Shown here in pieces: positions 1 through 64,000 of a DNA stretch of 64,000 nt (the stretch's first letter is position 1; every line of letters starts with the position of its first letter). Made by a program: the position numbers and the translations under genes. The stretch is from contig JBFRWN010000013.1 in the NCBI GenBank assembly GCA_051439605.1, positions 32,001 to 96,000 of the forward strand, in the 5' to 3' direction. Source of the DNA: Synechococcus sp. (GTDB taxonomy: Bacteria > Cyanobacteriota > Cyanobacteriia > Thermostichales > PCC-7336). The notes below the pieces were generated by a model. That model searched no databases and was not told the DNA's origin. It saw only the letters and a program-made list of their open reading frames with translations.

Positions 1-351
1 GCGGGCAACATAATCGGTAGATTTTCCTTTCTTCCGATCTCCAGTCTCATCAATACAGAGTATGAAGCTCTTACCTTGAAGAGCTTTCTTGAGTAACTCC
101 AAACGGTGATTCTGTAAAGATTTTAAATCCCATGGTGATTCAGTTAAAAAGTGATGCAATCCTTGAGCGTTTCGTAAGCCAACCGCCTGAGAAATAGCAG
201 GGAGGGTCTTACGTTTGAGCTCTGAGACCAGACCTATATGTAAATATTTAAAATGTTCAAAGCTTCTGACATCTGGAAACACTTCACGGTAAAGATCGCA
301 ATATTGGTCAATGCAGCCTACTGTCTAGGCTGCAGCTCTTGCTACACCCAT
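1..351 (-). pseudogene. IS701-family transposase, 5' part (runs off the window edge), with in-frame TAG at codon 9
   Basis: Manual translation from ATG at 351: MGVARAAA*TVGCIDQYCDLYREVFPDVRSFEHFKYLHIGLVSELKRKTLPAISQAVG...LHHFLTESPW...ILCIDETGDRKKGKSTDYVAR. This is typical of cyanobacterial IS701 transposases (IDETG-x-KKG motif). The TAG is at 325-327. Confidence 0.85.
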
Positions 352-550
352 TTTGCCTTCCTCTCTGTATGATCATTTTTCCTTAATTATGACTGACTTG
401 ACAGAAGAGGGATATAGTAATCATTCTTGATTTCAGAGAAGCTTATAGCCTAGAAGCCCTATCCAGTAATCATTTGAGAGGTTTTGTTTCTCTAGCATCA
501 GTTCCGATTGCTATAGGGCTACCAAGTCACTTAAGTCAAAGAATATTTAA

Positions 551-1555
551 TTAGATCCGAGCCAAGTATCTATCCCTAATAGCATTGACACTAATTCCTT
601 TGAATTGCTCGCCAAACAAATTAGCTTTTGACCAAACTCTATTAGCATTGGCATACTTTATTTCAAGGCTTTTAATAAGTTTTACTGTATCCTTTTTAGA
701 GTTTTTTCTCTTGAGGTGAGTCCAATATCTCGCAGTATCAACGATGACAGATTTTATGGTTTCTAAATCTATAAATGCATTTATTTTTTCGGATAAACTT
801 TGGCTTCCAATCTGTTCACCAAATGCCTCCCAATATTTAGTCAGAAATATTTCTTCCTGCCTTTGTATATACCCAATCTTGTAAAGGTGAGAGGCGATAT
901 CGTACTCTAAGGGGACAAACTTAGCTAATTCCCAGTCAATCAGAATCAATTCCTTTCTCCCGGAAAAAATTGTATTTTTCCGATGAGCATCGCAATGGGC
1001 GAAGACCATGTCTGTATTGACATATTCGCCATGGATGCTATTCGGGATCAAGCTTTCTCGTGGAGGGAATGACAAGTCCCGGAATAGGTCTTCAAACTCA
1101 GCAAAAAAGCGATCGTACAAATCTAAAATGTGTTGCTTGACTGAATCAATAGTTATGGATGGCTGTTTGCTTTTTGCTGACAATTTCACATCCAGTTGGT
1201 GGATAGAAGCCATTTGCCTTGCCATTTTGGCAGGCACCCAATCGGGCAAAGGCTCAGGACGCGTATATGCATCCTCCAAAACGATTCCATCCATAAACTG
1301 ATGAACGGCAAACCCTTTCCCTTCGTAAATAAGACGAGGGGCATTGAAATTCAGTTCTTCAAGACATTTCAAAACTTCGCTTTCATCCAAATGCATCTCG
1401 TCCACAACAACAGCATCTGGATTCGGAACCCTGACTACATATTTCGTTCCGTCGTGTTCAACGATGTAGTTCGTATTGTAATAACCCTGCTTAACGGTGT
1501 GGTCCCAAGAAGCCGGAACCTGCAAAAACTCGTATACCCAATCAAAATTCGACAT
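551..1555 (-). CDS. APH/choline kinase-like phosphotransferase
   Basis: GYYNTNY-type loop, YVVRVP, Brenner motif HCDAHRKN and IDWE metal-binding motif. ATG at 1555 lies 7 nt after the MFS stop codon. Confidence 0.85.
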   Translation of the reverse strand: MSNFDWVYEFLQVPASWDHTVKQGYYNTNYIVEHDGTKYVVRVPNPDAVVVDEMHLDESEVLKCLEELNFNAPRLIYEGKGFAVHQFMDGIVLEDAYTRPEPLPDWVPAKMARQMASIHQLDVKLSAKSKQPSITIDSVKQHILDLYDRFFAEFEDLFRDLSFPPRESLIPNSIHGEYVNTDMVFAHCDAHRKNTIFSGRKELILIDWELAKFVPLEYDIASHLYKIGYIQRQEEIFLTKYWEAFGEQIGSQSLSEKINAFIDLETIKSVIVDTARYWTHLKRKNSKKDTVKLIKSLEIKYANANRVWSKANLFGEQFKGISVNAIRDRYLARI

Positions 1556-1562
1556 AGGGCAT

Positions 1563-2723
1563 TTACCGAAACTTTTGCTTCGCAACTCTAGCCAGCGGCT
1601 TCCAAAACAGCAGAGTCGTCGCCGAAGCGCACAAAAAAGGCAGCTGACTCAACGCCGGTAACAAAACAGTGGCCGTCACCAGACAAGTCCCGCCCATCTT
1701 AATCGCCACCTCCCTTAATGTAATCCAGCGCCGAAAGTCAGCCGAAGCCTTCGCCCGAGACATAAACCCCGAAAACATCGGCACTTCAAACAATGGACGC
1801 ACCAACCCGGCCCCCGCCGACAGCGAGAAAATCCAAATTGGACTGTAAGTCACCGCCCGCCCCAACCACAGCAGTCCGTAGATCGACAACGCGATCGCCG
1901 CCGGACGCCACCACCGCTTCAAATCCGTCAGCCTGCCAATCGCCAAATTCGAAACCACCACCCCCAACTTGATCGCACTCGCCGCAATTCCCACCTCAAT
2001 CAACCCAAGAGAATTCTGGAAGATATACAACGCCCAAAACACCTCCGCCGTATCCCAAATCCCCGTCAGCCCGTAGGAGTACAAAAACGTCGAGAACGAT
2101 GCCGCTGGCTGCAGTTGCTGCGGTTCTTCCCGAACGGGAACGCTCTCGACCCGTTCTAGCTCTTGGCGATCGCCAAATCCAGGCAAGTACAGCGAGGCGA
2201 TCGAAACCAGATAAATCCCTACCGCAATACTCGCAACCACCCCAATCCCTACGCGAGTCAGCAACACCCCACTCAGCACCGGCGCGATCGTCCCCCCCAC
2301 AATCGCCGCCACCCGAAACCGACTGACCGCCCTGCCAATCTTCGAAGTCGGAGCCTTTACAAACGCAAAATGCAGCGGCACCCAATAAAACGCATTGGCC
2401 GCAGCAGTGGTCAGCGCCAGCCCCGCCATCAACCGCCAATCCTGCCACCCGCTCGTCAGCAACGCCTGCGTCCCCAGCACTGGAATCAACCGCAGCAGCA
2501 AAGCCACAATCGGCCAGCGACAAATGCGCTCGTACAAGCTCAGATTCAGGAGCGATTGCAAGCAGTAATAGCTCAACAAAAAGGCAATACAAGCATTCAA
2601 AGACCCCGTCTGCTGGTAAATCAGCACGGGCACAAACACCTTCAGCAACCCATCGCCCAACGAATTCCAGAAGCGATGCAGGCATAGGTTTTGAATTGCA
2701 ATCTGTCGATCCACAGAACTCAC
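1563..2723 (-). CDS. MFS-type membrane transporter
   Basis: Many hydrophobic segments and an MFS motif-A-like IGRLTDLKRWWR. The probable GTG start at 2723 overlaps the STAND TGA (GTGA) and has a purine-rich RBS upstream. The ORF track extends the start to 2816. Confidence 0.8.
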   Translation of the reverse strand: MSSVDRQIAIQNLCLHRFWNSLGDGLLKVFVPVLIYQQTGSLNACIAFLLSYYCLQSLLNLSLYERICRWPIVALLLRLIPVLGTQALLTSGWQDWRLMAGLALTTAAANAFYWVPLHFAFVKAPTSKIGRAVSRFRVAAIVGGTIAPVLSGVLLTRVGIGVVASIAVGIYLVSIASLYLPGFGDRQELERVESVPVREEPQQLQPAASFSTFLYSYGLTGIWDTAEVFWALYIFQNSLGLIEVGIAASAIKLGVVVSNLAIGRLTDLKRWWRPAAIALSIYGLLWLGRAVTYSPIWIFSLSAGAGLVRPLFEVPMFSGFMSRAKASADFRRWITLREVAIKMGGTCLVTATVLLPALSQLPFLCASATTLLFWKPLARVAKQKFR

Positions 2724-5700
2724 TCCCCTTCCCCTCGGCTGCGGTCGTGCCGTTCTATCAGTTTTCGCATATTCGGAAAATTCTCCAGGTATGGAATCTG
2801 ACTGATGCGATCGCAACCCGCATAATCCGCTTCCCCCCCCAAAGCCCGAGCTGCCGAGATAGTCAGGTCGTAGGCCCGCAACCGCAACGAGGGATAAATT
2901 CGCTCCGATTTAAAGTACCGACTGGCCGCCAGCGCCGATTCCAGCGCCGTATCGAACAAGCCCAGCTGCAATGCAGCCTCCGAAATCAACATCCGACTGC
3001 GAGCCATCCCCGACCCGTACCCCACCTCGCCCAGCAAGCGTTCAGCCTCTCGCCCCAGCTCCAAAGCCCGCTCCGCACAATCGTTCATCAGACTCAACTT
3101 GGCCTCGATGATGGTACTCTTCCCCAGCTCCAAACTCGCCCCACAGTCGCGGCCTCGCTGGCGAATCTCCCTCAACAGATCGGGAACCACATCTGCGTTC
3201 AGGTAAAGCTCCACCTGAGCCAGACTGTTTAGCGCCTCCACAATCTTCTGCGGTCGCCGCACCTGCCGAAACAACTTCAAACTCCGCTTGAAAGACTGCC
3301 TCGCAGCAGCAAAATCCCCCGTGATGTAATCCACCTGCCCAAACAACCGCAGGATCGTCGCCTGAAATCTCCTGTCTCGCTTCTCCTCCGCGATCGACTG
3401 CAGTTCGGTCAACCGCGATCGCGCCGCCGGAATTTTCCCCACCACGTATTCCAAATCCCCCAACGCACACTGACTCTGCATCCAAGTCTTAAACTCGGAC
3501 TCCTGCGAGAGATGGGCCAGCGCCGATTGATAGCTGCGCATAGCTGGCGCGTGCTTACCGCTTACCCTCAATCCCTCCGCCAGATGGTAGTGGGCCATCC
3601 CCTTCAATTCCGTCGGCAACTGCTTCTCCTTCAACAACTGCCCCGATAGCTCGATCAGGCGATCGGGCTGCGATGCCAGTGAACTCTGCTTCAGTCCCCA
3701 AGCCAACTGAATCGACCGCAGATTGAGATAGCTCCCCGAGCAAAACTCAACCACTCGCTCCGCCACACGATCGACCTTGCATTCCAGCAAGTCAAACCCA
3801 ATCCCCATTAGCGTAGATGTAGCAATCCAATCCTCGTGACTCCCCAAACACCTCAGGAACTGCTCCACCTTTGAAGACAGCGAGTCCCGATCCAAAACCA
3901 AATTCACCACCGTCTCCACCGTCCCCCGCTTAAACAGCTCCGGCCTGCCAACAATCGCCTCTGTCAGCTGCTCCCCAGCTTCAGCCTGAATCAGGTGATA
4001 GGGCATGTACCGCTCTAAGTAGTCGTTCCAAACGTGGCGATCGCTCGGCGAATAATCCTCCCACTCGGCAGCTAGGGTTGCGGCGATCAACTGGTTGCCC
4101 CGTTTCGCAGAAATGTAATAGTCGGACCCCCTCACCTCCTGTCCCGTCAGCCAATCCATCAACGACTTGTGAAAGAAGGTATAGCTGCGCTGCCCATCCG
4201 CTCCCTCCCGCTCGTGCAGGTACGCAGACAGTTCCCGCAACACCGGATACAGTTCGTCCTCTAAATCGAGATGCGTCACTGTGGCCAGTTGTACGTCGGT
4301 CAGCGGTTCCCGAGCCGCCGCGATCGCCTGCAGTACCTTCTTGGCCGTTGCGAAGCGCTGTCGGTCTGGAAATTGCCTCTCGAAGTATTCCAGATAGAGA
4401 CCCGACAATCCGGGGGGCAGCAAATCGAGTCGTTCGAAACTGTATCGCCGGTGCTCGATGCCCTCCAGCACCTGCTGGACGTACAGGATGTTGCCGTTCC
4501 CTTTTTGGCGCAGAGTAGCTTTCACAAACTCAAGGGTCTTTCCGCTCTGTTCCAGCAGGACGGACAATATCGAGCCTTCGATTCGACTCTCGATATACTC
4601 ATCGATATCCCGCAGATTGCGCTCGTCACTAGCCCGAATCTCCGCCATGCCTGAACGACTGAAGCGCAGCATCACATCTGCATCGCAGCGAGTTGTGACC
4701 AACACCCTTAACCAATCGGGAATGCGATTCAACCGAGACGTCAGTATCCCTGCTATCGTCCGATTAACGCTGTCCCTAAACCGAGTCACCGACTCGTCCA
4801 GTCCGTCAATGATGATGTAGCGGATATCCCCTTCACCAGGACACGCGGAAGTCAAGCAATTCAGCAAGCCATTCTCAAACGCCCCCGCCGGATTGGTCTC
4901 GCAATTTTCCTCGCTCAACGCCTCCTCAACCGCCGGATTTGCCAGACATGCAGCATATCCATCCAGTTGCTTGGCGATCGCCCCAGCCAGACTGCGCACA
5001 AATCGTCCCGGCGATAGCGTTTGCTCGTTATCCGCCTGGCAGAAGTGATAGGCCAGAACGCGATCTCCAGCATTTCGATGCACGAACTCAGCCGCCAGAG
5101 CTGTCTTCCCTGATCCGGGATCCCCCGTCAGCAAAAGCACCTGCTCGCCCGATTGAATAAACCGATTTTCGATCTCCTCAAACAGCCACTCCCGCCCGGT
5201 AAAGAACCGCCGCTTTTCCGACAAGAACGCCGAAAAGCTCAACGGCTGTAGGGACTGCTCCCACCAACCACTAGAAGAGGCGCGATCCTCTGCCGTCCTT
5301 TCCCTCAATCTCCGAGGCTTCTGGGAGGTCTGCGGCCACTGCTTTTGAATCTCCTCCAGATTCCTCTGCTTCTCTCGATAGGGATACCAGAGCCTCAACG
5401 TAAAATGCGGAGAATTGTTGGTATGGATGCGATTGTCATCCAACACCTTCAATGTATGTTCCAAATGGAAGAGCGCGTCGTTCACCTGAGTGCGATCGCG
5501 AAACGTCCTCTCCCCCTTCGATCCGCTCTCAACCCTTTCCTCGTATCTCCCCGCCAGCCCAATCAGCGCCGACATGGAGGCATTCACCACCAAACACCGT
5601 TCGTCGGAAGATCGCACATCGACCTTTTTGCCCAAAAAACTCCGCAGCTCCCCAGCCAAATTCTCGTTTGCATACGCCAGCAAAGCACCGACCAGCACTT

Positions 5701-5752
5701 CAACCCGTCGTTTCGGGACATCCCCATAGGTGCGTCTATCCTGGCGTGGCAT
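2720..5752 (-). CDS. STAND (NACHT-like) NTPase with N-terminal domain of unknown function and C-terminal TPR-like repeats
   Basis: FTGREWL pre-P-loop, Walker A GDPGSGKT, YHFC, Walker B IIIDGLDE, VLVTTR sensor, FFHKSL winged-helix motif, and a TPR-like helical C-terminus (AHYHLAEGLR, ALGDLEY, ALNSLAQV). Confidence 0.88.
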   Translation of the reverse strand: MPRQDRRTYGDVPKRRVEVLVGALLAYANENLAGELRSFLGKKVDVRSSDERCLVVNASMSALIGLAGRYEERVESGSKGERTFRDRTQVNDALFHLEHTLKVLDDNRIHTNNSPHFTLRLWYPYREKQRNLEEIQKQWPQTSQKPRRLRERTAEDRASSSGWWEQSLQPLSFSAFLSEKRRFFTGREWLFEEIENRFIQSGEQVLLLTGDPGSGKTALAAEFVHRNAGDRVLAYHFCQADNEQTLSPGRFVRSLAGAIAKQLDGYAACLANPAVEEALSEENCETNPAGAFENGLLNCLTSACPGEGDIRYIIIDGLDESVTRFRDSVNRTIAGILTSRLNRIPDWLRVLVTTRCDADVMLRFSRSGMAEIRASDERNLRDIDEYIESRIEGSILSVLLEQSGKTLEFVKATLRQKGNGNILYVQQVLEGIEHRRYSFERLDLLPPGLSGLYLEYFERQFPDRQRFATAKKVLQAIAAAREPLTDVQLATVTHLDLEDELYPVLRELSAYLHEREGADGQRSYTFFHKSLMDWLTGQEVRGSDYYISAKRGNQLIAATLAAEWEDYSPSDRHVWNDYLERYMPYHLIQAEAGEQLTEAIVGRPELFKRGTVETVVNLVLDRDSLSSKVEQFLRCLGSHEDWIATSTLMGIGFDLLECKVDRVAERVVEFCSGSYLNLRSIQLAWGLKQSSLASQPDRLIELSGQLLKEKQLPTELKGMAHYHLAEGLRVSGKHAPAMRSYQSALAHLSQESEFKTWMQSQCALGDLEYVVGKIPAARSRLTELQSIAEEKRDRRFQATILRLFGQVDYITGDFAAARQSFKRSLKLFRQVRRPQKIVEALNSLAQVELYLNADVVPDLLREIRQRGRDCGASLELGKSTIIEAKLSLMNDCAERALELGREAERLLGEVGYGSGMARSRMLISEAALQLGLFDTALESALAASRYFKSERIYPSLRLRAYDLTISAARALGGEADYAGCDRISQIPYLENFPNMRKLIERHDRSRGEGE

Positions 5753-6003
5753 GACCGACCTCAGCCTCTCCCCAGATATTCACAATCGAGTCAAAAAAGT
5801 GGTGGGTACCCCCCACTCATTAACTCAACTCAACGACTCCAACCTTTGCCCCGCAAGCCATTCAGCTGCCGCGAACCAGCATTTGACCGGGGGCTCCCCC
5901 CCACGAGTACTGTGCATAGAAATCGCTGTTGATGCCTCAGCTTCGACTGATGCCATCAAACCGTCAATAGGAGCAATACGTAACTACGATGTTTTTTCTG
6001 TAC

Positions 6004-6180
6004 CTAGGACTTCTCTTTCCCCTTCGACCCAGAGGTTTCCTTTTTGTCCACCCACTCCTGAATGAAGTCCACCAACACGGAATTCATACTGATGCTCTCC
6101 AGAGCGCACAGAGATTTAAACCGAGCCCTGAGAGATTCGGGTAGATAGACCTTAATCGAAGTGTTTTTATCTGCAGTCAA
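6004..6180 (-). CDS. Small ribbon-helix-helix (ParG/CopG-like) DNA-binding protein, 58 aa, absent from the ORF track
   Basis: Manual translation from TTG: MTADKNTSIKVYLPESLRARFKSLCALESISMNSVLVDFIQEWVDKKETSGSKGKEKS*. It has a beta-strand (IKVYL) plus two helices (LRARFK..C..E..SM..VL..FI..WV), the ParG-like RHH pattern. Confidence 0.75.
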   Translation of the reverse strand: MTADKNTSIKVYLPESLRARFKSLCALESISMNSVLVDFIQEWVDKKETSGSKGKEKS

Positions 6181-6204
6181 CAATGCACACGCTGTCTATG
6201 CCTC

Positions 6205-6290
6205 TTGACCATTGGAGCGCGTTGACCACCATTCGGCAATATCGACAAAGGTACTTATCCCTTTGTCGATATAGAGATATCATTTGACCA
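6205..6290. promoter_or_regulatory. Perfect 13-bp inverted repeat plus three TTGACCA direct repeats (candidate operator or origin)
   Basis: ATATCGACAAAGG-N8-CCTTTGTCGATAT at 6239-6272. TTGACCA at 6205, 6222 and 6284, just upstream of the RHH gene. Confidence 0.55.
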
Positions 6291-6578
6291 GCTTCAAAAC
6301 CCTGTTCGCGCTGGAGCGATCCAGAGGGTTGTCCTACGTTCATTGTTAGAGAGATCCGCAAGCGCTGCGTATTGGAAGGCAACCGACCGGCCTAACTCTC
6401 CGCTCCGATAGCGCAGCCTGCATTTTCTAAAGCTTCAATTGCCCAGACAGCGATTCATTCCTAAGCCTGCACAACAGGCTCTGGCAAATCTGACTGGCAG
6501 AAAAACACACCGGAACGTTTTCCGGCCGCTTTTGCATCCAATTTTTTCCAGCCCCAATTCTTAGAGAGGGTTGCAGAT

Positions 6579-7037
6579 ATGAGATCGCAATACTGTAGTA
6601 AGCATCCACCTTCCCCACGTTCCTCCGATCTGGACCGAGGAGTGACGCTAGATGCTCTTCGCTTTTGGTATCTCTCCGCAGAATTCATGGGTCGTGAGCT
6701 GAACTATCTTCTGGAAATCAACTCCATCGTTAGTCACTTTCTCCAAGGCTCCGACCTCAGGCCTGAAGAACGCTCCGACATGAAATCCTTGATTGACGAA
6801 GCCCTAAAGCGATGGCTGCAATGCGCGCGATCGCTAGATCGACCAGAACACCACATTCAAGAAATCCTGCAGCTCAAGCGAGCTAGCGCCAATTCGGATT
6901 TCAGCCGGTTGAACAAGGAGGCATTCATCTCCCTCAAGCGGGATATCTCGGACGAGTTTTCCAAGTACGCGGGCAAGCGACTAAACAGCCGCTCCGCCCA
7001 ACGAAAAGTCTGCAAAAAACGCCATATCAACCTCTAA
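6579..7037 (+). CDS. Hypothetical protein of the integrative element
   Basis: 152-aa helical-looking ORF, co-oriented with and directly upstream of the primase-helicase. No motif recognised. Confidence 0.55.
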   Translation: MRSQYCSKHPPSPRSSDLDRGVTLDALRFWYLSAEFMGRELNYLLEINSIVSHFLQGSDLRPEERSDMKSLIDEALKRWLQCARSLDRPEHHIQEILQLKRASANSDFSRLNKEAFISLKRDISDEFSKYAGKRLNSRSAQRKVCKKRHINL

Positions 7038-7151
7038 TCCCCTTCCAATCTCTGACTGAGCCACAGCCCCAGGCGGTTACTGGCTCCAACCTTGCCATCC
7101 AAGCTTTCCAGCTCTTCGAGTCGTTCCACCAGCTTTTGAGGACTCGTCCAA

Positions 7152-9665
7152 ATGAATCACTCCCATCAAAAGTTCGACATCTGCCAACACATTCAGTTCG
7201 ATTCCAAAGGCCGTGCCATCTGCCCCAATTGCGCCCTCGACAAAGGCGATAGCTATCGCAAGAAAAATCTCTCCCTCGTCCCTGGCACGGACGGAGCCTA
7301 CAAGTGCCATCGCGGCTGCACCCCCGAACAAATCCGAGAGGCGCTAGGCATACGAGCAACCTGCACGGTCCCTATCGCCTTCGCTCAACCTTCCACTGCA
7401 TCGAACTCGGTAACCATCTCAGCTCGGCAAGTCGAACTCGCCCACCGAAAGCTACTCAGTCGCAACGGTCCTGCCAGAGCTTGGCTACGCGATCACGGCA
7501 TCCCCGACGAAGCCATCACCCGCTACCAACTGGGCATCGAACCCAAACGAGTTGGCAAACAAAAGCTCTGGGCTATTTCAATCCCCATCCCCACTGGCAA
7601 CGGCCAATACTATCGCAAGCTTCGAATTTCCCCGTGGCTTTCCCCAGAGCAACTTCCCACCAACTACCAACCCTGGAGCCAATACGGAGTCCCCGCCACA
7701 GTTTTCTTCACCCACAACCCACCAACCGCAACCCAAACCTACCTGTGCGAAGGCGAGTGGGATGCCATCGCCCTCGGCTGGCAGTTGCGCCATCAATCAG
7801 ACATAGCCGTCGCGACCTTCACCTGCGGCTGCGGCACAGTGCCTCATAAAGAAGTCTTGGATCGATTACCCGGCCAGGTCACCATCTTCTACGACCGCAA
7901 CGACAAACCCCTCAAAAACGGCACCATCCCAGGCGAAGCAGGAGCCCAGAAAGTCGCAGCAGCTCTGTGGGAACGCGCCCGAATTGCCCAAGTCCCGCAT
8001 CGCCCAGAACATTCCCACATCCACGGTTGGGACGTCTCCGATGCCCTCAACGCTGGCTTCACAAATGATAATTTCGCCAAAGCTGCTGCTCAAGCCGTAT
8101 CGCCCAGCTCTCAGCAGAAAAAGGTTGTACGTGCCTCAAATCCGCTGCGATCGCGCCTGGTCACCAACGATACGCTGCTGGATCGAGCTCCCGACTACAC
8201 GGAATGGCTCGTCCCCAACCTGCTTACGGCCAACGAACTCTTTCTATTAGCAGCCTCCCCCCGTGCAGGAAAATCTCTCCTTGCCATGACCCTGGCCAAC
8301 AGCGTCGCCAGCGGCCAGAAATTCCTCGACCGCCCTGTCACCCAAGGCTCGGTCCTCTACATCCGCTGCGAGGACAGCGAAACCAAAATCAAAGAGCGAG
8401 AAATTGCCCAAGGTTGGAGCAGGGGCCTACCCGTCTACTGGCTCGATCGCTTCAAGCTCTCCGAGCTCGACCAACTCAGAGAAATCGCCGAAGACATCGA
8501 ACCCCGCCTCATCGTTCTCGACACCCTCAGCCGCATTCGCGACGACGGTATCTCAGAATCCTCCGCAGAAATGTCCCGCTGTCTCGAGCCCCTGCAAGAG
8601 ATGGCCGAAGAACTCAATTGCTGCATCCTGCTCGTCCACCACACCGGCAAAGTCAAGCTCGACAATGCCGACAAGATCGATGTGTTCGAGACCATCCGAG
8701 GCAGCTCGGCCATAAGAGCCGTCTGTCGCGGCACTTGGGTGCTAGCAGCCGACGATAACCGCTCTTTTCGCCTCTGTGTCGAGCACGGCTACGGCAGAGA
8801 AGATTTGAAAATTCTTTTGGACTCCTCCACACTGCGATGGCGATCGTTGGGTCACTGGCAGCCAGCCGCAGTCAACGTCACCCAAGCCGAACAAGTCCTC
8901 GCCTACCTCAATCAAGCAGGCGAAGGCACGATAGATGAAATCCATGCAGCCACGGGCTTACCCAAGCGATCGCTCTACGTCGTCCTCTCCCGCCTCCACG
9001 CAGAGGACATGGTCAGCAAAGCAGGCAGCCGTCGCCGCATTGTTTATAAGCGCTTGGTCAAGCAACTTCAGCAGTTAGACGAAAGCCTGAGTAGCTCAAA
9101 CCAAGACTGGGCAAGCGATGTAGGCGAAAGTAGAGTTATCTCCGAGCCGCTAGAAAACCAAACAAACAGTGATTGTTTAATCCAACCCGCCAGGGAGCTG
9201 GAATTTGTTAGTTCAACGGCAAATTGGGCTTCAATCCCATATGGAGAAAGGGATACAGCTATTCAACAAGTATCTAACAACCATCTAACAAGCCCCAATT
9301 TGTTAGATGAAATTGACTCGGGCGATCTAAGTAACACAAAACCTGTACTTCTCCCCCCACCTCGAAGATCGCCAGTGAAACCTCAATTTGATAGAGGCGA
9401 CTCCGTGGAATTTTTCGACGGTGAAAGTTGGCTTTCTGCTATCTATTGCAGACCGCTCGGTAATTTCTACTTCTCTCCCGTCACCAAACAGCTTGAGGAG
9501 GCCCATCTAATTAGAACAAGAGGGGTTATTGATAGTGACGACTTACCTCGCAAGGTTGCAACCAGCGCGCTGCGTCCTCGACGGCAGAGCGTGACGGAAG
9601 CTCCGAATATTGCCAACAAGCCGAAACAGCAAAACCTTGAAATCGATATTCTGCGGAGGAGGTAG
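7152..9665 (+). CDS. Primase-helicase replication protein (Zn finger + TOPRIM + RecA-like AAA_25 + wHTH)
   Basis: CPNC...C-HRGC zinc finger, TOPRIM LCEGEWDA and YDRND/WDVSD, Walker A ASPRAGKS, Walker B LIVLDT, LLVHHTGK and RGSSA motifs. Confidence 0.9.
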   Translation: MNHSHQKFDICQHIQFDSKGRAICPNCALDKGDSYRKKNLSLVPGTDGAYKCHRGCTPEQIREALGIRATCTVPIAFAQPSTASNSVTISARQVELAHRKLLSRNGPARAWLRDHGIPDEAITRYQLGIEPKRVGKQKLWAISIPIPTGNGQYYRKLRISPWLSPEQLPTNYQPWSQYGVPATVFFTHNPPTATQTYLCEGEWDAIALGWQLRHQSDIAVATFTCGCGTVPHKEVLDRLPGQVTIFYDRNDKPLKNGTIPGEAGAQKVAAALWERARIAQVPHRPEHSHIHGWDVSDALNAGFTNDNFAKAAAQAVSPSSQQKKVVRASNPLRSRLVTNDTLLDRAPDYTEWLVPNLLTANELFLLAASPRAGKSLLAMTLANSVASGQKFLDRPVTQGSVLYIRCEDSETKIKEREIAQGWSRGLPVYWLDRFKLSELDQLREIAEDIEPRLIVLDTLSRIRDDGISESSAEMSRCLEPLQEMAEELNCCILLVHHTGKVKLDNADKIDVFETIRGSSAIRAVCRGTWVLAADDNRSFRLCVEHGYGREDLKILLDSSTLRWRSLGHWQPAAVNVTQAEQVLAYLNQAGEGTIDEIHAATGLPKRSLYVVLSRLHAEDMVSKAGSRRRIVYKRLVKQLQQLDESLSSSNQDWASDVGESRVISEPLENQTNSDCLIQPARELEFVSSTANWASIPYGERDTAIQQVSNNHLTSPNLLDEIDSGDLSNTKPVLLPPPRRSPVKPQFDRGDSVEFFDGESWLSAIYCRPLGNFYFSPVTKQLEEAHLIRTRGVIDSDDLPRKVATSALRPRRQSVTEAPNIANKPKQQNLEIDILRRR

Positions 9666-9669
9666 AGTG

Positions 9670-9918
9670 ATGGCTCAATCTCTAGAGCAAGAAATCGACA
9701 TCCATAACGATGTAATCCTTCCAGTTAAGGAAGCTGGCGAGTTTCTCAGGGCTAAGTTGGGAGAAGGCTACGGTGAAGAGTCTTTGAAACGCATGGTAAG
9801 GGAGAATGAGCTGACGCCCGGCATCCATTATTCTCAGCGACGCCCAAGAGGACCCATCGCGGTTAATTGCAGCAGAGTAATCCAATGGGCATTCTCTCAG
9901 TGCAGGGGCAACAAATAG
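9670..9918 (+). CDS. Small excisionase/HTH-like protein
   Basis: 82 aa from ATG 9670, with an LPVKEAGEFL...SLKRMVRENEL.PGIHY pattern of Xis/MerR-like winged helices. It is convergent on the integrase. Confidence 0.6.
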   Translation: MAQSLEQEIDIHNDVILPVKEAGEFLRAKLGEGYGEESLKRMVRENELTPGIHYSQRRPRGPIAVNCSRVIQWAFSQCRGNK

Positions 9919-9965
9919 CGAGTGGAATGTGTTCCCTAATTGCAAAACGGGCTTTGTAGAGACGT

Positions 9966-11048
9966 TCAGTCTAGATTCATTGCTCGATCGAGCCAAACTT
10001 TCTCACCAATAAATCGCCGATAGATTTTGTGATGGACCGAAGGAGCATGCCCCATCATTTGAGCTGCCAGGTCCGCGTTAGCGCCACGTTCCGCCCAGCG
10101 CCTAGCAGTACAGTGACGGAGGTCGTAGGGAAGCAAGCGATCTCCATTAGGTTTTTGAAAATCATGTTTTTTAAACCACTTACCTATCCTTTGTCCCAAT
10201 TGCTGCCGATTGGTACTTGTGGGCACCTCCCCCCTTAAATCCCATTCCGCTGCCCAAGTTTTATTGCTAGGAGCCACTCCTCGCGGTTTTCCGTTTTTGG
10301 CAACCAGTACAGTAACAATCGGATAGTCCAGAAATTCCAAAGAGGCGAGTTCGGAATTTCTGAGTCCGTAACACGCCATCAGTCCGAATAAGCGTTGCCA
10401 GAGGGGATCTTCGATACCGGCATAAGTATCCGCAATCCACTCATCAGGGGGGAGACTTCTGGGATTGACCTCCTGCAGCGAGTAATTTCCACGGTACGGT
10501 GCTAAGTCGCAATCAATTCCAGCAAATCGAGATAAGGTAGTCAGTCGCTCCACGGCTTTCTTGCGAGCACATGAATCCTGTTCCTTAGCCATCACCGCTT
10601 GCTCTAGCGCAAGTTCCGTCAAGGGAGTTTCCATCGGTAACTCCTTGAAGTAAGGCCACCAGTCAGCTCCCCAAGCTCGATGCGATCGCTTCCGCTGTCC
10701 CTCCCAGTGGTCGCGGAACAGATCCACCCATTCTTTGCAAGTTTCAGCAGGCTTTTTGGGTTTGGCCTTACGCCCTCGACTCCAATCTTCCCAACAAAAA
10801 GCACCGCTATCTAATTCGCGTCTGAGCCGTTGAGCAATCTTTTCTGCTGCTGCCAGCCCCGCTACTGTGGCCCGCTGTCCGGTCGACACACTCTGTTGGT
10901 GAGGACGCTCTTTGGTCGAGCCTGGCTTGGGAGGCAATGTTGCTTGTATCCATAACCTCTCGCCTCGAACGAATAATCGGGCTGAATGGATTCTCAGGCG
11001 CTCATTTGCTTTGTCCAATTGTACGTAGAAATTGTACTTAATCGCCAT
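9966..11048 (-). CDS. Tyrosine recombinase / integrase
   Basis: YGLRNSE (catalytic R), K in AKNG, YDLRH, MMGH..VH..IY catalytic motifs. The N-terminus LWIQATLPPKPGS is cyanobacterial integrase-like. The gene is adjacent to the tRNA 3' end. Confidence 0.92.
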   Translation of the reverse strand: MAIKYNFYVQLDKANERLRIHSARLFVRGERLWIQATLPPKPGSTKERPHQQSVSTGQRATVAGLAAAEKIAQRLRRELDSGAFCWEDWSRGRKAKPKKPAETCKEWVDLFRDHWEGQRKRSHRAWGADWWPYFKELPMETPLTELALEQAVMAKEQDSCARKKAVERLTTLSRFAGIDCDLAPYRGNYSLQEVNPRSLPPDEWIADTYAGIEDPLWQRLFGLMACYGLRNSELASLEFLDYPIVTVLVAKNGKPRGVAPSNKTWAAEWDLRGEVPTSTNRQQLGQRIGKWFKKHDFQKPNGDRLLPYDLRHCTARRWAERGANADLAAQMMGHAPSVHHKIYRRFIGEKVWLDRAMNLD

Positions 11049-11148
11049 GCTGCGAAGTATGGGCGCGGTATGGCTTCGATTCTATGCCAATATTGCCAGA
11101 TTGCAGATATAGCAACGGCTTGAGAATATTTGCGATCTCTGAAAGTCA

Positions 11149-11221
11149 AGCTGGTGACAGGACTTGAACCTGCGACCGGCTGATTACAAATCAGCTGCTC
11201 TACCAACTGAGCTACACCAGC
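11149..11221 (-). tRNA. tRNA-Thr (TGT)
   Basis: Reverse complement is GCTGGTGTAGCTCAGTTGGTAGAGCAGCTGATTTGTAATCAGCCGGTCGCAGGTTCAAGTCCTGTCACCAGCT. Acceptor stem, D arm, anticodon arm GCTGA-TTTGTAA-TCAGC and TTC T-loop are present. CCA is not encoded. Confidence 0.97.
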
Positions 11222-11322
11222 AAAGCATTCATAACGTTATCACAGTCAGTCTACCGACCCAACACCTTTTCCAATCCACAGTGGCAAATTTGGCAGCAGG
11301 CAAGAATCCGTTGAGTTTACTG

Positions 11323-11859
11323 CTATTGAGTGGAATGGGTTTCTTCCTCTAGCTCCATAAACCGATATTGCACGGCCCCGGTCACCAAATCGTTTTCGAT
11401 GTGAGCGTATCCTCGACGTTCTAACTCTCGGAATGCTTCCTCAATATCGTCGAAATCCGCCTCTTCAATTTCGGCGATCGCCGCTGTTACTGATAACACC
11501 CCTTGACGGCGAGCGGCCATTTGAATCAAGCGCCGCATTAGAGGCTGCCCCTTCAAGGGTTCGGATGGAGCCGGTCGATAAATAGGCCACTGTTGAGCAG
11601 AACCTCGGGCCGCTAGACCTTCTAACCGGAGGTTGTAGTCATTCACCATCTCGGGAATCAAGAATAAGTCGATCAACTGTCCGATGAAAAAGCAGCCAAA
11701 CGTGCATAGCCACACCCCTCCCGTGATGTTTTTGCCTAGATAGAATCTGTGAGCTCCATTAATGCCGAAAAAGGTTAGGAACCACAGGGCGTAGGCGGTC
11801 ACTAAATTGCGCCGCTGTAGAGGTTGAATTGAAGTGGACTTAGAGTCTGGATAAGACAT
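11323..11859 (-). CDS. TM2-domain membrane protein
   Basis: AYALW..FFGINGAHRFYLGK...G..WL.T.G...IGQLIDLFLIP TM2 signature, plus a C-terminal wHTH-like region. Confidence 0.85.
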   Translation of the reverse strand: MSYPDSKSTSIQPLQRRNLVTAYALWFLTFFGINGAHRFYLGKNITGGVWLCTFGCFFIGQLIDLFLIPEMVNDYNLRLEGLAARGSAQQWPIYRPAPSEPLKGQPLMRRLIQMAARRQGVLSVTAAIAEIEEADFDDIEEAFRELERRGYAHIENDLVTGAVQYRFMELEEETHSTQ

Positions 11860-12150
11860 GCGAACCGAGGCAGTAACAGGGCATGTCGCTTAAGCAGCAT
11901 CTTACCGTTAAGGACATTTCTCAAGCAAAAACTCTCTCAGGAGTTTCGATCGCGCATTAAAACAAAATGGCCGCACTATACGGCACTACTATTCTAGTAA
12001 CCCACTACGTTTCCGGATGCGTAGGAGGAGCGATCGCTACCAAACTGTTATTTGCCGAAATTGTAGGGGTTGAATTCAGTAATTCTTAGGTAACTGGAAA
12101 CCTGCGAATACGACCCATTAAACAGTAATAAGGGTGAATAGAGATGTACT

Positions 12151-13287
12151 CAGGAGTTACGCATTGACAAAAACAGTTAAACATGGGCCAGTTGGAGGTT
12201 TGGCTGAAACTGCTGAACAATGAACTGGCGAACCGTCTGCAAATGTAAAGTCCACTGCAACTGGTAGAGATTGTCGTATTGACCGTTGGAATAAGCCAGC
12301 GATAGTTCACAAAAAGCTCGTAGGCAGCAAAACACATGCGTACCGATCGCCGCTGCGATCCGAACTCGAAAGCGAGTCAGACCACACAGTTGTTTGAGTG
12401 CTCGATGGAAACACTCAATCCCCCAGTGCAATTGTCGGAGTTCCTCAAAAGCTTCGAAACTGAACGCCTCCAGTTCTGCAGCAGTCGGACACCAAACGAG
12501 GTAGTAGCGCAACACTCCGTTTTTGAAGGATTGACTAAAAACCTTGACAGGCCCGATCCCCTTGAGGTGAACCAACAATCCTTGAGCTGGGATGGTCAGA
12601 GTCTGCACTTGGACATAAGGTTTTCCATCCACCGATACGAGTCGGTTTTTGCCAATTCCCATCAGAACCGTCAGGTTCTGGTCTTTCAGAAACCGTAAAT
12701 TCTGGCGACTGGCATACCAAGCATCAGTGGTGATGCTGGCTGGAACTAAGCCCCAAGCGAGCAATTCAGCCACCATTTCGCGAAAATAGTCGTTCTTGCT
12801 TTTCTCCTCCCGTTTGTCATAAAGCCGATAGTTCACTGGCACTTGGACACCGGTCGGGTCAGTGTAGTACAGCGTAATCAAGGGAATGCCTCGTAGCACC
12901 CGGCGCTCTTTGTTGGACCAGTAATAGCCAACTAATTCTGTCGACTCCACCTGAGAATAAGGCTTCTCGATCAAGGTGTCATCGCCACTAAGTACCCCCC
13001 TTTTAGTTCAATCGAAGGTAAGACTGCTTCGAAGAGATCCTTGGGTTCGTAAGTCTCTCGCACCAGAAAACGATTGACACTGTCGTGAGAAACCTCGTGG
13101 TCAAATACCGTGGCGAGGCGGTTGCAGCCACTATGTTTGGGCTCTGCCAATAAGAATGCTGTGTAGATATCAATAGTGCATTTGGCAGTCGATGGCTTCG
13201 TCAGTTCTCTCACTGGCAATTCGTGAAGGAAGGCAGCTTGAATTATCTCACCCACAGAGCTACTCTTCTGTCAATGCGTAACTCCTG
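12151..13287 (-). mobile_element. IS701-family insertion sequence
   Basis: Perfect 19-bp terminal IRs CAGGAGTTACGCATTGACA (12151-12169 and 13269-13287). The 5-bp target duplication GTACT is at 12146-12150 and 13288-13292. Confidence 0.93.
12177..13255 (-). pseudogene. IS701-family DDE transposase split by a -1 frameshift
   Basis: Two overlapping ORFs, 12971-13255 (SHDSVNRFL) and 12177-12974 (TTDAWYAS, HWGIECFHRALKQLCG), join at an AAAAGGGGGG run near 12995-13004. Confidence 0.8.
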
Positions 13288-13365
13288 GTACTGAGTGGTT
13301 AACCCACGTCTGTTAAATAGCTCGTTGCCTTGATTTCGAAACAGGATTCTATCCCGAATCGCCTA

Positions 13366-14265
13366 CTAACCCACCGCAGTAACTTTGTTGGACTCAGCCT
13401 TCTTCAGCAAGGGGAATCCCAACTCCTCCCGCTGTGCCAGATAGGCGCGGGCTACCCGACGAGCCATCGACCGTACGCGGTCAATATAACGATTGCGCTC
13501 CGTGACCGAGATAGCCCCACGAGCATCCAGCAGATTAAAGGTGTGGGAGCACTTGAGCACGTATTCGTGGCTGGGCAAAACCAGTCCCTGCTCCAATAGC
13601 TTTAACGCCTCTTTCTCATACAGCCCAAATAACTCGAATAGAATCTCGGGGCTCGACGCTTCAAAGTTGTAATGACAATGCTCGATTTCCCCCTGAAGGT
13701 GCACATCCCCATAGGTATAGGAATCGTTCCACTGAATTTTGACAATTGCATCTACGTTTTGCAGGTACATTGCCAACCGCTCTAACCCATAGGTGATCTC
13801 GATCGAGACGGGCTTGCAGTCAATGCCACCGCATTGTTGGAAATAAGTGAACTGGGTGATTTCCATGCCATCCAGCCATACTTCCCACCCTAAACCCCAG
13901 GCTCCTACCGCTGCGTCCTCCCAATTGTCCTCCACGAAGCGGATATCGTGTTCCTCCGGCTGAATTCCCAAGGCCCGCAGAGAATCGAGATATATCTCTT
14001 GAATGTTGTCGGGGGAGGGCTTAATTAGCACTTGAAATTGGTAGTAGTGCTGAAAGCGATTGGGATTTTCGCCGTAGCGGCCATCGGAAGGGCGACGGCA
14101 GGGTTCGACGTAGGCGATGGACCAGGGTTCGGGGCCAATGGCGCGCAAAAACGTATGGGGGCTTTTGGTACCCGCTCCCGTTTCAGTGTCGTAGGGTTGT
14201 GCGATTAGACAGCCGCGATCGCTCCAAAATGTCTGTAACGTCGCAATGGTTTGCTGAAAATTCAC
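13366..14265 (-). CDS. glyQ: Glycyl-tRNA synthetase alpha subunit
   Basis: [42 protein letters not shown]. Probable GTG start at 14265. Confidence 0.97.
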
Positions 14266-14441
14266 CGTAAGTCTCCCTTCCGACCCACAACTATTCCGGC
14301 CCAGCAATTGGGCCTTCATTAACCTAGCTCAGAACTTCACCTTTACCTGCAGAAACCCGCAAGAAACGGAGTGGCTCTATCTCGAATTCCAGTTAGCGTT
14401 GGTTTGAATCGCACATAATTCGAATTCAGAGCCAAGTGGGC

Positions 14442-15380
14442 TTAGACAATTAGCTTCCTTTCTAGCCACTGCACCACCTTGGTTCCCAAATCCTGTTGAT
14501 TTAGCTGTGCCATTTCCTTCAACATGGTTGGGCTGGTGACATTCACCTCCGTCAACCGCTCCCCAATTACGTCAATACCCACAAAGTAAAGCTTGTGCTC
14601 CTTTAAGACCGGAGCAATCTCCGCACACATCTGCCGTTCTCGCTCGGTGATGCCCACCGCTGCCACGCTACCGCCAGCGGCAACATTACCGCGAAAATCC
14701 CCCAGCCCTGGAAGGCGATTGACTGCCCCCAGAGGCTCTCCTTCCAGCAACAAAATCCGTTTATCGCCCTGTTTGGCCGCAGGCAAGTATTCCTGAACGA
14801 TGACAGGCACCTGCCCAAAACCAGTGCTGACTTCGATCAAGGAGTTGAGGTTGCGATCGCCTGGCTCCAGCACAAACACCCCTTCCCCCCCTTTACCATC
14901 TAGCGGCTTGAGCACTGCGCGATCGCGATCGGCTAAAAACTCCAGCACCGTTTGCTTATCGCGGGTAACCAGCGTCTCGGGGACCCAGTCGGTAAATTGC
15001 AGGGCAAACAACTTTTCATTGGCCACCAGCAAACCGGCGGGGTCGTTCAACACCAAGGTTGAGCCACCGATTAATGTCAACAGCTGTACTGCAGTCACGT
15101 AGGCAGCATCTACAGGAGGGTCCTTACGCATCCAGACGGCATCCATCTGGTTCAAGGACAGTTTTTGTCGGGCTACCACCCGATACCAATCGGGTTGGCT
15201 GGGATTGAGATGTAACTGTTTTACCTCAGCCCAAGTGCCGCCTATTGCTGAATGGAGATCGGAGGATTCCAGTGCAAACACCTCGTGTCCGCGAGCCTGC
15301 AAAGACTCCATCAGAGCAACACTGGTGTCGTGGTGGGGTTGAAGACGGTCGAGAGGATCGACTACAAAGGCTACGCGCAC
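14442..15380 (-). CDS. gshB: Glutathione synthetase
   Basis: HDTSVALM, MRKDPP, NEKL, GDKRI, FRGN.A.GG, EVNVTSPT. Confidence 0.96.
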   Translation of the reverse strand: MRVAFVVDPLDRLQPHHDTSVALMESLQARGHEVFALESSDLHSAIGGTWAEVKQLHLNPSQPDWYRVVARQKLSLNQMDAVWMRKDPPVDAAYVTAVQLLTLIGGSTLVLNDPAGLLVANEKLFALQFTDWVPETLVTRDKQTVLEFLADRDRAVLKPLDGKGGEGVFVLEPGDRNLNSLIEVSTGFGQVPVIVQEYLPAAKQGDKRILLLEGEPLGAVNRLPGLGDFRGNVAAGGSVAAVGITERERQMCAEIAPVLKEHKLYFVGIDVIGERLTEVNVTSPTMLKEMAQLNQQDLGTKVVQWLERKLIV

Positions 15381-15383
15381 GGG

Positions 15384-15647
15384 CTAGGATAACTGCAACA
15401 TCGAATCGAGTTTACCTTGGCGATCGAGGGCGTGAATATCGTCACAGCCCCCCACGTGCACGTCGTTGATGAAGATTTGAGGAAGCGAGCGGCGACCGTT
15501 GGCCCGTTCGGCCATTTTGGCTCTAGCGACATTGTCGCCATCAATTTTGTATTCGGTGTATGTCACCCCTTTATCATCCAACAGGCGCTTGGCGCGAATG
15601 CAGTACGGACAGGTTTGCCAAGTGTAGATTTCGACGTTAGCTGACAT
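15384..15647 (-). CDS. grxC: Glutaredoxin 3
   Basis: CPYC active site and SLPQIFI...GGCDD. Lies 3 nt upstream of gshB. Confidence 0.95.
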   Translation of the reverse strand: MSANVEIYTWQTCPYCIRAKRLLDDKGVTYTEYKIDGDNVARAKMAERANGRRSLPQIFINDVHVGGCDDIHALDRQGKLDSMLQLS

Positions 15648-15768
15648 ACGAATGGGGGTTGATTTCCATTACAAACTATAACTTATGTAACGGAATTTCT
15701 CTGTGCTGCCTGTAGCAATAGCACCTATCCTCTCAGTTGTTTACATCAACAATTGTTTATCCCTATTA

Positions 15769-17049
15769 ATGCTGGATTGTTTCCTCGTTTCCCCTTATCA
15801 CACGGGTTCCCACGCAGCTTGGGCACAAGGCTACATCGATCGCAGCACATTCCAGATCGACCTGATATCGATGGCAGGTCGCTTTTGGAAATGGCGCATG
15901 CAGGGAGGCGCTCTGGAACTGTCTCAGCAGGTGATCCACCACTGCCAGTTCAGCAAGGTTGAACGCCAAATCAGTCAAGACAAGAGGGCCGAGAGATACA
16001 GACAACCCGACTGTCTTTGGGTAACAGACATGACCAACCTGCCCGCCTTGTTAGCCCTCGCCCGCCCCTATCTGGATGGCGTTCCGATCCTGTACTATGC
16101 GCACGAAAACCAACTCACCTATCCCACTCCCCCTGGCGAGAAACGAGATTTAACCTATGCAGCCATCAACTTACTGAGTATGGTGACTGCCGATGCGATC
16201 GCCTTTAACAGTCACTACCATTTGCAGGAATTTTTTGACGAATTACCTCGCCTGCTGAAGCATTTTCCTGACTACAATCACCTAGATGCAATCCCAAAAC
16301 TGCAAGCCAAGAGTCAAGTCTTGCCGGTGGGGCTCGATCTGCACAAATTTGACCCCTACGAAAAAACACCATTCACCCAAAAGGGATCGTTACGCATTCT
16401 CTGGAATCAACGGTGGGAGTACGACAAAAATCCATCTGAATTTTTTCAAGCCCTATACGAGCTGGACAAAGCAGGTGTCCCGTTTGAAGTGGTGGTGGCG
16501 GGGGAAAATTTTCGCCAACAACCGGCTGAATTTGCCGAAGCCCGACGCAGGCTGGGCGATCGCATCGTTCATTTTGGCTATGCCGACACCTTGACCTCCT
16601 ACGCACAACTTTTATTCAATTGCGATGTGGTGGTATCCACCGCTCACCACGAATTTTTTGGGATTAGCGTGCTGGAGGCCATGTATTGCCACTGCTATCC
16701 CCTGTTGCCAAACCGCCTCAGCTATCCAGAACTTATTCCTCAGTCGCTGCAGCCCGAACATCTGTACGACACATTCGAACAGCTCTGCGATCGCCTCAAG
16801 TGGGCCGCCCATCACTTAAATCGGGTTCGCGAAAGCAGTTTGCGATCGGTGGCATTGGAATACGAGTGGCACACCCTAGCTCCGCGATACGATGCCGTGA
16901 CAGTCGAACTTATCCAGTCCTCCCGCAAGGGGAAGTCGATTCAATCACAGCGGGATACATCGCAGCGGCAATGGAAGAGGACTAGCTGCCGCCCCCAAGG
17001 GGATGCCGAGCTGCAGCACCGGGGGACCGGGGAAATGCTTCAGGGGTAG
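15769..17049 (+). CDS. GT-B glycosyltransferase with DUF3524 (GTDC1/QTMAN-like) N-terminal domain
   Basis: TGSH..W, GRFWKWRM.GGA, HENQL.YP, FNS..H, ILWNQRWEYDKNP, STAHHEFFG.S.LEA, LLPNRLSYPE. Confidence 0.85.
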   Translation: MLDCFLVSPYHTGSHAAWAQGYIDRSTFQIDLISMAGRFWKWRMQGGALELSQQVIHHCQFSKVERQISQDKRAERYRQPDCLWVTDMTNLPALLALARPYLDGVPILYYAHENQLTYPTPPGEKRDLTYAAINLLSMVTADAIAFNSHYHLQEFFDELPRLLKHFPDYNHLDAIPKLQAKSQVLPVGLDLHKFDPYEKTPFTQKGSLRILWNQRWEYDKNPSEFFQALYELDKAGVPFEVVVAGENFRQQPAEFAEARRRLGDRIVHFGYADTLTSYAQLLFNCDVVVSTAHHEFFGISVLEAMYCHCYPLLPNRLSYPELIPQSLQPEHLYDTFEQLCDRLKWAAHHLNRVRESSLRSVALEYEWHTLAPRYDAVTVELIQSSRKGKSIQSQRDTSQRQWKRTSCRPQGDAELQHRGTGEMLQG

Positions 17050-17791
17050 CCTCTGTCTTGAGCAAAACGACGCAATGGCGCACGCTGTCAGAAAGGGGGG
17101 TATGGAACGCGTCCACCTCGGCAATTTCTCCCCCCAGAGTCTCTGCTGCCTCTGCAACCATTGCCTCTTCCTCCAAAGTCCAGTGGCCGCGATAGAGGAT
17201 TGCCCTACCGCCAATTTTCAACAAGGGCAGACTGTATTCGGTGCATACTGCGGCTGGACCAATAGCCCGCAATACTGCCACATCAAACCCCTCCCGCCGG
17301 GGAAATAGTTCCACTCGAGAGGCAAAGCCCACTGCATTAGTCAGCCCCATGCGGGAAATGGCCTGCTCGATAAATGCCACTTTGCGTTTGGTGGAGTCCA
17401 AGAGGGTGACCGACCATTGGGGAAAAACCGTTGCCGCCGGTAAGCCAGGGAAGCCAGCCCCCGAACCAATATCAACCATTTCAAGCGGAATGCCGCATAG
17501 GGCTTCCCAAGGACCCAAACTGAGTAGACCGCGCAAAGAATCCCACAGGTGCTTCTCCCAAAAGTCTTGGGGAGAGGTGAGGCGGGTCAGATTCTGTTGC
17601 TGGTTACCCAAAATCACCGCTTCGTAAAGCTTTTCGAAACGATGAAGGGCTTGTTCGTCCGGCTGGCATCCTAACTCTGCCATCCAATCGCGAGATCGCA
17701 GCAATTCGGCCCAAGCCTGACATTGGGGGACGGCATCTGCAGGCAGGCGATCGGGTAGTGTCAGGGGGGAAGTATGGCGGGATTTAGACAT
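16982..17791 (-). CDS. rsmG: 16S rRNA m7G527 methyltransferase
   Basis: NLTR, KHLWDSL, DIGSGAGFPG, LLDSTKRK, C-terminal TP..FPR.PG. Confidence 0.93.
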   Translation of the reverse strand: MSKSRHTSPLTLPDRLPADAVPQCQAWAELLRSRDWMAELGCQPDEQALHRFEKLYEAVILGNQQQNLTRLTSPQDFWEKHLWDSLRGLLSLGPWEALCGIPLEMVDIGSGAGFPGLPAATVFPQWSVTLLDSTKRKVAFIEQAISRMGLTNAVGFASRVELFPRREGFDVAVLRAIGPAAVCTEYSLPLLKIGGRAILYRGHWTLEEEAMVAEAAETLGGEIAEVDAFHTPLSDSVRHCVVLLKTEATPEAFPRSPGAAARHPLGGGS

Positions 17792-17907
17792 GGGCTCGAA
17801 ATTCTTAGACCTCCACTGTAGCCGCATCCACTCGAAATCGCGGCCTCAGATACGATCCCCGAAGGGTACAATATCCCTGCTAAGACAGATTTTATAGAGA
17901 TATTTTT

Positions 17908-18372
17908 ATGGGCATTACTCTTACTGCTGAGGATACGCAATTTGATGTAGAGCTGCTCGGAGATGTCCTGCCAGGTTCATCAGATATCAAAGTAGCTGCC
18001 ACCAACAACCAAACTCTGAAACTGGCAGTGGGTACCGCCGTAACTCTGCGAGCTGACGAACCTGTAGGTGGAGATTACACCGTTACTTTGGCGTTGGCCC
18101 CTGCAGCTCCCCGCGGTTGGAGACTGTACTTGAGCAAGGTCGCTGGCGGAGCTACCCCGGTAGCTGTCAATCCTGCCTCCGCCTCTACAGAAGGTAGCTC
18201 GGCAGATAATACCGGCAAAGTCTTCGAGATCAAATTCGTGTCTGCAGGCACGAGCCCGATGGTGCGTACGAGCGTGCAAACTCTTCGGGTGCCCTTCTCC
18301 CGCATGTCCAGCGAAGTTTCCCGCATTACCCGGTCTGGCAGCAAGATTGTCAGTATCACCGAAATCGTTTAG
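17908..18372 (+). CDS. Protein with a C-terminal CpcD/ApcC-like phycobilisome linker domain
   Basis: The C-terminus KVFEIKF...RTS.QT.RVPFSRMSSEV.RI.RSGSKIVSIT matches the CpcD/ApcC capping domain. The ~80-aa N-terminal part is not recognised. Confidence 0.75.
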   Translation: MGITLTAEDTQFDVELLGDVLPGSSDIKVAATNNQTLKLAVGTAVTLRADEPVGGDYTVTLALAPAAPRGWRLYLSKVAGGATPVAVNPASASTEGSSADNTGKVFEIKFVSAGTSPMVRTSVQTLRVPFSRMSSEVSRITRSGSKIVSITEIV

Positions 18373-18570
18373 CTTTCAGTCCTGCTATCGGTTTCTGGGT
18401 CAGTTTGGGTCGAATTCTCAGGTGATGCTCCACTGATACCAGGTGCAAATCATAGTTGATAGTTGCCGTTCATTTCTTTAACCGCTAGGTCTTGGCTGGA
18501 GTTTTCAGGACTTAGCGGTTTTGCAGTTGAAAACTCTAGATATCGCACGTATGGTGGGTTGTAATTGCCG

Positions 18571-19407
18571 ATGAACGCTACCCCTGTTGTGTCCCAGTTA
18601 AGCCTCCAGCGGGTATTGGGGTTTCCGGTACATGTTCCCAGTTCCGCTGTTCCCAATGCACCAGCTCCCCATGCTTCTCCCTCCCGCAATTCAGATTCCC
18701 ATCAAGCGGGTGTATCCGCCGACCCTTTTGCGGCTTATCTGGCTTGGTTGGGCGATCGCGTGCGTAGCGGTGTTGGCACCCACACTATCACCATCAATGC
18801 CGAAATGATTATGCTGGGACGTCAAGATCGGCAGTTTGCCACCGCCTTGCAGGAGGCGGATTTGCTTGCGCCCGATGGAGCGGGAGTCGTCTTAGCCCTC
18901 AAGTTGCAGGGCATCCATATCCAGCGCTGCCCCGGCATTGAGTTGTCAGAACGGCTAGTAGCCATGGCTGCTAGTGAGGGATGGTCCATTTACCTCTTGG
19001 GGGGGGGACCGGAGGTATCCGATGCAGTATTAGCACAGTGGAAGCAGCGTTACCCCGATCTTGCCCTAGAAGGACACAACGGCTATTTTGATGCCGATGA
19101 AGAACGGGTCATTTGCGATCGCATCGCCACCTTAAAACCTCAACTCGTGTTCGTCGGAACGGGGTCCCCGCGGCAGGAACATTGGATTCGCCAGCACCGT
19201 CACTTAGTTCCAGAGGCTACGTGGATTGGTATTGGCGGCAGTTTAGATATTTGGGCCGGAACGAAAGAACGAGCCCCACAATGGTTCCGCGATCGCCATT
19301 TGGAATGGCTGTATCGCCTCTACAAAGAGCCTTGGCGGTGGCGCAGGATGTTGGCCTTGCCTCAGTTTGCTTGGTACGTGTTGGTGAATGGAGTAGTTCG
19401 TCAATGA
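18571..19407 (+). CDS. WecB/TagA/CpsF family glycosyltransferase
   Basis: TINAE, PDGAGVV, GIEL, G.GSPRQE.WI, GIGGSLD..AG..ERAP, LEWLYRL.KEPWRW.R. Confidence 0.93.
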   Translation: MNATPVVSQLSLQRVLGFPVHVPSSAVPNAPAPHASPSRNSDSHQAGVSADPFAAYLAWLGDRVRSGVGTHTITINAEMIMLGRQDRQFATALQEADLLAPDGAGVVLALKLQGIHIQRCPGIELSERLVAMAASEGWSIYLLGGGPEVSDAVLAQWKQRYPDLALEGHNGYFDADEERVICDRIATLKPQLVFVGTGSPRQEHWIRQHRHLVPEATWIGIGGSLDIWAGTKERAPQWFRDRHLEWLYRLYKEPWRWRRMLALPQFAWYVLVNGVVRQ

Positions 19408-20201
19408 TTCAAAGTCCTTCCCGTCGGGCGGCATCCAGCCGCTCTGCTGTGTCACTTGCAGCCCCTTCTTCAGGGGTACCCAGGTACACATCTGCAGTGC
19501 CCCAAAAAACTGTTGTGAGCCTGCAACAGGTTACGAAGCTTTACGACCCTGACATTGTGGTGCTGGATAACGTCAATCTGTCTGTAAAGTCTAGAGAATT
19601 TGTATTTGTTACGGGGGCATCGGGGGCTGGCAAATCAACGTTGCTGCGACTGCTTTACGGTGCAGAATCCATTACCAGCGGTCAAGTAACGGTAGCAGAT
19701 GTTAACTTGAGTCGCCTGCGCAGGCGATCGCTGGCCATGATGCGGCGAAGAATTGGCGTCGTATTTCAGGATTACAAACTGCTACCCAGCCGCACCGTTG
19801 CAGAGAACGTCGCGTTTGTTTTGCGGGCGCAGGGACTTTCCCGTCAAGAGGTAAAACGGCGCTTGGCCCCTGCCCTGAAGATGGTCGGACTTTTAGATAA
19901 AGCCGAACGGTTTCCAAACGAGCTGTCGGGGGGGGAACAGCAGCGGGTGAGCTTGGCGCGGGCGATCGTCAATACACCTCCGTTGCTGCTGGCGGATGAA
20001 CCTACGGGGAACCTAGATCCTGAAAATTCACGCTTGGTTTTACAGATTTTGGAGCGCCTCAATTCCTTTGGGGTAACCATCATCATGAGCACTCACGATC
20101 GCGGGTTGATTACCCACTCCCAAAATCGCCGTATCCATCTAGAAAACGGTATCCTTTCCGAGCAAACTGCAGGCCTGTCCCGCTCCACTTCCGCGGCGTA
20201 A
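19404..20201 (+). CDS. ftsE: Cell division ABC ATPase FtsE
   Basis: GASGAGKST, RRRIGVVFQDYKLL, LSGGEQQR, LLADEPTGNLD. ATGA overlap with the upstream gene; followed by ftsX. Confidence 0.93.
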   Translation: MIQSPSRRAASSRSAVSLAAPSSGVPRYTSAVPQKTVVSLQQVTKLYDPDIVVLDNVNLSVKSREFVFVTGASGAGKSTLLRLLYGAESITSGQVTVADVNLSRLRRRSLAMMRRRIGVVFQDYKLLPSRTVAENVAFVLRAQGLSRQEVKRRLAPALKMVGLLDKAERFPNELSGGEQQRVSLARAIVNTPPLLLADEPTGNLDPENSRLVLQILERLNSFGVTIIMSTHDRGLITHSQNRRIHLENGILSEQTAGLSRSTSAA

Positions 20202-20407
20202 TGTCTGAGGTCGCGAGGGCTATGCGTAACGCCATACGAGAGAAATGGTCTGCAAGCGTAACGTCCTGTAACTATTGGGATGGCGAATAGACTTACCCTA
20301 CATATACTGGTTCACGTTGAGACTTGTCTCGAACAATGACTAGATGTAGGGAATGGTCCCCTGACAGCCAGTCTAGATAGCGAGCAACCACAAGCGAGGG
20401 TTACACC

Positions 20408-21337
20408 GTGACCGTTCAAACAGGATTCTTTACCGGTATTGCCCGTTTTTTCAACAAGATTGACTATCTGTTGCGGGAAACGCTGTTGGGGTTGCGCAGA
20501 GGGGGATGGCTGAACTGGGCGGCCATCAGCACGCTGATGGTGTTGCTGTTTTTAGTTGGCATCAGCCTGCAACTGTCTTGGGGACTTGAAAACACGTTGG
20601 ACTCTCTGGGCACCCAGGTTGAAATTTCCGTATTTTTAGAGCCAGAGGTCACTGCCGAGTCTCTTCAGCCAACCATCTCTAGTCTGCCTGGAGTGGCCGA
20701 GACGAGCGCAATCCCCAAAGAGGATGCCTTTAACGAGCTTCTGCTAGCAATGGGGGAGGATAACCCCGAGCAAACCGCCGCCGATTTGGGTAACAATCCT
20801 CTGGTAGACAGCTTTCGAGTGCAAGTGAATTCCACCGAGCAACTGGATGAAGTGGCTCAGGTCCTGCAGGGATTGACGGGGGTTGACGAAGTGTATTACG
20901 GCAGCGAAGTGGTTAGCCGTCTGGGGCAACTGCAAGACGGCTTGGGACTGGGCACGATCGCGATTACGGGAGGGCTGACCCTAACGACTATTGCCGTGAT
21001 CACCACTACCATCCGCCTCATCGTGATGGCCCGCCGACGTGAAATAGAGGTGATGGCACTGGTGGGGGCCACCTCCACCTGGATTTACATGCCGTTTATT
21101 TTGCAGGGGGTGTTTTTTGGCATTGTGGGGGCGATTGCCGCTTGGGGGCTGGTGTTGGGGTCCCAGAAGTTAATGGTGGATGTATTGGCTAATATGTTGG
21201 CCATGCCTTTTTTAAGTATCTCAAGCGCGTCCTCGGAATCTGTTGTGGGGATTCTGCCGCTGATTTTGCTGGGAATTGGCACGTTGCTGGGGGCGACAGG
21301 TAGCCTGTTTGCTGTCAGAAAAACAGCAATTCGATAG
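20408..21337 (+). CDS. ftsX: Cell division permease FtsX
   Basis: Four-TM topology, NNPL.DSF, TIRL...ARRREIEVM.LVGAT..WI..PF.LQG. Confidence 0.93.
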   Translation: MTVQTGFFTGIARFFNKIDYLLRETLLGLRRGGWLNWAAISTLMVLLFLVGISLQLSWGLENTLDSLGTQVEISVFLEPEVTAESLQPTISSLPGVAETSAIPKEDAFNELLLAMGEDNPEQTAADLGNNPLVDSFRVQVNSTEQLDEVAQVLQGLTGVDEVYYGSEVVSRLGQLQDGLGLGTIAITGGLTLTTIAVITTTIRLIVMARRREIEVMALVGATSTWIYMPFILQGVFFGIVGAIAAWGLVLGSQKLMVDVLANMLAMPFLSISSASSESVVGILPLILLGIGTLLGATGSLFAVRKTAIR

Positions 21338-21377
21338 CGGCTTCTCAAGTGAGTTCTTTCTTCTTGATGGGATTATT

Positions 21378-21419
21378 AAAAGCAAAGCGGAGAGCTAAAT
21401 CCAGTGCTCTCCGCTTTGC
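21378..21419 (-). terminator. Intrinsic terminator between convergent ftsX and pdhB
   Basis: 14-bp stem GCAAAGCGGAGAGC / GCTCTCCGCTTTGC. The A-run at 21378-21381 gives a U-tract on the minus strand. Confidence 0.75.
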
Positions 21420-21487
21420 AGCTGCTGATATATTTATGTGCTTGATTCGGGCTTGCGGACACTCAATCGATTGCCCTTGCTAGCGGA

Positions 21488-22471
21488 CTATACCGCTACC
21501 ATCAGCATCTCCTCCACCTTGGCAATCACATCCTCGGGCTGGACGATCGTGGCATTTTCCAAAGTGCCGTTGTAGGGCGTAGGAATGTCTTGAGAAGCCA
21601 AACGCGCCACAGGGGCATCGAGCTCGTCAAACAGTTCTTCCATGATTCGGGAACTGAGCTCGGAGCCAATCGCCCCGGACTTCATCCCCTCTTCCACAAT
21701 CAGCACCCGGTGGGTCTTGCTCACTGATTCAGCAATGGTCTCCATATCCAGCGGCTTGAGGGAAATTAGGTCGATGACTTCGGGGTCAATCTCGTTAGCC
21801 ACCAAGGTTTCCACTGCTTTCATGACGTGGTATCGCATTCGGGAGTAGGTGATGATGGTGATGTCCTGGCCGGGACGGACGATCTCTGCTTTGTCGATGG
21901 GGCAGAGATATTCATCCTCAGGAATATCCTCTTTGAGGTTATAGAGGAGCACGTGCTCGAAGAACAGGACGGGGTTGTCATCCCGAATCGCGGATTTCAG
22001 CAAGCCCTTAGCATTGTATGGGGTGGAGCAAGCCACCATCTTGAGTCCGGGAACCGCTTGGAAATAGGATTCCAAACGCTGAGAGTGCTCGGCCCCTAAG
22101 TTACGGCCGACACCACCAGGTCCGCGAATCACCATCGGCACCTTGAAGTTACCTCCGGAGGTGTAGCGCAGCATGCCAGCGTTGTTGGAAATCTGGTTGA
22201 AGGCCAGCAGCAAAAAGCCCATGTTCATGCCTTCAACAATGGGGCGCAGGCCGGTCATCGCTGCCCCCACAGCCATCCCCATAAAGCTATTTTCGGCAAT
22301 CGGGGTGTCTAGAAGTCTAAGGTCCCCGTATTTCTTATAGAGATCTTTGGTGACCTTGTAAGAACCTCCGTAGTGGCCGACGTCTTCACCCAATACAAAG
22401 ACGCTGTCATCGCGGGCCATCTCTTCGTCAGTGGCCTCGCGGAGGGCATTAAATAAAAACGTTTCTGCCAT
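21488..22471 (-). CDS. pdhB: Pyruvate dehydrogenase E1 beta
   Basis: [29 protein letters not shown]. Confidence 0.97.
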
Positions 22472-22534
22472 GAATTTTGACTCAAATGATGAAGCTATTA
22501 GGGGGGAGAAAAAGGGGTTTGGCCGATGAACAGG

Positions 22535-23563
22535 TTACTCGTCCTCGGCAAAAACGTAGCGGTAGAGCTCGTCGACGGTGGGTTCCGGACTGTCGAGGGC
22601 AAACTCAACCGAGTCTTCTACTTCCTTGCGAATCTGCAGCAAGATTTCGTCAAAGTCCGCCTGGGTCATCAGGTTGTGCTCTAACGCGTGACGCTCGAAC
22701 ATGGCGATCGGGTCCTGCTGACGCCAAAATTCTTTTTCTTCTTCAGTGCGCAGCTCGTCGGGGTCAGCCAGAGAGTGGCCTCTAAATCGGTAGGTCATGC
22801 ACTCCAGCAAGGTGGGGCCTTCGCCCGCTCGCGCCCGCTCCAGCGCATCTTGAGTGGCTTTGCGCACCGCTAATACATCCATACCGTTGATACGATATCC
22901 AGGCATACCAAAGGCAGCAGCTTTCTTATAAATCTCAACATCAGAAGTGGCACGCTCGTGCAGCATGCCGATCGCCCAGTTGTTGTTCTCAATGACATAG
23001 ATAATGGGCAGCTTCCACAACTGGGCCATGTTCAAACATTCAAAAAACTGGCCGTTGTTGGAGGCCCCATCTCCAAAGAAACAGGTGGCTACCTGGTCGG
23101 TACCTCGATATTTGGCGGAGAAGGCAGCTCCGGTTGCGACGGGAATCCCCTCTGCCACAAAGGCATATCCGCCCAAGAAGTTGTGCTCGGCAGAGAACAG
23201 GTGCATCGACCCACCGCGTCCTTTGCTGCAACCGGTGGCTTTTCCGAATAGCTCGGCCATAACCGATCGCGCCGATACCCCCGCACTCAAGGCATGGACG
23301 TGCTCGCGGTAGGTACCTGCAACGTAATCCGTGGATTTCAGCGCCTTAATGACCCCCGTAGTTACCGCCTCTTGACCGTTATAGAGGTGGACAAAACCAA
23401 ACATTTTGCCCTTGTAGTACATCTCTGCGCATTTGTCTTCAAACTGCCGCCCCAACTGCATGTCGCGATAGATCGTCAACGCTTCATCGCGAGTCACAGT
23501 AGCCCGCTGATCGATCTCCGCTGACAGGTTAGTTAACTTAGGAGGGGCAAACTCTTGAACCAT
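22535..23563 (-). CDS. pdhA: Pyruvate dehydrogenase E1 alpha
   Basis: [22 protein letters not shown] motif GDGA...[14 protein letters not shown]. Confidence 0.97.
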
Positions 23564-23897
23564 CTCAAATACGCTGCACGAGGCAGGATGTCTGGACAAA
23601 GTTAAGAACTCAACAGCAACGTTCTGCGAGCACTAGGGTCTGGCTTTCAAATTACCATACAGATATTTCGTTATTTTTGTGGATTTTTCTGCCAGCAATA
23701 AACTCAGTAGTTGCAATCACCTGCTGCAATTGTTTGGAGTTCCAGATGTTTTTTGGAAAATCAATTCTATTCTGGTGCGGCAATACGTATCTAGAGTCAG
23801 CGCAGACCGATCCTCTGGATGGGGCAGCCGCTGCATAGAATATGTCTAGAGCTGCACATGTAAGCCCGATTACTCGGTCCCCAAACAGTAACCCCTG

Positions 23898-26525
23898 ATG
23901 CAACCTACCGATCCCAACAAGTTCACTGAAAAAGCCTGGGCCGCCATTGTCCGCACTCCGGATGTCGCTAAGGCTGCTCAACACCAACAAATTCATTCCG
24001 AGCACCTCTTTCGAGCCCTGCTGGATGACACTAACGGGCTAGCGGCCACAATTTTCCAGAAGGCAGGGGCCAATATTGATAAGCTGCGCGATCGTGCGGA
24101 TGGGTTCATCAGCCGCCAACCCAAAGTCTCCGGTGGCAGCGGTTCGGTTTACCTGGGGCGCAGTCTGGATTCTTTGCTCGACCGAGCCGAGAACTACCGT
24201 AAAGACTACGGCGATGATTTTATCTCCATCGAACACCTAGTGCTGGGGGTCGCTAAAGACGTACGCTTTGGCAGACCGCTGCTGGCGGAGGGGAATCTGG
24301 ACGAAGCCAAGTTGAAGGAGATTGTGGACGGCATTCGAGGGACGCATAAAGTGACTGACCAGAATCCGGAAGGAAAATATGAAGCGCTAGAGAAATTTGG
24401 CCGAGATCTGACACAACTGGCCATAGAAGGCAAGTTGGATCCGGTCATCGGTCGGGACGACGAAATTCGCCGCACCATTCAAATTTTGTCCCGTCGCACG
24501 AAAAATAATCCTGTCCTGATTGGGGAGCCTGGTGTCGGCAAAACGGCGATCGCCGAGGGACTGGCCCAGCGGATTGTCAGTGGAGACATCCCCGATTCGT
24601 TACGCGATCGCGTTCTCATCTGCCTCGATCTAGGGGCGCTGATTGCCGGTGCTAAGTACCGCGGTGAATTTGAGGAACGCCTTAAGGCCGTACTCAAGGA
24701 AGTCACCTCCTCCGACGGTCGGGTGATCTTATTCATCGACGAGATCCACACCATGGTAGGGGCAGGAGCCACTCAGGGGGCTATGGATGCCGGCAACCTG
24801 CTCAAACCCATGCTGGCTCGCGGAGAACTGCGCTGCATTGGTGCTACTACGCTGGACGAGTACCGCCAGCACCTCGAAAAAGACGCTGCCCTCGAGCGAC
24901 GCTTCCAGCAGGTCTATGTCGATCAGCCATCGGTTGAAGATACCATTTCGATTTTGCGCGGATTGAAAGAACGCTACGAGGTGCATCACGGCGTACAAAT
25001 TTCCGACTCGGCGCTAGTGGCCGCCGCAACGCTATCGAATCGCTACATCAGCGATCGCTTCTTGCCCGACAAGGCTATTGACCTGGTGGATGAATCCGCA
25101 GCCCGACTAAAAATGGAAATCACCTCTAAGCCGGAGGAACTGGACGAAATCGATCGCAAGATCCTGCAGTTAGAGATGGAACGCTTGTCCCTCGACAAGG
25201 AGGTGGACCCCGCCTCCCGCGAGCGTCTGGAGCGTTTAGAAAAAGAGCTGGCGGATTTGAAAGAGGATCAGACGGCTTTGAATGCCCAATGGCAATCAGA
25301 GAAGGAAACCTTAGATGGAATTCAGTCAATCAAAGAAGAAATCGACCGGGTCAATATTGAAATTCAGCAAGCAGAACGCAATTACGACTTGAATAAAGCT
25401 GCTGAGCTGAAATATGGCAAACTAGCCGAGCTCCAGCGGCAGTTAGGTGAGATAGAGACAAATCTAGAAGCCTCCCAAACCAGCGGTCGCAGCCTGCTGC
25501 GGGAGGAAGTCATCGAGGCGGATATCGCCGAAATTATTTCTAAATGGACTGGTATTCCCGTCAGCAAGTTGGTGGAATCCGAGAAGGAGAAGCTGCTGCA
25601 CCTGGAAGATGTCTTGCACGAGCGGGTGATAGGCCAAACGGAGGCTGTCACCGCCGTATCCGAGGCAATTCAGCGATCGAGAGCCGGGCTTTCCGACCCC
25701 AATCGCCCCATTGCTAGCTTTATCTTCTTAGGCCCCACAGGTGTGGGTAAAACCGAACTGGCCAAAACCCTGGCTGCGTTCCTGTTCGATTCTGAAGAGG
25801 CGATGGTGCGTATTGACATGTCCGAGTACATGGAAAAGCACGCGGTCTCCCGTCTGATTGGTGCCCCTCCCGGATATGTTGGCTACGACGAAGGGGGGCA
25901 GCTTACCGAGGTTGTGCGTCGTCGACCTTACTCTGTGATTCTGTTTGACGAAATCGAAAAGGCCCACCCGGACGTTTTCAACGTTATGCTCCAGATTTTG
26001 GATGATGGTCGCGTCACAGATTCGCAGGGACGCACGGTGGATTTCAAAAACTCCATCATCATCATGACCAGCAATATTGGTTCCCAATTCATCTTGGATG
26101 TGGCGGGTGACGATAGCCGCTACGAAGAGATGCGCGATCGCGTCATGGTAGCCATGCGGGAAAGCTTTCGTCCCGAGTTCCTAAATCGGATTGACGACAT
26201 CATCATTTTCCACAGTCTCACCAGAGACCAGTTGCGGAAGATTGTGGAACTGCAGGTGGCGGCCTTGGCCAAACGTCTGGAGGATCGCAAGCTGGCCCTC
26301 AAACTCACGGACGCAGCCATCGATGCCGTTGTTACGGCTGGTTACGACCCGGTTTACGGCGCTCGCCCTCTGAAGCGGGCCATTCAGCGGGAACTGGAAA
26401 ATACGATCGCCAAAGGGATTTTAAGGGGGGACTACCTGGATGGAGCGACGGTGTTTGCAGATGCAGATGACGACGGTCACTTAGTGTTGAAATCTCTCTT
26501 CTCAGAGGTTGTGACCACTGCATAA
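23898..26525 (+). CDS. clpB: ClpB chaperone
   Basis: Two AAA+ modules ([16 protein letters not shown]), a long coiled-coil middle domain and YGARPL. Confidence 0.97.
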
Positions 26526-26682
26526 GGGCTGGCTTGCAATTCTGGCGATCGCACCATCACAGTAGGAACATTCCCGGCCTCTACTCAGTCTGTGGCTAGC
26601 AAGTCCGCCCGATCGCTGGTGGATCGGGACACTAGCCGTTACTGTTAACGGCACGAACGTTTCTACTGTCGATCGCCCATCT

Positions 26683-27936
26683 ATGTCATTGTTGTTTACC
26701 CGATATCGCTGGCGCAGGTTATTCCAAGCTTGGGTGGCAGCCTGGGGCATCTGCTTTTGCCTGCTGGGACTTTGGTTTACTGCTCCTTTTTCAGTGGCGC
26801 AGAAATCTGAAGCACAGTTGCTATCCTCAGAAATTCGCGGTGTCTGGATTACAGCCAACGATACAGGGATGGTGAGCGAGCGCGAGCGCATGCAGGCGGC
26901 GGTCGATCGGCTAGCCAGTCTTAACTTCAACACGCTGTATCCCGTTGTCTGGAATTCCGGTTACGCCCTTTACCCCAGCACCGTGGCCCGGCAAGCGGGT
27001 ATCCAACCCTTTGTTCGCCAAGGCAATTACGGTCAAGATATTCTGGCGGATTTGATTGCCACCGCCCATCGGCAACAGCTAGCGGTGATGCCGTGGTTTG
27101 AATTTGGATTTATGGCTCCCCCTACCTCAGAGTTGGCGACGAAACATCCCCAATGGTTGACTCAGCGGCAGGATGGAACGAATACGATTACAAATGCTGC
27201 TGGTGAAGTGGTTTGGATGAATCCTTTTCGACCAGACGTGCAGCAGTTTTTTACAGAACTGGTGCTGGAACTGGTTACCCGATATGACATCGATGGCATC
27301 CAGTTTGACGATCACGCCAGCTTTCCAGCGGAATTTGGCTACGACAGCTACACACTAGAGCTCTATCGTTCAGAAACGCACCGGCAGCCCCCTATTAACC
27401 CCAACGATCCCGCCTGGAAACGGTGGCGGGCAGACAAGCTGACGGAGTTCATCGCCAAGCTACAGCAGGCGGTCAAACAGCAAAAGCCCAATATTGTTTT
27501 CTCCATTGCCCCCACCACCTACAGCACCGCCTACAACTCGTTTTTGCAGGATTGGATGGATTGGGCCGATCGCGGTATCGTCGATGAGGCGATCGTGCAA
27601 ATTTACCGCCACGATCTGAAAAGTTTCCACCACGAAATCCAGAAGCCAGAGATGCAGACCATGCAACAAAAGATTCCGATGGGGGTGGGAATTCTAGCTG
27701 GATTGCGCACCAAACCCGTTGATTCGCGATCGCTGGAACGGCAAGCCCTTGCTGCTAGGGCAAGGGGTTTGGGACTGACGTTTTTTTCCTACGAAAGCTT
27801 GTGGGAAAGCAGTCCAGAATCACCGGAAGCTCGACAGGCAATGTTCCAATCTCTGTTTGGTCGCAATCGCGTACCGCGATCGCATAAGTCTTTTGTCTCT
27901 TCTCCAACCTACACCTACAGTCGCGATGGGTCTTGA
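26683..27936 (+). CDS. GHL10/DUF187 glycosyl hydrolase-like protein, exported
   Basis: EIRGVW, NFNTLYP.VWN.GY, PWFEFG, YDIDGIQFDDH. N-terminal signal or TM segment. Confidence 0.88.
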   Translation: MSLLFTRYRWRRLFQAWVAAWGICFCLLGLWFTAPFSVAQKSEAQLLSSEIRGVWITANDTGMVSERERMQAAVDRLASLNFNTLYPVVWNSGYALYPSTVARQAGIQPFVRQGNYGQDILADLIATAHRQQLAVMPWFEFGFMAPPTSELATKHPQWLTQRQDGTNTITNAAGEVVWMNPFRPDVQQFFTELVLELVTRYDIDGIQFDDHASFPAEFGYDSYTLELYRSETHRQPPINPNDPAWKRWRADKLTEFIAKLQQAVKQQKPNIVFSIAPTTYSTAYNSFLQDWMDWADRGIVDEAIVQIYRHDLKSFHHEIQKPEMQTMQQKIPMGVGILAGLRTKPVDSRSLERQALAARARGLGLTFFSYESLWESSPESPEARQAMFQSLFGRNRVPRSHKSFVSSPTYTYSRDGS

Positions 27937-28018
27937 ACGGGCTTACCATTTGCTTAACCATTGTCGCTAGGTACATCCAACGTTAGGGGTCAGCACCACC
28001 ACCAATTTAGGATTGCGA

Positions 28019-28999
28019 ATGAATCGCTTACTAGTTTATCAATTGGGGTTGTGTGCTTTAGGAGCGGTATACCAAGCAATTGGTGACACGTTAGATCGCC
28101 GTCGTTCCCGTCCAGGTCACCGGGTGGATGTGGGTGGATACCGGCTGCATTATTGCGTTCGGGGTCAGGGTTCCCCAACTATCGTACTGGACCACAGCTT
28201 GGGTGGAGTTGAGGGGTATCTGCTGCTCGATCGGCTCTCTCAGCTGTCTCGAACTTTCATTTACGATCGCGCAGGGTACGGTTGGAGCGATCGCAGCCAG
28301 CATCCCCGCACTAGCGATTGGATTGTGACGGAATTAGATAGGTTACTAACGCGAGCGGGCATCGAGCCCCCTTATTTGCTGGTGGGAGACTCGTTTGGCA
28401 GCTACAACATGCGTTTATATGCCCATCGGTTCCCCGAAAAAGTTGCCGGTTTAGTATTGACCGACGGTTTGCACGAACGGGAAATGTTGGCCATGTCGGC
28501 CCCACTGCAAGGGCTACAACTGCTTTTTCTATCGGGATTTATCATGTCGGCATTTGGCTCGTCAATTGGCGTTGTTCGTTTACTGGAGCGCATCGGATTG
28601 TTTGAGTTGCTCAAGCCCAGGTTGCGGTATTTTTCCCCTCAAGCTTTAGCCTGTGTCAAATATTCTTTTATTCGACCCAAACATTGGGTCACCATGACCC
28701 AAGAATTGTGGAATTTAGCCAAAAGCGGTCGCCAATTGCAGGTGACATCTCATTTAAGCCATCTGCCCATCGCCAGCATTCAAGCGAATACTTTTCTCAA
28801 CCCATCTCTCTGGAATGTGCTACTGCCCATCAAAGCCGCCAACCAACTGCACCAACGCATGCACATTCATGTAAATCGGTTAACTCCAGCGCTCTACAAA
28901 ATTGACGCCGAAAATAGCGACCACTTTGTGTGGGTAGAGCGACCGGATACGATCGTAGCGGCGGTCTACATAATTCTCAACCGCATTTCAGCAGCTTAA
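28019..28999 (+). CDS. Alpha/beta hydrolase
   Basis: VDVGGYRLH, YDRAGYGWS, GDSFG nucleophile elbow, SDHFVW. Confidence 0.88.
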   Translation: MNRLLVYQLGLCALGAVYQAIGDTLDRRRSRPGHRVDVGGYRLHYCVRGQGSPTIVLDHSLGGVEGYLLLDRLSQLSRTFIYDRAGYGWSDRSQHPRTSDWIVTELDRLLTRAGIEPPYLLVGDSFGSYNMRLYAHRFPEKVAGLVLTDGLHEREMLAMSAPLQGLQLLFLSGFIMSAFGSSIGVVRLLERIGLFELLKPRLRYFSPQALACVKYSFIRPKHWVTMTQELWNLAKSGRQLQVTSHLSHLPIASIQANTFLNPSLWNVLLPIKAANQLHQRMHIHVNRLTPALYKIDAENSDHFVWVERPDTIVAAVYIILNRISAA

Positions 29000-29149
29000 G
29001 AGCCAGTTATGAGCAGGGAAATTCCTAAAACTAAGCCCCAAAAGAAGATGGACTCAAGCCGGACAAAACCGTCAACGGAAAAAGAGTGCTGCAGAACTCT
29101 TCTACCGCACTCTTAGGATTATTTAGGGACTAGCAAGCTGCCTTGATGA

Positions 29150-29437
29150 CTATCTAGCTAGAGACTTCTCTTTCCTCTTGCCGGAAGGTTCGGAGGGGGC
29201 TTCTGTCAGAGATTGAATGTTGGACAGATAAGCTTTTAGATCTTGACCGACGCGATTGCGATCGCCTTTTCCAAGTTGAGAGAGATTAATCTTGATTGCT
29301 TTAGGCATGTATACATAGTTAACGTTAGCCCAATAAATATAACCCATGAAGGACCTTATTGCACCGACGGAAAACCGAACCTTAGAAATATTCGGTAATG
29401 GGTCGATGACCTCTTGAGCACCTGTACGATTAAGCAT
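29150..29437 (-). CDS. Hypothetical protein
   Basis: ORF only. No motif and uncertain start. Confidence 0.3.
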   Translation of the reverse strand: MLNRTGAQEVIDPLPNISKVRFSVGAIRSFMGYIYWANVNYVYMPKAIKINLSQLGKGDRNRVGQDLKAYLSNIQSLTEAPSEPSGKRKEKSLAR

Positions 29438-29611
29438 TCTCTACCATGCCTTTGCTTTAAAATGTATTAGTTTTGCACGTACATCAATATGATTGACGCT
29501 TCTCCGATGCCCTGAAGTGAAGCCCTAATCCAATGGGATTGACTTCGTTAAATTGAACGAACCTACAGGCTTATCGTTCACTTCTTCGGTCATTACTTTA
29601 ACAACAGACGA

Positions 29612-29720
29612 GTCTCAGAGAACATCACCCATCCCCGTAAGGTGTAAGGCCGGAAGTCAGCGGAAAACATCCACACGCCGCAAACCTACGTAGAGCGGTT
29701 GAGGGGACTTGCAGAGAGAC
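29612..29720 (+). promoter_or_regulatory. Putative structured 5' leader RNA upstream of the TraB/GumN gene
   Basis: Nested pairings GTCTC/GAGAC, TCCCC/GGGGA, GTGT/ACAC, CCG-GAAGTCAG-CGG and CCGC/GCGG. Confidence 0.35.
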
Positions 29721-29783
29721 GATTAGGGGTTGGGCACTCTACTGTCATATTGTTTTCTCTGCCCTTCAAGCTCCCTTGCCATC

Positions 29784-30686
29784 ATGAAATTCATGCAGCA
29801 TTTTGCCAAAGCGACTCTCTGCTCGATGGCAGTGATCGCCCTGCAAGCCGGTCTGTCTCAACCCAGCAGCAGTCAAACTGAGAAGACATTTTTATGGGAA
29901 ATTGAAACCCTCACCAATAGTGTTTATTTATTAGGTTCTATCCATTTTTTACGTCCAACGGATTATCCACTCTCCCCTGCGGTGCAGGCGGCTTTTGACG
30001 ATGCGGAAAATCTGGTATTTGAAGTGCATCCTGCTGAAATGACCGATCCTGGGCTGGCCGTCAAATTTCTACAGGGGGCTGCTCCCGAAGGAAGCGATGA
30101 ATCCCTACAAAATGCCCTGACCTCTGAAGTGTACGCCCAAGCTAGGGATGCAGCCTCAGGAGTTGGTTTATCCATCGAACCCTTTAATCAATTTGAGCCC
30201 TGGTTTTTTGCGGTTACTCTTTCAGCCCAAAAGTTGGTTCAGCTGGGTTTTACTCCAAACAGTGGTGTGGAGATGTATCTATACAACCAGGCATTGAGTA
30301 GCGGAAAAGGGGTGTCCGGTTTAGAAACGGTGACGGAGCAACTGAGTTTTTTAGATAACTTATCCCCCGCTGCCCAGCGGGATTTTGTTACCCAGACAGT
30401 ACAGGAGGTGGAGCTGTTGGGGACAGTCCTAGACCCAATGGTGCAATCTTGGAAGGCTGGAGATGTGGAGCAGTTTGAAGACTTAACCGAGGCGAGTTTT
30501 GGTGGGGCATCCGAAATTCAAGACAGATTGCTAACGCAGCGCAATCACAATTGGATGCCCCAGATCGAATCTCTACTCAATCAAACCGACGATTATTTAG
30601 TGGTGGTAGGTTCAGCTCATATGGTGACCGACAGCGGTCTCATTAATCTGTTAGAAGCGAAAGGCTATTCCGTTCAGCAGCGCTAG
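29784..30686 (+). CDS. TraB/GumN family exported protein
   Basis: Signal peptide, FLWEI, YLLGSIH, GLET..EQL, RN.NW...I, VVVGSAH. Confidence 0.9.
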   Translation: MKFMQHFAKATLCSMAVIALQAGLSQPSSSQTEKTFLWEIETLTNSVYLLGSIHFLRPTDYPLSPAVQAAFDDAENLVFEVHPAEMTDPGLAVKFLQGAAPEGSDESLQNALTSEVYAQARDAASGVGLSIEPFNQFEPWFFAVTLSAQKLVQLGFTPNSGVEMYLYNQALSSGKGVSGLETVTEQLSFLDNLSPAAQRDFVTQTVQEVELLGTVLDPMVQSWKAGDVEQFEDLTEASFGGASEIQDRLLTQRNHNWMPQIESLLNQTDDYLVVVGSAHMVTDSGLINLLEAKGYSVQQR

Positions 30687-30718
30687 TCACTTAGGTTGTA
30701 TGCTCCAACAGCTCTTCC

Positions 30719-32425
30719 TCAGCCGACCTGTTCCTCTCGAGGACAGCGCTCTGAACGACTGACCCATAGCCGTTCCCAATTTTTAGCAGCCATCATCAAA
30801 TACAGTACGGCTCCATTTTCCAACCGACTTGCCAACAGTTCATGGCCGTGAATTCGCTTGCCATTCTTTTCTAGATAAAGGGGTGTAAAGCCTTCCGTGG
30901 CTGCAGATTCACTGAGACGTCTGTCGTGGAGGGGATGCCGAGGGGTCACTAAGGTGGCGATCGCAATCCACAAGCCATTGGAGGTGAGGCAATTGCCAAA
31001 GACCCTTCCACCGATTGCAGCAGCAGAAAAAGCTGGTGCTGCCAGTTCGGTCGGGCTCATCACCATATCAAAGTCAAACACTGTTTGAATTTGTCGGGCA
31101 AATTTTGGATCGTGCACCCGAACTAGCACCGGCAGACGAGGGGCCAAGCTTTTGGCAATGATGGCAATTTCAAGATTGACCGTATCGTTGCTGGTGACGG
31201 CCAGTAGCGAAGCAGCTTTATGAATATTCGCAGCCTTGAGCGTATCTGGGACGCTGGCATCCCCAATTAAAAACGGGATCTTTTGATTCCTTGCCGCACC
31301 TAAATAGCGACTATTCGGATCGCACTCAATCGCGACCTGCTCGATACCGATATCTCTGAACTGCTCTAAAATCTTGACCCCCACCCCCCCCAGACCGCAT
31401 AAAATGTGGTGTCCGCTGTTGGGCAACTGGATGGCGGTCCAAAGCTTTTGCAAGTGCATGCCCAAAATAAAATCATTCAGCAACGCGTAACAGATGCCAA
31501 TTACTCCAGCACCCACAAGCATCATCACGGCTGTGAAAACTTTGACGAGTGCCGAGGCTTGCTCTGCCACCTCCTCCTGCCCGCCAGCCCCGGTGATCAT
31601 TCCCATCGAGAAATACAGAGCATCGACCCAGGATATTTCCGAATTGCTGCTGATATAGGTTAGGGTTGCTACACCTATGGTGAGCATGAGTGCTAACAGA
31701 ACCCACAGTACCGCTTGACCTTGGTGACGTACCTGCACAAAGCTGCCCAGCAATCGTCGCATGCGAAACTTCAGGGGCGAGCGTCGCTGCCGTTGGGATG
31801 GACGGTTCGATAGCACCAACCGATCGCCCACCTCCAAGACATGCCCCTCCCGAACACCGGTCATTAAGTCCATATTGGACGTGGCAGAACGGTACGCAAT
31901 CAGCATGCGGGTGGGGTTTTCCCAAAGGGCCTGTAGCGATCGCCCACACCAAGGATGATCGGCTGCGATCGTTTGCTCTTCAATTGGCCAGTTGTAGTTA
32001 AACAGATGAAGCTGTCCGATCGCCCGATTGCCAAGGGCATTAAATGCAAAGATCGGGGCTACCAGAGACGTAACGCTCATGGATAAATGATCGGGCAATG
32101 TCCGATCTAAGCGCTCGCCCAAGCGGCTGTTAAACAATCGATTGACAATCCTGATATTGGGGTTGAGCAATCGGGCTTGGGTCATGACTGCAAGATTTAA
32201 TGCATCGTCATTGCTGGCCAGCAATAGAGTTTGGGCGTTATGTATGCCAGCAGCGATCAACGTCTTTTCTAAACGTATATCGCCAACGATGATGTCGTCG
32301 CGATCGCTGGGCAAAGGACGTTCGCTAATGCCAACAACATTAATATCCTGCTGCTTGAGGATGGAGAAGATATGATAGCCCGTTCGGCCTAATCCGCAGA
32401 CGATAACTTGAGGCACTATAACCAT
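30719..32425 (-). CDS. TrkA/RCK-domain potassium channel-like protein
   Basis: Two NAD-binding RCK-N motifs (VCGLGRTG, LCGLGGVG) flank a 2-TM pore region DALYFS.GMITGAGG. Confidence 0.88.
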   Translation of the reverse strand: MVIVPQVIVCGLGRTGYHIFSILKQQDINVVGISERPLPSDRDDIIVGDIRLEKTLIAAGIHNAQTLLLASNDDALNLAVMTQARLLNPNIRIVNRLFNSRLGERLDRTLPDHLSMSVTSLVAPIFAFNALGNRAIGQLHLFNYNWPIEEQTIAADHPWCGRSLQALWENPTRMLIAYRSATSNMDLMTGVREGHVLEVGDRLVLSNRPSQRQRRSPLKFRMRRLLGSFVQVRHQGQAVLWVLLALMLTIGVATLTYISSNSEISWVDALYFSMGMITGAGGQEEVAEQASALVKVFTAVMMLVGAGVIGICYALLNDFILGMHLQKLWTAIQLPNSGHHILCGLGGVGVKILEQFRDIGIEQVAIECDPNSRYLGAARNQKIPFLIGDASVPDTLKAANIHKAASLLAVTSNDTVNLEIAIIAKSLAPRLPVLVRVHDPKFARQIQTVFDFDMVMSPTELAAPAFSAAAIGGRVFGNCLTSNGLWIAIATLVTPRHPLHDRRLSESAATEGFTPLYLEKNGKRIHGHELLASRLENGAVLYLMMAAKNWERLWVSRSERCPREEQVG

Positions 32426-32759
32426 TGGCCAATCTAAGTAGGTCCCCAAAACCTATGCTGCAGCTTTGTCGGAGACCACCTCATAAACTGCACAATATAT
32501 TTAGACTGCACACTAGACTTCATCATTGTCTAGCCAATTGGGCAGCTAAATTTTCTTTGACCTTGAGGGGATGAAGTGCAGGCAAACTGCGGAGATATGC
32601 AAATTAAACTGGCACAAAACAAATGTGCACATGTATCTCCCCGTCTCATCCGAAATTCTTCATTGAGGCTGAAAGCAAGCCCCTTACATAACGAAAACAG
32701 TCACAGGACTTGACCGATCGCCTGTGCCAGAATTGAGGTGGATCGTTAGGTTTACAGCC

Positions 32760-32852
32760 ATGAAAGATATTTACAATTCCACTCAAGAAGATGCAATTTC
32801 TCTCTCTTTGTTCATCGTACTGTTTGTTGTGATTTCACTGATATTGATCTAA
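32760..32852 (+). CDS. Putative 30-aa single-TM peptide
   Basis: MKDIYNSTQEDAISLSLFIVLFVVISLILI* has a hydrophobic C-terminus. A GAGGTGG-like element lies upstream but farther from the start than usual. Confidence 0.35.
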   Translation: MKDIYNSTQEDAISLSLFIVLFVVISLILI

Positions 32853-33338
32853 ATCTGATGGGTCTCGCTGCTCTTCTCTAAGTTTGGGGCTAGCCAAGCA
32901 AAGATGTGGGGCTATGGTACCGACCGTGAAATCCGATAAAGCCACAATCCAAGGCTAGGGGTTGGGTTAAGCTTCGAGGCTATACCTTGTTTTATTCCTG
33001 CGATCGGCATCCAGACTCTTGCCAACCTTCGAATTGCTAAGCAATGTCGCTCGGGTTCCGAAACCAAATCAGTCTGGCGAATCGTAGCAATAATGCATCT
33101 AATATTTGGAGCACTAGGCATAGAGAGGACAAACACTGTTGCGGGGTCAGCTTATAGACTATAGGCTCCATGAACCTTTGGGACTCGCGGGTTAAATTTA
33201 CAAATCAACTATTGGTGTGTTTTTGACATGATTCGCCTGGGTGGCAGGGTATTTCAGCGCAAGTCCCTGAATTGTACGATCTGAAGCAGAAGATCGTGAA
33301 CGCCCTTCAAAACCCAGAAGGGCTTATTCGCAAGCAAT

Positions 33339-33974
33339 TTACTTGTTCGGTTGCGGAGTCATTCTTAGATAGGGCTTAACCTCCGTCACCCCCTTGGGAA
33401 ATTTTACTTGGGCATCAGTAGTTGAAATTGCAGGGGAAACCACTACATCTTCTCCATCTTGCCAATTAACTGGAGTCGCTACGCTGTAGTTATCCGTCAA
33501 CTGAAGAGAGTCGAGCACCCTTAGGATTTCACCAAAATTTCGGCCAGTGCTAGGAGGGTACGTGATGGTTAGACGTACTTTTTTGTTGGGGTCGATGACG
33601 AAAACCGTGCGAACCGTCACTTTCGCATTGGCATTCGGGTGAATCATTCCATATAAATTGGCAACTGATTTGTCCTCATCGGCAATGATGGGGTAGTTCA
33701 CACTGCAACTTTGTGTCTCATCAATGTCCCCAATCCAGCCGTTGTGGGACTCAACGCCATCAACACTTAACGCAATCACCTTGGCATTGCGTTCGGCAAA
33801 CGCAGACTTTAGTTTGGCAACCTCCCCTAATTCTGTGGTGCATACAGGGGTAAAGTCTGCGGGATGAGAGAAGAAGACGACCCAGCTGTCCCCAGCCCAG
33901 TCATAGAAAGAGATATCGCCAGAGGTGGACTTTTGAGTGAAATTCGGAGCAGTATCACCAAGTTGGAGTGACAT
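33339..33974 (-). CDS. 1-Cys peroxiredoxin
   Basis: FSHPADFTPVCTTE, YPPSTGRNF.E.LR..DSLQLT, ATPVNW. Confidence 0.95.
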   Translation of the reverse strand: MSLQLGDTAPNFTQKSTSGDISFYDWAGDSWVVFFSHPADFTPVCTTELGEVAKLKSAFAERNAKVIALSVDGVESHNGWIGDIDETQSCSVNYPIIADEDKSVANLYGMIHPNANAKVTVRTVFVIDPNKKVRLTITYPPSTGRNFGEILRVLDSLQLTDNYSVATPVNWQDGEDVVVSPAISTTDAQVKFPKGVTEVKPYLRMTPQPNK

Positions 33975-34309
33975 AAGATGTCTCCTAGATTCGGAACTGT
34001 GTACGTATAACCTGCTAGTTAGACATTATTCTGGCACCCACTCCAGTATGCCGATGGGAATTAAGGAGTTTCTTAGGATCGCTATATTGAGGAACAACAT
34101 TTGCCGACCTTTCCTTCCACAGGTCACTTTTCCGCAAGCTCATCTAGCCTGATTGCTTTGCCGCAAAATTTCGCCGCGCTAGATGAAATCCTAGCAGCAC
34201 CGCCACATTCGTCAAATGCGAGCTTCAAATAACCAGTCTCCAGAAAAAGAGGTGATATTTGAAAGCTAATACCACCTCTCAAGCTGAACAAAATGTTTGA
34301 AAAAAAGTT

Positions 34310-35323
34310 CTAGACCGTAATGCTCTGTTGAGATCGAAGCTGGCTGAGTTTGGCAGAAATCGCAGGATTAAACTGGGGCATGACTTGCGCTGCTGTAAAG
34401 CAACCATAAATTTTCTGTTGATGCAGCCAATGGGCAGATTGCATATAACCCAGAACAGGGCCATTAACATTGGCAGCCATACTGGTCTCATTCCCAAAAG
34501 AGAATGTGTGGGTACTTTGTTTGCCCTCAAACGTAATACCGGTGAGCTTCATAGTGGTTTGCAGGGGTTTGCGAGGATTGCGCGTATCAATAATGCCCCC
34601 AACTTTGACGCGCTCGCGGGGGCAAACTCCTGCCATCTCCAACATCAAGTTATCCGCATGTTCCATATTGGTGAGGTGCATTAAGCCATTGGTTTTATCC
34701 AGCAGCGCATCGATTTCCTCATCAGACAATGATTGTGCCATACCTATATTGAAGCCATCCATGTGGCCAATATCCTCGCGAATGGTGCCTCGGTAGCGAT
34801 CCCAGTTATCAATGCCGACACCAAATTGAATATCTACTGACAGGACTTCTACATAACTTTGAGCGGCCAAAGCAGCAGCTGAGGTCAGTACACCAGGTGT
34901 TGCACCTGCTCCCGTTATGTAAGTGATACCGGCAGCCTTTAATGCCTCCGATCGATCGAGCACCATCTCCATGGCAGAGGTGCGCTTGATGGCGTCTGCC
35001 ACCACCCCTTTAAATCCCGATGCAATTAAGCGATCGATGACAGAGGGAATAAAGTCATTGGGAAGATTGGGCAAAGCTAAGAAAATTGCATCAATCTCAG
35101 AGCCGCGATCGATGGGGAGTTGGTCGATCGCCCGTTCGCACAGCACCCCACCTGGCAACATGGCGCATCCATGGAAGTCGTCACCCAAAGGTCCAATTCC
35201 ATCAGGATCGAATGCATATCCCGATCGATCCAGAATGGCAACCGCCTTGATGTTCTGTTTGTATTGCACCAATGACAGCATGGAGCGACCCAACCCACCT
35301 GTCCCAAAAATTGCCAAACGCAT
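34310..35323 (-). CDS. bioU: BioU (biotin synthesis; replaces BioA), Rossmann-fold dehydrogenase-like
   Basis: GTGGLG, FLALPNLPN.FI, DAIKRTSA, TG.GATPG.LT.AAALAAQSY, FGVGI.NW..YR.TIREDI.H and EHAD match my recollection of cyanobacterial BioU. bioD is 2.5 kb away. Confidence 0.8.
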   Translation of the reverse strand: MRLAIFGTGGLGRSMLSLVQYKQNIKAVAILDRSGYAFDPDGIGPLGDDFHGCAMLPGGVLCERAIDQLPIDRGSEIDAIFLALPNLPNDFIPSVIDRLIASGFKGVVADAIKRTSAMEMVLDRSEALKAAGITYITGAGATPGVLTSAAALAAQSYVEVLSVDIQFGVGIDNWDRYRGTIREDIGHMDGFNIGMAQSLSDEEIDALLDKTNGLMHLTNMEHADNLMLEMAGVCPRERVKVGGIIDTRNPRKPLQTTMKLTGITFEGKQSTHTFSFGNETSMAANVNGPVLGYMQSAHWLHQQKIYGCFTAAQVMPQFNPAISAKLSQLRSQQSITV

Positions 35324-35520
35324 TTTCTATATCCCCAAATCTATTCGGCTGCTAATTTTACTTCTGTTCAGCAGTTGAACCCACACTCTAGCCAGAAGAA
35401 TTCTAGAGGGTACAGCGTTCGTAACCGTACTGTATCTCCTGAAATCTAATTTCAGCCTGAAGTTCGATCGTCACCAATGTCAGACTGTCAGGCTGGAAAA
35501 TCGACCGGAGTATTGAGAGC

Positions 35521-36684
35521 CTATTTGCCCATACCCAACTGTTGAGCCTTCTGGTAGACCTTGCCCTCGGTAAGCAGAGATGGGGCAATTACAACATCCA
35601 CCTGCTGCATTTCCTTAATGGTTCCAGCCCCTAAAGTCCCCATACTAGTTTGAAGAGCCCCCAGCAGATTGTGGGTGCCGTCGTCTAGTTTGGCGGGACC
35701 CCGCAGAATCTCTTGAATGGTGCCCGTTGTACCCACACGGATGCGAGTGCCTCGAGGCAACAAAGGGCTAGGAGTCGCCATTCCCCAGTGATAATCGCCT
35801 CCAGGAGCTTCAGCAGCACGGGCGATGGGGGAACCGATCATGACAGCATCGGCTCCACAAGCGATGCACTTGCAAATGTCGCCGCCTGTTATCAAACCAC
35901 CATCAGCAATTACAGGGACGTAGCGTCCCGATTCCTGTTCGTAATCGTCGCGGGCTGCTGTACAGTCCGCCACTGCGGTGGCTTGGGGAACTCCAACTCC
36001 CAGCACACCCCGTGACGTGCAGGCGGCTCCGGGGCCAATACCGACCAAAACCGCTGCTGCGCCAGCCCGCATCAGCTCTAAGGTGACATCGTAGGTGACG
36101 CAGTTACCGATCGCCACAGGAATGGGCATGTCGCGACAAAACTGCTTCAGGTCAAGCGGAGTAATGCCATCGGGCGCAGTGTGATCGGTGGACACAACTG
36201 TCGCCTGTACGAAGTACATGTCTCCGCCAGCTTCAGCCACTAATGGGCCGTATTTGGCTGCGTTTGCAGGGGTTGAGCTAGCGGCCGCAATGCCCCCCTT
36301 TTGCTTAATTTCGCGAATGCGCTGTTGAATCAGCTCCGGTTTGACTGGCTCGCCGTATAGCTGCTGCATAAGCGGCACAAACTCTGTGGGACCCACGCTC
36401 GCAATCTTGTTCAAAATGGGCTCGGGGTCTTCGTAGCGGGTCTGAATACCGTCGAGGTTGAGAACCCCCAGAGCGCCTAATTCGGAAAGCAGCACTGCCA
36501 TGCGTACATCCACAACGCCATCCATCGCGCTGGCAATAATGGGTACCTCCCGCTCGAACCCACCAATGCTCCAGCGAGTGTCGACCACATTGGGATCGAG
36601 GGTGCGGTTGCCTGGGCACAGGGCAATTTCGTCGAAACCGTATGCCCGACGGGCTGTTTTTCCGCGACCTAGTTGAATATCCAC
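35521..36684 (-). CDS. GuaB3-type IMP dehydrogenase
   Basis: [47 protein letters not shown]. Probable GTG start at 36684. Confidence 0.93.
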
Positions 36685-36808
36685 GTTAGTGAAACGTCCT
36701 CGAGATGCTGAACCGTCATAACAGGGTATCAAAGGGATTTTCAGGGTGTCAAAAGCAAAATCGCAGAAGTAAACTTGAAAATTTAGATATTTATAAAGTT
36801 TTAATTTC

Positions 36809-37750
36809 TCAGTCAATTTCTCTAACGAATGGAGAAATTGCTGTTACAAAGCCTCGACTGTTTTCATAGGGCAAGACATTACGACCAGGAATCACGCAGC
36901 CATTTGCTTGGGGCAAGCATTCGAGGTAGTCGTTCAGGCGATCTCCTGCGGGCTCCACCTGGCCAGTTCGGCTAATACTGGAGGCTTGCTCCCCAAAGAC
37001 GACATAGGTGGGTTGTTGCATGTTTGCTAAGAGGGGGCGGTAGTCTTTACGCCAAAAGCCTGCAAGAAAGGCAAACACGGCATGACGAGAGGCCATATCC
37101 CTCGATCCCCAATGCAGTTGGTCAAGCCATTCGCGATCGACAGAGGTGGTCTCTGCAAATAATTTCCTCTGAGAGAAAGATTGCAAAAATGCTTCGCGAC
37201 GAGCATAGCGGTAGAACCCATTCCCGAGGGGAGATTGAAACAGACTCCAAGCCAGTGTCTGCTGCCATCCTGCTGTAGTTTGGCTCACAATAGACCAGGC
37301 GGGTGGTCCAGACCAAATCTGGGCTGCAATCCAGTCCGCTCCCTTTGAAGGCTGGACGAGTTCCAATGCTACAGGCATCAGCGCTCCCTGGGCCACCACA
37401 ATGACGGGTTCCTCAATAACAGACTCGATAAAGTACAGTAGCTGTTCGGCCCAATCTAAGGGTCGGTAGGCGATCGCTGGCATGTCGCTGTCCCCACAGC
37501 CCAGTAGGTCAGGGTTGTAAATGGCTCTAGATGGTTCGATCTCGTGCCATGCTGCACAAAACCGATGCCAGAAAGGTCTTGCCAACCCGACCCCAATGGG
37601 ATGTATCAGCAGGAGGGGAGGCTGAGTGATACTGCGATCCTTTGGTTCGTGAATTTCGTAGGCACACCGAAAATTTTTCCACTGATAAAACTGAACTGCG
37701 GCGGCAGGGGACTGATCAGAGGGGGATCTGGAAGGTTTGGATGATTGCAC
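36809..37750 (-). CDS. Alpha/beta-fold hydrolase-like protein
   Basis: PLLLIHPIGVGL, PDLLGCGDSDMP, GRNVLPYE. The elbow reads AQGA, so it lacks the canonical Ser. Confidence 0.8.
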   Translation of the reverse strand: MQSSKPSRSPSDQSPAAAVQFYQWKNFRCAYEIHEPKDRSITQPPLLLIHPIGVGLARPFWHRFCAAWHEIEPSRAIYNPDLLGCGDSDMPAIAYRPLDWAEQLLYFIESVIEEPVIVVAQGALMPVALELVQPSKGADWIAAQIWSGPPAWSIVSQTTAGWQQTLAWSLFQSPLGNGFYRYARREAFLQSFSQRKLFAETTSVDREWLDQLHWGSRDMASRHAVFAFLAGFWRKDYRPLLANMQQPTYVVFGEQASSISRTGQVEPAGDRLNDYLECLPQANGCVIPGRNVLPYENSRGFVTAISPFVREID

Positions 37751-37841
37751 GGTGGCCCGGAAAGAAAGCAGCTTTACATACGGTATCGGATTAATCCCGA
37801 ACCAACATGGAGCGGAAACACTTGACTAAGTTCTCTATCGA

Positions 37842-38588
37842 CTATGGGTTTCCGATGCCCTCATGGGAGCGCACAATCTGGTCAATCAGTGGATCGATAT
37901 GCCGCTTGGCCTCATCCATATTGGTTGGGAAGAACTGGTGCATATAAGGCAACGAATAAGAGGAAACCACACCGCTGAGCTGTTGGATAAAGCGGGAGGC
38001 AGTCGCTAGGATTGGGTCGCTGGAGTCTAAACCTTCACGACCGTAGGCCACCACCATAGCCAAGACCTCTAGGCCAATGTGATGCGCATAGTTCAAGGAA
38101 AGGGTGGTGTGGTTGATGGTCCCTAAATTGGGGCGAGTCACCAAGACTAACGGCAATTTCCAGCGAATCGCTAAATCTGAAACGGTTAGATGTTGCGTTA
38201 GGGGAACCGCTAATCCGCCTGCTCCCTCCACAACAACGGCATCGCACTGTTGCTGAAGTGCATGAAAGTCGCGATCGAGCTTACATACATCTATATGGAC
38301 GGGGGGCTTAGATAACTCTGCTGCCAGTTGTGGTGCGGCTGGAAGTTCTAGGGCATAGCTGCAAAGAGTAAGAGTTTGCGGTGCGAAATGTTCCACAAGC
38401 TGGCAATCGGGAGCCAACCATTGAGAACAATTGGAAGAGGGGCAAGGGTCGGGAAGTGCTCCACTCTGTACGGGTTTGAAGTAACCCACCCTCAACCCTC
38501 GCAATGCAAGGACACGACAGATTAGGCCACTGACCACCGTTTTACCGACATTGGTATCGGTGCCACCGACAAAAATGCAATGGGTCAT
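37842..38588 (-). CDS. bioD: Dethiobiotin synthase
   Basis: GTDTNVGKT, FKPVQSG, VEGAGGL.VP, LGTINHT.L. Confidence 0.95.
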   Translation of the reverse strand: MTHCIFVGGTDTNVGKTVVSGLICRVLALRGLRVGYFKPVQSGALPDPCPSSNCSQWLAPDCQLVEHFAPQTLTLCSYALELPAAPQLAAELSKPPVHIDVCKLDRDFHALQQQCDAVVVEGAGGLAVPLTQHLTVSDLAIRWKLPLVLVTRPNLGTINHTTLSLNYAHHIGLEVLAMVVAYGREGLDSSDPILATASRFIQQLSGVVSSYSLPYMHQFFPTNMDEAKRHIDPLIDQIVRSHEGIGNP

Positions 38589-38596
38589 TCTAGAAA

Positions 38597-39124
38597 CTAG
38601 CCATGGCTGCGGGGTTGCGTCGCATCCCCAATTGGCGCACCAAAGGAAGACACCGGACCGGCGACTGTTGCTGTCTGAAGGGGTTGACCGGTTCGTAAAG
38701 CCAATAGGTTGCTAGCCACGATCGCCTTTGGCTGCTCGCCAATAGCAGTCCCCAAAGATTTTCCTTGGCTATTTAAGAACTCAAAGTGGGGGATGCCATT
38801 AACGCGATAGGTGGTGAGCTCGGGCAGCCATTTTGTGTTGTCCACGTTGAGCATGACGAAATTGATATCTTCACTAAATTCATCTTCCAGCTCTGCCAAA
38901 GTTGGAGCCATTGCTCGACAAGTGGTACACCAATCGGCATAAAACTCGATTAGAGTGGGCTTACCATTGGCTTGAGCCACCTCAATCGGCATAGCTTTAG
39001 CGGCGATAGCCTCCAACCCCACTTGGCTATCCTGCATTCGGGTTGTTAAAAACAACCCCAATCCCAACAAGACTGCGGCGATCGCAATAGCACTGTTACG
39101 CAGCTTTACAGAGATATTTGACAA
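38597..39124 (-). CDS. txlA: Membrane-anchored thioredoxin (TxlA/HCF164-like)
   Basis: N-terminal TM, EFYADWCTTC, FVMLNVDN.KW..E...Y.V.GIPHF. Confidence 0.85.
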   Translation of the reverse strand: MSNISVKLRNSAIAIAAVLLGLGLFLTTRMQDSQVGLEAIAAKAMPIEVAQANGKPTLIEFYADWCTTCRAMAPTLAELEDEFSEDINFVMLNVDNTKWLPELTTYRVNGIPHFEFLNSQGKSLGTAIGEQPKAIVASNLLALRTGQPLQTATVAGPVSSFGAPIGDATQPRSHG

Positions 39125-39434
39125 CGCTCATCTCAAAATTCTTCAGTCTCCAGTATGTCACTGCCCGCTAATTCGCGGGTAGGAAACAGGCAGGCAAGGT
39201 AGCAAACATTAAATCGAATTTGTAACAGCTATCCGTTTTCTAAGTTTGTTCATTGGAGTTCAGAGATTCGAGAGTAGATTTTCAAGCTATTGAGATGAGA
39301 AATTCTTAGTGTTGGTCAACCTCGATATCTGGCAAGCCGAACAGAAACCGCTAGAGTAGCACTGTCGGGTTGATTAACCCAGGCTAGCGAGCATTCAGTT
39401 CCGTCCATCTTTGCATTCACACCTTTCTAGACTT

Positions 39435-41891
39435 GTGAAAATACTGCTCGTTGAAAACGATCCTCATCTTGCCGAGCGCTTGGAGAGAGCTCTGGCAAAA
39501 GAGAACTATGTAGTCGATTTGGCCCAAACAGCTGCCGAAGCAGAGGGGTTTGCGGACACGTTAGATTACGATCTGGTGCTGACAGAAGCTGACCAGACGC
39601 GGATTGATGGCATCATCCTTTGCAAACATCTGAGGGCACAGGGTAAACACATGCCCATCATGCTCTTGGTGGAGCGGGGGGATGGAGATCGGCAGGTGGT
39701 TGGGCTTGATGCAGGGGCTGACGATTACGTGGTCAAACCCTGCGATATTCCGGAACTGTTGGCCCGCATTCGTGCCCTGCTTAGGCGAGGCAACACCACG
39801 TTGATGGAGGTGTTGGAGTGGCGCCAGCTGAGAATGGACACGGGTTCTTGCAAGGTAGCCTTTGGCAACCGATCCATCAATCTCACCCGCAAGGAATACG
39901 GCATTCTCGAACTGTTTATGCGCAACAGTCGCCGTATCTACAGCCAACAGGCTCTGCTCGATTTATTGTGGTCCTTTGAAGAGCCTCCGGGGGAAAACAC
40001 GGTTCGCGCTCATATCAAAAGTTTGCGCCAAAAACTCAAGAAAGCGGGAGCCCCATCCGATTTCATCGAAACGGTATACGGCCTGGGATATCGACTACGG
40101 CAACCCTCAGAAGCAGAAGCCCGAGCCCCCTCCCCCGCAAATCAGTCCCCCTCATCAATCAATCCCAGCTCAACTGCTCCGTCCGCACCGTTGCCCTCAC
40201 CTACGACCCAAGTTTCAACCTCAGAGCAGTTAGACCCCGAGTTGGCTGATATCTGGCAGCAAGCTAAAGCTCATATCCTGGAGCGACTAGCTACGATCCA
40301 GGCGGCGATCGCAGCCATAGAGACTCAAACTCTAACCCAGCAACAACGCAAAGCTGCCCATCAACAGGCTCATACTTTGGTTGGATCCCTAGGGGCATTG
40401 GGGCTGCCCTACAGTTCTCAATTGGTGCGCACTGTCCAGCAATGCCTTCACCCCGATCGCACTCTGGATACCGAAACAGTCAACACCCTCAAGTGCACCT
40501 TTGCAGACCTTAGCGCAGCCATCGAGCGTGTTTCAATCAGTAACCCCCTCCAGTTAGATGTTGACAAGAATCGAGAGGTGACTTCAAGCCAAGTCTCTCC
40601 AACTCATGGCTCCTTGAACAACCGGCAGGAGGTCCAATCATCTGTCTTTTCCCCACTACCTAAACCCCCAAACGGCGGCCATCAGCTGCTGATTGTTGAT
40701 GACGATCTAGACTTAGCTGCACTCGTGAGCCTAGAAGCTGGGGGGTGGGGCATCCAAACGCGAACAGCCAACAGCATTGCTGAGGCGCGCGCTGCAATTG
40801 CCACCCAAACTCCCGATGTCATTCTGTTGGATCTGGGTTTTCCCGACACGGCTGAATCGGGTTTTACCCTCCTAGAGGAGTTGGTTACCCGTGCTGCACA
40901 AATACCCGTATTGGTATTTACTGCGGCTGAAGATTTCATTACCCGCGTCAAGGTGGCCCGCTTAGGGGGCCAAGCATTCCTCCAAAAGCCCATCCGTCCC
41001 CGGCAAGTCCTAGAGGCGGTCACCCAAATTCTGGATCGTCAAGAGGAGGCCGATGCAACAATTGTGGTGGTGGACACCGATCCTCAAACTCTTGATAGCA
41101 TCCGCACTCTACTTCAACCCTGGGGATTTCAGTTAATACTGTTGGACGATCCCAGGGAATTTTGGGACACGCTGGTGGCTGTTGGTCCCGACCTACTCAT
41201 TTTGGCCAGTCAGATGCCCGAGATTGGTGGAATTGACTTATGTCAAGTGGTTCGTAACGATCCACAGTGGGGGGGGGTGCCCGTTCTGTTTTTAGCAGAG
41301 AACATCAGTGCCGCTGAGACTAACATTCTCTTTGCTGCGGGGGGAAGCGACTACATCCGCAAACCTATTGCTGAATCCGAACTGGTGGCTCGCGTTCTAT
41401 CTCAACTGGAACGCACCTCCGTACATTCCTATCGCGATAGCCTGGATCCTTTCACAGGTGTGATGGGTAGGCGGCGAGCAATCCGAGAATTTTCTCGCCT
41501 GATTTATTTAGCCAGTCGACACCATCACCCCCTTACCCTTGCCGTTGTAAAGATTAATAATTTCAAAGACATCGAGCAACAGTATGGCCGCAGTATAAGT
41601 CATCAAATTCTAAAAAGGTTGGCCGAAGAGCTGCAGAGCAGTTTCAGACAGGGGGATATTGTTGCTCGATGGGACACGAACCAGTTTGCAGTGTGTACGT
41701 ACGATATGGACCGGTTCAACGGAATTCGTCGTATGTCCTCTATCTTGGGACGACTGCAATTACAGGAATTTCGCGATCGAGAAGAAAGATTCAAAATAGA
41801 GCTTAGCTGCGGAATTGCTGAATATGGGGAAAGCAGCCAAGACCTCTACGGTCTTTTTCGAGCTGCTAGCCAATCCCTCGCCTCAGTCTAA
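39435..41891 (+). CDS. Multidomain response regulator REC-wHTH-HPt-REC-REC-degenerate GGDEF
   Basis: OmpR-like N-terminus (GADDYVVKP, IETVYGLGYRL), HPt AHTLVGS, two further REC domains, and a C-terminal DPFTG...ARWDTNQF...SCGIA. Confidence 0.88.
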   Translation: MKILLVENDPHLAERLERALAKENYVVDLAQTAAEAEGFADTLDYDLVLTEADQTRIDGIILCKHLRAQGKHMPIMLLVERGDGDRQVVGLDAGADDYVVKPCDIPELLARIRALLRRGNTTLMEVLEWRQLRMDTGSCKVAFGNRSINLTRKEYGILELFMRNSRRIYSQQALLDLLWSFEEPPGENTVRAHIKSLRQKLKKAGAPSDFIETVYGLGYRLRQPSEAEARAPSPANQSPSSINPSSTAPSAPLPSPTTQVSTSEQLDPELADIWQQAKAHILERLATIQAAIAAIETQTLTQQQRKAAHQQAHTLVGSLGALGLPYSSQLVRTVQQCLHPDRTLDTETVNTLKCTFADLSAAIERVSISNPLQLDVDKNREVTSSQVSPTHGSLNNRQEVQSSVFSPLPKPPNGGHQLLIVDDDLDLAALVSLEAGGWGIQTRTANSIAEARAAIATQTPDVILLDLGFPDTAESGFTLLEELVTRAAQIPVLVFTAAEDFITRVKVARLGGQAFLQKPIRPRQVLEAVTQILDRQEEADATIVVVDTDPQTLDSIRTLLQPWGFQLILLDDPREFWDTLVAVGPDLLILASQMPEIGGIDLCQVVRNDPQWGGVPVLFLAENISAAETNILFAAGGSDYIRKPIAESELVARVLSQLERTSVHSYRDSLDPFTGVMGRRRAIREFSRLIYLASRHHHPLTLAVVKINNFKDIEQQYGRSISHQILKRLAEELQSSFRQGDIVARWDTNQFAVCTYDMDRFNGIRRMSSILGRLQLQEFRDREERFKIELSCGIAEYGESSQDLYGLFRAASQSLASV

Positions 41892-42149
41892 GTAGCCAAC
41901 AAACCTAAGACTAAAAGCTCAACATGGCCAACGAGGGAAAGAAACATGCCTGCTGAAAGAAGTTTTTGCCTGATATCGAACAACCACGACAATGTGTCGT
42001 AGAATTCTACCCAGAGAGTTCTTTGACCGATCTAGTCAAAATATCTTTCCACCTTTTCTGAAGGCTGTTGAGCTGATGGGCTTTGACTTGTCACTCCTTT
42101 TTAAGCCTTTTGATATGCAACCGTCAGTTTCGATCTTCAAGAGAACGTA

Positions 42150-42542
42150 ATGAAATCTATGTTGTCCTTTGTTCGTCGCCTGGGCGCCCTAGTTGCAGCC
42201 GTTGCTTTGGTTGCAACCTCTATTTTGGCTCAGCCGGCAGCTGCAGAAACCTACACCGTTAAAATGGGTGCTGACAATGGCATGTTGGTATTTGACCCCA
42301 GCACTCTCACCATTAAGTCTGGTGATACCGTAAAGTGGGTCAACAACAAGGCTTTCCCCCACAACGTCGTGTTTGAAGCTAGCGCTCCCGAGTCCGTTCA
42401 GAAGCACTCTCACAAGCAGCTAGCTGCAGCTCCGGGTCAGGAATTCGTCGAAACCTTCGATGGTGTTGAGCCCGGTACCTATACCTACTACTGCGTTCCC
42501 CATCGCGGTGCTGGCATGGTCGGTAAGATTATCGTTGAGTAG
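42150..42542 (+). CDS. petE: Plastocyanin
   Basis: Signal peptide ending [31 protein letters not shown] copper ligands. Confidence 0.97.
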
Positions 42543-42637
42543 CCTGACACTCAATTCCATCGCTAGCTTTGCAGACTCTGTCGATCCTCTAAAAGGAGGA
42601 TATGTGTACCTTACAAGCTGATTAACGACATTTTGAT

Positions 42638-42675
42638 AGTAAAGGCAGGCCATTTAGACCTGCCTTTACTTTTTT
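42638..42675 (+). terminator. Intrinsic terminator after petE
   Basis: AGTAAAGGCAGG...CCTGCCTTTACT stem followed by a T-run. Confidence 0.8.
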
Positions 42676-42873
42676 AGTTTTATTGTTGAAAATTTCAATC
42701 TTTTCGAGGAATAGCCCCAAAAGGATGTAAGCCTGTCCCCTCGATGACCACAGGTCAGGCATACAATAAACTTAGCGCGGAAGGAAATTGTGGGTTTTCG
42801 CAGGAATTGCTTCCTGTTAGTCGGCATCTTGACCTGAAGCGTATGCCAGCTAAGTTATTTCAAAGGAACACCT

Positions 42874-44082
42874 ATGAGAGGCGGGCTCCGCATCGGAAGC
42901 CTTTTCGGCATTCCCCTATACATCAACTACACCTGGTTTTTTATTGTGGCGTTGTTGACTTTGTCGGATGCCATCAATCTCAGCCAAATCTATCCCGATT
43001 GGTCCATTGCTGCGACTACTTTGGTGGGTTTAGCAACCTCCTTGGGTCTATTTGGATCGGTTCTAGCCCACGAACTTGCCCATAGCTTGGTGGCTCAATC
43101 CCTGGGGATTTCTGTCAAGTCGATCACTCTATTTATTTTTGGGGGAATGGCCACCATCGAGCGGGAGGCCAACGACCCTTGGTCAGCTTTGAAAGTGGCG
43201 ATCGCCGGTCCACTCCTTAGCTTTTCCCTTTTTCTCTCCCTCAAAGGAGTTCAACTGTCCCATTGGTTGGATGGAAATATTGCCTTGGGTATGTGGGTGT
43301 CCACCATTGCTTGGGCCAATCTAATTCTTGCCTTGTTCAATCTCATTCCTGGTTTGCCATTGGATGGCGGACAAATTTTGAAAGCACTCATTTGGGCCAA
43401 AACGGGTAGTCGGCAATCTGGTTTAAAGTGGGCAGCCCGTTCGGGTCAGTTTTTGGGGTGGGGGGCAATCGGTTGGGGATTGTTGATTACATTCCAAGAA
43501 GGAATTTTTTCTGGGATGTGGATTGGTTTGATTGGTCTGTTTGTCCTCAACAGTGCCCGCCGCTATTCCCAATATCTACAGCTTGTTCAAGTGCTGTCCT
43601 CTCTGTCCGTTAAAGACGTTATGAGCCGAAACTTTCGCGTTGTGGATGTAGAGATGTCCCTGCGAGAATTTGCAGAACGCTATTTATTATTAGCGGATGA
43701 GCGGGAGGTTTACTTCGCTGATTGTGATGGTCGATACAAGGGCCTTGTTCAGCAAGAAGCAATGCGCTCAATTGAGCGTAGCCGCTGGGATGGTGATAAC
43801 TTGTACGCTATTCTCACTCCGATGGGGGAGCTAGAGGGGGTGCAAGAGGAAATGACACTCCCAGAAGCAATTCGCCTGCTGAAGCAGGATGGTTGTAGTT
43901 GGATTCCTGTTTTCACTCCAACGGGAGCGATTGCAGGCACCATCGACAAACGCGATGTAGTGCGCAGCTTGGGAGAGCGTTTGGGCATTTCCCTCTCCCC
44001 CGAGTTACTTAAGCAAGTGAACGATACCAACGAATTTCCAGCTGGTTTCCCTATCGATCTTGAAATGGATGCCGTGGATTAG
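42874..44082 (+). CDS. Site-2 protease (M50) with CBS domains
   Basis: HELAH zinc motif, AIAGP, FNLIPGLPLDGG, C-terminal CBS pair. Confidence 0.92.
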   Translation: MRGGLRIGSLFGIPLYINYTWFFIVALLTLSDAINLSQIYPDWSIAATTLVGLATSLGLFGSVLAHELAHSLVAQSLGISVKSITLFIFGGMATIEREANDPWSALKVAIAGPLLSFSLFLSLKGVQLSHWLDGNIALGMWVSTIAWANLILALFNLIPGLPLDGGQILKALIWAKTGSRQSGLKWAARSGQFLGWGAIGWGLLITFQEGIFSGMWIGLIGLFVLNSARRYSQYLQLVQVLSSLSVKDVMSRNFRVVDVEMSLREFAERYLLLADEREVYFADCDGRYKGLVQQEAMRSIERSRWDGDNLYAILTPMGELEGVQEEMTLPEAIRLLKQDGCSWIPVFTPTGAIAGTIDKRDVVRSLGERLGISLSPELLKQVNDTNEFPAGFPIDLEMDAVD

Positions 44083-44260
44083 CTACATTCCTCAGGTCTG
44101 CTTGGCAGTCGGTCTTCTTACCTGCAAGACATGTCTGATTGAGCCGCAGGCATACTCCAAATTATTGGAGAGCTTTCAAGATTCAATACAATTTCTAGCG
44201 ACCATCACCTACTATATGTAGAGCTTTACAACTTATATTCTCTTTACCAAGCACTATTTC

Positions 44261-46171
44261 TTGTTCGGTACACTGGAAGCATCTATTCTTCACCATTGCC
44301 GGATCGATATTGCCGTGGATGACTCTAGAGATAGCTCGGGCCCCTCTGACACCTGCAACGATTCTACTTGCCCCACTTCACCTTCCGATCTCCATCTCAA
44401 GCGACGCTTGTTGGTGTCTGGAATGATTTTCTTTGTGGGTTTCGCTATTGCAGCAGCCCGTATGGTGGAACTGCAGGTGATACAACGACAATACTGGCAG
44501 GAGAGAGCCGGACGACAACAAAATATTTCCATTCGCATGCCCAGATTTCGTCGCACGGTTGTCGATCGCCATTCAGTATTCAGTCCCCATTCAGAAATCT
44601 TGGCAATCGATCGACTCACCTATCAATTGTGGAGTCGTCCGTCCCTCTATGTCGATAATGAAACCTATTCCTCCAAGCAGATTTTGATGGAGGCATTATC
44701 TCCCTTTCTTGAAACCTCCCCAGCTGAATTACGGAAACTTTTGGACCGTCCTCAATCTACTCTGCTGGGAGAGAAATTATCCGAAAGCGAAGCACAGCGA
44801 ATCAAGACAGCAGTCGGCCATGTCAACGGTGTGGAACTGACGCCCATCATCGAGCGCAAATACCCACAAGGTTCAGATGCGGCAGAGGTGGTGGGCTACG
44901 TCAGACTGGATCTCGAACGACGCGGCCAGGCTGGAGTTGAATTGGCTTGGCAAGACATTTTGGAGTTACAGCCCGCAGAATCCTTGACTGTGACAACTGA
45001 TGCCAGCCGGAATGTCTTGGCCGATGCTGCGCAGACCCCCATGATGATTACTGACGAGCAGGCTTTGCAGTTAACGCTGGATATGAGACTGCAGCGGACA
45101 GCACGGGAGGCTTTACGAGATGCCTATGACAAATTTGGCGCAAAGCGGGGGGCTGCAATTGTACTGAACCCCCATACCGGTGAAATTCTAGCAATGGCCA
45201 GCGAGCCCACTTACGATCCCAATTATTTTTACCGTACAAAAGAAGAGGACTTTCATTTTTTTCGCAATTGGGCGGTAAGCGACCTCTACGAACCAGGCTC
45301 GACGTTTAAACCCATTACGGTTGCTCTAGCTCTCGAAGCGGGGGCGATTTCAGCCCGCGATTTTGTCGACGATGCTGGTCGCTTAATCGTAGGGGGGTGG
45401 CCCATTCATAATTACGACTATGCAGTCCGAGGGGCTCCCGGTCCGATTTCTATTAGCGAAGTTCTGCAGCGTTCGAGCAATGTCGGCACCATCCGGATTG
45501 TCGAACGATTGGGTCGGAGGGGGTTTTACGCTGGGTTACGTGATATGGGGCTTGGGGGACGCAGTAATATTGATTTACCTTTTGAACCCAACAGCAGCTT
45601 AAAAAATCGCTGGCAGTTTCTCAGCTATCGGGTGGAGGCGGCCACCACAGGATTCGGTCAGGGGGTTTCAGTCACCCCCCTTCAGTTGGCCCAATTGCAT
45701 GCAGCGATCGCCAATGGAGGCTATGTAGTGACACCTCATGTCGTCCAAGGATTGGTCGATCTCGATAGCGATCGTCTCGAACGATTTACGCAGCCCGGTC
45801 GAGAAAGGGTTCTATCCCCCGAAACAACACGGGCCGTTCGGGAAATGATGTTAGACGTGGTGGAATTGGGAACTGGCCAAACCGTCGCTATTCCCGGCTA
45901 TGACATTGCTGGAAAGACCGGTACCGCTCAGAAAGCCAACCCCAATGGCGGAGGATATCTTCCCCCCAGCGAGCGTATCACGAGTTTTGTGGGGTATTTC
46001 CCTGCGCTTGAGCCGCAATACGTCATCCTGGCAGTGGTGGATAACCCTAAGGGTGACAATGCCTTCGGATCTACCGTCGCGGCTCCGATCGTCAAAACCA
46101 TTATTGAGGACATTGTGGCGAGGGAGGTGCTGCAACCCAAGGTGCACGCAGCGGTCGATCCAGATGAGTAA
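44261..46171 (+). CDS. Class B penicillin-binding protein (FtsI-like)
   Basis: TM anchor, YEPGSTFK (SxxK), SSN, KTGTAQK. Start uncertain. Confidence 0.92.
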   Translation: MFGTLEASILHHCRIDIAVDDSRDSSGPSDTCNDSTCPTSPSDLHLKRRLLVSGMIFFVGFAIAAARMVELQVIQRQYWQERAGRQQNISIRMPRFRRTVVDRHSVFSPHSEILAIDRLTYQLWSRPSLYVDNETYSSKQILMEALSPFLETSPAELRKLLDRPQSTLLGEKLSESEAQRIKTAVGHVNGVELTPIIERKYPQGSDAAEVVGYVRLDLERRGQAGVELAWQDILELQPAESLTVTTDASRNVLADAAQTPMMITDEQALQLTLDMRLQRTAREALRDAYDKFGAKRGAAIVLNPHTGEILAMASEPTYDPNYFYRTKEEDFHFFRNWAVSDLYEPGSTFKPITVALALEAGAISARDFVDDAGRLIVGGWPIHNYDYAVRGAPGPISISEVLQRSSNVGTIRIVERLGRRGFYAGLRDMGLGGRSNIDLPFEPNSSLKNRWQFLSYRVEAATTGFGQGVSVTPLQLAQLHAAIANGGYVVTPHVVQGLVDLDSDRLERFTQPGRERVLSPETTRAVREMMLDVVELGTGQTVAIPGYDIAGKTGTAQKANPNGGGYLPPSERITSFVGYFPALEPQYVILAVVDNPKGDNAFGSTVAAPIVKTIIEDIVAREVLQPKVHAAVDPDE

Positions 46172-46239
46172 CTGGGTGGGCTAACAGATGGTCTTTTCGC
46201 CTCATCCTTAAGCATCGGAGTTTCCACAGTCACTTGGGC

Positions 46240-47760
46240 CTAGGTAGAGCTGCTATGGCCGCCCACATGTAACGTCTTAACCCACCTCATTTGCTTAGCT
46301 CGTACGCACATCTTGGCGGTGGTGAGAATCATCACCGGAATCCAATGGAACATGTAGACAGTTCCCATCAGGGTTTTACTCAGTAATGCCACTCCGGTGA
46401 TTTGATGATGAGTATAGAGACCTCGGGCCATGCTAATGGCACTAAACAGCACAATGACAAGACTCAGAGGCCATAGAACAAATTCATGGCTGTAGAGGGA
46501 CGCCATCACAAAATCTGGCACTGCCGCCATGGGCAGGAGATACTGAATCAGGAAAAAGATGGCCAAGTCGAGAGTTTTAGCGTTGCCCAAACGATTCCTG
46601 AGGATTCCAGGCCAGTAGTCTAGGTAGCGCTGATATCCCCCCTCTGCCCAACGAGTACGCTGTGGCCAGAGGTTGGACCACCTCAAGACCCCTTCCTCCT
46701 GAACTGCAGGACTTGCTAAATAGGCAACATCCTGTTGCAAGAGATGCAGTCTGAAGGTGAGATCGAGGTCGTCGGTAATGGTAGCCTCATTCCAGCCTTT
46801 GACTTTTTCCAGCGCCACTCGCCTCAAGAGTTGTCCGTTTCCGCGGAGCTCGCCAACCCCCCCAATGGCCCGCCTCTGCTGCTGAAAATAACTGTCCAGG
46901 GCCATTTCTGCCACCTGGTTGCCTGTCCAAAAGTTGTTGCTGCCGTTGGCGATCGCCTTACGCACCTGCAAGGCTGCCACTTCGGGTTTCTCTTGGAATA
47001 TAGCCAGCGAACGACGTAAAAAGTCGGGGGGAATCGTTGCATCTGCATCGAGCACCCCAATAATTTCTCCAAACGTGAGGGGGAACACCTCGTTTAAGGC
47101 ACCGGACTTTCCACCACCTGCTCCTTGCGATCGTTGATAAATGCGTAGCTGCGGAAAATCCTTTTGCCACTGTTTGACAACCGCAAAGGTTTCATCTGTA
47201 CTTGCGTCGTCAACGATCCACACCTCGAACAGCTCGCTTGGATAGTCGAGAGCCTGCAAGCTAGCGAGTAATCCGGGAATTACCAGCGCTTCATTTTTGG
47301 CTGGAATCATTAGCGAGACCAGCGGCAGAGTTGAGGCCTCGTGGGTACGTGCTGCAACAGAGTCAGGTATTAAGCTAGGGGATAGGCCATCGGGAGAGCC
47401 TTGATGAGCCCTTTCCGCAGCATGGCTCGCAGCATCAGTAGCACCCGCCGATGAACTTATACTGTTCTGCCGATCGAGCAGCGGGGGAGCCGGGAATGGG
47501 TCTGCTGTCGTTAGGCGTCCTGCATAGACCACCATCCCTGCCGCAAGACCTAAGATAACCCAGCGGGTTTCCGGCACTAAATGCAGGGTAACCACAGCGA
47601 GCCAAACACAAACCAGTACCAAACTAGCCTTTACACGCCTCCGCTCGGACAGGATAAGGGGGGGACTCACATCAATAGCGTCAATGTCGGATCGAAGAGT
47701 GGTCTGGCTCAACACGAATGAAATAACTCCAACGCTTGGTAAGAGGCAAATCCGCCCCAA
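46240..47760 (-). CDS. mgdA: GT2 glycosyltransferase, monoglucosyldiacylglycerol synthase-like
   Basis: PAKNE, GGKSGALN, DAD, GELRGNGQ, TITDDLDL, QRTRWAEGGYQRYLDYW, YM.HW, WVKT.H. Start uncertain. Confidence 0.78.
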   Translation of the reverse strand: MGRICLLPSVGVISFVLSQTTLRSDIDAIDVSPPLILSERRRVKASLVLVCVWLAVVTLHLVPETRWVILGLAAGMVVYAGRLTTADPFPAPPLLDRQNSISSSAGATDAASHAAERAHQGSPDGLSPSLIPDSVAARTHEASTLPLVSLMIPAKNEALVIPGLLASLQALDYPSELFEVWIVDDASTDETFAVVKQWQKDFPQLRIYQRSQGAGGGKSGALNEVFPLTFGEIIGVLDADATIPPDFLRRSLAIFQEKPEVAALQVRKAIANGSNNFWTGNQVAEMALDSYFQQQRRAIGGVGELRGNGQLLRRVALEKVKGWNEATITDDLDLTFRLHLLQQDVAYLASPAVQEEGVLRWSNLWPQRTRWAEGGYQRYLDYWPGILRNRLGNAKTLDLAIFFLIQYLLPMAAVPDFVMASLYSHEFVLWPLSLVIVLFSAISMARGLYTHHQITGVALLSKTLMGTVYMFHWIPVMILTTAKMCVRAKQMRWVKTLHVGGHSSST

Positions 47761-47881
47761 CTACAGTTTAAGGATGACACAGTGTTGAAAAGCAATCAGG
47801 GTCGATACACTTGTTCTGCATCGACCCTGGCGCTTGTACCAATTGAACGAATCTGTGTCCGATTCCTGAAGCGGAACTTAT

Positions 47882-48364
47882 TTATCCTAGATTGCCGCGA
47901 ATTTCCTTGATGACATCATCCTCAAGGACAATCTCTACTCTGAGTTTTTCCCCCAGATTGTCCCCTGGGGACACTCGGCAGAAACTATCTAAATTCGTTT
48001 GCAGAGTGACTTCTTGATTGAGCTCCATGTTGCTAATCTGATTGAGCTGCTGCAGTAGAGCGTTCTTTTGGTTGAGTAGTTTTGACTTTTGGGTGTTGAC
48101 CTGAGCCTTAACGGAGGCAATCTGCTGACTCGCTTCAGGGCCAGCAGGCTGGACAGTTTTCTTTTCAATTTCAGCGATCGCGCGTTTACCCTGAAATTCT
48201 AACTGTTGCAGTTGATTATCTAAGTTTTGAACCTGCGTTTGAACCTGCTCCTGGGTTTTGACTTTAAAAGCATCAGTCACTACGGCTTTGACGATCACAC
48301 TCCGCTTGAGTAGCAGGGATGGTGTTGGGGTATTGTCGTCCATGTATTGCGTAAAGGTATCCAA
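47882..48364 (-). CDS. YlqD family protein
   Basis: LLLKRSV.VKAVVT..FK, coiled coil, GDNL..KL.VEI.LEDD.I.EIRG. Confidence 0.85.
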   Translation of the reverse strand: MDTFTQYMDDNTPTPSLLLKRSVIVKAVVTDAFKVKTQEQVQTQVQNLDNQLQQLEFQGKRAIAEIEKKTVQPAGPEASQQIASVKAQVNTQKSKLLNQKNALLQQLNQISNMELNQEVTLQTNLDSFCRVSPGDNLGEKLRVEIVLEDDVIKEIRGNLG

Positions 48365-48404
48365 GGCTACAAAACAGATCTTAAGAGGTCCTAACTAGAC
48401 TACC

Positions 48405-50351
48405 CTAACCCTGACCGTATAGCTCGGCGATTGTACCAGCGTACTTTTCTGCCACTTGATTGCGCCGGATTTTATAGGTTTGGGTCATCAGACCGTTTTC
48501 GATGGTGAAGGGTTCGTCCACGAAGCGACAATCACCCAGTTGTTCGTCGGGTCGATAGCCGGGGCGCTGTTTAATTCGCTGCTGCAAGTCCTCCAACAGG
48601 GCCCTGCGTAGTTGGGGCTGTGCTAGTAACAGGTCGAGCGCTGCACTGGACTGTAGCCAATCTTGGCGATCGCCGCTGCCGGAGAGGTGGCTTGCCTGTA
48701 CGGCAATCTCATCTCCAAACGTTTGTAACAACGCGGAATGATTAGGGTAGACCAAAGCCGCCAACCGCTTGCGATCTTGTCCAACAACAACAATCTGATC
48801 GACCCAAGCACTCTGAGCACAGACATCCTCAAGGGGCTGAGGCTCGATATTTTCCCCATTGGTCAGCACAATGACGTCTTTGGCACGGCCCGTCAACACT
48901 AACTGGCCATCGGGAGCGATCCATCCAAGATCTCCGGTATCGAACCAGCCATCTTCGGTTAAGACTTTAGCTGTGGCCTCAGGGTTACGATAGTAGCCCC
49001 GCATGATCTGGGGGCCGCGGGCACGCACCACACCTCGCGTTTTTCTGGCCTGCAACATAGAAGTTTGACGGGGTAGTGGGGAGTATGTCTCTGGATGACA
49101 GATTTGAATCTCCGTCTCCTCTAAAGGAAGACCGGAGGTTCCTCTCATGTTGGAATCAGTTCGACGCACAGTTAACACTGGGGATGTTTCTGTCAGGCCG
49201 TAGCCTACCAGAATCTGTATGCCAATGGTTTCGTAAAAAGTTTCTAGATGTCCAGCTAAAGACCCACCCCCACTAACGGCATAGGTAAAATTTGGACCTA
49301 CGGCCTGACGGACTTTACGGTAAACCAGTTGTTCCCCCAGCCAGTGGAAGGGGAGCATAAGCAGCCTTTGCAATTTCGCCAGCAGGGTAACCGCTGGTGT
49401 TAGAGGGTCGGTGTCCAAGGACATATTGTGAATGACACGCCCCAGTTGTATCCACTGGCTGCTGCAGGCAAAACAAAAGGAGATGACCTTTTGAAGGAAT
49501 GGGGATTTCTCGCGAAATTGACGCTGTGCCCCCTCGTAAACGGTTTCCCAGATGCGCGGGACAGCCACCATATAGTGAGGAGCGAGATTCTTGAGGTCGT
49601 CCTTGATAGTTCGTCGGTTGCTGTAAGCCATTTCGCAGCCACGGGATAGCAGGAAATATTCCCCTGCTCGCTCGTAAGAATGCCAGGTGGGCAAAATGCT
49701 CAAAAATCTCTGTCCCGCCTTCACTTCTGGTAAGGCTTTGGCGATCGCCCTGACCTGGTGTATTAAATTGCCGTGGGTCAGCATCACCCCTTTGGGACGG
49801 CCGGTGGTACCTGATGTATAAATGATCGTTGCCACTTGAGATGGCTGGCAATCAGGGGCACAGAGGTCGCTTGCCGCCCCTTTATCCAGCAGCTCTTGAT
49901 ATCCCGTGCATCCCGGAGTCAATTCATCACTGAGTAGAATAACCGTGCGGATATTCCTGCGACGAATGCTGTCCTTGAGCCGTTCGTACGTACTGCGACT
50001 CTCTAGTACAACAGCAGAACTTCCGCTGTGCTCCAGGATGTAATCCAGCTCTGTCAAAGGAGCACTGGCCCCACGAGGGACATCGATCGCACCAACCATC
50101 AGGCTTCCCTGATCGGCAATCAACCAACGTGGGGAGTTGTCAGCAAAGATAGCAATTCTATCGCCAGGTTGTACCCCCAATGCCTGGAGGCCCGAGGCAA
50201 AGTTATGAATGCGATTGTAAAGCTGCTGATAGGTCAGTTTCTGCTCGGGTTGCGCATGAGGGCTCCATAAAGCGAGTTGCTGCGGAAACAATTTGGCATT
50301 GGTAGCCCAGATATCGCTAAGGATGTTTAAGGTCTTTGCAGCAGTTGTCAT
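48405..50351 (-). CDS. aas: Long-chain acyl-ACP/CoA synthetase (Aas-like)
   Basis: IYTSGTTGRPKGVMLTH, GYGLTETSP, GWFDTGDLG, GRAKD..VL.NGENIEPQPLE. ATG at 50351. Confidence 0.88.
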   Translation of the reverse strand: MTTAAKTLNILSDIWATNAKLFPQQLALWSPHAQPEQKLTYQQLYNRIHNFASGLQALGVQPGDRIAIFADNSPRWLIADQGSLMVGAIDVPRGASAPLTELDYILEHSGSSAVVLESRSTYERLKDSIRRRNIRTVILLSDELTPGCTGYQELLDKGAASDLCAPDCQPSQVATIIYTSGTTGRPKGVMLTHGNLIHQVRAIAKALPEVKAGQRFLSILPTWHSYERAGEYFLLSRGCEMAYSNRRTIKDDLKNLAPHYMVAVPRIWETVYEGAQRQFREKSPFLQKVISFCFACSSQWIQLGRVIHNMSLDTDPLTPAVTLLAKLQRLLMLPFHWLGEQLVYRKVRQAVGPNFTYAVSGGGSLAGHLETFYETIGIQILVGYGLTETSPVLTVRRTDSNMRGTSGLPLEETEIQICHPETYSPLPRQTSMLQARKTRGVVRARGPQIMRGYYRNPEATAKVLTEDGWFDTGDLGWIAPDGQLVLTGRAKDVIVLTNGENIEPQPLEDVCAQSAWVDQIVVVGQDRKRLAALVYPNHSALLQTFGDEIAVQASHLSGSGDRQDWLQSSAALDLLLAQPQLRRALLEDLQQRIKQRPGYRPDEQLGDCRFVDEPFTIENGLMTQTYKIRRNQVAEKYAGTIAELYGQG

Positions 50352-50695
50352 ATGAAGTAACGACGACGGGGAATGGGAACTGAATGTGCGAGCAGGGCTG
50401 TCTCCTCGCCGAGGAGCAGATGGCCCAACTATTGCTGAAGTCAAACTAGCCCGGTCATCAAGCCAAGGCAACTCATATCTACGACAAGCCATCGTAATAC
50501 GACAGCCTCAATATAAAGCTAGATTGAGGAGTCCAGAATATCTGTTGAAATTCGAATAACCTAAGTAGCCTGATACTTGCTACATTTCGACAAGACCTTG
50601 CCTGTCGTGCCCGCTTCACGCTGGCCAATTAGCTTTGTTATGTAAATAAATAAACGTACAATCTATTTTCGCCCGTAATCATTCACACCTGCTTC

Positions 50696-51805
50696 GTGCG
50701 TAGATTGGCGGATGTGAAAACAAGGGAATCCCTCTATTCTGCTCCATATGGTTTAGTGGCAATTCATGTGGCCAACTCTCCGATTCCGTTTTCTCAGAAT
50801 AGCCAACGGACAACCGGTTATATTTTGGTTGCCGATGACTATCCTCTGAATCGATTGGCGGCCAGAAACTTATTGGAATCGGTGGGCCATCGAGTGGTTG
50901 AGGTAGAGAATGGCCTTGAAGCACTGGAGGCGATCGCGGCAGAACCTCTAGACTTAGTGTTGATTGACGTTATGATGCCGGGTTTAGACGGGTTTGAGGT
51001 GTGCAACCGCATCAAGGCTAACGAACAAACTCGCCTGTTACCTGTCATGATGATGACCGCTCTAGACGATCGCAAGATCCGCGTTCGCGGGATTGAGGCT
51101 GGAGCAGACGATTTTCTCAGCAAACCCTACGATTGTGTCGAACTGGTTGCCCGCGTGCAGTCCTTGATTCAGCAAAAGCGCTTGAATGACGACCTCGATA
51201 ACGCAGCCCAAGTCCTAATCGCTATTGCTCAAGCGGTGGAAAGCCGCGATCCAACAACCGGGGATCACTGCAAGCGTTTATCCGAGATGGGACGTTCCTT
51301 CGGAAGCTATCTCAACCTATTGCCCCCACAGCTTAAAGCCCTTGAATTGGCTGGCTACCTGCACGACATCGGTAAAATAGGCATCCCCGACAGCATTTTG
51401 GGAAAACCGGGCAAACATACCCCAGAGGAACAGGCAATCATGCAATCCCACGTAGAGATAGGGGCGCGTATTTGCCAACCTTTGCGCACGATGAAGCATG
51501 TACTCCCGATTATTCGCAACCATCACGAGCGTTGGGATGGTTCCGGTTACCCGGATGGACTGAAAGGGGAGGATATCCCCTATTTGGCTAGGGTTTTCCA
51601 AATTATTGATATTTACGACGCACTGATCTCCGAACGCCCCTACAAACCGGTATTTACAGCAGATAGAGCCCTCTCCATTCTCGAATCCGAATCTGAAAAG
51701 GGGTGGTGGGACCCCGTCTTGGTGGATCAATTTCTACAATTTTTGCGCACCTGCGATTGCCCATCCACCCCAAGCAAACTCTTGCAGCCTCAGACTGTTC
51801 GGTAG
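50696..51805 (+). CDS. Response regulator with HD-GYP phosphodiesterase domain
   Basis: REC domain (LVADD, LIDVMMP, KP), HDIGK, HHERWDGSGYP. Start uncertain. Confidence 0.92.
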   Translation: MRRLADVKTRESLYSAPYGLVAIHVANSPIPFSQNSQRTTGYILVADDYPLNRLAARNLLESVGHRVVEVENGLEALEAIAAEPLDLVLIDVMMPGLDGFEVCNRIKANEQTRLLPVMMMTALDDRKIRVRGIEAGADDFLSKPYDCVELVARVQSLIQQKRLNDDLDNAAQVLIAIAQAVESRDPTTGDHCKRLSEMGRSFGSYLNLLPPQLKALELAGYLHDIGKIGIPDSILGKPGKHTPEEQAIMQSHVEIGARICQPLRTMKHVLPIIRNHHERWDGSGYPDGLKGEDIPYLARVFQIIDIYDALISERPYKPVFTADRALSILESESEKGWWDPVLVDQFLQFLRTCDCPSTPSKLLQPQTVR

Positions 51806-52272
51806 CTGTTGGCTTGACCCATTTCACAGACCCGTCGGAAATGGTCTGCGTCCACAGGCTGGACCGATAGCCTAACTCCTCGCTGTACTACCTTCATGCC
51901 AGATAATTCTGGCTGAGCTTTGAGGTCAACTAGGCTTACAAATTTGGGAAAGGTCTCAACGTACTCGATATCTACCATGAACCAGGTGGGATTCTCGGGA
52001 TCGGATTTTGGATCGTAATGTTTGTCCGCTGGATCCCAAGCGGTAAAGTCTGGATATCCGGTGCGACAAACCTTGGCCAATCCCGCGATACCTGGTGGTT
52101 TGGTATTGGAGTGATAAAACAGAACTGAATCCCCCACTTGCATTTGGTCGCGCATGATGTTGCGTGCCTGATAATTGCGTACCCCATCCCAATGGGTTGT
52201 GCCCTGCTCCTTCAAGTCATCAATGGAATATTCGCTAGGTTCACTTTTCATCAGCCAATAGTGCACGGCCAT
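51790..52272 (-). CDS. EVE domain protein
   Basis: YWLMKSEP, WDGVRNYQARN, FYHSN, RLSVQPV. Confidence 0.95.
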   Translation of the reverse strand: MAVHYWLMKSEPSEYSIDDLKEQGTTHWDGVRNYQARNIMRDQMQVGDSVLFYHSNTKPPGIAGLAKVCRTGYPDFTAWDPADKHYDPKSDPENPTWFMVDIEYVETFPKFVSLVDLKAQPELSGMKVVQRGVRLSVQPVDADHFRRVCEMGQANSYRTV

Positions 52273-52322
52273 TCCCTACCAGACACTCGTGACATCACCT
52301 TAGCGCGGGAGTAAGAGGCGCA

Positions 52323-53714
52323 CTAGCCAATCAAAAACGTTTCTTCGGGATATTTCAGCAAGTGCTCTGCGGGAGTCTCACGATATAAGGCAGCCATGAG
52401 CAGGAGGATGCCCACTCGCCCGCAAAACATGGTCGGAATCAAGACCCAATGAGACCAGGGAGAGAGTGCAGAGGTCCCGACTGTAGAGAGGCCCACTGTT
52501 GCGTAGGCAGATACAGCCTCAAACAGTAAATCGAGAAACTGAAAGCGATCGCCATCAATGATTGCCAGAAGGGTAGTACACAATGCCACCATGGCTGCAG
52601 ACCCCATCAGAACACCAACCGCCTTATTCACCAGGCCGTCAGGTACTGTTCGCTTAAATAAAATGACAGAGTCCTTGCCTCGTAATGCGGACCGGGTACT
52701 GGCTAGCAATGTTCCGACTGTTGTGGTCTTAATACCTCCACCCGTACCTCCGGGGCTAGCACCGATAAACATCAAAATAATGACAATAAATAATGAAGAA
52801 GACTCTAGGGCTGACTGGTTAATACCGTTAAAGCCCGCTGTACGGGTCGTCACAGACTGAAAAAATGCAGCTAACAAGCGGATATGTAGGGGCAACTGCT
52901 CGATCGTGTTGGGGTTATTCCACTCGGTCCCTAGGAAAAAGAGTGTTCCCCCAAATAGCAACAGCGTGCTAGTCACAACGACAACCTTGAGATTTAGCGA
53001 AAAGTTTTCTCGTAGTGCAAGGCTTTCTCCCAACCAAACCCTGCGCACGTATTCGTATATCTCATAGATGACGCTAAACCCTAGTCCCCCCAAAAGGATG
53101 AGGCCCGAGACTGTCAAAATTGTGAAGGGGTTGCTTTGAAACTGAACCAAGCTATCTGAATACAGGCTAAAGCCAGCATTGTTGAACGAGCTGATGCTAT
53201 GAAATACCGCTGCCCAAAAACCGGCCTTCCACCCCATTTGTGGAACCCAAGTTTGAGCCAGCAGCAGTGCTCCCAATGACTCAAACAGAACCGTCATGCC
53301 GACGATGGCAGAAACCAGCTGACGCACGTTAGACTCACCTAAAACAGCACCAACGGTCTCCTGTATGTTCATTCGGCTGCGCAAGCTGACCCTTCGACCC
53401 ACAATCAGCAGCAGAAAGCTGGTTGCGGTCATGTAGCCCAAACCACCTACTTGAATCAAGGCCAAGAGAATGACTTGACCAAAAAAGGAGAAGTGAGTTC
53501 CGGTATCGACAACCACTAACCCCGTCACACAAACAGCCGAGGTCGAAGTGAACAGCGCTACGAGCCATGAATTCCACTGGCCGGATGCGGTTGACCAAGG
53601 AAGTGACAAAAGAAAGGCTCCAACCAAAATTGTGGTGATGAAGCCTAGACAGATGGTTTGTGGTGGAGTTAACGATCTCGTTAATTGCTGCCACCAGTTT
53701 GGGGCACCCAGCAT
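52323..53714 (-). CDS. ktrB: KtrB/TrkH potassium uptake membrane protein
   Basis: Four pore motifs: TSAVCVTGL, FNNAGF, RTAGF and SAYATVGLS; also GGTGGGIKTTT. ATG at 53714. Confidence 0.9.
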   Translation of the reverse strand: MLGAPNWWQQLTRSLTPPQTICLGFITTILVGAFLLSLPWSTASGQWNSWLVALFTSTSAVCVTGLVVVDTGTHFSFFGQVILLALIQVGGLGYMTATSFLLLIVGRRVSLRSRMNIQETVGAVLGESNVRQLVSAIVGMTVLFESLGALLLAQTWVPQMGWKAGFWAAVFHSISSFNNAGFSLYSDSLVQFQSNPFTILTVSGLILLGGLGFSVIYEIYEYVRRVWLGESLALRENFSLNLKVVVVTSTLLLFGGTLFFLGTEWNNPNTIEQLPLHIRLLAAFFQSVTTRTAGFNGINQSALESSSLFIVIILMFIGASPGGTGGGIKTTTVGTLLASTRSALRGKDSVILFKRTVPDGLVNKAVGVLMGSAAMVALCTTLLAIIDGDRFQFLDLLFEAVSAYATVGLSTVGTSALSPWSHWVLIPTMFCGRVGILLLMAALYRETPAEHLLKYPEETFLIG

Positions 53715-53718
53715 TACG

Positions 53719-54132
53719 TTAAATGGTGGTTTTAACCTGCATGTTGGCCGCTTGCAGAAGCGTAGTGGCTTCTTGCTGTGCTTGTTGGGCTTGCAGGCGT
53801 TCTTGCTTGTCACTGCTGCTGGCTAAGGTTGAAATTGCTGCGTCAATACTGGACTGAGCAGCCTCTTTGTCAACATCCGCCCCCAATACCGCACCCTTCA
53901 CCAGAACAGAGACAGTATTGTTTTCGACTTCTGCCAAACCACCCATGATAGCCATGGCAGTCCAACTACCTTCCGAGCGCAATCTCATCACGCCAGTGCC
54001 TAGGGCCGTAAGCAAAGGGGCATGGCCTGTCAAAATACCCAGTTGCCCGGAAGTAGACGGCAAAATGACCTCATCGGCTGGAGCATCCCACACGGTGGAA
54101 TCTGGACCGATCACCTGAACAGACAGCGTCAC
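53719..54132 (-). CDS. atpC: ATP synthase F1 epsilon subunit
   Basis: [36 protein letters not shown]. Confidence 0.95.
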
Positions 54133-54271
54133 CGCACATTCCTCCCAACGGTAGGCGAATTTCTCTACTGATACAAAATTATAAGGGAATGCGGCTACTC
54201 TCCCTCTGGAATTTATGCGACCGATATCAGGTAGTTAGGGGCAAGTCTCAACATTATCGTGTCACCTTATG

Positions 54272-55483
54272 CAGGGCAAACGCATACTCATCGATGAGAG
54301 GATCGAGGCTCGTCATTTGGGCAGCCAAAAATGTCCCAGTCTGCAGAGCCATCATCGTCACTATTAGAGCATTTCAGGAATCTAGAAGACCCACGAGCAG
54401 ATTATCTGGTCGACCACCAACTCCTCGACATCATCGGCCTAACGATTTGTGCAGTCGTCTGTGGAGCCGACACCTGGGTCGATATCGAGAACTACGGTCG
54501 GGCTAAGCAAGAGTGGCTGAAAGGATTTTTGGAGCTGGCTAACGGGATTCCCTCCCACGACACCATCGGGCGTTTGTTTGCAGCCATTGACCCGGAAGCC
54601 TTACAGGTGTGCTTCTTGAGTTGGGTCAAGTCCATTGCCCAAGTGAGCCAGGGAGAGGTCATCGCCATTGATGGTAAAACCGTGAGGCATTCCTACGATA
54701 AAGAGGTTGGCAAAGGAGCCATCCACATGGTCAGTGCCTGGGCAACTCAGAATCGTTTGGTTCTGGGGCAAGTGAAAGTGGACGAGAAATCGAATGAAAT
54801 CACCGCCATTCCCCAGCTTTTGAAGGTCTTGGCCCTCAACGGTTGTATCGTCACCATCGATGCCATGGGAGCCCAAAAGGAGATTGCACGGCAGATTGTC
54901 GAGGAGGACGGCGACTACATCCTCAGCCTCAAAGGGAATCAGAGCAACATTCACGAGGATGTCCGGCAACTATTTGACTGGACACGCAAAATTGGGTTTC
55001 GAGATATTTCTCACGAGTTTCACCAAACCGTCAATGGAGGACATGGCCGCATTGAAATTCGTCGCCACTGGCTTCTGGATGGGGTTGAGCATCTGGAAGA
55101 CTCTCAGCTCTGGGTGGGGCTCAAGCGAGTGGGGTTAGTAGAAGCAGAACGACGCTTGCCAGGGCAGGAGCCTACTGTCGAGCGACGCTACTATCTGCTC
55201 AGTCTTGATGGGGGGGTCGAACGCTTTGCTCAAGGCGTTCGCAGCCATTGGGGCATTGAAAACCAACTCCATTGTGTTTTGGATGTGGCTTTCAACTAAG
55301 ATGCTTCTCGAGTTCGCAAGGACCATGCACCTGAAAACCTAGCTCTAATGAGACATGTGGCTCTCAACCTCTTACGCCAGGACTCTTCGGCTAAAGGCGG
55401 TATCAAAGCCAAGCGCCTCAAAGCTGGATGGGACAATGATTATCTCTTGCACGTTCTCTCTTCTTGAGTATGCGTTTGCCCTG
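54272..55483 (+). mobile_element. ISAs1-family insertion sequence
   Basis: Perfect 19-bp IRs CAGGGCAAACGCATACTCA (54272-54290 and 55465-55483). The 10-bp TSD TCACCTTATG is at 54262-54271 and 55484-55493. Confidence 0.95.
54331..55467 (+). pseudogene. ISAs1 transposase with premature TAA at 55297-55299
   Basis: DPR, GIPSHDT, IAIDGKT, SNEITAIP, TIDAMG, HWGIEN.LH. The frame continues after the stop as DASRVRKDHAPENLA...AGWDNDYL to TGA at 55467. Confidence 0.9.
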
Positions 55484-55614
55484 TCACCTTATGCTGTGCA
55501 GAGGACGATCGGGAGGGAATCGTGCTATGGCTTTACCACGCAACATGGGGAGACACTACCGATCTAAAAGCCCGGAGAGTAAGATGAGCAAGCATTTCTA
55601 GATGACTGCTTGGC

Positions 55615-56364
55615 ATGGCCGAACTTTCTGATGCCCGTCGGCACCAACTTGTGACCTTTCTGCAAAATTTGAGCGGGGATATTCCAACCGGCAGGGTTGA
55701 TTTTCATTTGCTCGATCTAGCGCTGATCCATCCCTCGCTCAATTCTAAGCAGAATAACGATCGCCTTGAGTTTCTGGGGGACGCCGTTTTGCGGTTGTTG
55801 GTAGGAGAGTTCTTGTACGCCACTTATCCTCGGTTGACTGTTGGACAACTGGCGCTGTTGCGTTCCGATTTATTGAGCAATAGTTTTTTTGCCCAATTAG
55901 CGGGACGTTTTGATTTTGAGTCAGTACTGCAGTTAGGGGGAAGTGCATTTAAAGACGAGAAGGGGAAAGACAAGCGTCATGCCGATGCATTCGAGGCAGT
56001 TGTGGGGGCGCTGTATTTAGGATTTCAGGCATCTGAGTCAACGGCTGGGCTGCAGCAACCCTCTGGTGCGATGTTGCGATCGTGGCTGCAGCCGCTGTTG
56101 AAATTGCGAGCAGACACTCTACTGAATAACCTGCAACGGCACAATGCCAAAACGGCCCTGCAAGAGCTCACCCAGCGTCAGTGGGGGAAATTGCCCAACT
56201 ATCGAGTTCAACAGCAGGATACCGCTGGTGCGGAACAATTTAATGCGGAAGTTTGGCTGGAGTCGCAATGCTTGGGTAAGGGGAAAGGACATTCAAAAAA
56301 AGCGGCTGAAACGGAAGCAGCTATCGCTGCACTCAAAACCTTGCAATCATCCAATCCAACCTAA
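55615..56364 (+). CDS. rnc: Ribonuclease III
   Basis: NNDRLEFLGDAVL signature, ADAFEAVVGALYL, dsRBD AKTALQE...GKG.SKK.AE..AA. Confidence 0.93.
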   Translation: MAELSDARRHQLVTFLQNLSGDIPTGRVDFHLLDLALIHPSLNSKQNNDRLEFLGDAVLRLLVGEFLYATYPRLTVGQLALLRSDLLSNSFFAQLAGRFDFESVLQLGGSAFKDEKGKDKRHADAFEAVVGALYLGFQASESTAGLQQPSGAMLRSWLQPLLKLRADTLLNNLQRHNAKTALQELTQRQWGKLPNYRVQQQDTAGAEQFNAEVWLESQCLGKGKGHSKKAAETEAAIAALKTLQSSNPT

Positions 56365-56454
56365 TTGTCGCTATTTCAATAAACACCTAAATTTGCTCCT
56401 AAACTTAGAATTTTGCGGAGATTTTCTTACTTGTAAACTGCACTTTTCAAAGCC

Positions 56455-56550
56455 CAGGGCAAATGCATACTCAAAATGAGAGGATCGAGGCTCGTAAATC
56501 AAGAACCAGACATGTCCCTGTCTGTTGAGCCATCATTGCCATTGTTAGAA
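56455..56550 (+). mobile_element. Truncated ISAs1 left end (remnant)
   Basis: CAGGGCAAATGCATACTCA..ATGAGAGGATCGAGGCTCGT is nearly identical to the left end at 54272. It is followed by MSLSVEPSLPLLE, compared with MSQSAEPSSSLLE in the full copy. Confidence 0.8.
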
Positions 56551-56697
56551 CAGGGTAAACGCAAGAAAATTTGAAACATTTTGTGGTGTTGAGAGACGAT
56601 CGTAAACGTTTCAAGCATGAAATTCACGACCTTATTGCATCTATTCTTAGCACTAATTGAGAATGTAGTAGTCTTATTGATTCTTGCGCTGCCCCTG
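56551..56697. mobile_element. Putative 147-bp MITE with ISAs1-like ends
   Basis: The left end CAGGGTAAACGCAAGAA and the right-end reverse complement CAGGGGCAGCGCAAGAA match at 14/17. The interior is AT-rich and non-coding. No clear TSD. Confidence 0.5.
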
Positions 56698-56984
56698 CGA
56701 AGAACCAATCGAGGTATTAGAGCATCCCTATCAACGTCTCGATCAGTGCGGGCCAGCTTTCCGACTGTGCGTTGACATCAGAGGTCATATCGGCGGAATA
56801 GAAGGACGCTTAGGCTCCTACGCTGGCGGGGTATCTCGCCGAGGTCGCGGGATCGTGCTGCCAAAAGGCTATAGCCACAATCGCAGCTCAGTCGTTAATA
56901 TACATCCTCTTGCATTCTTTGGACTGTTCAATACTTAGTTCTACAGGGGTAGAGTAAATATTAGGCTTATAGATTGGTTCTTTC

Positions 56985-57626
56985 ATGACGGATGGGCGAT
57001 TGCTTTCAGAACAAACTCTACCGAGCGATCTGGACTTGAGCTCTGCAAAATCTCTCCAACTTCGGAAAAAAGAGTTGTCTGGCTTATCTCTCAGAGGGAT
57101 GCACCTGAATGGTGCAGAGCTGTTTGATGCGGACATGAGTCACTCCGATTTGTCAGAATCTTCACTGCGAGGGGCCCTTCTTAATGGCAGTAAACTCATA
57201 GAAACCAGTTTTTACAATGCTGATTTGAGAGAAGCCAAGTTACGAGCGGTTAATCTGACTAGAGGGAATTTAGAACTCTGTTCTTTGATCGCAGCAGATT
57301 TGACGGTTGCTGACTTAACCTCTGCAAATTTAAACTTCGCTTACCTGATTGGAGCACGCCTGAGAGCGGCAAACTTGACTGATGCTTCCCTCAGCAACGC
57401 AAATTTGCACGGGGCAAATTTGTGGGGAGCGAATCTGAGTGGAGCAATTTTACATCAAGCCCATTTAATTGCTACTGATTTGAGCGACACCAATCTTAAA
57501 GAGGCTAACTTAAGCGGAGCTGTTTTTGCCAGCAATACTCAATTCCCTGAAGGCTTTGACCCTGTGGAGGCGGGAATGGTTGAATACAACAACACGGAAT
57601 CTACAAATAACTATCCACTCCAGTAA
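56985..57626 (+). CDS. Pentapeptide repeat protein
   Basis: Tandem A(D/N)Lxx repeats and a C-terminal T.FPEGFDP..AGM. Confidence 0.92.
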   Translation: MTDGRLLSEQTLPSDLDLSSAKSLQLRKKELSGLSLRGMHLNGAELFDADMSHSDLSESSLRGALLNGSKLIETSFYNADLREAKLRAVNLTRGNLELCSLIAADLTVADLTSANLNFAYLIGARLRAANLTDASLSNANLHGANLWGANLSGAILHQAHLIATDLSDTNLKEANLSGAVFASNTQFPEGFDPVEAGMVEYNNTESTNNYPLQ

Positions 57627-57803
57627 AACCTATCGTTGCTGTTCTCACTCAAAGGGTGACTCCATTTGCAGCGGACTTTCCTCAACGGGCAACATACGTT
57701 CGGCGTTCGAAGAAGGGTCTTTTGCTGAAGATATGTTTGGACTATTGGCGGCTTGTAGCGATCGCCCCAAATAATTGTTCGTAGCCCACAAGATGCGATC
57801 GCC

Positions 57804-58778
57804 ATGGATAAAGCTCGCCTGCAGGCCTATGCGAAACTCATTCGGGAATTACTCTACTGCCCCAGCGGGGAAGAGTGGATTCGATTGAGGCAGCAGGAGC
57901 ATCTACTCGATCTCACCTTCGTTCATGTAATGGAACAAGTGGCGAAACAGTTGGTGGTCAAGGGGCACCGACCAGAAGCCAGATTCTTGCATAACTTGGC
58001 GGGTCAGCTCTATCACACCCTCAATCAAGCGGCTGTTCAAAGCGAGCCAGAGACTTCTCCCAAAGTTCAATCCCATCTTGCCGTTATCGAGCAAATGTTC
58101 GCTGCCCCCGATCGCGCCCAAGAAATTTTGGCTTCCCATTCAGAGTTGGTTGGGCCGGAGTTGGTCCAGATCGTGAAACAAATGGCTAAGAAGTCACTTG
58201 CAGAGGGAGATACCGAAACTGCAAAGCTTATGGAGAAACTCGCCGATGAAGCGATCGGGACATGGTTACGCCACCACGCCATTCATCCCAACTTGTGGGT
58301 CCAAGGCGATCGCCAAGACCCCCCTGAGGCATCCAAACTCTCATCGGATCGTCCAGACGATAGCCTCCCGCCACAGGTCCAAAAACAGTCCGCTACCGAG
58401 CCCAGTTCTATAGCGGAGCCCAGTTCCTCTGCTGAGCCCAGCTCTAAAAGCGACCTTCTTTCCACAAGCAACCTTCATTTAGCAGCAGCAGGAGAACCGC
58501 TAGTTCAATGTCTCGAACGCATTGCCACGGCGTTGGAACAGTTGCAGCTCCATCGCGGCGATCGCCCCCCCAATCCGGTTTGGTACATGGAGGTGTTGGA
58601 GCGGGCTAGCCAATCCGATTGGGTTTTAAGTACCGAAGAGGTAGAGGGGTTGATTGGCGTCAAACCCCGCTGCTCTGGGAACCAAACCACGTTTGAGCGC
58701 GGAGGATGGCTATTTAATAAAGTTGGAAAGATCGGTTCCCAAACCAGTTGGCGGGTTAGTAAACTCCCGTCACCCTAA
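57804..58778 (+). CDS. Conserved-type cyanobacterial hypothetical protein
   Basis: Duplicated helical module (LL.CPSGEE..IL..H..L.D..V..M.Q.A), a low-complexity linker, and a C-terminal W.LST.EV..LIGVKP...F.RGGW.F.K.GKIG.Q..W.V. Confidence 0.75.
   Translation: MDKARLQAYAKLIRELLYCPSGEEWIRLRQQEHLLDLTFVHVMEQVAKQLVVKGHRPEARFLHNLAGQLYHTLNQAAVQSEPETSPKVQSHLAVIEQMFAAPDRAQEILASHSELVGPELVQIVKQMAKKSLAEGDTETAKLMEKLADEAIGTWLRHHAIHPNLWVQGDRQDPPEASKLSSDRPDDSLPPQVQKQSATEPSSIAEPSSSAEPSSKSDLLSTSNLHLAAAGEPLVQCLERIATALEQLQLHRGDRPPNPVWYMEVLERASQSDWVLSTEEVEGLIGVKPRCSGNQTTFERGGWLFNKVGKIGSQTSWRVSKLPSP
58398..58445 (+). repeat. 18-bp period tandem repeat (EPSS x3) in a linker
   Basis: GAGCCCAG(T/C)TC at 58398, 58416 and 58434. 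Confidence 0.8.
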
Positions 58779-59392
58779 CCGGCTCCCTTTTCTCATCTAC
58801 CGCTTTCACCCTCTCAATTAATACAGCAAGACCTTTGACGCTAGACCCACCAAGGACGCTGCCCAGTACGCGGGTCCGTTTCTGTCCAAGGACTCATCCA
58901 CACTCTGTCGCCCTCTACTTTGACGCGGACCAGCTTGAGAGGAAGACCCGCTGGCACCGTGCCGTCTGGCGCGTAGCGAGAACCGTTGAAATCGCGACGA
59001 GTGCACGAGTGTCAGGTTGCTCAACCAAAATTTGCGAGGCGGGAATCGGATTGCCCAATTTGTCCTTGGTTTGCACAGTCCTCATGGATGAAGCAGACAG
59101 GGGAACGTTTGTGGAACATTCACGATCGCCTGCCACCTTAAAAACTCGGCGCAACTTTCAGGAGATCGAGTGAGTGAGAGGTATGTAATAACAGAAAGAG
59201 GCTTTCAATCGTTGCTCGAAAACCTGACCTGCTCGCAATGTCGAACTGTTTTGTTAAGTTGGCTGCATATCCGGACTGGCAATCGGCATTCCTCGTAGAC
59301 GCTTGGCAGGATCGGGCCAACTTGTCAGAATTGAAACTCCAGGTCTCAGATGTCGCCAACAGTTGTTCTGAGTATTGACTGCCATATCTGTT

Positions 59393-60172
59393 ATGCAACT
59401 GAATGCTGGATGTCACATTTCTTTTGAAGCAAGCGAGCTGACCCCACTCATCTTAATGCTCAGACCCCGTAGCGGTTTCGGACAGTGGGTCATGAAGGAA
59501 GACTATTTATTAGCCCCCCAGGTTCCAGTTGTCGAATATACCGATAGCTTTGGCAATTTGTGTCAGCGATTGATGGTACCAGAAGGATCCCTTGAAGTTA
59601 GCACCACAGTTCAAGTGGATACGGCAGATAAAGTTGACATTGAACCCGGAGCACCTTTCGTCCCGATTCAAAACTTACCGGAATTCGCGATGCAATTTTT
59701 GTTGCCGAGTCGCTACTGTCAATCGGATTGCTTGGGAGAGTTGGCTAGCGAGATCGTGGCAGATACTGCCCCGGGATACGATCGAGTCACGGAGATTTGC
59801 CGGTGGATTCAGGAAAATATCAACTTTGCCTACGGAACGAGCGATGCCTCTACGTCCGCTGTAGAAACACTCGACAGACAGGACGGTGTTTGTCGGGACT
59901 TTGCCCATTTAGGAATTGCTCTCTGTCGCAGTTTAAATATCCCCGCACGCATGGTGGTGGGATATCTATACCAGTTAGAACCCATGGATTTACATGCTTG
60001 GTTTGAGGCCTTTGTTGGCGATCGCTGGTACATTTTTGATGCAACTCAAAAGGAAGTGCGCGGCAATCGAATTGCAATTGCATATGGCCGCGATGCGGCT
60101 GATGTAGCATTGGCAACCCAATTTGGCTCGTTGAACTTAACTGAAATGAGAGTTTGGGTCAATGCAGCTTAA
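59393..60172 (+). CDS. Transglutaminase-like protein
   Basis: EY.D.FGN.CQR, FLLPSRYC.SD, GVCRDFAHL, DLHAWFE, FDAT (Cys-His-Asp triad). Confidence 0.92.
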   Translation: MQLNAGCHISFEASELTPLILMLRPRSGFGQWVMKEDYLLAPQVPVVEYTDSFGNLCQRLMVPEGSLEVSTTVQVDTADKVDIEPGAPFVPIQNLPEFAMQFLLPSRYCQSDCLGELASEIVADTAPGYDRVTEICRWIQENINFAYGTSDASTSAVETLDRQDGVCRDFAHLGIALCRSLNIPARMVVGYLYQLEPMDLHAWFEAFVGDRWYIFDATQKEVRGNRIAIAYGRDAADVALATQFGSLNLTEMRVWVNAA

Positions 60173-60647
60173 CAGAGTCTTCACAAGCACATCCACGCCC
60201 AGCAAATTTCTGATGCGACATTGGATTGAGAGCGATCGGAGAAGGCGACTGTAAGAAGCCGCATCCAAGGTAGAATTCCCTCCAAGCCCTTCTAACAAGA
60301 ACGAACAGACGATAGACTCCACTGTTTTATAACGAATCAATGGCCACTTCGGTATGAGTATGCTTGTCAGAAGCTTGAGGGGGGTGAAAAAGAACTAAGT
60401 ATATTTTCCTGGTATTTTCCTAGGGATTAATTGAACTCTTTGCTGGCAAGGATTTTAAGGCTGAACCTGAGCCTATTAAGTTCCAATACTTGATATCTCT
60501 TTATATTATGCCCTGTTTTATAACGTATCCTGATGTGTATTGACTCTCCTATGACGTCTTAATCTTTTTGTTGGTAAAACTATCGTAATATTAGCGATCG
60601 TTACGTATGATTCCAGTTAAGTTGGTTGGTGAAAGCACACGCTTGAG

Positions 60648-60920
60648 GTGTTCGTGATGAGTACATATCAATCTTTCTATGAACAACCTGTTTCTAAGGC
60701 GCCTAAAACGATACATTCTATTGTCGAATCATCTCTACAGACTCACACTCTAACCCTTCAACAGGAGACAGACCTCAAAACTCTCCTCCAGCACTGCGAA
60801 CCCCTGACAGTTGACACCTTAGAACCGGTCATCACCTTACTAACAGCCATCACCGATAATCAAGTCATCCCCACCCCCTCCAGAATTTGTAGGCTCATTC
60901 CCGATACAAAAGTTCATTAG
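60648..60920 (+). CDS. Hypothetical protein
   Basis: 90-aa ORF with an upstream GAGG. No motif. Confidence 0.45.
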   Translation: MFVMSTYQSFYEQPVSKAPKTIHSIVESSLQTHTLTLQQETDLKTLLQHCEPLTVDTLEPVITLLTAITDNQVIPTPSRICRLIPDTKVH

Positions 60921-61080
60921 TGGCATCCAATGGGTCAAACGTTACGTTCAACTTTCCTGTCTATTGAGAGATCGAGAAATCATTATCTGAATCGCCTGAC
61001 ATAACAACTCGTTGTGGGCTACTGGCTTGCTAGAGTTTGCTCATAGTTTCTAGACGCGGAGGTGTTAGGAGAATTTAACC

Positions 61081-61803
61081 ATGCTGTTTCGACAACTCTT
61101 CGATCGCGAAACCAGCACCTATTCCTATCTGATTGCAGATTTGGGCATCAAAGAAGCCGTTCTAGTCGATCCGGTTCTGGAGCAGGTCGATCGCGATATC
61201 AAATTGTTGACAGAGCTAGGGCTAACGTTGCGGTACAGCCTCGAAACCCACGTTCACGCCGACCATATTACGGGTTCTGGCATGCTGCGCGATCGATTGG
61301 GATCTCAGAGCATTGTGCCGGAAGGTTCACCGGTACCCTGTGCGGATCGCTTCATTGCCTCTGGTGAGGTGTTGCAACTGGGCCGACTTGGTATTGCCGC
61401 GATTGACACTCCTGGACACACCAACAGCCATATGGCTTATCTCGTCAATGACGATCGCGTCCTCACTGGAGACGCCCTCTTCATTAGGGGATGTGGACGC
61501 ACAGATTTCCAAAGCGGCGATGCGGGTACGCTTTATGACTCGGTGACCAACAGACTTTTCTCGCTGTTTGACAACACACTGGTCTATCCCGGACACGACT
61601 ATCTAGGTCAAACGGTCTCCACAATCGGTGAAGAAAAACGCTGGAATCCTAGGTTTACTAACCCCGATGCACCAAGGGGGACGTTACGCGATCGCAACAG
61701 CTTCATCGAGCTAATGGACAAACTCCACCTCCCCAAGCCACAAAAAATTGCAGAGGCAGTTCCCGCCAACGAACATTGCGGCAAGCCGCTTTCTACTGTC
61801 TAA
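61081..61803 (+). CDS. MBL-fold persulfide dioxygenase (ETHE1-like)
   Basis: FRQLFD.ETSTYSYL, ETHVHADHITG, TPGHT, TGDALFIRGCGRTDFQ, YPGHDY, STIGEEK..NPR. Confidence 0.92.
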   Translation: MLFRQLFDRETSTYSYLIADLGIKEAVLVDPVLEQVDRDIKLLTELGLTLRYSLETHVHADHITGSGMLRDRLGSQSIVPEGSPVPCADRFIASGEVLQLGRLGIAAIDTPGHTNSHMAYLVNDDRVLTGDALFIRGCGRTDFQSGDAGTLYDSVTNRLFSLFDNTLVYPGHDYLGQTVSTIGEEKRWNPRFTNPDAPRGTLRDRNSFIELMDKLHLPKPQKIAEAVPANEHCGKPLSTV

Positions 61804-61960
61804 TTAATGATGTAGAGCTCTTGCAGCACCCGCTTCGGTTTTCATTAACAAGTCAGTGTCCAATTTATTTAAAAGAATGTCACGATTGAATTGCAGCGGA
61901 AACATTTCCTGACTTTAAAGTGCAAATACAGGCCTGAATTAATTGTCTGGCGTTATCAAA

Positions 61961-62149
61961 TCATTTGGCTGGAAAGGTAACTTTTTGGAGAGCCATCTCT
62001 TGGTGCAGTCGCTTGGGGCACTCTTCCCAGTTCTTTTCTGGGCAGCTAAGGTGTCGACAGTCAAATTCACAGGCGGAAACATCTGCTGGGACTTCAGTGG
62101 CAATGCTAGCTTTTAGCCGTTCGATGAAAGCCGATAATTTAGAGAACAT
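61961..62149 (-). CDS. Small Cys-rich hypothetical protein
   Basis: 62 aa with EVP.DVSACEFDCR..SC....W..C..R. The four Cys could bind metal. Confidence 0.55.
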   Translation of the reverse strand: MFSKLSAFIERLKASIATEVPADVSACEFDCRHLSCPEKNWEECPKRLHQEMALQKVTFPAK

Positions 62150-62445
62150 GCGCTTTACCCATGGATTGGAGATCTGTGGAGTCTATCTGTAGAATAAAAT
62201 TTACAACGCGCTCATATGCTGATGTATTGTGCATAACTTCAAAGTAAACTTGATCGGCATTTTTTTCGTCTTCAACCGCTTGCTAGATAGGGGATCTGAG
62301 TCTTCATGAGGAATATATTTTGATATTTTGACTGCGTTGCCTCTTAGGCCTACCAATAATTTTACGCTGAATAGTTCTGGTAAAGTCTTCTAAACAATAA
62401 ACTCTTTACAATCGTAAATGGCCTACTTTAGCTTTAGATTGTCTT

Positions 62446-63611
62446 CAAGACTATCTCATTTAAAAATGTCCATAATGTGTTTGAAGTTTGTCCGCATCTG
62501 CGCTGTGCTTGAGCCATATTAGTGAACCCATAATCTCGATACAGGTTGAGGGCAAAGTTGCAAGCTAGGGCAAAGGTCTGTACGAGAGGAGTCGTGCGAA
62601 TCCGAGACTTGCCCTCTGCCTGAGTGACATCTCGAGCATAGTGAACCTTGTTTTCGCCTCCCCCAATAGCCGCGAATTCGTGCAGCTATTTCCGCTGTGT
62701 TCTCTGAAAAAGAGCAGAGGTAATAACGAGTTTTGTGGGTGACCACATTCATATTGTGCAACAGCTGTTCGCGTATGAACTGCACTCGAATGACGCTTTG
62801 AAGCCCCGGCCAATCTGGCAGGTTCTCGATTTGATGACAAACTTGGGTGACTCGGCGTTCGACGCGCCCATGTCCCTTCCCGATCTCCAGGTATTCCTGC
62901 TCGGGGGCAATTTGCTGCTGGACGGCAGCAAATAGGTTCGGCTGATTCCCCTTCAGGGCTGCCAAATAATGGTTGCCGCTCTCAACAATGGTCTGGCAAG
63001 TTTTTTTGCGTGTCGATCTCGTCAAAAGCAAACACGACACCCTTGAGGGCCAATTGTTCGATGAAGTCTGGAAGAGCGGTAATCTCGTTGGTTTTGCGCT
63101 CCACCTCATAGGAAGGCAAGTTTCATCCTCGCTCTACAATGTAGGCACTCACGAGCATGATGGCTGGATAGGGCTTGCAGTGTAGGTTGTCGTCTTCTCT
63201 TAGATAGGAGTCTTTAAGGACTTTGCCATCCATGGTGATGGTTTCTCCAACCTCTGGTTCAATCTCAAAAAATTCGGCTAGACACTGAGAGTAGTCTCGA
63301 TAGTCAACATTGAGTAGGACATGGCGGATGGTGCTGTAGGACGGCAATCGCCGTTTGGATGGGTCAAACCAGGCTAGTAACTGGTCTCGGTAGCTCTTCA
63401 GCCAGTCGCCAATCGCTAGAAATCCTTGATTGCCCGCAACTACCGCCAAAGTAAACAAGGCTAAGCAGAGCGTCTGGGTATACCGTTGACCGACTGAGCG
63501 GCATGGGTCCTCAAGCTGTGCAAACGCTTCCACTATGGCTGGCTTTGGCATCACACTTACAACCTCAATGCCTCACCATAAACTCTCATGCTTATGAACA
63601 AAATAGCCTTG
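62446..63611 (-). pseudogene. Degenerate ISAs1-family element with frameshifted transposase
   Basis: Fragments LEDP, LPSYSTIR, MDGK, YLAALKGNQ, HGRVERR and IRGYWG are spread over several frames. Weak end repeats CAAGACTATCTC (62446) and CAAGGCTATTTT (63611, reverse complement). Confidence 0.8.
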
Positions 63612-63776
63612 CCCGATCCCCCCACTGCCACCTTGATGACAGAGTCTTACAGAAACTGACATCAACAAGGCTATGACAAGGCTCAAGCTTTACAGCAAGC
63701 AATGTTAAAGACGATGGACACTCACCCACACCCCCGCGATTGGGCCGCTTTCACCCCGATCGGAGAAGTAGATTAA
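63612..63776 (+). pseudogene. C-terminal remnant of a CHAT (caspase-like) domain protein
   Basis: PDPPTATLMTESYRN*HQQGYDKAQALQQAMLKTMDTHPHPRDWAAFTPIGEVD* has the hallmark CHAT C-terminus (A.AL..AM, P..WAAF..G). It has an internal TGA at 63657 and begins exactly at the IS end. Confidence 0.8.
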
Positions 63777-63909
63777 CCGCGAGAAGTCACCAATCCATAA
63801 AGCATTCAGCAGTGAGAGCCTTGCCGTTACCATCACTGCAAATCAAGACAAACCTACAGATCCATTAAAGTAAAGATATATAAACGTTCCTCAATCAGGA
63901 ATTGGCCCC

Positions 63910-64000
63910 ATGGACATTCAAAAAATCCTCTACGTCCGCCTCCCCTGCAATCCCATCTTTCCGATTGGGGCCGTTTACCTTGCCGACCACGTCCACAAGC
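63910..64000 (+). CDS. N-terminus of a B12-binding/radical SAM protein (Slr0320-like), partial
   Basis: MDIQKILYVRLPCNPIFPIGAVYLADHVHK matches my recollection of the N-terminus of this cyanobacterial family. Confidence 0.75.
   Translation, partial: MDIQKILYVRLPCNPIFPIGAVYLADHVHK

Follow-up and report, generated by a model that had tools for sequence, protein, structure and literature searches.

A STAND-TPR protein paired with an APH-fold kinase, and an MFS transporter as variable third gene, on an integrated conjugative element of Synechococcus sp.

Avs proteins and bacterial NACHT proteins (PMC13581612; Kibby et al., bioRxiv 10.1101/2022.07.19.500537) have the same layout as the family described here, a variable N-terminal module followed by a STAND NTPase and a TPR region, and resemble it further in effector swapping and perhaps in their location on mobile elements or beside R-M genes. 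The Avs families (Avs1-21) described in the abstract of Lee et al. 2026 (PMC13581612) bind phage proteins, whereas the sensor of the present family is tied to an APH-fold kinase, a term absent from the main text and seven supplementary files of that paper. An enzymatic or membrane effector would be expected at the N-terminus of an Avs or bacterial NACHT receptor; the copy studied here has a non-enzymatic EAD4 domain, and its relatives have TIR_2 (five proteins) or CHAT. EAD-coupled conflict systems (PMC7159879, PMC8195603) share with this genome an N-terminal EAD4 and a second EAD4 protein, and passages of Kaur et al. 2021 (PMC8195603) list APH-like kinases as occasional effectors in EAD-coupled or conflict systems; the passages of Kaur 2020 and 2021 on these systems do not describe a STAND-TPR-APH pairing. 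In such systems the second EAD is expected to be fused to an effector, whereas the second EAD4 protein of this genome (on a different contig, C42; sequence covered to residue 637) is fused to NACHT and not to an enzyme effector. MalT, which senses maltotriose, has a C-terminal DNA-binding domain. Like MalT and the PH0952-type STAND-TPR proteins (PDB 1HZ4, 8BOB, 6MFV), the protein described here combines STAND with a helical-solenoid sensor, but its chain ends at the TPR, and TIR or CHAT domains occur in its family. Finally, in the mammalian SLC15A - NAGK - NOD2 route, as outlined in the review PMC10585062, a small molecule is brought in by a transporter and phosphorylated in the cytosol by a kinase, and it is the phosphorylated form that a STAND receptor answers. 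The three gene types reported here map onto this route by analogy, with no claim of homology. In NOD2 the sensor consists of LRRs, and NAGK is not known to have an APH fold.

The locus lies at one end of the window, by which is meant the whole stretch of 64,000 nucleotides that was analysed, and comprises the following features:

1..282, minus strand: start of a DDE_5 transposase gene (continues below the window), between the trio and a YcaO-GNAT cluster
551..1555, minus strand: APH/choline-kinase-fold kinase, 334 aa, conserved partner of the TPR subtype; Pfam APH, catalytic motifs intact
1563..2723, minus strand: MFS transporter (386 aa), the third and variable member of the module; MFS_1 E 1e-9
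2720..5752, minus strand: STAND NTPase, 1010 aa, with EAD4, NPHP3_N/NACHT-like NTPase, TANC1-like lid and wHTH, and TPR solenoid
2738..3955, minus strand: TPR sensor solenoid, about residues 600-1005; from AlphaFold2 model, structural matches and alignment
4688..5191, minus strand: NTPase core, residues 188-355; Walker A GDPGSGKT, Walker B IIIDGLDE
5333..5725, minus strand: non-enzymatic module at the N-terminus, EAD4 (residues 10-140); 64.4 bits to Pfam PF19959, cut-off 27
6004..6180, minus strand: ParG/RHH-like protein of 58 aa, encoded upstream of STAND and probably a regulator; sub-threshold Pfam matches to ParG (E 0.0014) and RHH_5 (E 0.0086)
6579..7037, plus strand: 152-aa ORF of no known family (no Pfam assignment), element cargo or backbone
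7152..9665, plus strand: replication protein of the element, resembling primases/helicases; AAA_25
9966..11048, minus strand: tyrosine recombinase (integrase) of the element; Pfam
11149..11221, minus strand: tRNA-Thr(TGT), integration site; a 49-bp exact copy covering its 3' end lies on contig C33 (G000:C33:1080-1128)

The three co-oriented minus-strand genes are recovered in an ORF reading of the window as the first-pass annotation had placed them: STAND from 5752 to 2720, MFS from a GTG at 2723 to a TAA at 1563, and kinase from an ATG at 1555 to 551. The STAND stop and MFS start do overlap as GTGA (2723-2720), and the gap between MFS stop and kinase ATG is exactly 7 nt (1562-1556). Sequence scans for promoter-like and terminator-like sites gave nothing better than chance level. 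The trio is carried by a tRNA-integrated element, as had been supposed, and this is a conjugative one (ICE) at tRNA-Thr: tRNA-Thr, integrase and 49-bp repeat are all present, as are a TrwC relaxase and a type IV coupling protein further along contig C13. The ParG/RHH-like gene upstream of STAND was absent from the first-pass annotation; an RHH_5 gene (E 2e-10) is also found upstream of a frameshifted EAD4-STAND gene on an Acaryochloris plasmid.

The STAND protein of the window belongs to the STAND NTPase superfamily, having a P-loop with intact Walker A, a lid, a winged helix and a repeat sensor. Pfam assigns NPHP3_N to residues 188-355 (E 4e-18), NACHT (30 bits, cut-off 26.7), HTH_TANC1 and TPR_12, with AAA_lid_TANC1 under its cut-off. 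In Foldseek, the AlphaFold2 model (mean pLDDT 82.4) best matches 6MFV, a STAND protein with a TPR sensor (E 1.5e-9), and other matches include Apaf-1, Avs3 and MalT. The first-pass annotation, which saw no nuclease, TIR or SIR2 effector on the STAND protein, missed its N-terminal EAD4 (64 bits). A winged-helix label for EAD4 found no support, a profile of five EAD4 sequences having matched none in the PDB (best E 0.09, an unrelated fold). Pfam, searched to E 0.1, gave no C-terminal LuxR-type DNA-binding domain of the MalT/LAL kind; the C-terminal end is formed by helical repeats. The 2023 PADLOC library, which predates newer families, contains no full-length Avs or bacterial NACHT model that fits the window protein (it yields STAND_TPR on residues 175-358 at E 1e-4, and P-loop models more weakly).

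The TPR solenoid has polar residues that are invariant in the family (R729, D766, R802, E875, K878, Y912, R918 and Y953), with R729 present in 35 of 36 sequences, D766 and K878 in all 36, R or K at 802 in 35 and E875 in 33. The charged ones fall on alternate helices of the AlphaFold2 model, and general TPR architecture suggests that the conserved residues may face the groove. The two best structural matches of the solenoid are APC5 (Z 29.6) and APPBP2 (Z 27.6), which bind proteins or peptides. Third is MalT domain III (Z 24.7, rmsd 4.6, 333 aligned residues), which like Rap and AimR, also among the matches, is a ligand-enclosing sensor. An Atlas search with the TPR returned generic TPR clusters only, and a complex prediction for the TPR (600-1005) with the kinase, run without controls, scored 0.00, which speaks neither for nor against an interaction.

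The kinase can be placed in the APH/choline kinase superfamily on its predicted fold (pLDDT 92.3) and its HxDxxxxN and DxE motifs. It matches Pfam APH (E 1e-20, 74.7 bits), its motifs HCDAHRKN and DWE are intact, and H187, D189, N194 and D207 are invariant across 76 sequences. Its closest folds are small-molecule enzymes, namely choline kinase (Z 20.9), homoserine kinase and amicoumacin kinase; these lead by only a few Z units, and LxmK, YihE, CcrZ and fructosamine-3-kinase are also among the 50 fold matches listed. Identity to the listed solved enzymes is 13-18%, and among curated NCBIfam models for APH(3'), thiamine kinase, GntI and homoserine kinase the best score was 35.9 bits (cut-off 299).

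The same three gene types occur in Paenibacillus sp. NEAU-GSW1 (locus L010) in the order kinase-STAND-MFS, with identities to the window of 29% (kinase), 23% over 749 aa (STAND) and 38% (MFS), so the objection that the trio might never be syntenic elsewhere fails. Type I R-M genes and a dynamin pair neighbour this trio, and the NTPase region of its STAND protein matches PADLOC Avs1b (E 3e-15, residues 345-676, a 1924-position model). In a metagenome contig (L012), STAND and kinase overlap without MFS, whose place is taken by a Gfo/Idh/MocA oxidoreductase. Because the pair also occurs without MFS and as fusions, and MFS stands alone in two of the three genome loci found, the locus is not the fixed three-gene system that had been proposed; the conserved unit is STAND-TPR plus kinase, with MFS as a variable third gene. 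The pairing recurs in cyanobacteria-like, Bacillota and actinobacterial sequences. A sample of 400 further genomes from the phylum of the window gave no match to MFS, STAND or kinase at cut-offs of E 1e-15, 1e-60 and 1e-25, respectively, with few candidates scored per genome, and no kinase match came from 390 further genomes of the phylum to which the Paenibacillus strain belongs or from 73 others of its genus. The Acaryochloris STAND copy, which is frameshifted, has no kinase nearby, and at all four actinobacterial plasmid loci opened for kinase relatives no such STAND was found within 8-10 kb. No relatives were found in IMG/VR and GenBank phages, nor any MFS relatives on plasmids. A STAND protein of a Priestia plasmid was rejected as a relative; only the NTPase of the actinobacterial fusions matched it, and it has neither the TPR subtype nor a kinase. 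A functional link of the window's trio to the downstream YcaO-GNAT genes was also rejected, because the two are separated by a transposase and a fragment of a group II intron, and L010 and L012 showed no YcaO.

A search with the kinase gave 809 hits. Among 148 kinase relatives, 37 are long proteins, and in 29 of these the same TPR subtype directly precedes the kinase, the other eight lacking it. A distal-TPR probe scored 17-72 bits on the 29 fusions, whereas none of 15 control TPR proteins exceeded 13.8; these controls were not random, being picked from weak matches of the same query. In these fusions the kinase is invariably C-terminal to the TPR, its HxDxHxxN and DWE motifs are kept in all 29, and the linker is 34-57 aa (26 measured). 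The NTPase profile fits seven of the 29; the remainder, some of them fragments, have E > 0.001 or no score. N-termini vary among EAD4, CHAT, TIR and none, as they do in NLR-like receptors: five fusions begin with TIR_2, relative P0012 carries CHAT, and actinobacterial-type fusions start with AAA_16 from about residue 16 and have no N-terminal effector. The start of P0228, which we take to be an XRE-like HTH, has no Pfam match. A HEPN label for the N-terminal domains of P0014 and L010 was not adopted, RNxxx(x)H having been seen by eye only, with no Pfam match and unnamed Atlas clusters. Conventional effector and kinase thus coexist in TIR_2 and CHAT relatives, and the idea that kinase and transporter simply stand in for a missing effector is argued against because the TIR-bearing relatives retain, at their sensor end, a fused kinase with intact catalytic motifs. 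The tree of the TPR is congruent with that of the kinase (Mantel rho 0.89 over 30 systems, 0 of 2000 permutations), a partly trivial result given the 26 fusions among the 30 systems and the common history of related ones; the three split cyanobacteria-like pairs cluster with the same fusions in both trees.

The two-part module of STAND-TPR and kinase is almost certainly real. The pairing appears to be undescribed in the literature searched, although some PMC13581612 supplements may classify the clade. PADLOC matches of the window proteins were weak and generic. A role of the module in defence or conflict is more likely than not. It fits the TIR and CHAT relatives and the R-M and dynamin genes beside L010; the window copy is on an ICE, and these two intact loci with enough flank are too few to show an enrichment. 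Of the first-pass interpretation, association, recurrence and the fit with defence or sensing stand; the fixed trio and the simple replacement of a missing effector are not supported as proposed, and the N-terminal module had been overlooked.

The best explanation, held tentatively at somewhat less than an even chance, places the kinase upstream of the sensor, making a phosphorylated ligand for the TPR, with MFS moving the precursor. A dedicated APH-fold kinase would phosphorylate a small molecule, the product would bind the Arg/Lys-rich TPR groove, and the ligand-bound STAND would undergo nucleotide exchange and oligomerisation. Output would come from the N-terminal module, TIR or caspase-like CHAT in relatives and, in the window copy, the non-enzymatic EAD4 as an adaptor or DNA-binding module; MFS, or the L012 oxidoreductase, might supply, convert or clear that small molecule. 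The recurrence and fusion of the pair, the agreeing trees, the coexistence of kinase and conventional effector, the conserved charged TPR residues, the solenoid's matches to MalT domain III, Rap and AimR, the small-molecule activity of the best kinase folds and the transporter or oxidoreductase third genes suggest this explanation. Against it count APC5 and APPBP2 as top TPR matches, kinases without STAND, the eight long proteins without the TPR, the frameshifted Acaryochloris copy without a kinase, the generic PADLOC matches, the APH-related effectors listed in Kaur 2021, and the effector-less actinobacterial fusions, which suit an output role. In a bolder and rather unlikely form of this reading, the module would be a metabolite-sensing NLR-like receptor in which MFS would import a danger-associated small molecule, perhaps from lysed neighbours or a competitor, the kinase would trap it by phosphorylation, and the TPR would read the phospho-form and fire the TIR, caspase-like or EAD4 output.

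It is unlikely that, as the first-pass interpretation had it, the kinase is itself the output, such that the TPR would sense a phage or stress cue, STAND would oligomerise and the kinase, once switched on, would phosphorylate an essential metabolite or an incoming toxin, with MFS exporting or depleting it. The actinobacterial-type fusions would suit this, because they begin directly with the NTPase and the kinase is their only other enzyme, as would the EAD4 of the window copy, its only N-terminal module, and the APH-related small-molecule kinases listed as effectors of MoxR-vWA conflict systems in passages of PMC8195603; no MoxR-vWA, GAP1 or EACC1 core genes were seen among the ORFs scanned near the trio. 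However, STAND effectors typically sit at the N-terminus, according to the introduction of Lee et al. 2026 (PMC13581612), whereas the kinase without exception follows the TPR. In addition, five fusions already have a TIR domain, and the kinase follows the TPR subtype across different NTPase types.

A MalT-like transcription switch, in which STAND would sense a metabolite or antibiotic and EAD4 would bind DNA to control a detoxification or catabolic operon rather than immunity, is distinctly unlikely. The order of elements in the low-confidence EAD4 model (helix-strand-helix-helix-strand, pLDDT about 40-55) recalls a winged helix, the presumed HTH of P0228, the rank of MalT domain III and the RHH gene upstream of STAND point the same way, and the partner genes (kinase, MFS, oxidoreductase) are metabolic in type. 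However, relatives bear TIR and CHAT, L010 lies beside R-M and dynamin genes, the EAD4 profile found no winged helix, and passages of Kaur 2020 (PMC7159879) treat EAD4 as an adaptor.

Still less probable is a protein-directed role of the kinase, which would phosphorylate STAND or a peptide, or would itself be a bait under guard, the TPR being tripped when an invader modifies or binds it. The short, constant linker, the protein- or peptide-binding top TPR matches and the inclusion of peptide and protein kinases such as LxmK, YihE, CcrZ and fructosamine-3-kinase in the APH fold are consistent with it, but the highest fold matches are small-molecule kinases, if narrowly, and this reading does not explain why the third gene encodes a transporter or an oxidoreductase. 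That three unrelated genes gathered on a mobile element by chance is scarcely credible, and for STAND and kinase is refuted by recurrence in L010, L012 and 29 fusions and by congruent trees, despite the solitary MFS genes and a kinase GC3 of 0.42 against 0.68 for STAND and MFS, a gap not unique to the window copy because the L012 kinase is also below its STAND (0.29 against 0.44).

The inheritance of a sensor with, and often its fusion to, an intact small-molecule-type kinase points to either a different input or a different output. A single TIR-STAND-TPR-kinase protein of 1290 aa offers a compact test case, since it unites the receptor with the kinase and with an NADase activity that can be measured. 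Were the kinase the output, this would be a STAND effector at the C-terminal end, of which no description was found in the literature searched. If it makes the ligand, the module would be a bacterial metabolite-sensing NLR circuit paralleling mammalian NOD2, and if import, phosphorylation and sensing are indeed joined, bacteria would have arrived independently at the logic of SLC15A, NAGK and NOD2.

The three-gene operon proposed in the first-pass annotation is present in the sequence as three minus-strand open reading frames, and both the GTGA overlap of the STAND and MFS genes (2723-2720) and the 7-nt gap preceding the kinase ATG at 1555 can be read directly. The predicted STAND-TPR architecture also stood, but that description had missed an EAD4 domain on the STAND protein and a neighbouring RHH-like gene:

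5752-2720, minus strand: STAND protein, 1010 aa, with EAD4 (residues 10-140), an NPHP3_N/NACHT-like NTPase, a TANC1-like lid and winged helix, and TPRs (Pfam)
2723-1563, minus strand: MFS transporter, 386 aa, MFS_1 (Pfam)
1555-551, minus strand: kinase, 334 aa, APH (Pfam)
6180-6004, minus strand: RHH-like gene, 58 aa

No family in PADLOC or NCBIfam covers the STAND, MFS or kinase proteins at a meaningful score.

Neighbourhood searches bore out the suggested co-occurrence of all three genes at a single locus. An MFS alignment search of 185,579 genomes found three loci, all in Paenibacillus: L010 has the full trio, in the order kinase, STAND, MFS, whereas L008 and L009 have the MFS alone, with no STAND or kinase inside 10 kb of it. 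Identities between L010 and the window are 29% for the kinase (E 2e-28), 22.6% over 749 aa for the STAND (E 1e-17) and 38% for the MFS, and by these alignments the full trio is clearly conserved once. The L010 trio is preceded by a pair of dynamin-like GTPases (372-4243) and followed by a type I restriction-modification system; a 1168-aa DUF4145/sigma70_r4 protein (17635-21141) also lies in its flanks. A kinase scan of JGI metagenomes gave one locus (L012), with a STAND, an overlapping kinase and then a Gfo/Idh/MocA oxidoreductase; the MFS is absent from this 4.6-kb contig, whose start falls inside the STAND. Same-sized contigs provide indirect linkage: STAND cluster P0011 pairs with kinase cluster P0036 (3 of 3 members), EAD4-STAND cluster P0013 (4 of 7 members) matches kinase cluster P0037 (4 of 5), and MFS P0005 and kinase P0032 are each on a 32,547-base contig. 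The STAND-MFS junction is bridged by a contig from another study's sequencing run (X6 record 28), with 17 differences in 355 bases. The STAND-TPR-kinase module is rare, and was not found in samples of 400 other genomes of the window's phylum, 390 of the Paenibacillus phylum and 73 of the Paenibacillus genus.

Judged from sequence, the STAND-TPR protein and the kinase form a real conserved unit of predicted function that crosses phyla, with the MFS optional. Searching 1.84 billion representatives with the kinase profile gave 809 matches (E up to 0.001), and of the 150 listed, 148 were new. Among these new listed matches, 37 are at least 500 aa long, and in 29 of the 37 the TPR region of the window STAND directly precedes the kinase in one chain. 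Because TPR profiles cross-react (E 1e-6 to 5e-14 on 15 controls), a distal probe (STAND residues 862-965) was used to tell the TPR subtype apart; it scored 17-72 bits on the 29 fusions, and none of the 15 controls exceeded 13.8. Five fusions among the matches listed are TIR-NTPase-TPR-kinase proteins, and many others are AAA_16-TPR-kinase proteins, one cluster of which includes Thermomonospora catenispora. HxDxHxxN and DWE are intact in each of the 29 fused kinases, and the TPR-kinase linker is 34-57 aa in the 26 fusions measured. Free and fused kinases intermingle in a tree built from 149 domains, seven short ones of the 156 having been dropped. TPR and kinase distance matrices agree with a rho of 0.89, a figure inflated by kinship, over 26 fusions (three short ones excluded) and four split pairs of separate STAND and kinase genes (one inferred from same-sized contigs). 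Against obligate pairing, 8 of the 37 long kinase matches listed lack the TPR, no such STAND is near four actinobacterial plasmid kinases, and the kinase is missing beside an EAD4-STAND, itself frameshifted, of an Acaryochloris plasmid.

On Streptomyces plasmids (L020-L022), a more distant kinase branch recurs next to genes for a HAD hydrolase and a winged-helix regulator, but no STAND accompanies it. The kinase profile also matches very long multidomain proteins (P0117, P0130, P0167 and P0158) with MFS, papain-fold toxin, DUF2332 or WXG100-like domains, the MFS domain being in the same chain as the kinase in P0117 and P0130; the kinase is therefore employed in other conflict-type proteins too.

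The N-terminal modules of the STAND proteins vary: EAD4 in the window protein, P0013 and the Acaryochloris copy, CHAT in P0012, TIR in the five fusions, and none in some relatives. P0014 and the L010 STAND have a common N-terminal domain of about 300 aa (P0014 residues 1-290; L010:6591-7490) with an RNxxx(x)H motif, which matches no Pfam family and falls in unnamed Atlas clusters at 0.91. P0228 begins with what we take to be an HTH-like stretch. Comparable effector-domain variation is described for bacterial NACHT proteins in the available part of Kibby et al. (bioRxiv 10.1101/2022.07.19.500537). In the portions available of Kaur et al. 2020 (PMC7159879), and likewise of Kaur et al. 2021 (PMC8195603), EAD4 is a non-enzymatic adaptor and a few active APH kinases are mentioned among effectors.

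Structural neighbours of the kinase model (pLDDT 92.3) are choline kinase, homoserine kinase, amicoumacin kinase and APHs, 9-18% identical to it; none stands out, so they point to no one substrate. The STAND model (pLDDT 82.4, its EAD4 part unreliable) matches 6MFV, Apaf-1, Avs3 and MalT, and the matches of its solenoid are APC5, APPBP2, MalT domain III, Rap and AimR. Across 36 sequences (14-43% identical to the window protein), eight TPR positions with polar or aromatic residues hardly vary, and they map to alternate helices or to their ends. We infer from this that the TPRs form a conserved putative binding groove, whose several basic residues would suit a phosphorylated ligand; a protein partner is the alternative.

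The kinase may act upstream of the TPR sensor, a reading that is favoured tentatively because the kinase is at the sensor end, tracks the TPR subtype whichever NTPase type goes with it, and is retained in proteins that already have TIR, and because the third genes handle small molecules. Its main rival, that the kinase is the output, draws on the fusions without an N-terminal module and is unlikely. That the STAND is a transcription switch is somewhat less probable again, and a protein-directed or bait kinase is the most doubtful of these readings. For the boldest form of an upstream kinase, the mammalian route in which muramyl dipeptide is imported by SLC15A transporters and phosphorylated by NAGK, NOD2 responding to the phospho-form (as set out in the available part of PMC10585062), may serve as an analogy, not as evidence.

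In our reading, the host island is an integrative conjugative element, at least 44 kb long and divided by an assembly gap. Relatives on Acaryochloris and Nostoc plasmids, together with the gene content, point to a cyanobacterium as host. An integrase and then a primase/helicase gene come after tRNA-Thr (11149-11221), and a coupling protein and TrwC relaxase are situated lower on the same contig, C13, of which the window spans 32001-96000. The tRNA 3' end has an exact 49-bp copy on another contig (C33:1080-1128), flanked by ordinary genes on one side and on the other by a HepT-like RNase and nucleotidyltransferase pair (L004:124-617), which adjoins this att copy at the element's far end. Other cargo includes a second STAND (nSTAND1-WD40, 1253 aa, with a 139-aa ORF ahead; L002:7901-12098, on C13) and, on the minus strand just below the window, a 74-aa ORF, a YcaO protein (409 aa) and a GNAT acetyltransferase (289 aa) (L001:3878-6234; C13:27878-30234), a cluster low in GC (about 39%) that looks like a small RiPP-type cluster. 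Between it and the kinase are a DDE_5 transposase and a group II intron maturase fragment (GIIM), both apparently broken (L001:6653-8282), and on the host side of the tRNA a DDE transposase is split over two ORFs (12177-13255). The one other EAD4 protein in the genome, an EAD4-NACHT (L005; C42:991-4368), is divergent from a TROVE (Ro60-like) gene.

No description of the STAND-TPR-kinase pairing was found in the literature covered, mostly openly accessible papers; in seven supplementary files of Lee et al. 2026 (PMC13581612), APH, phosphotransferase, kinase and EAD4 had no match. Our verdict, which draws on sequence comparison, is that the STAND-TPR-kinase module is a variant of the NLR-like kind, with a predicted function.
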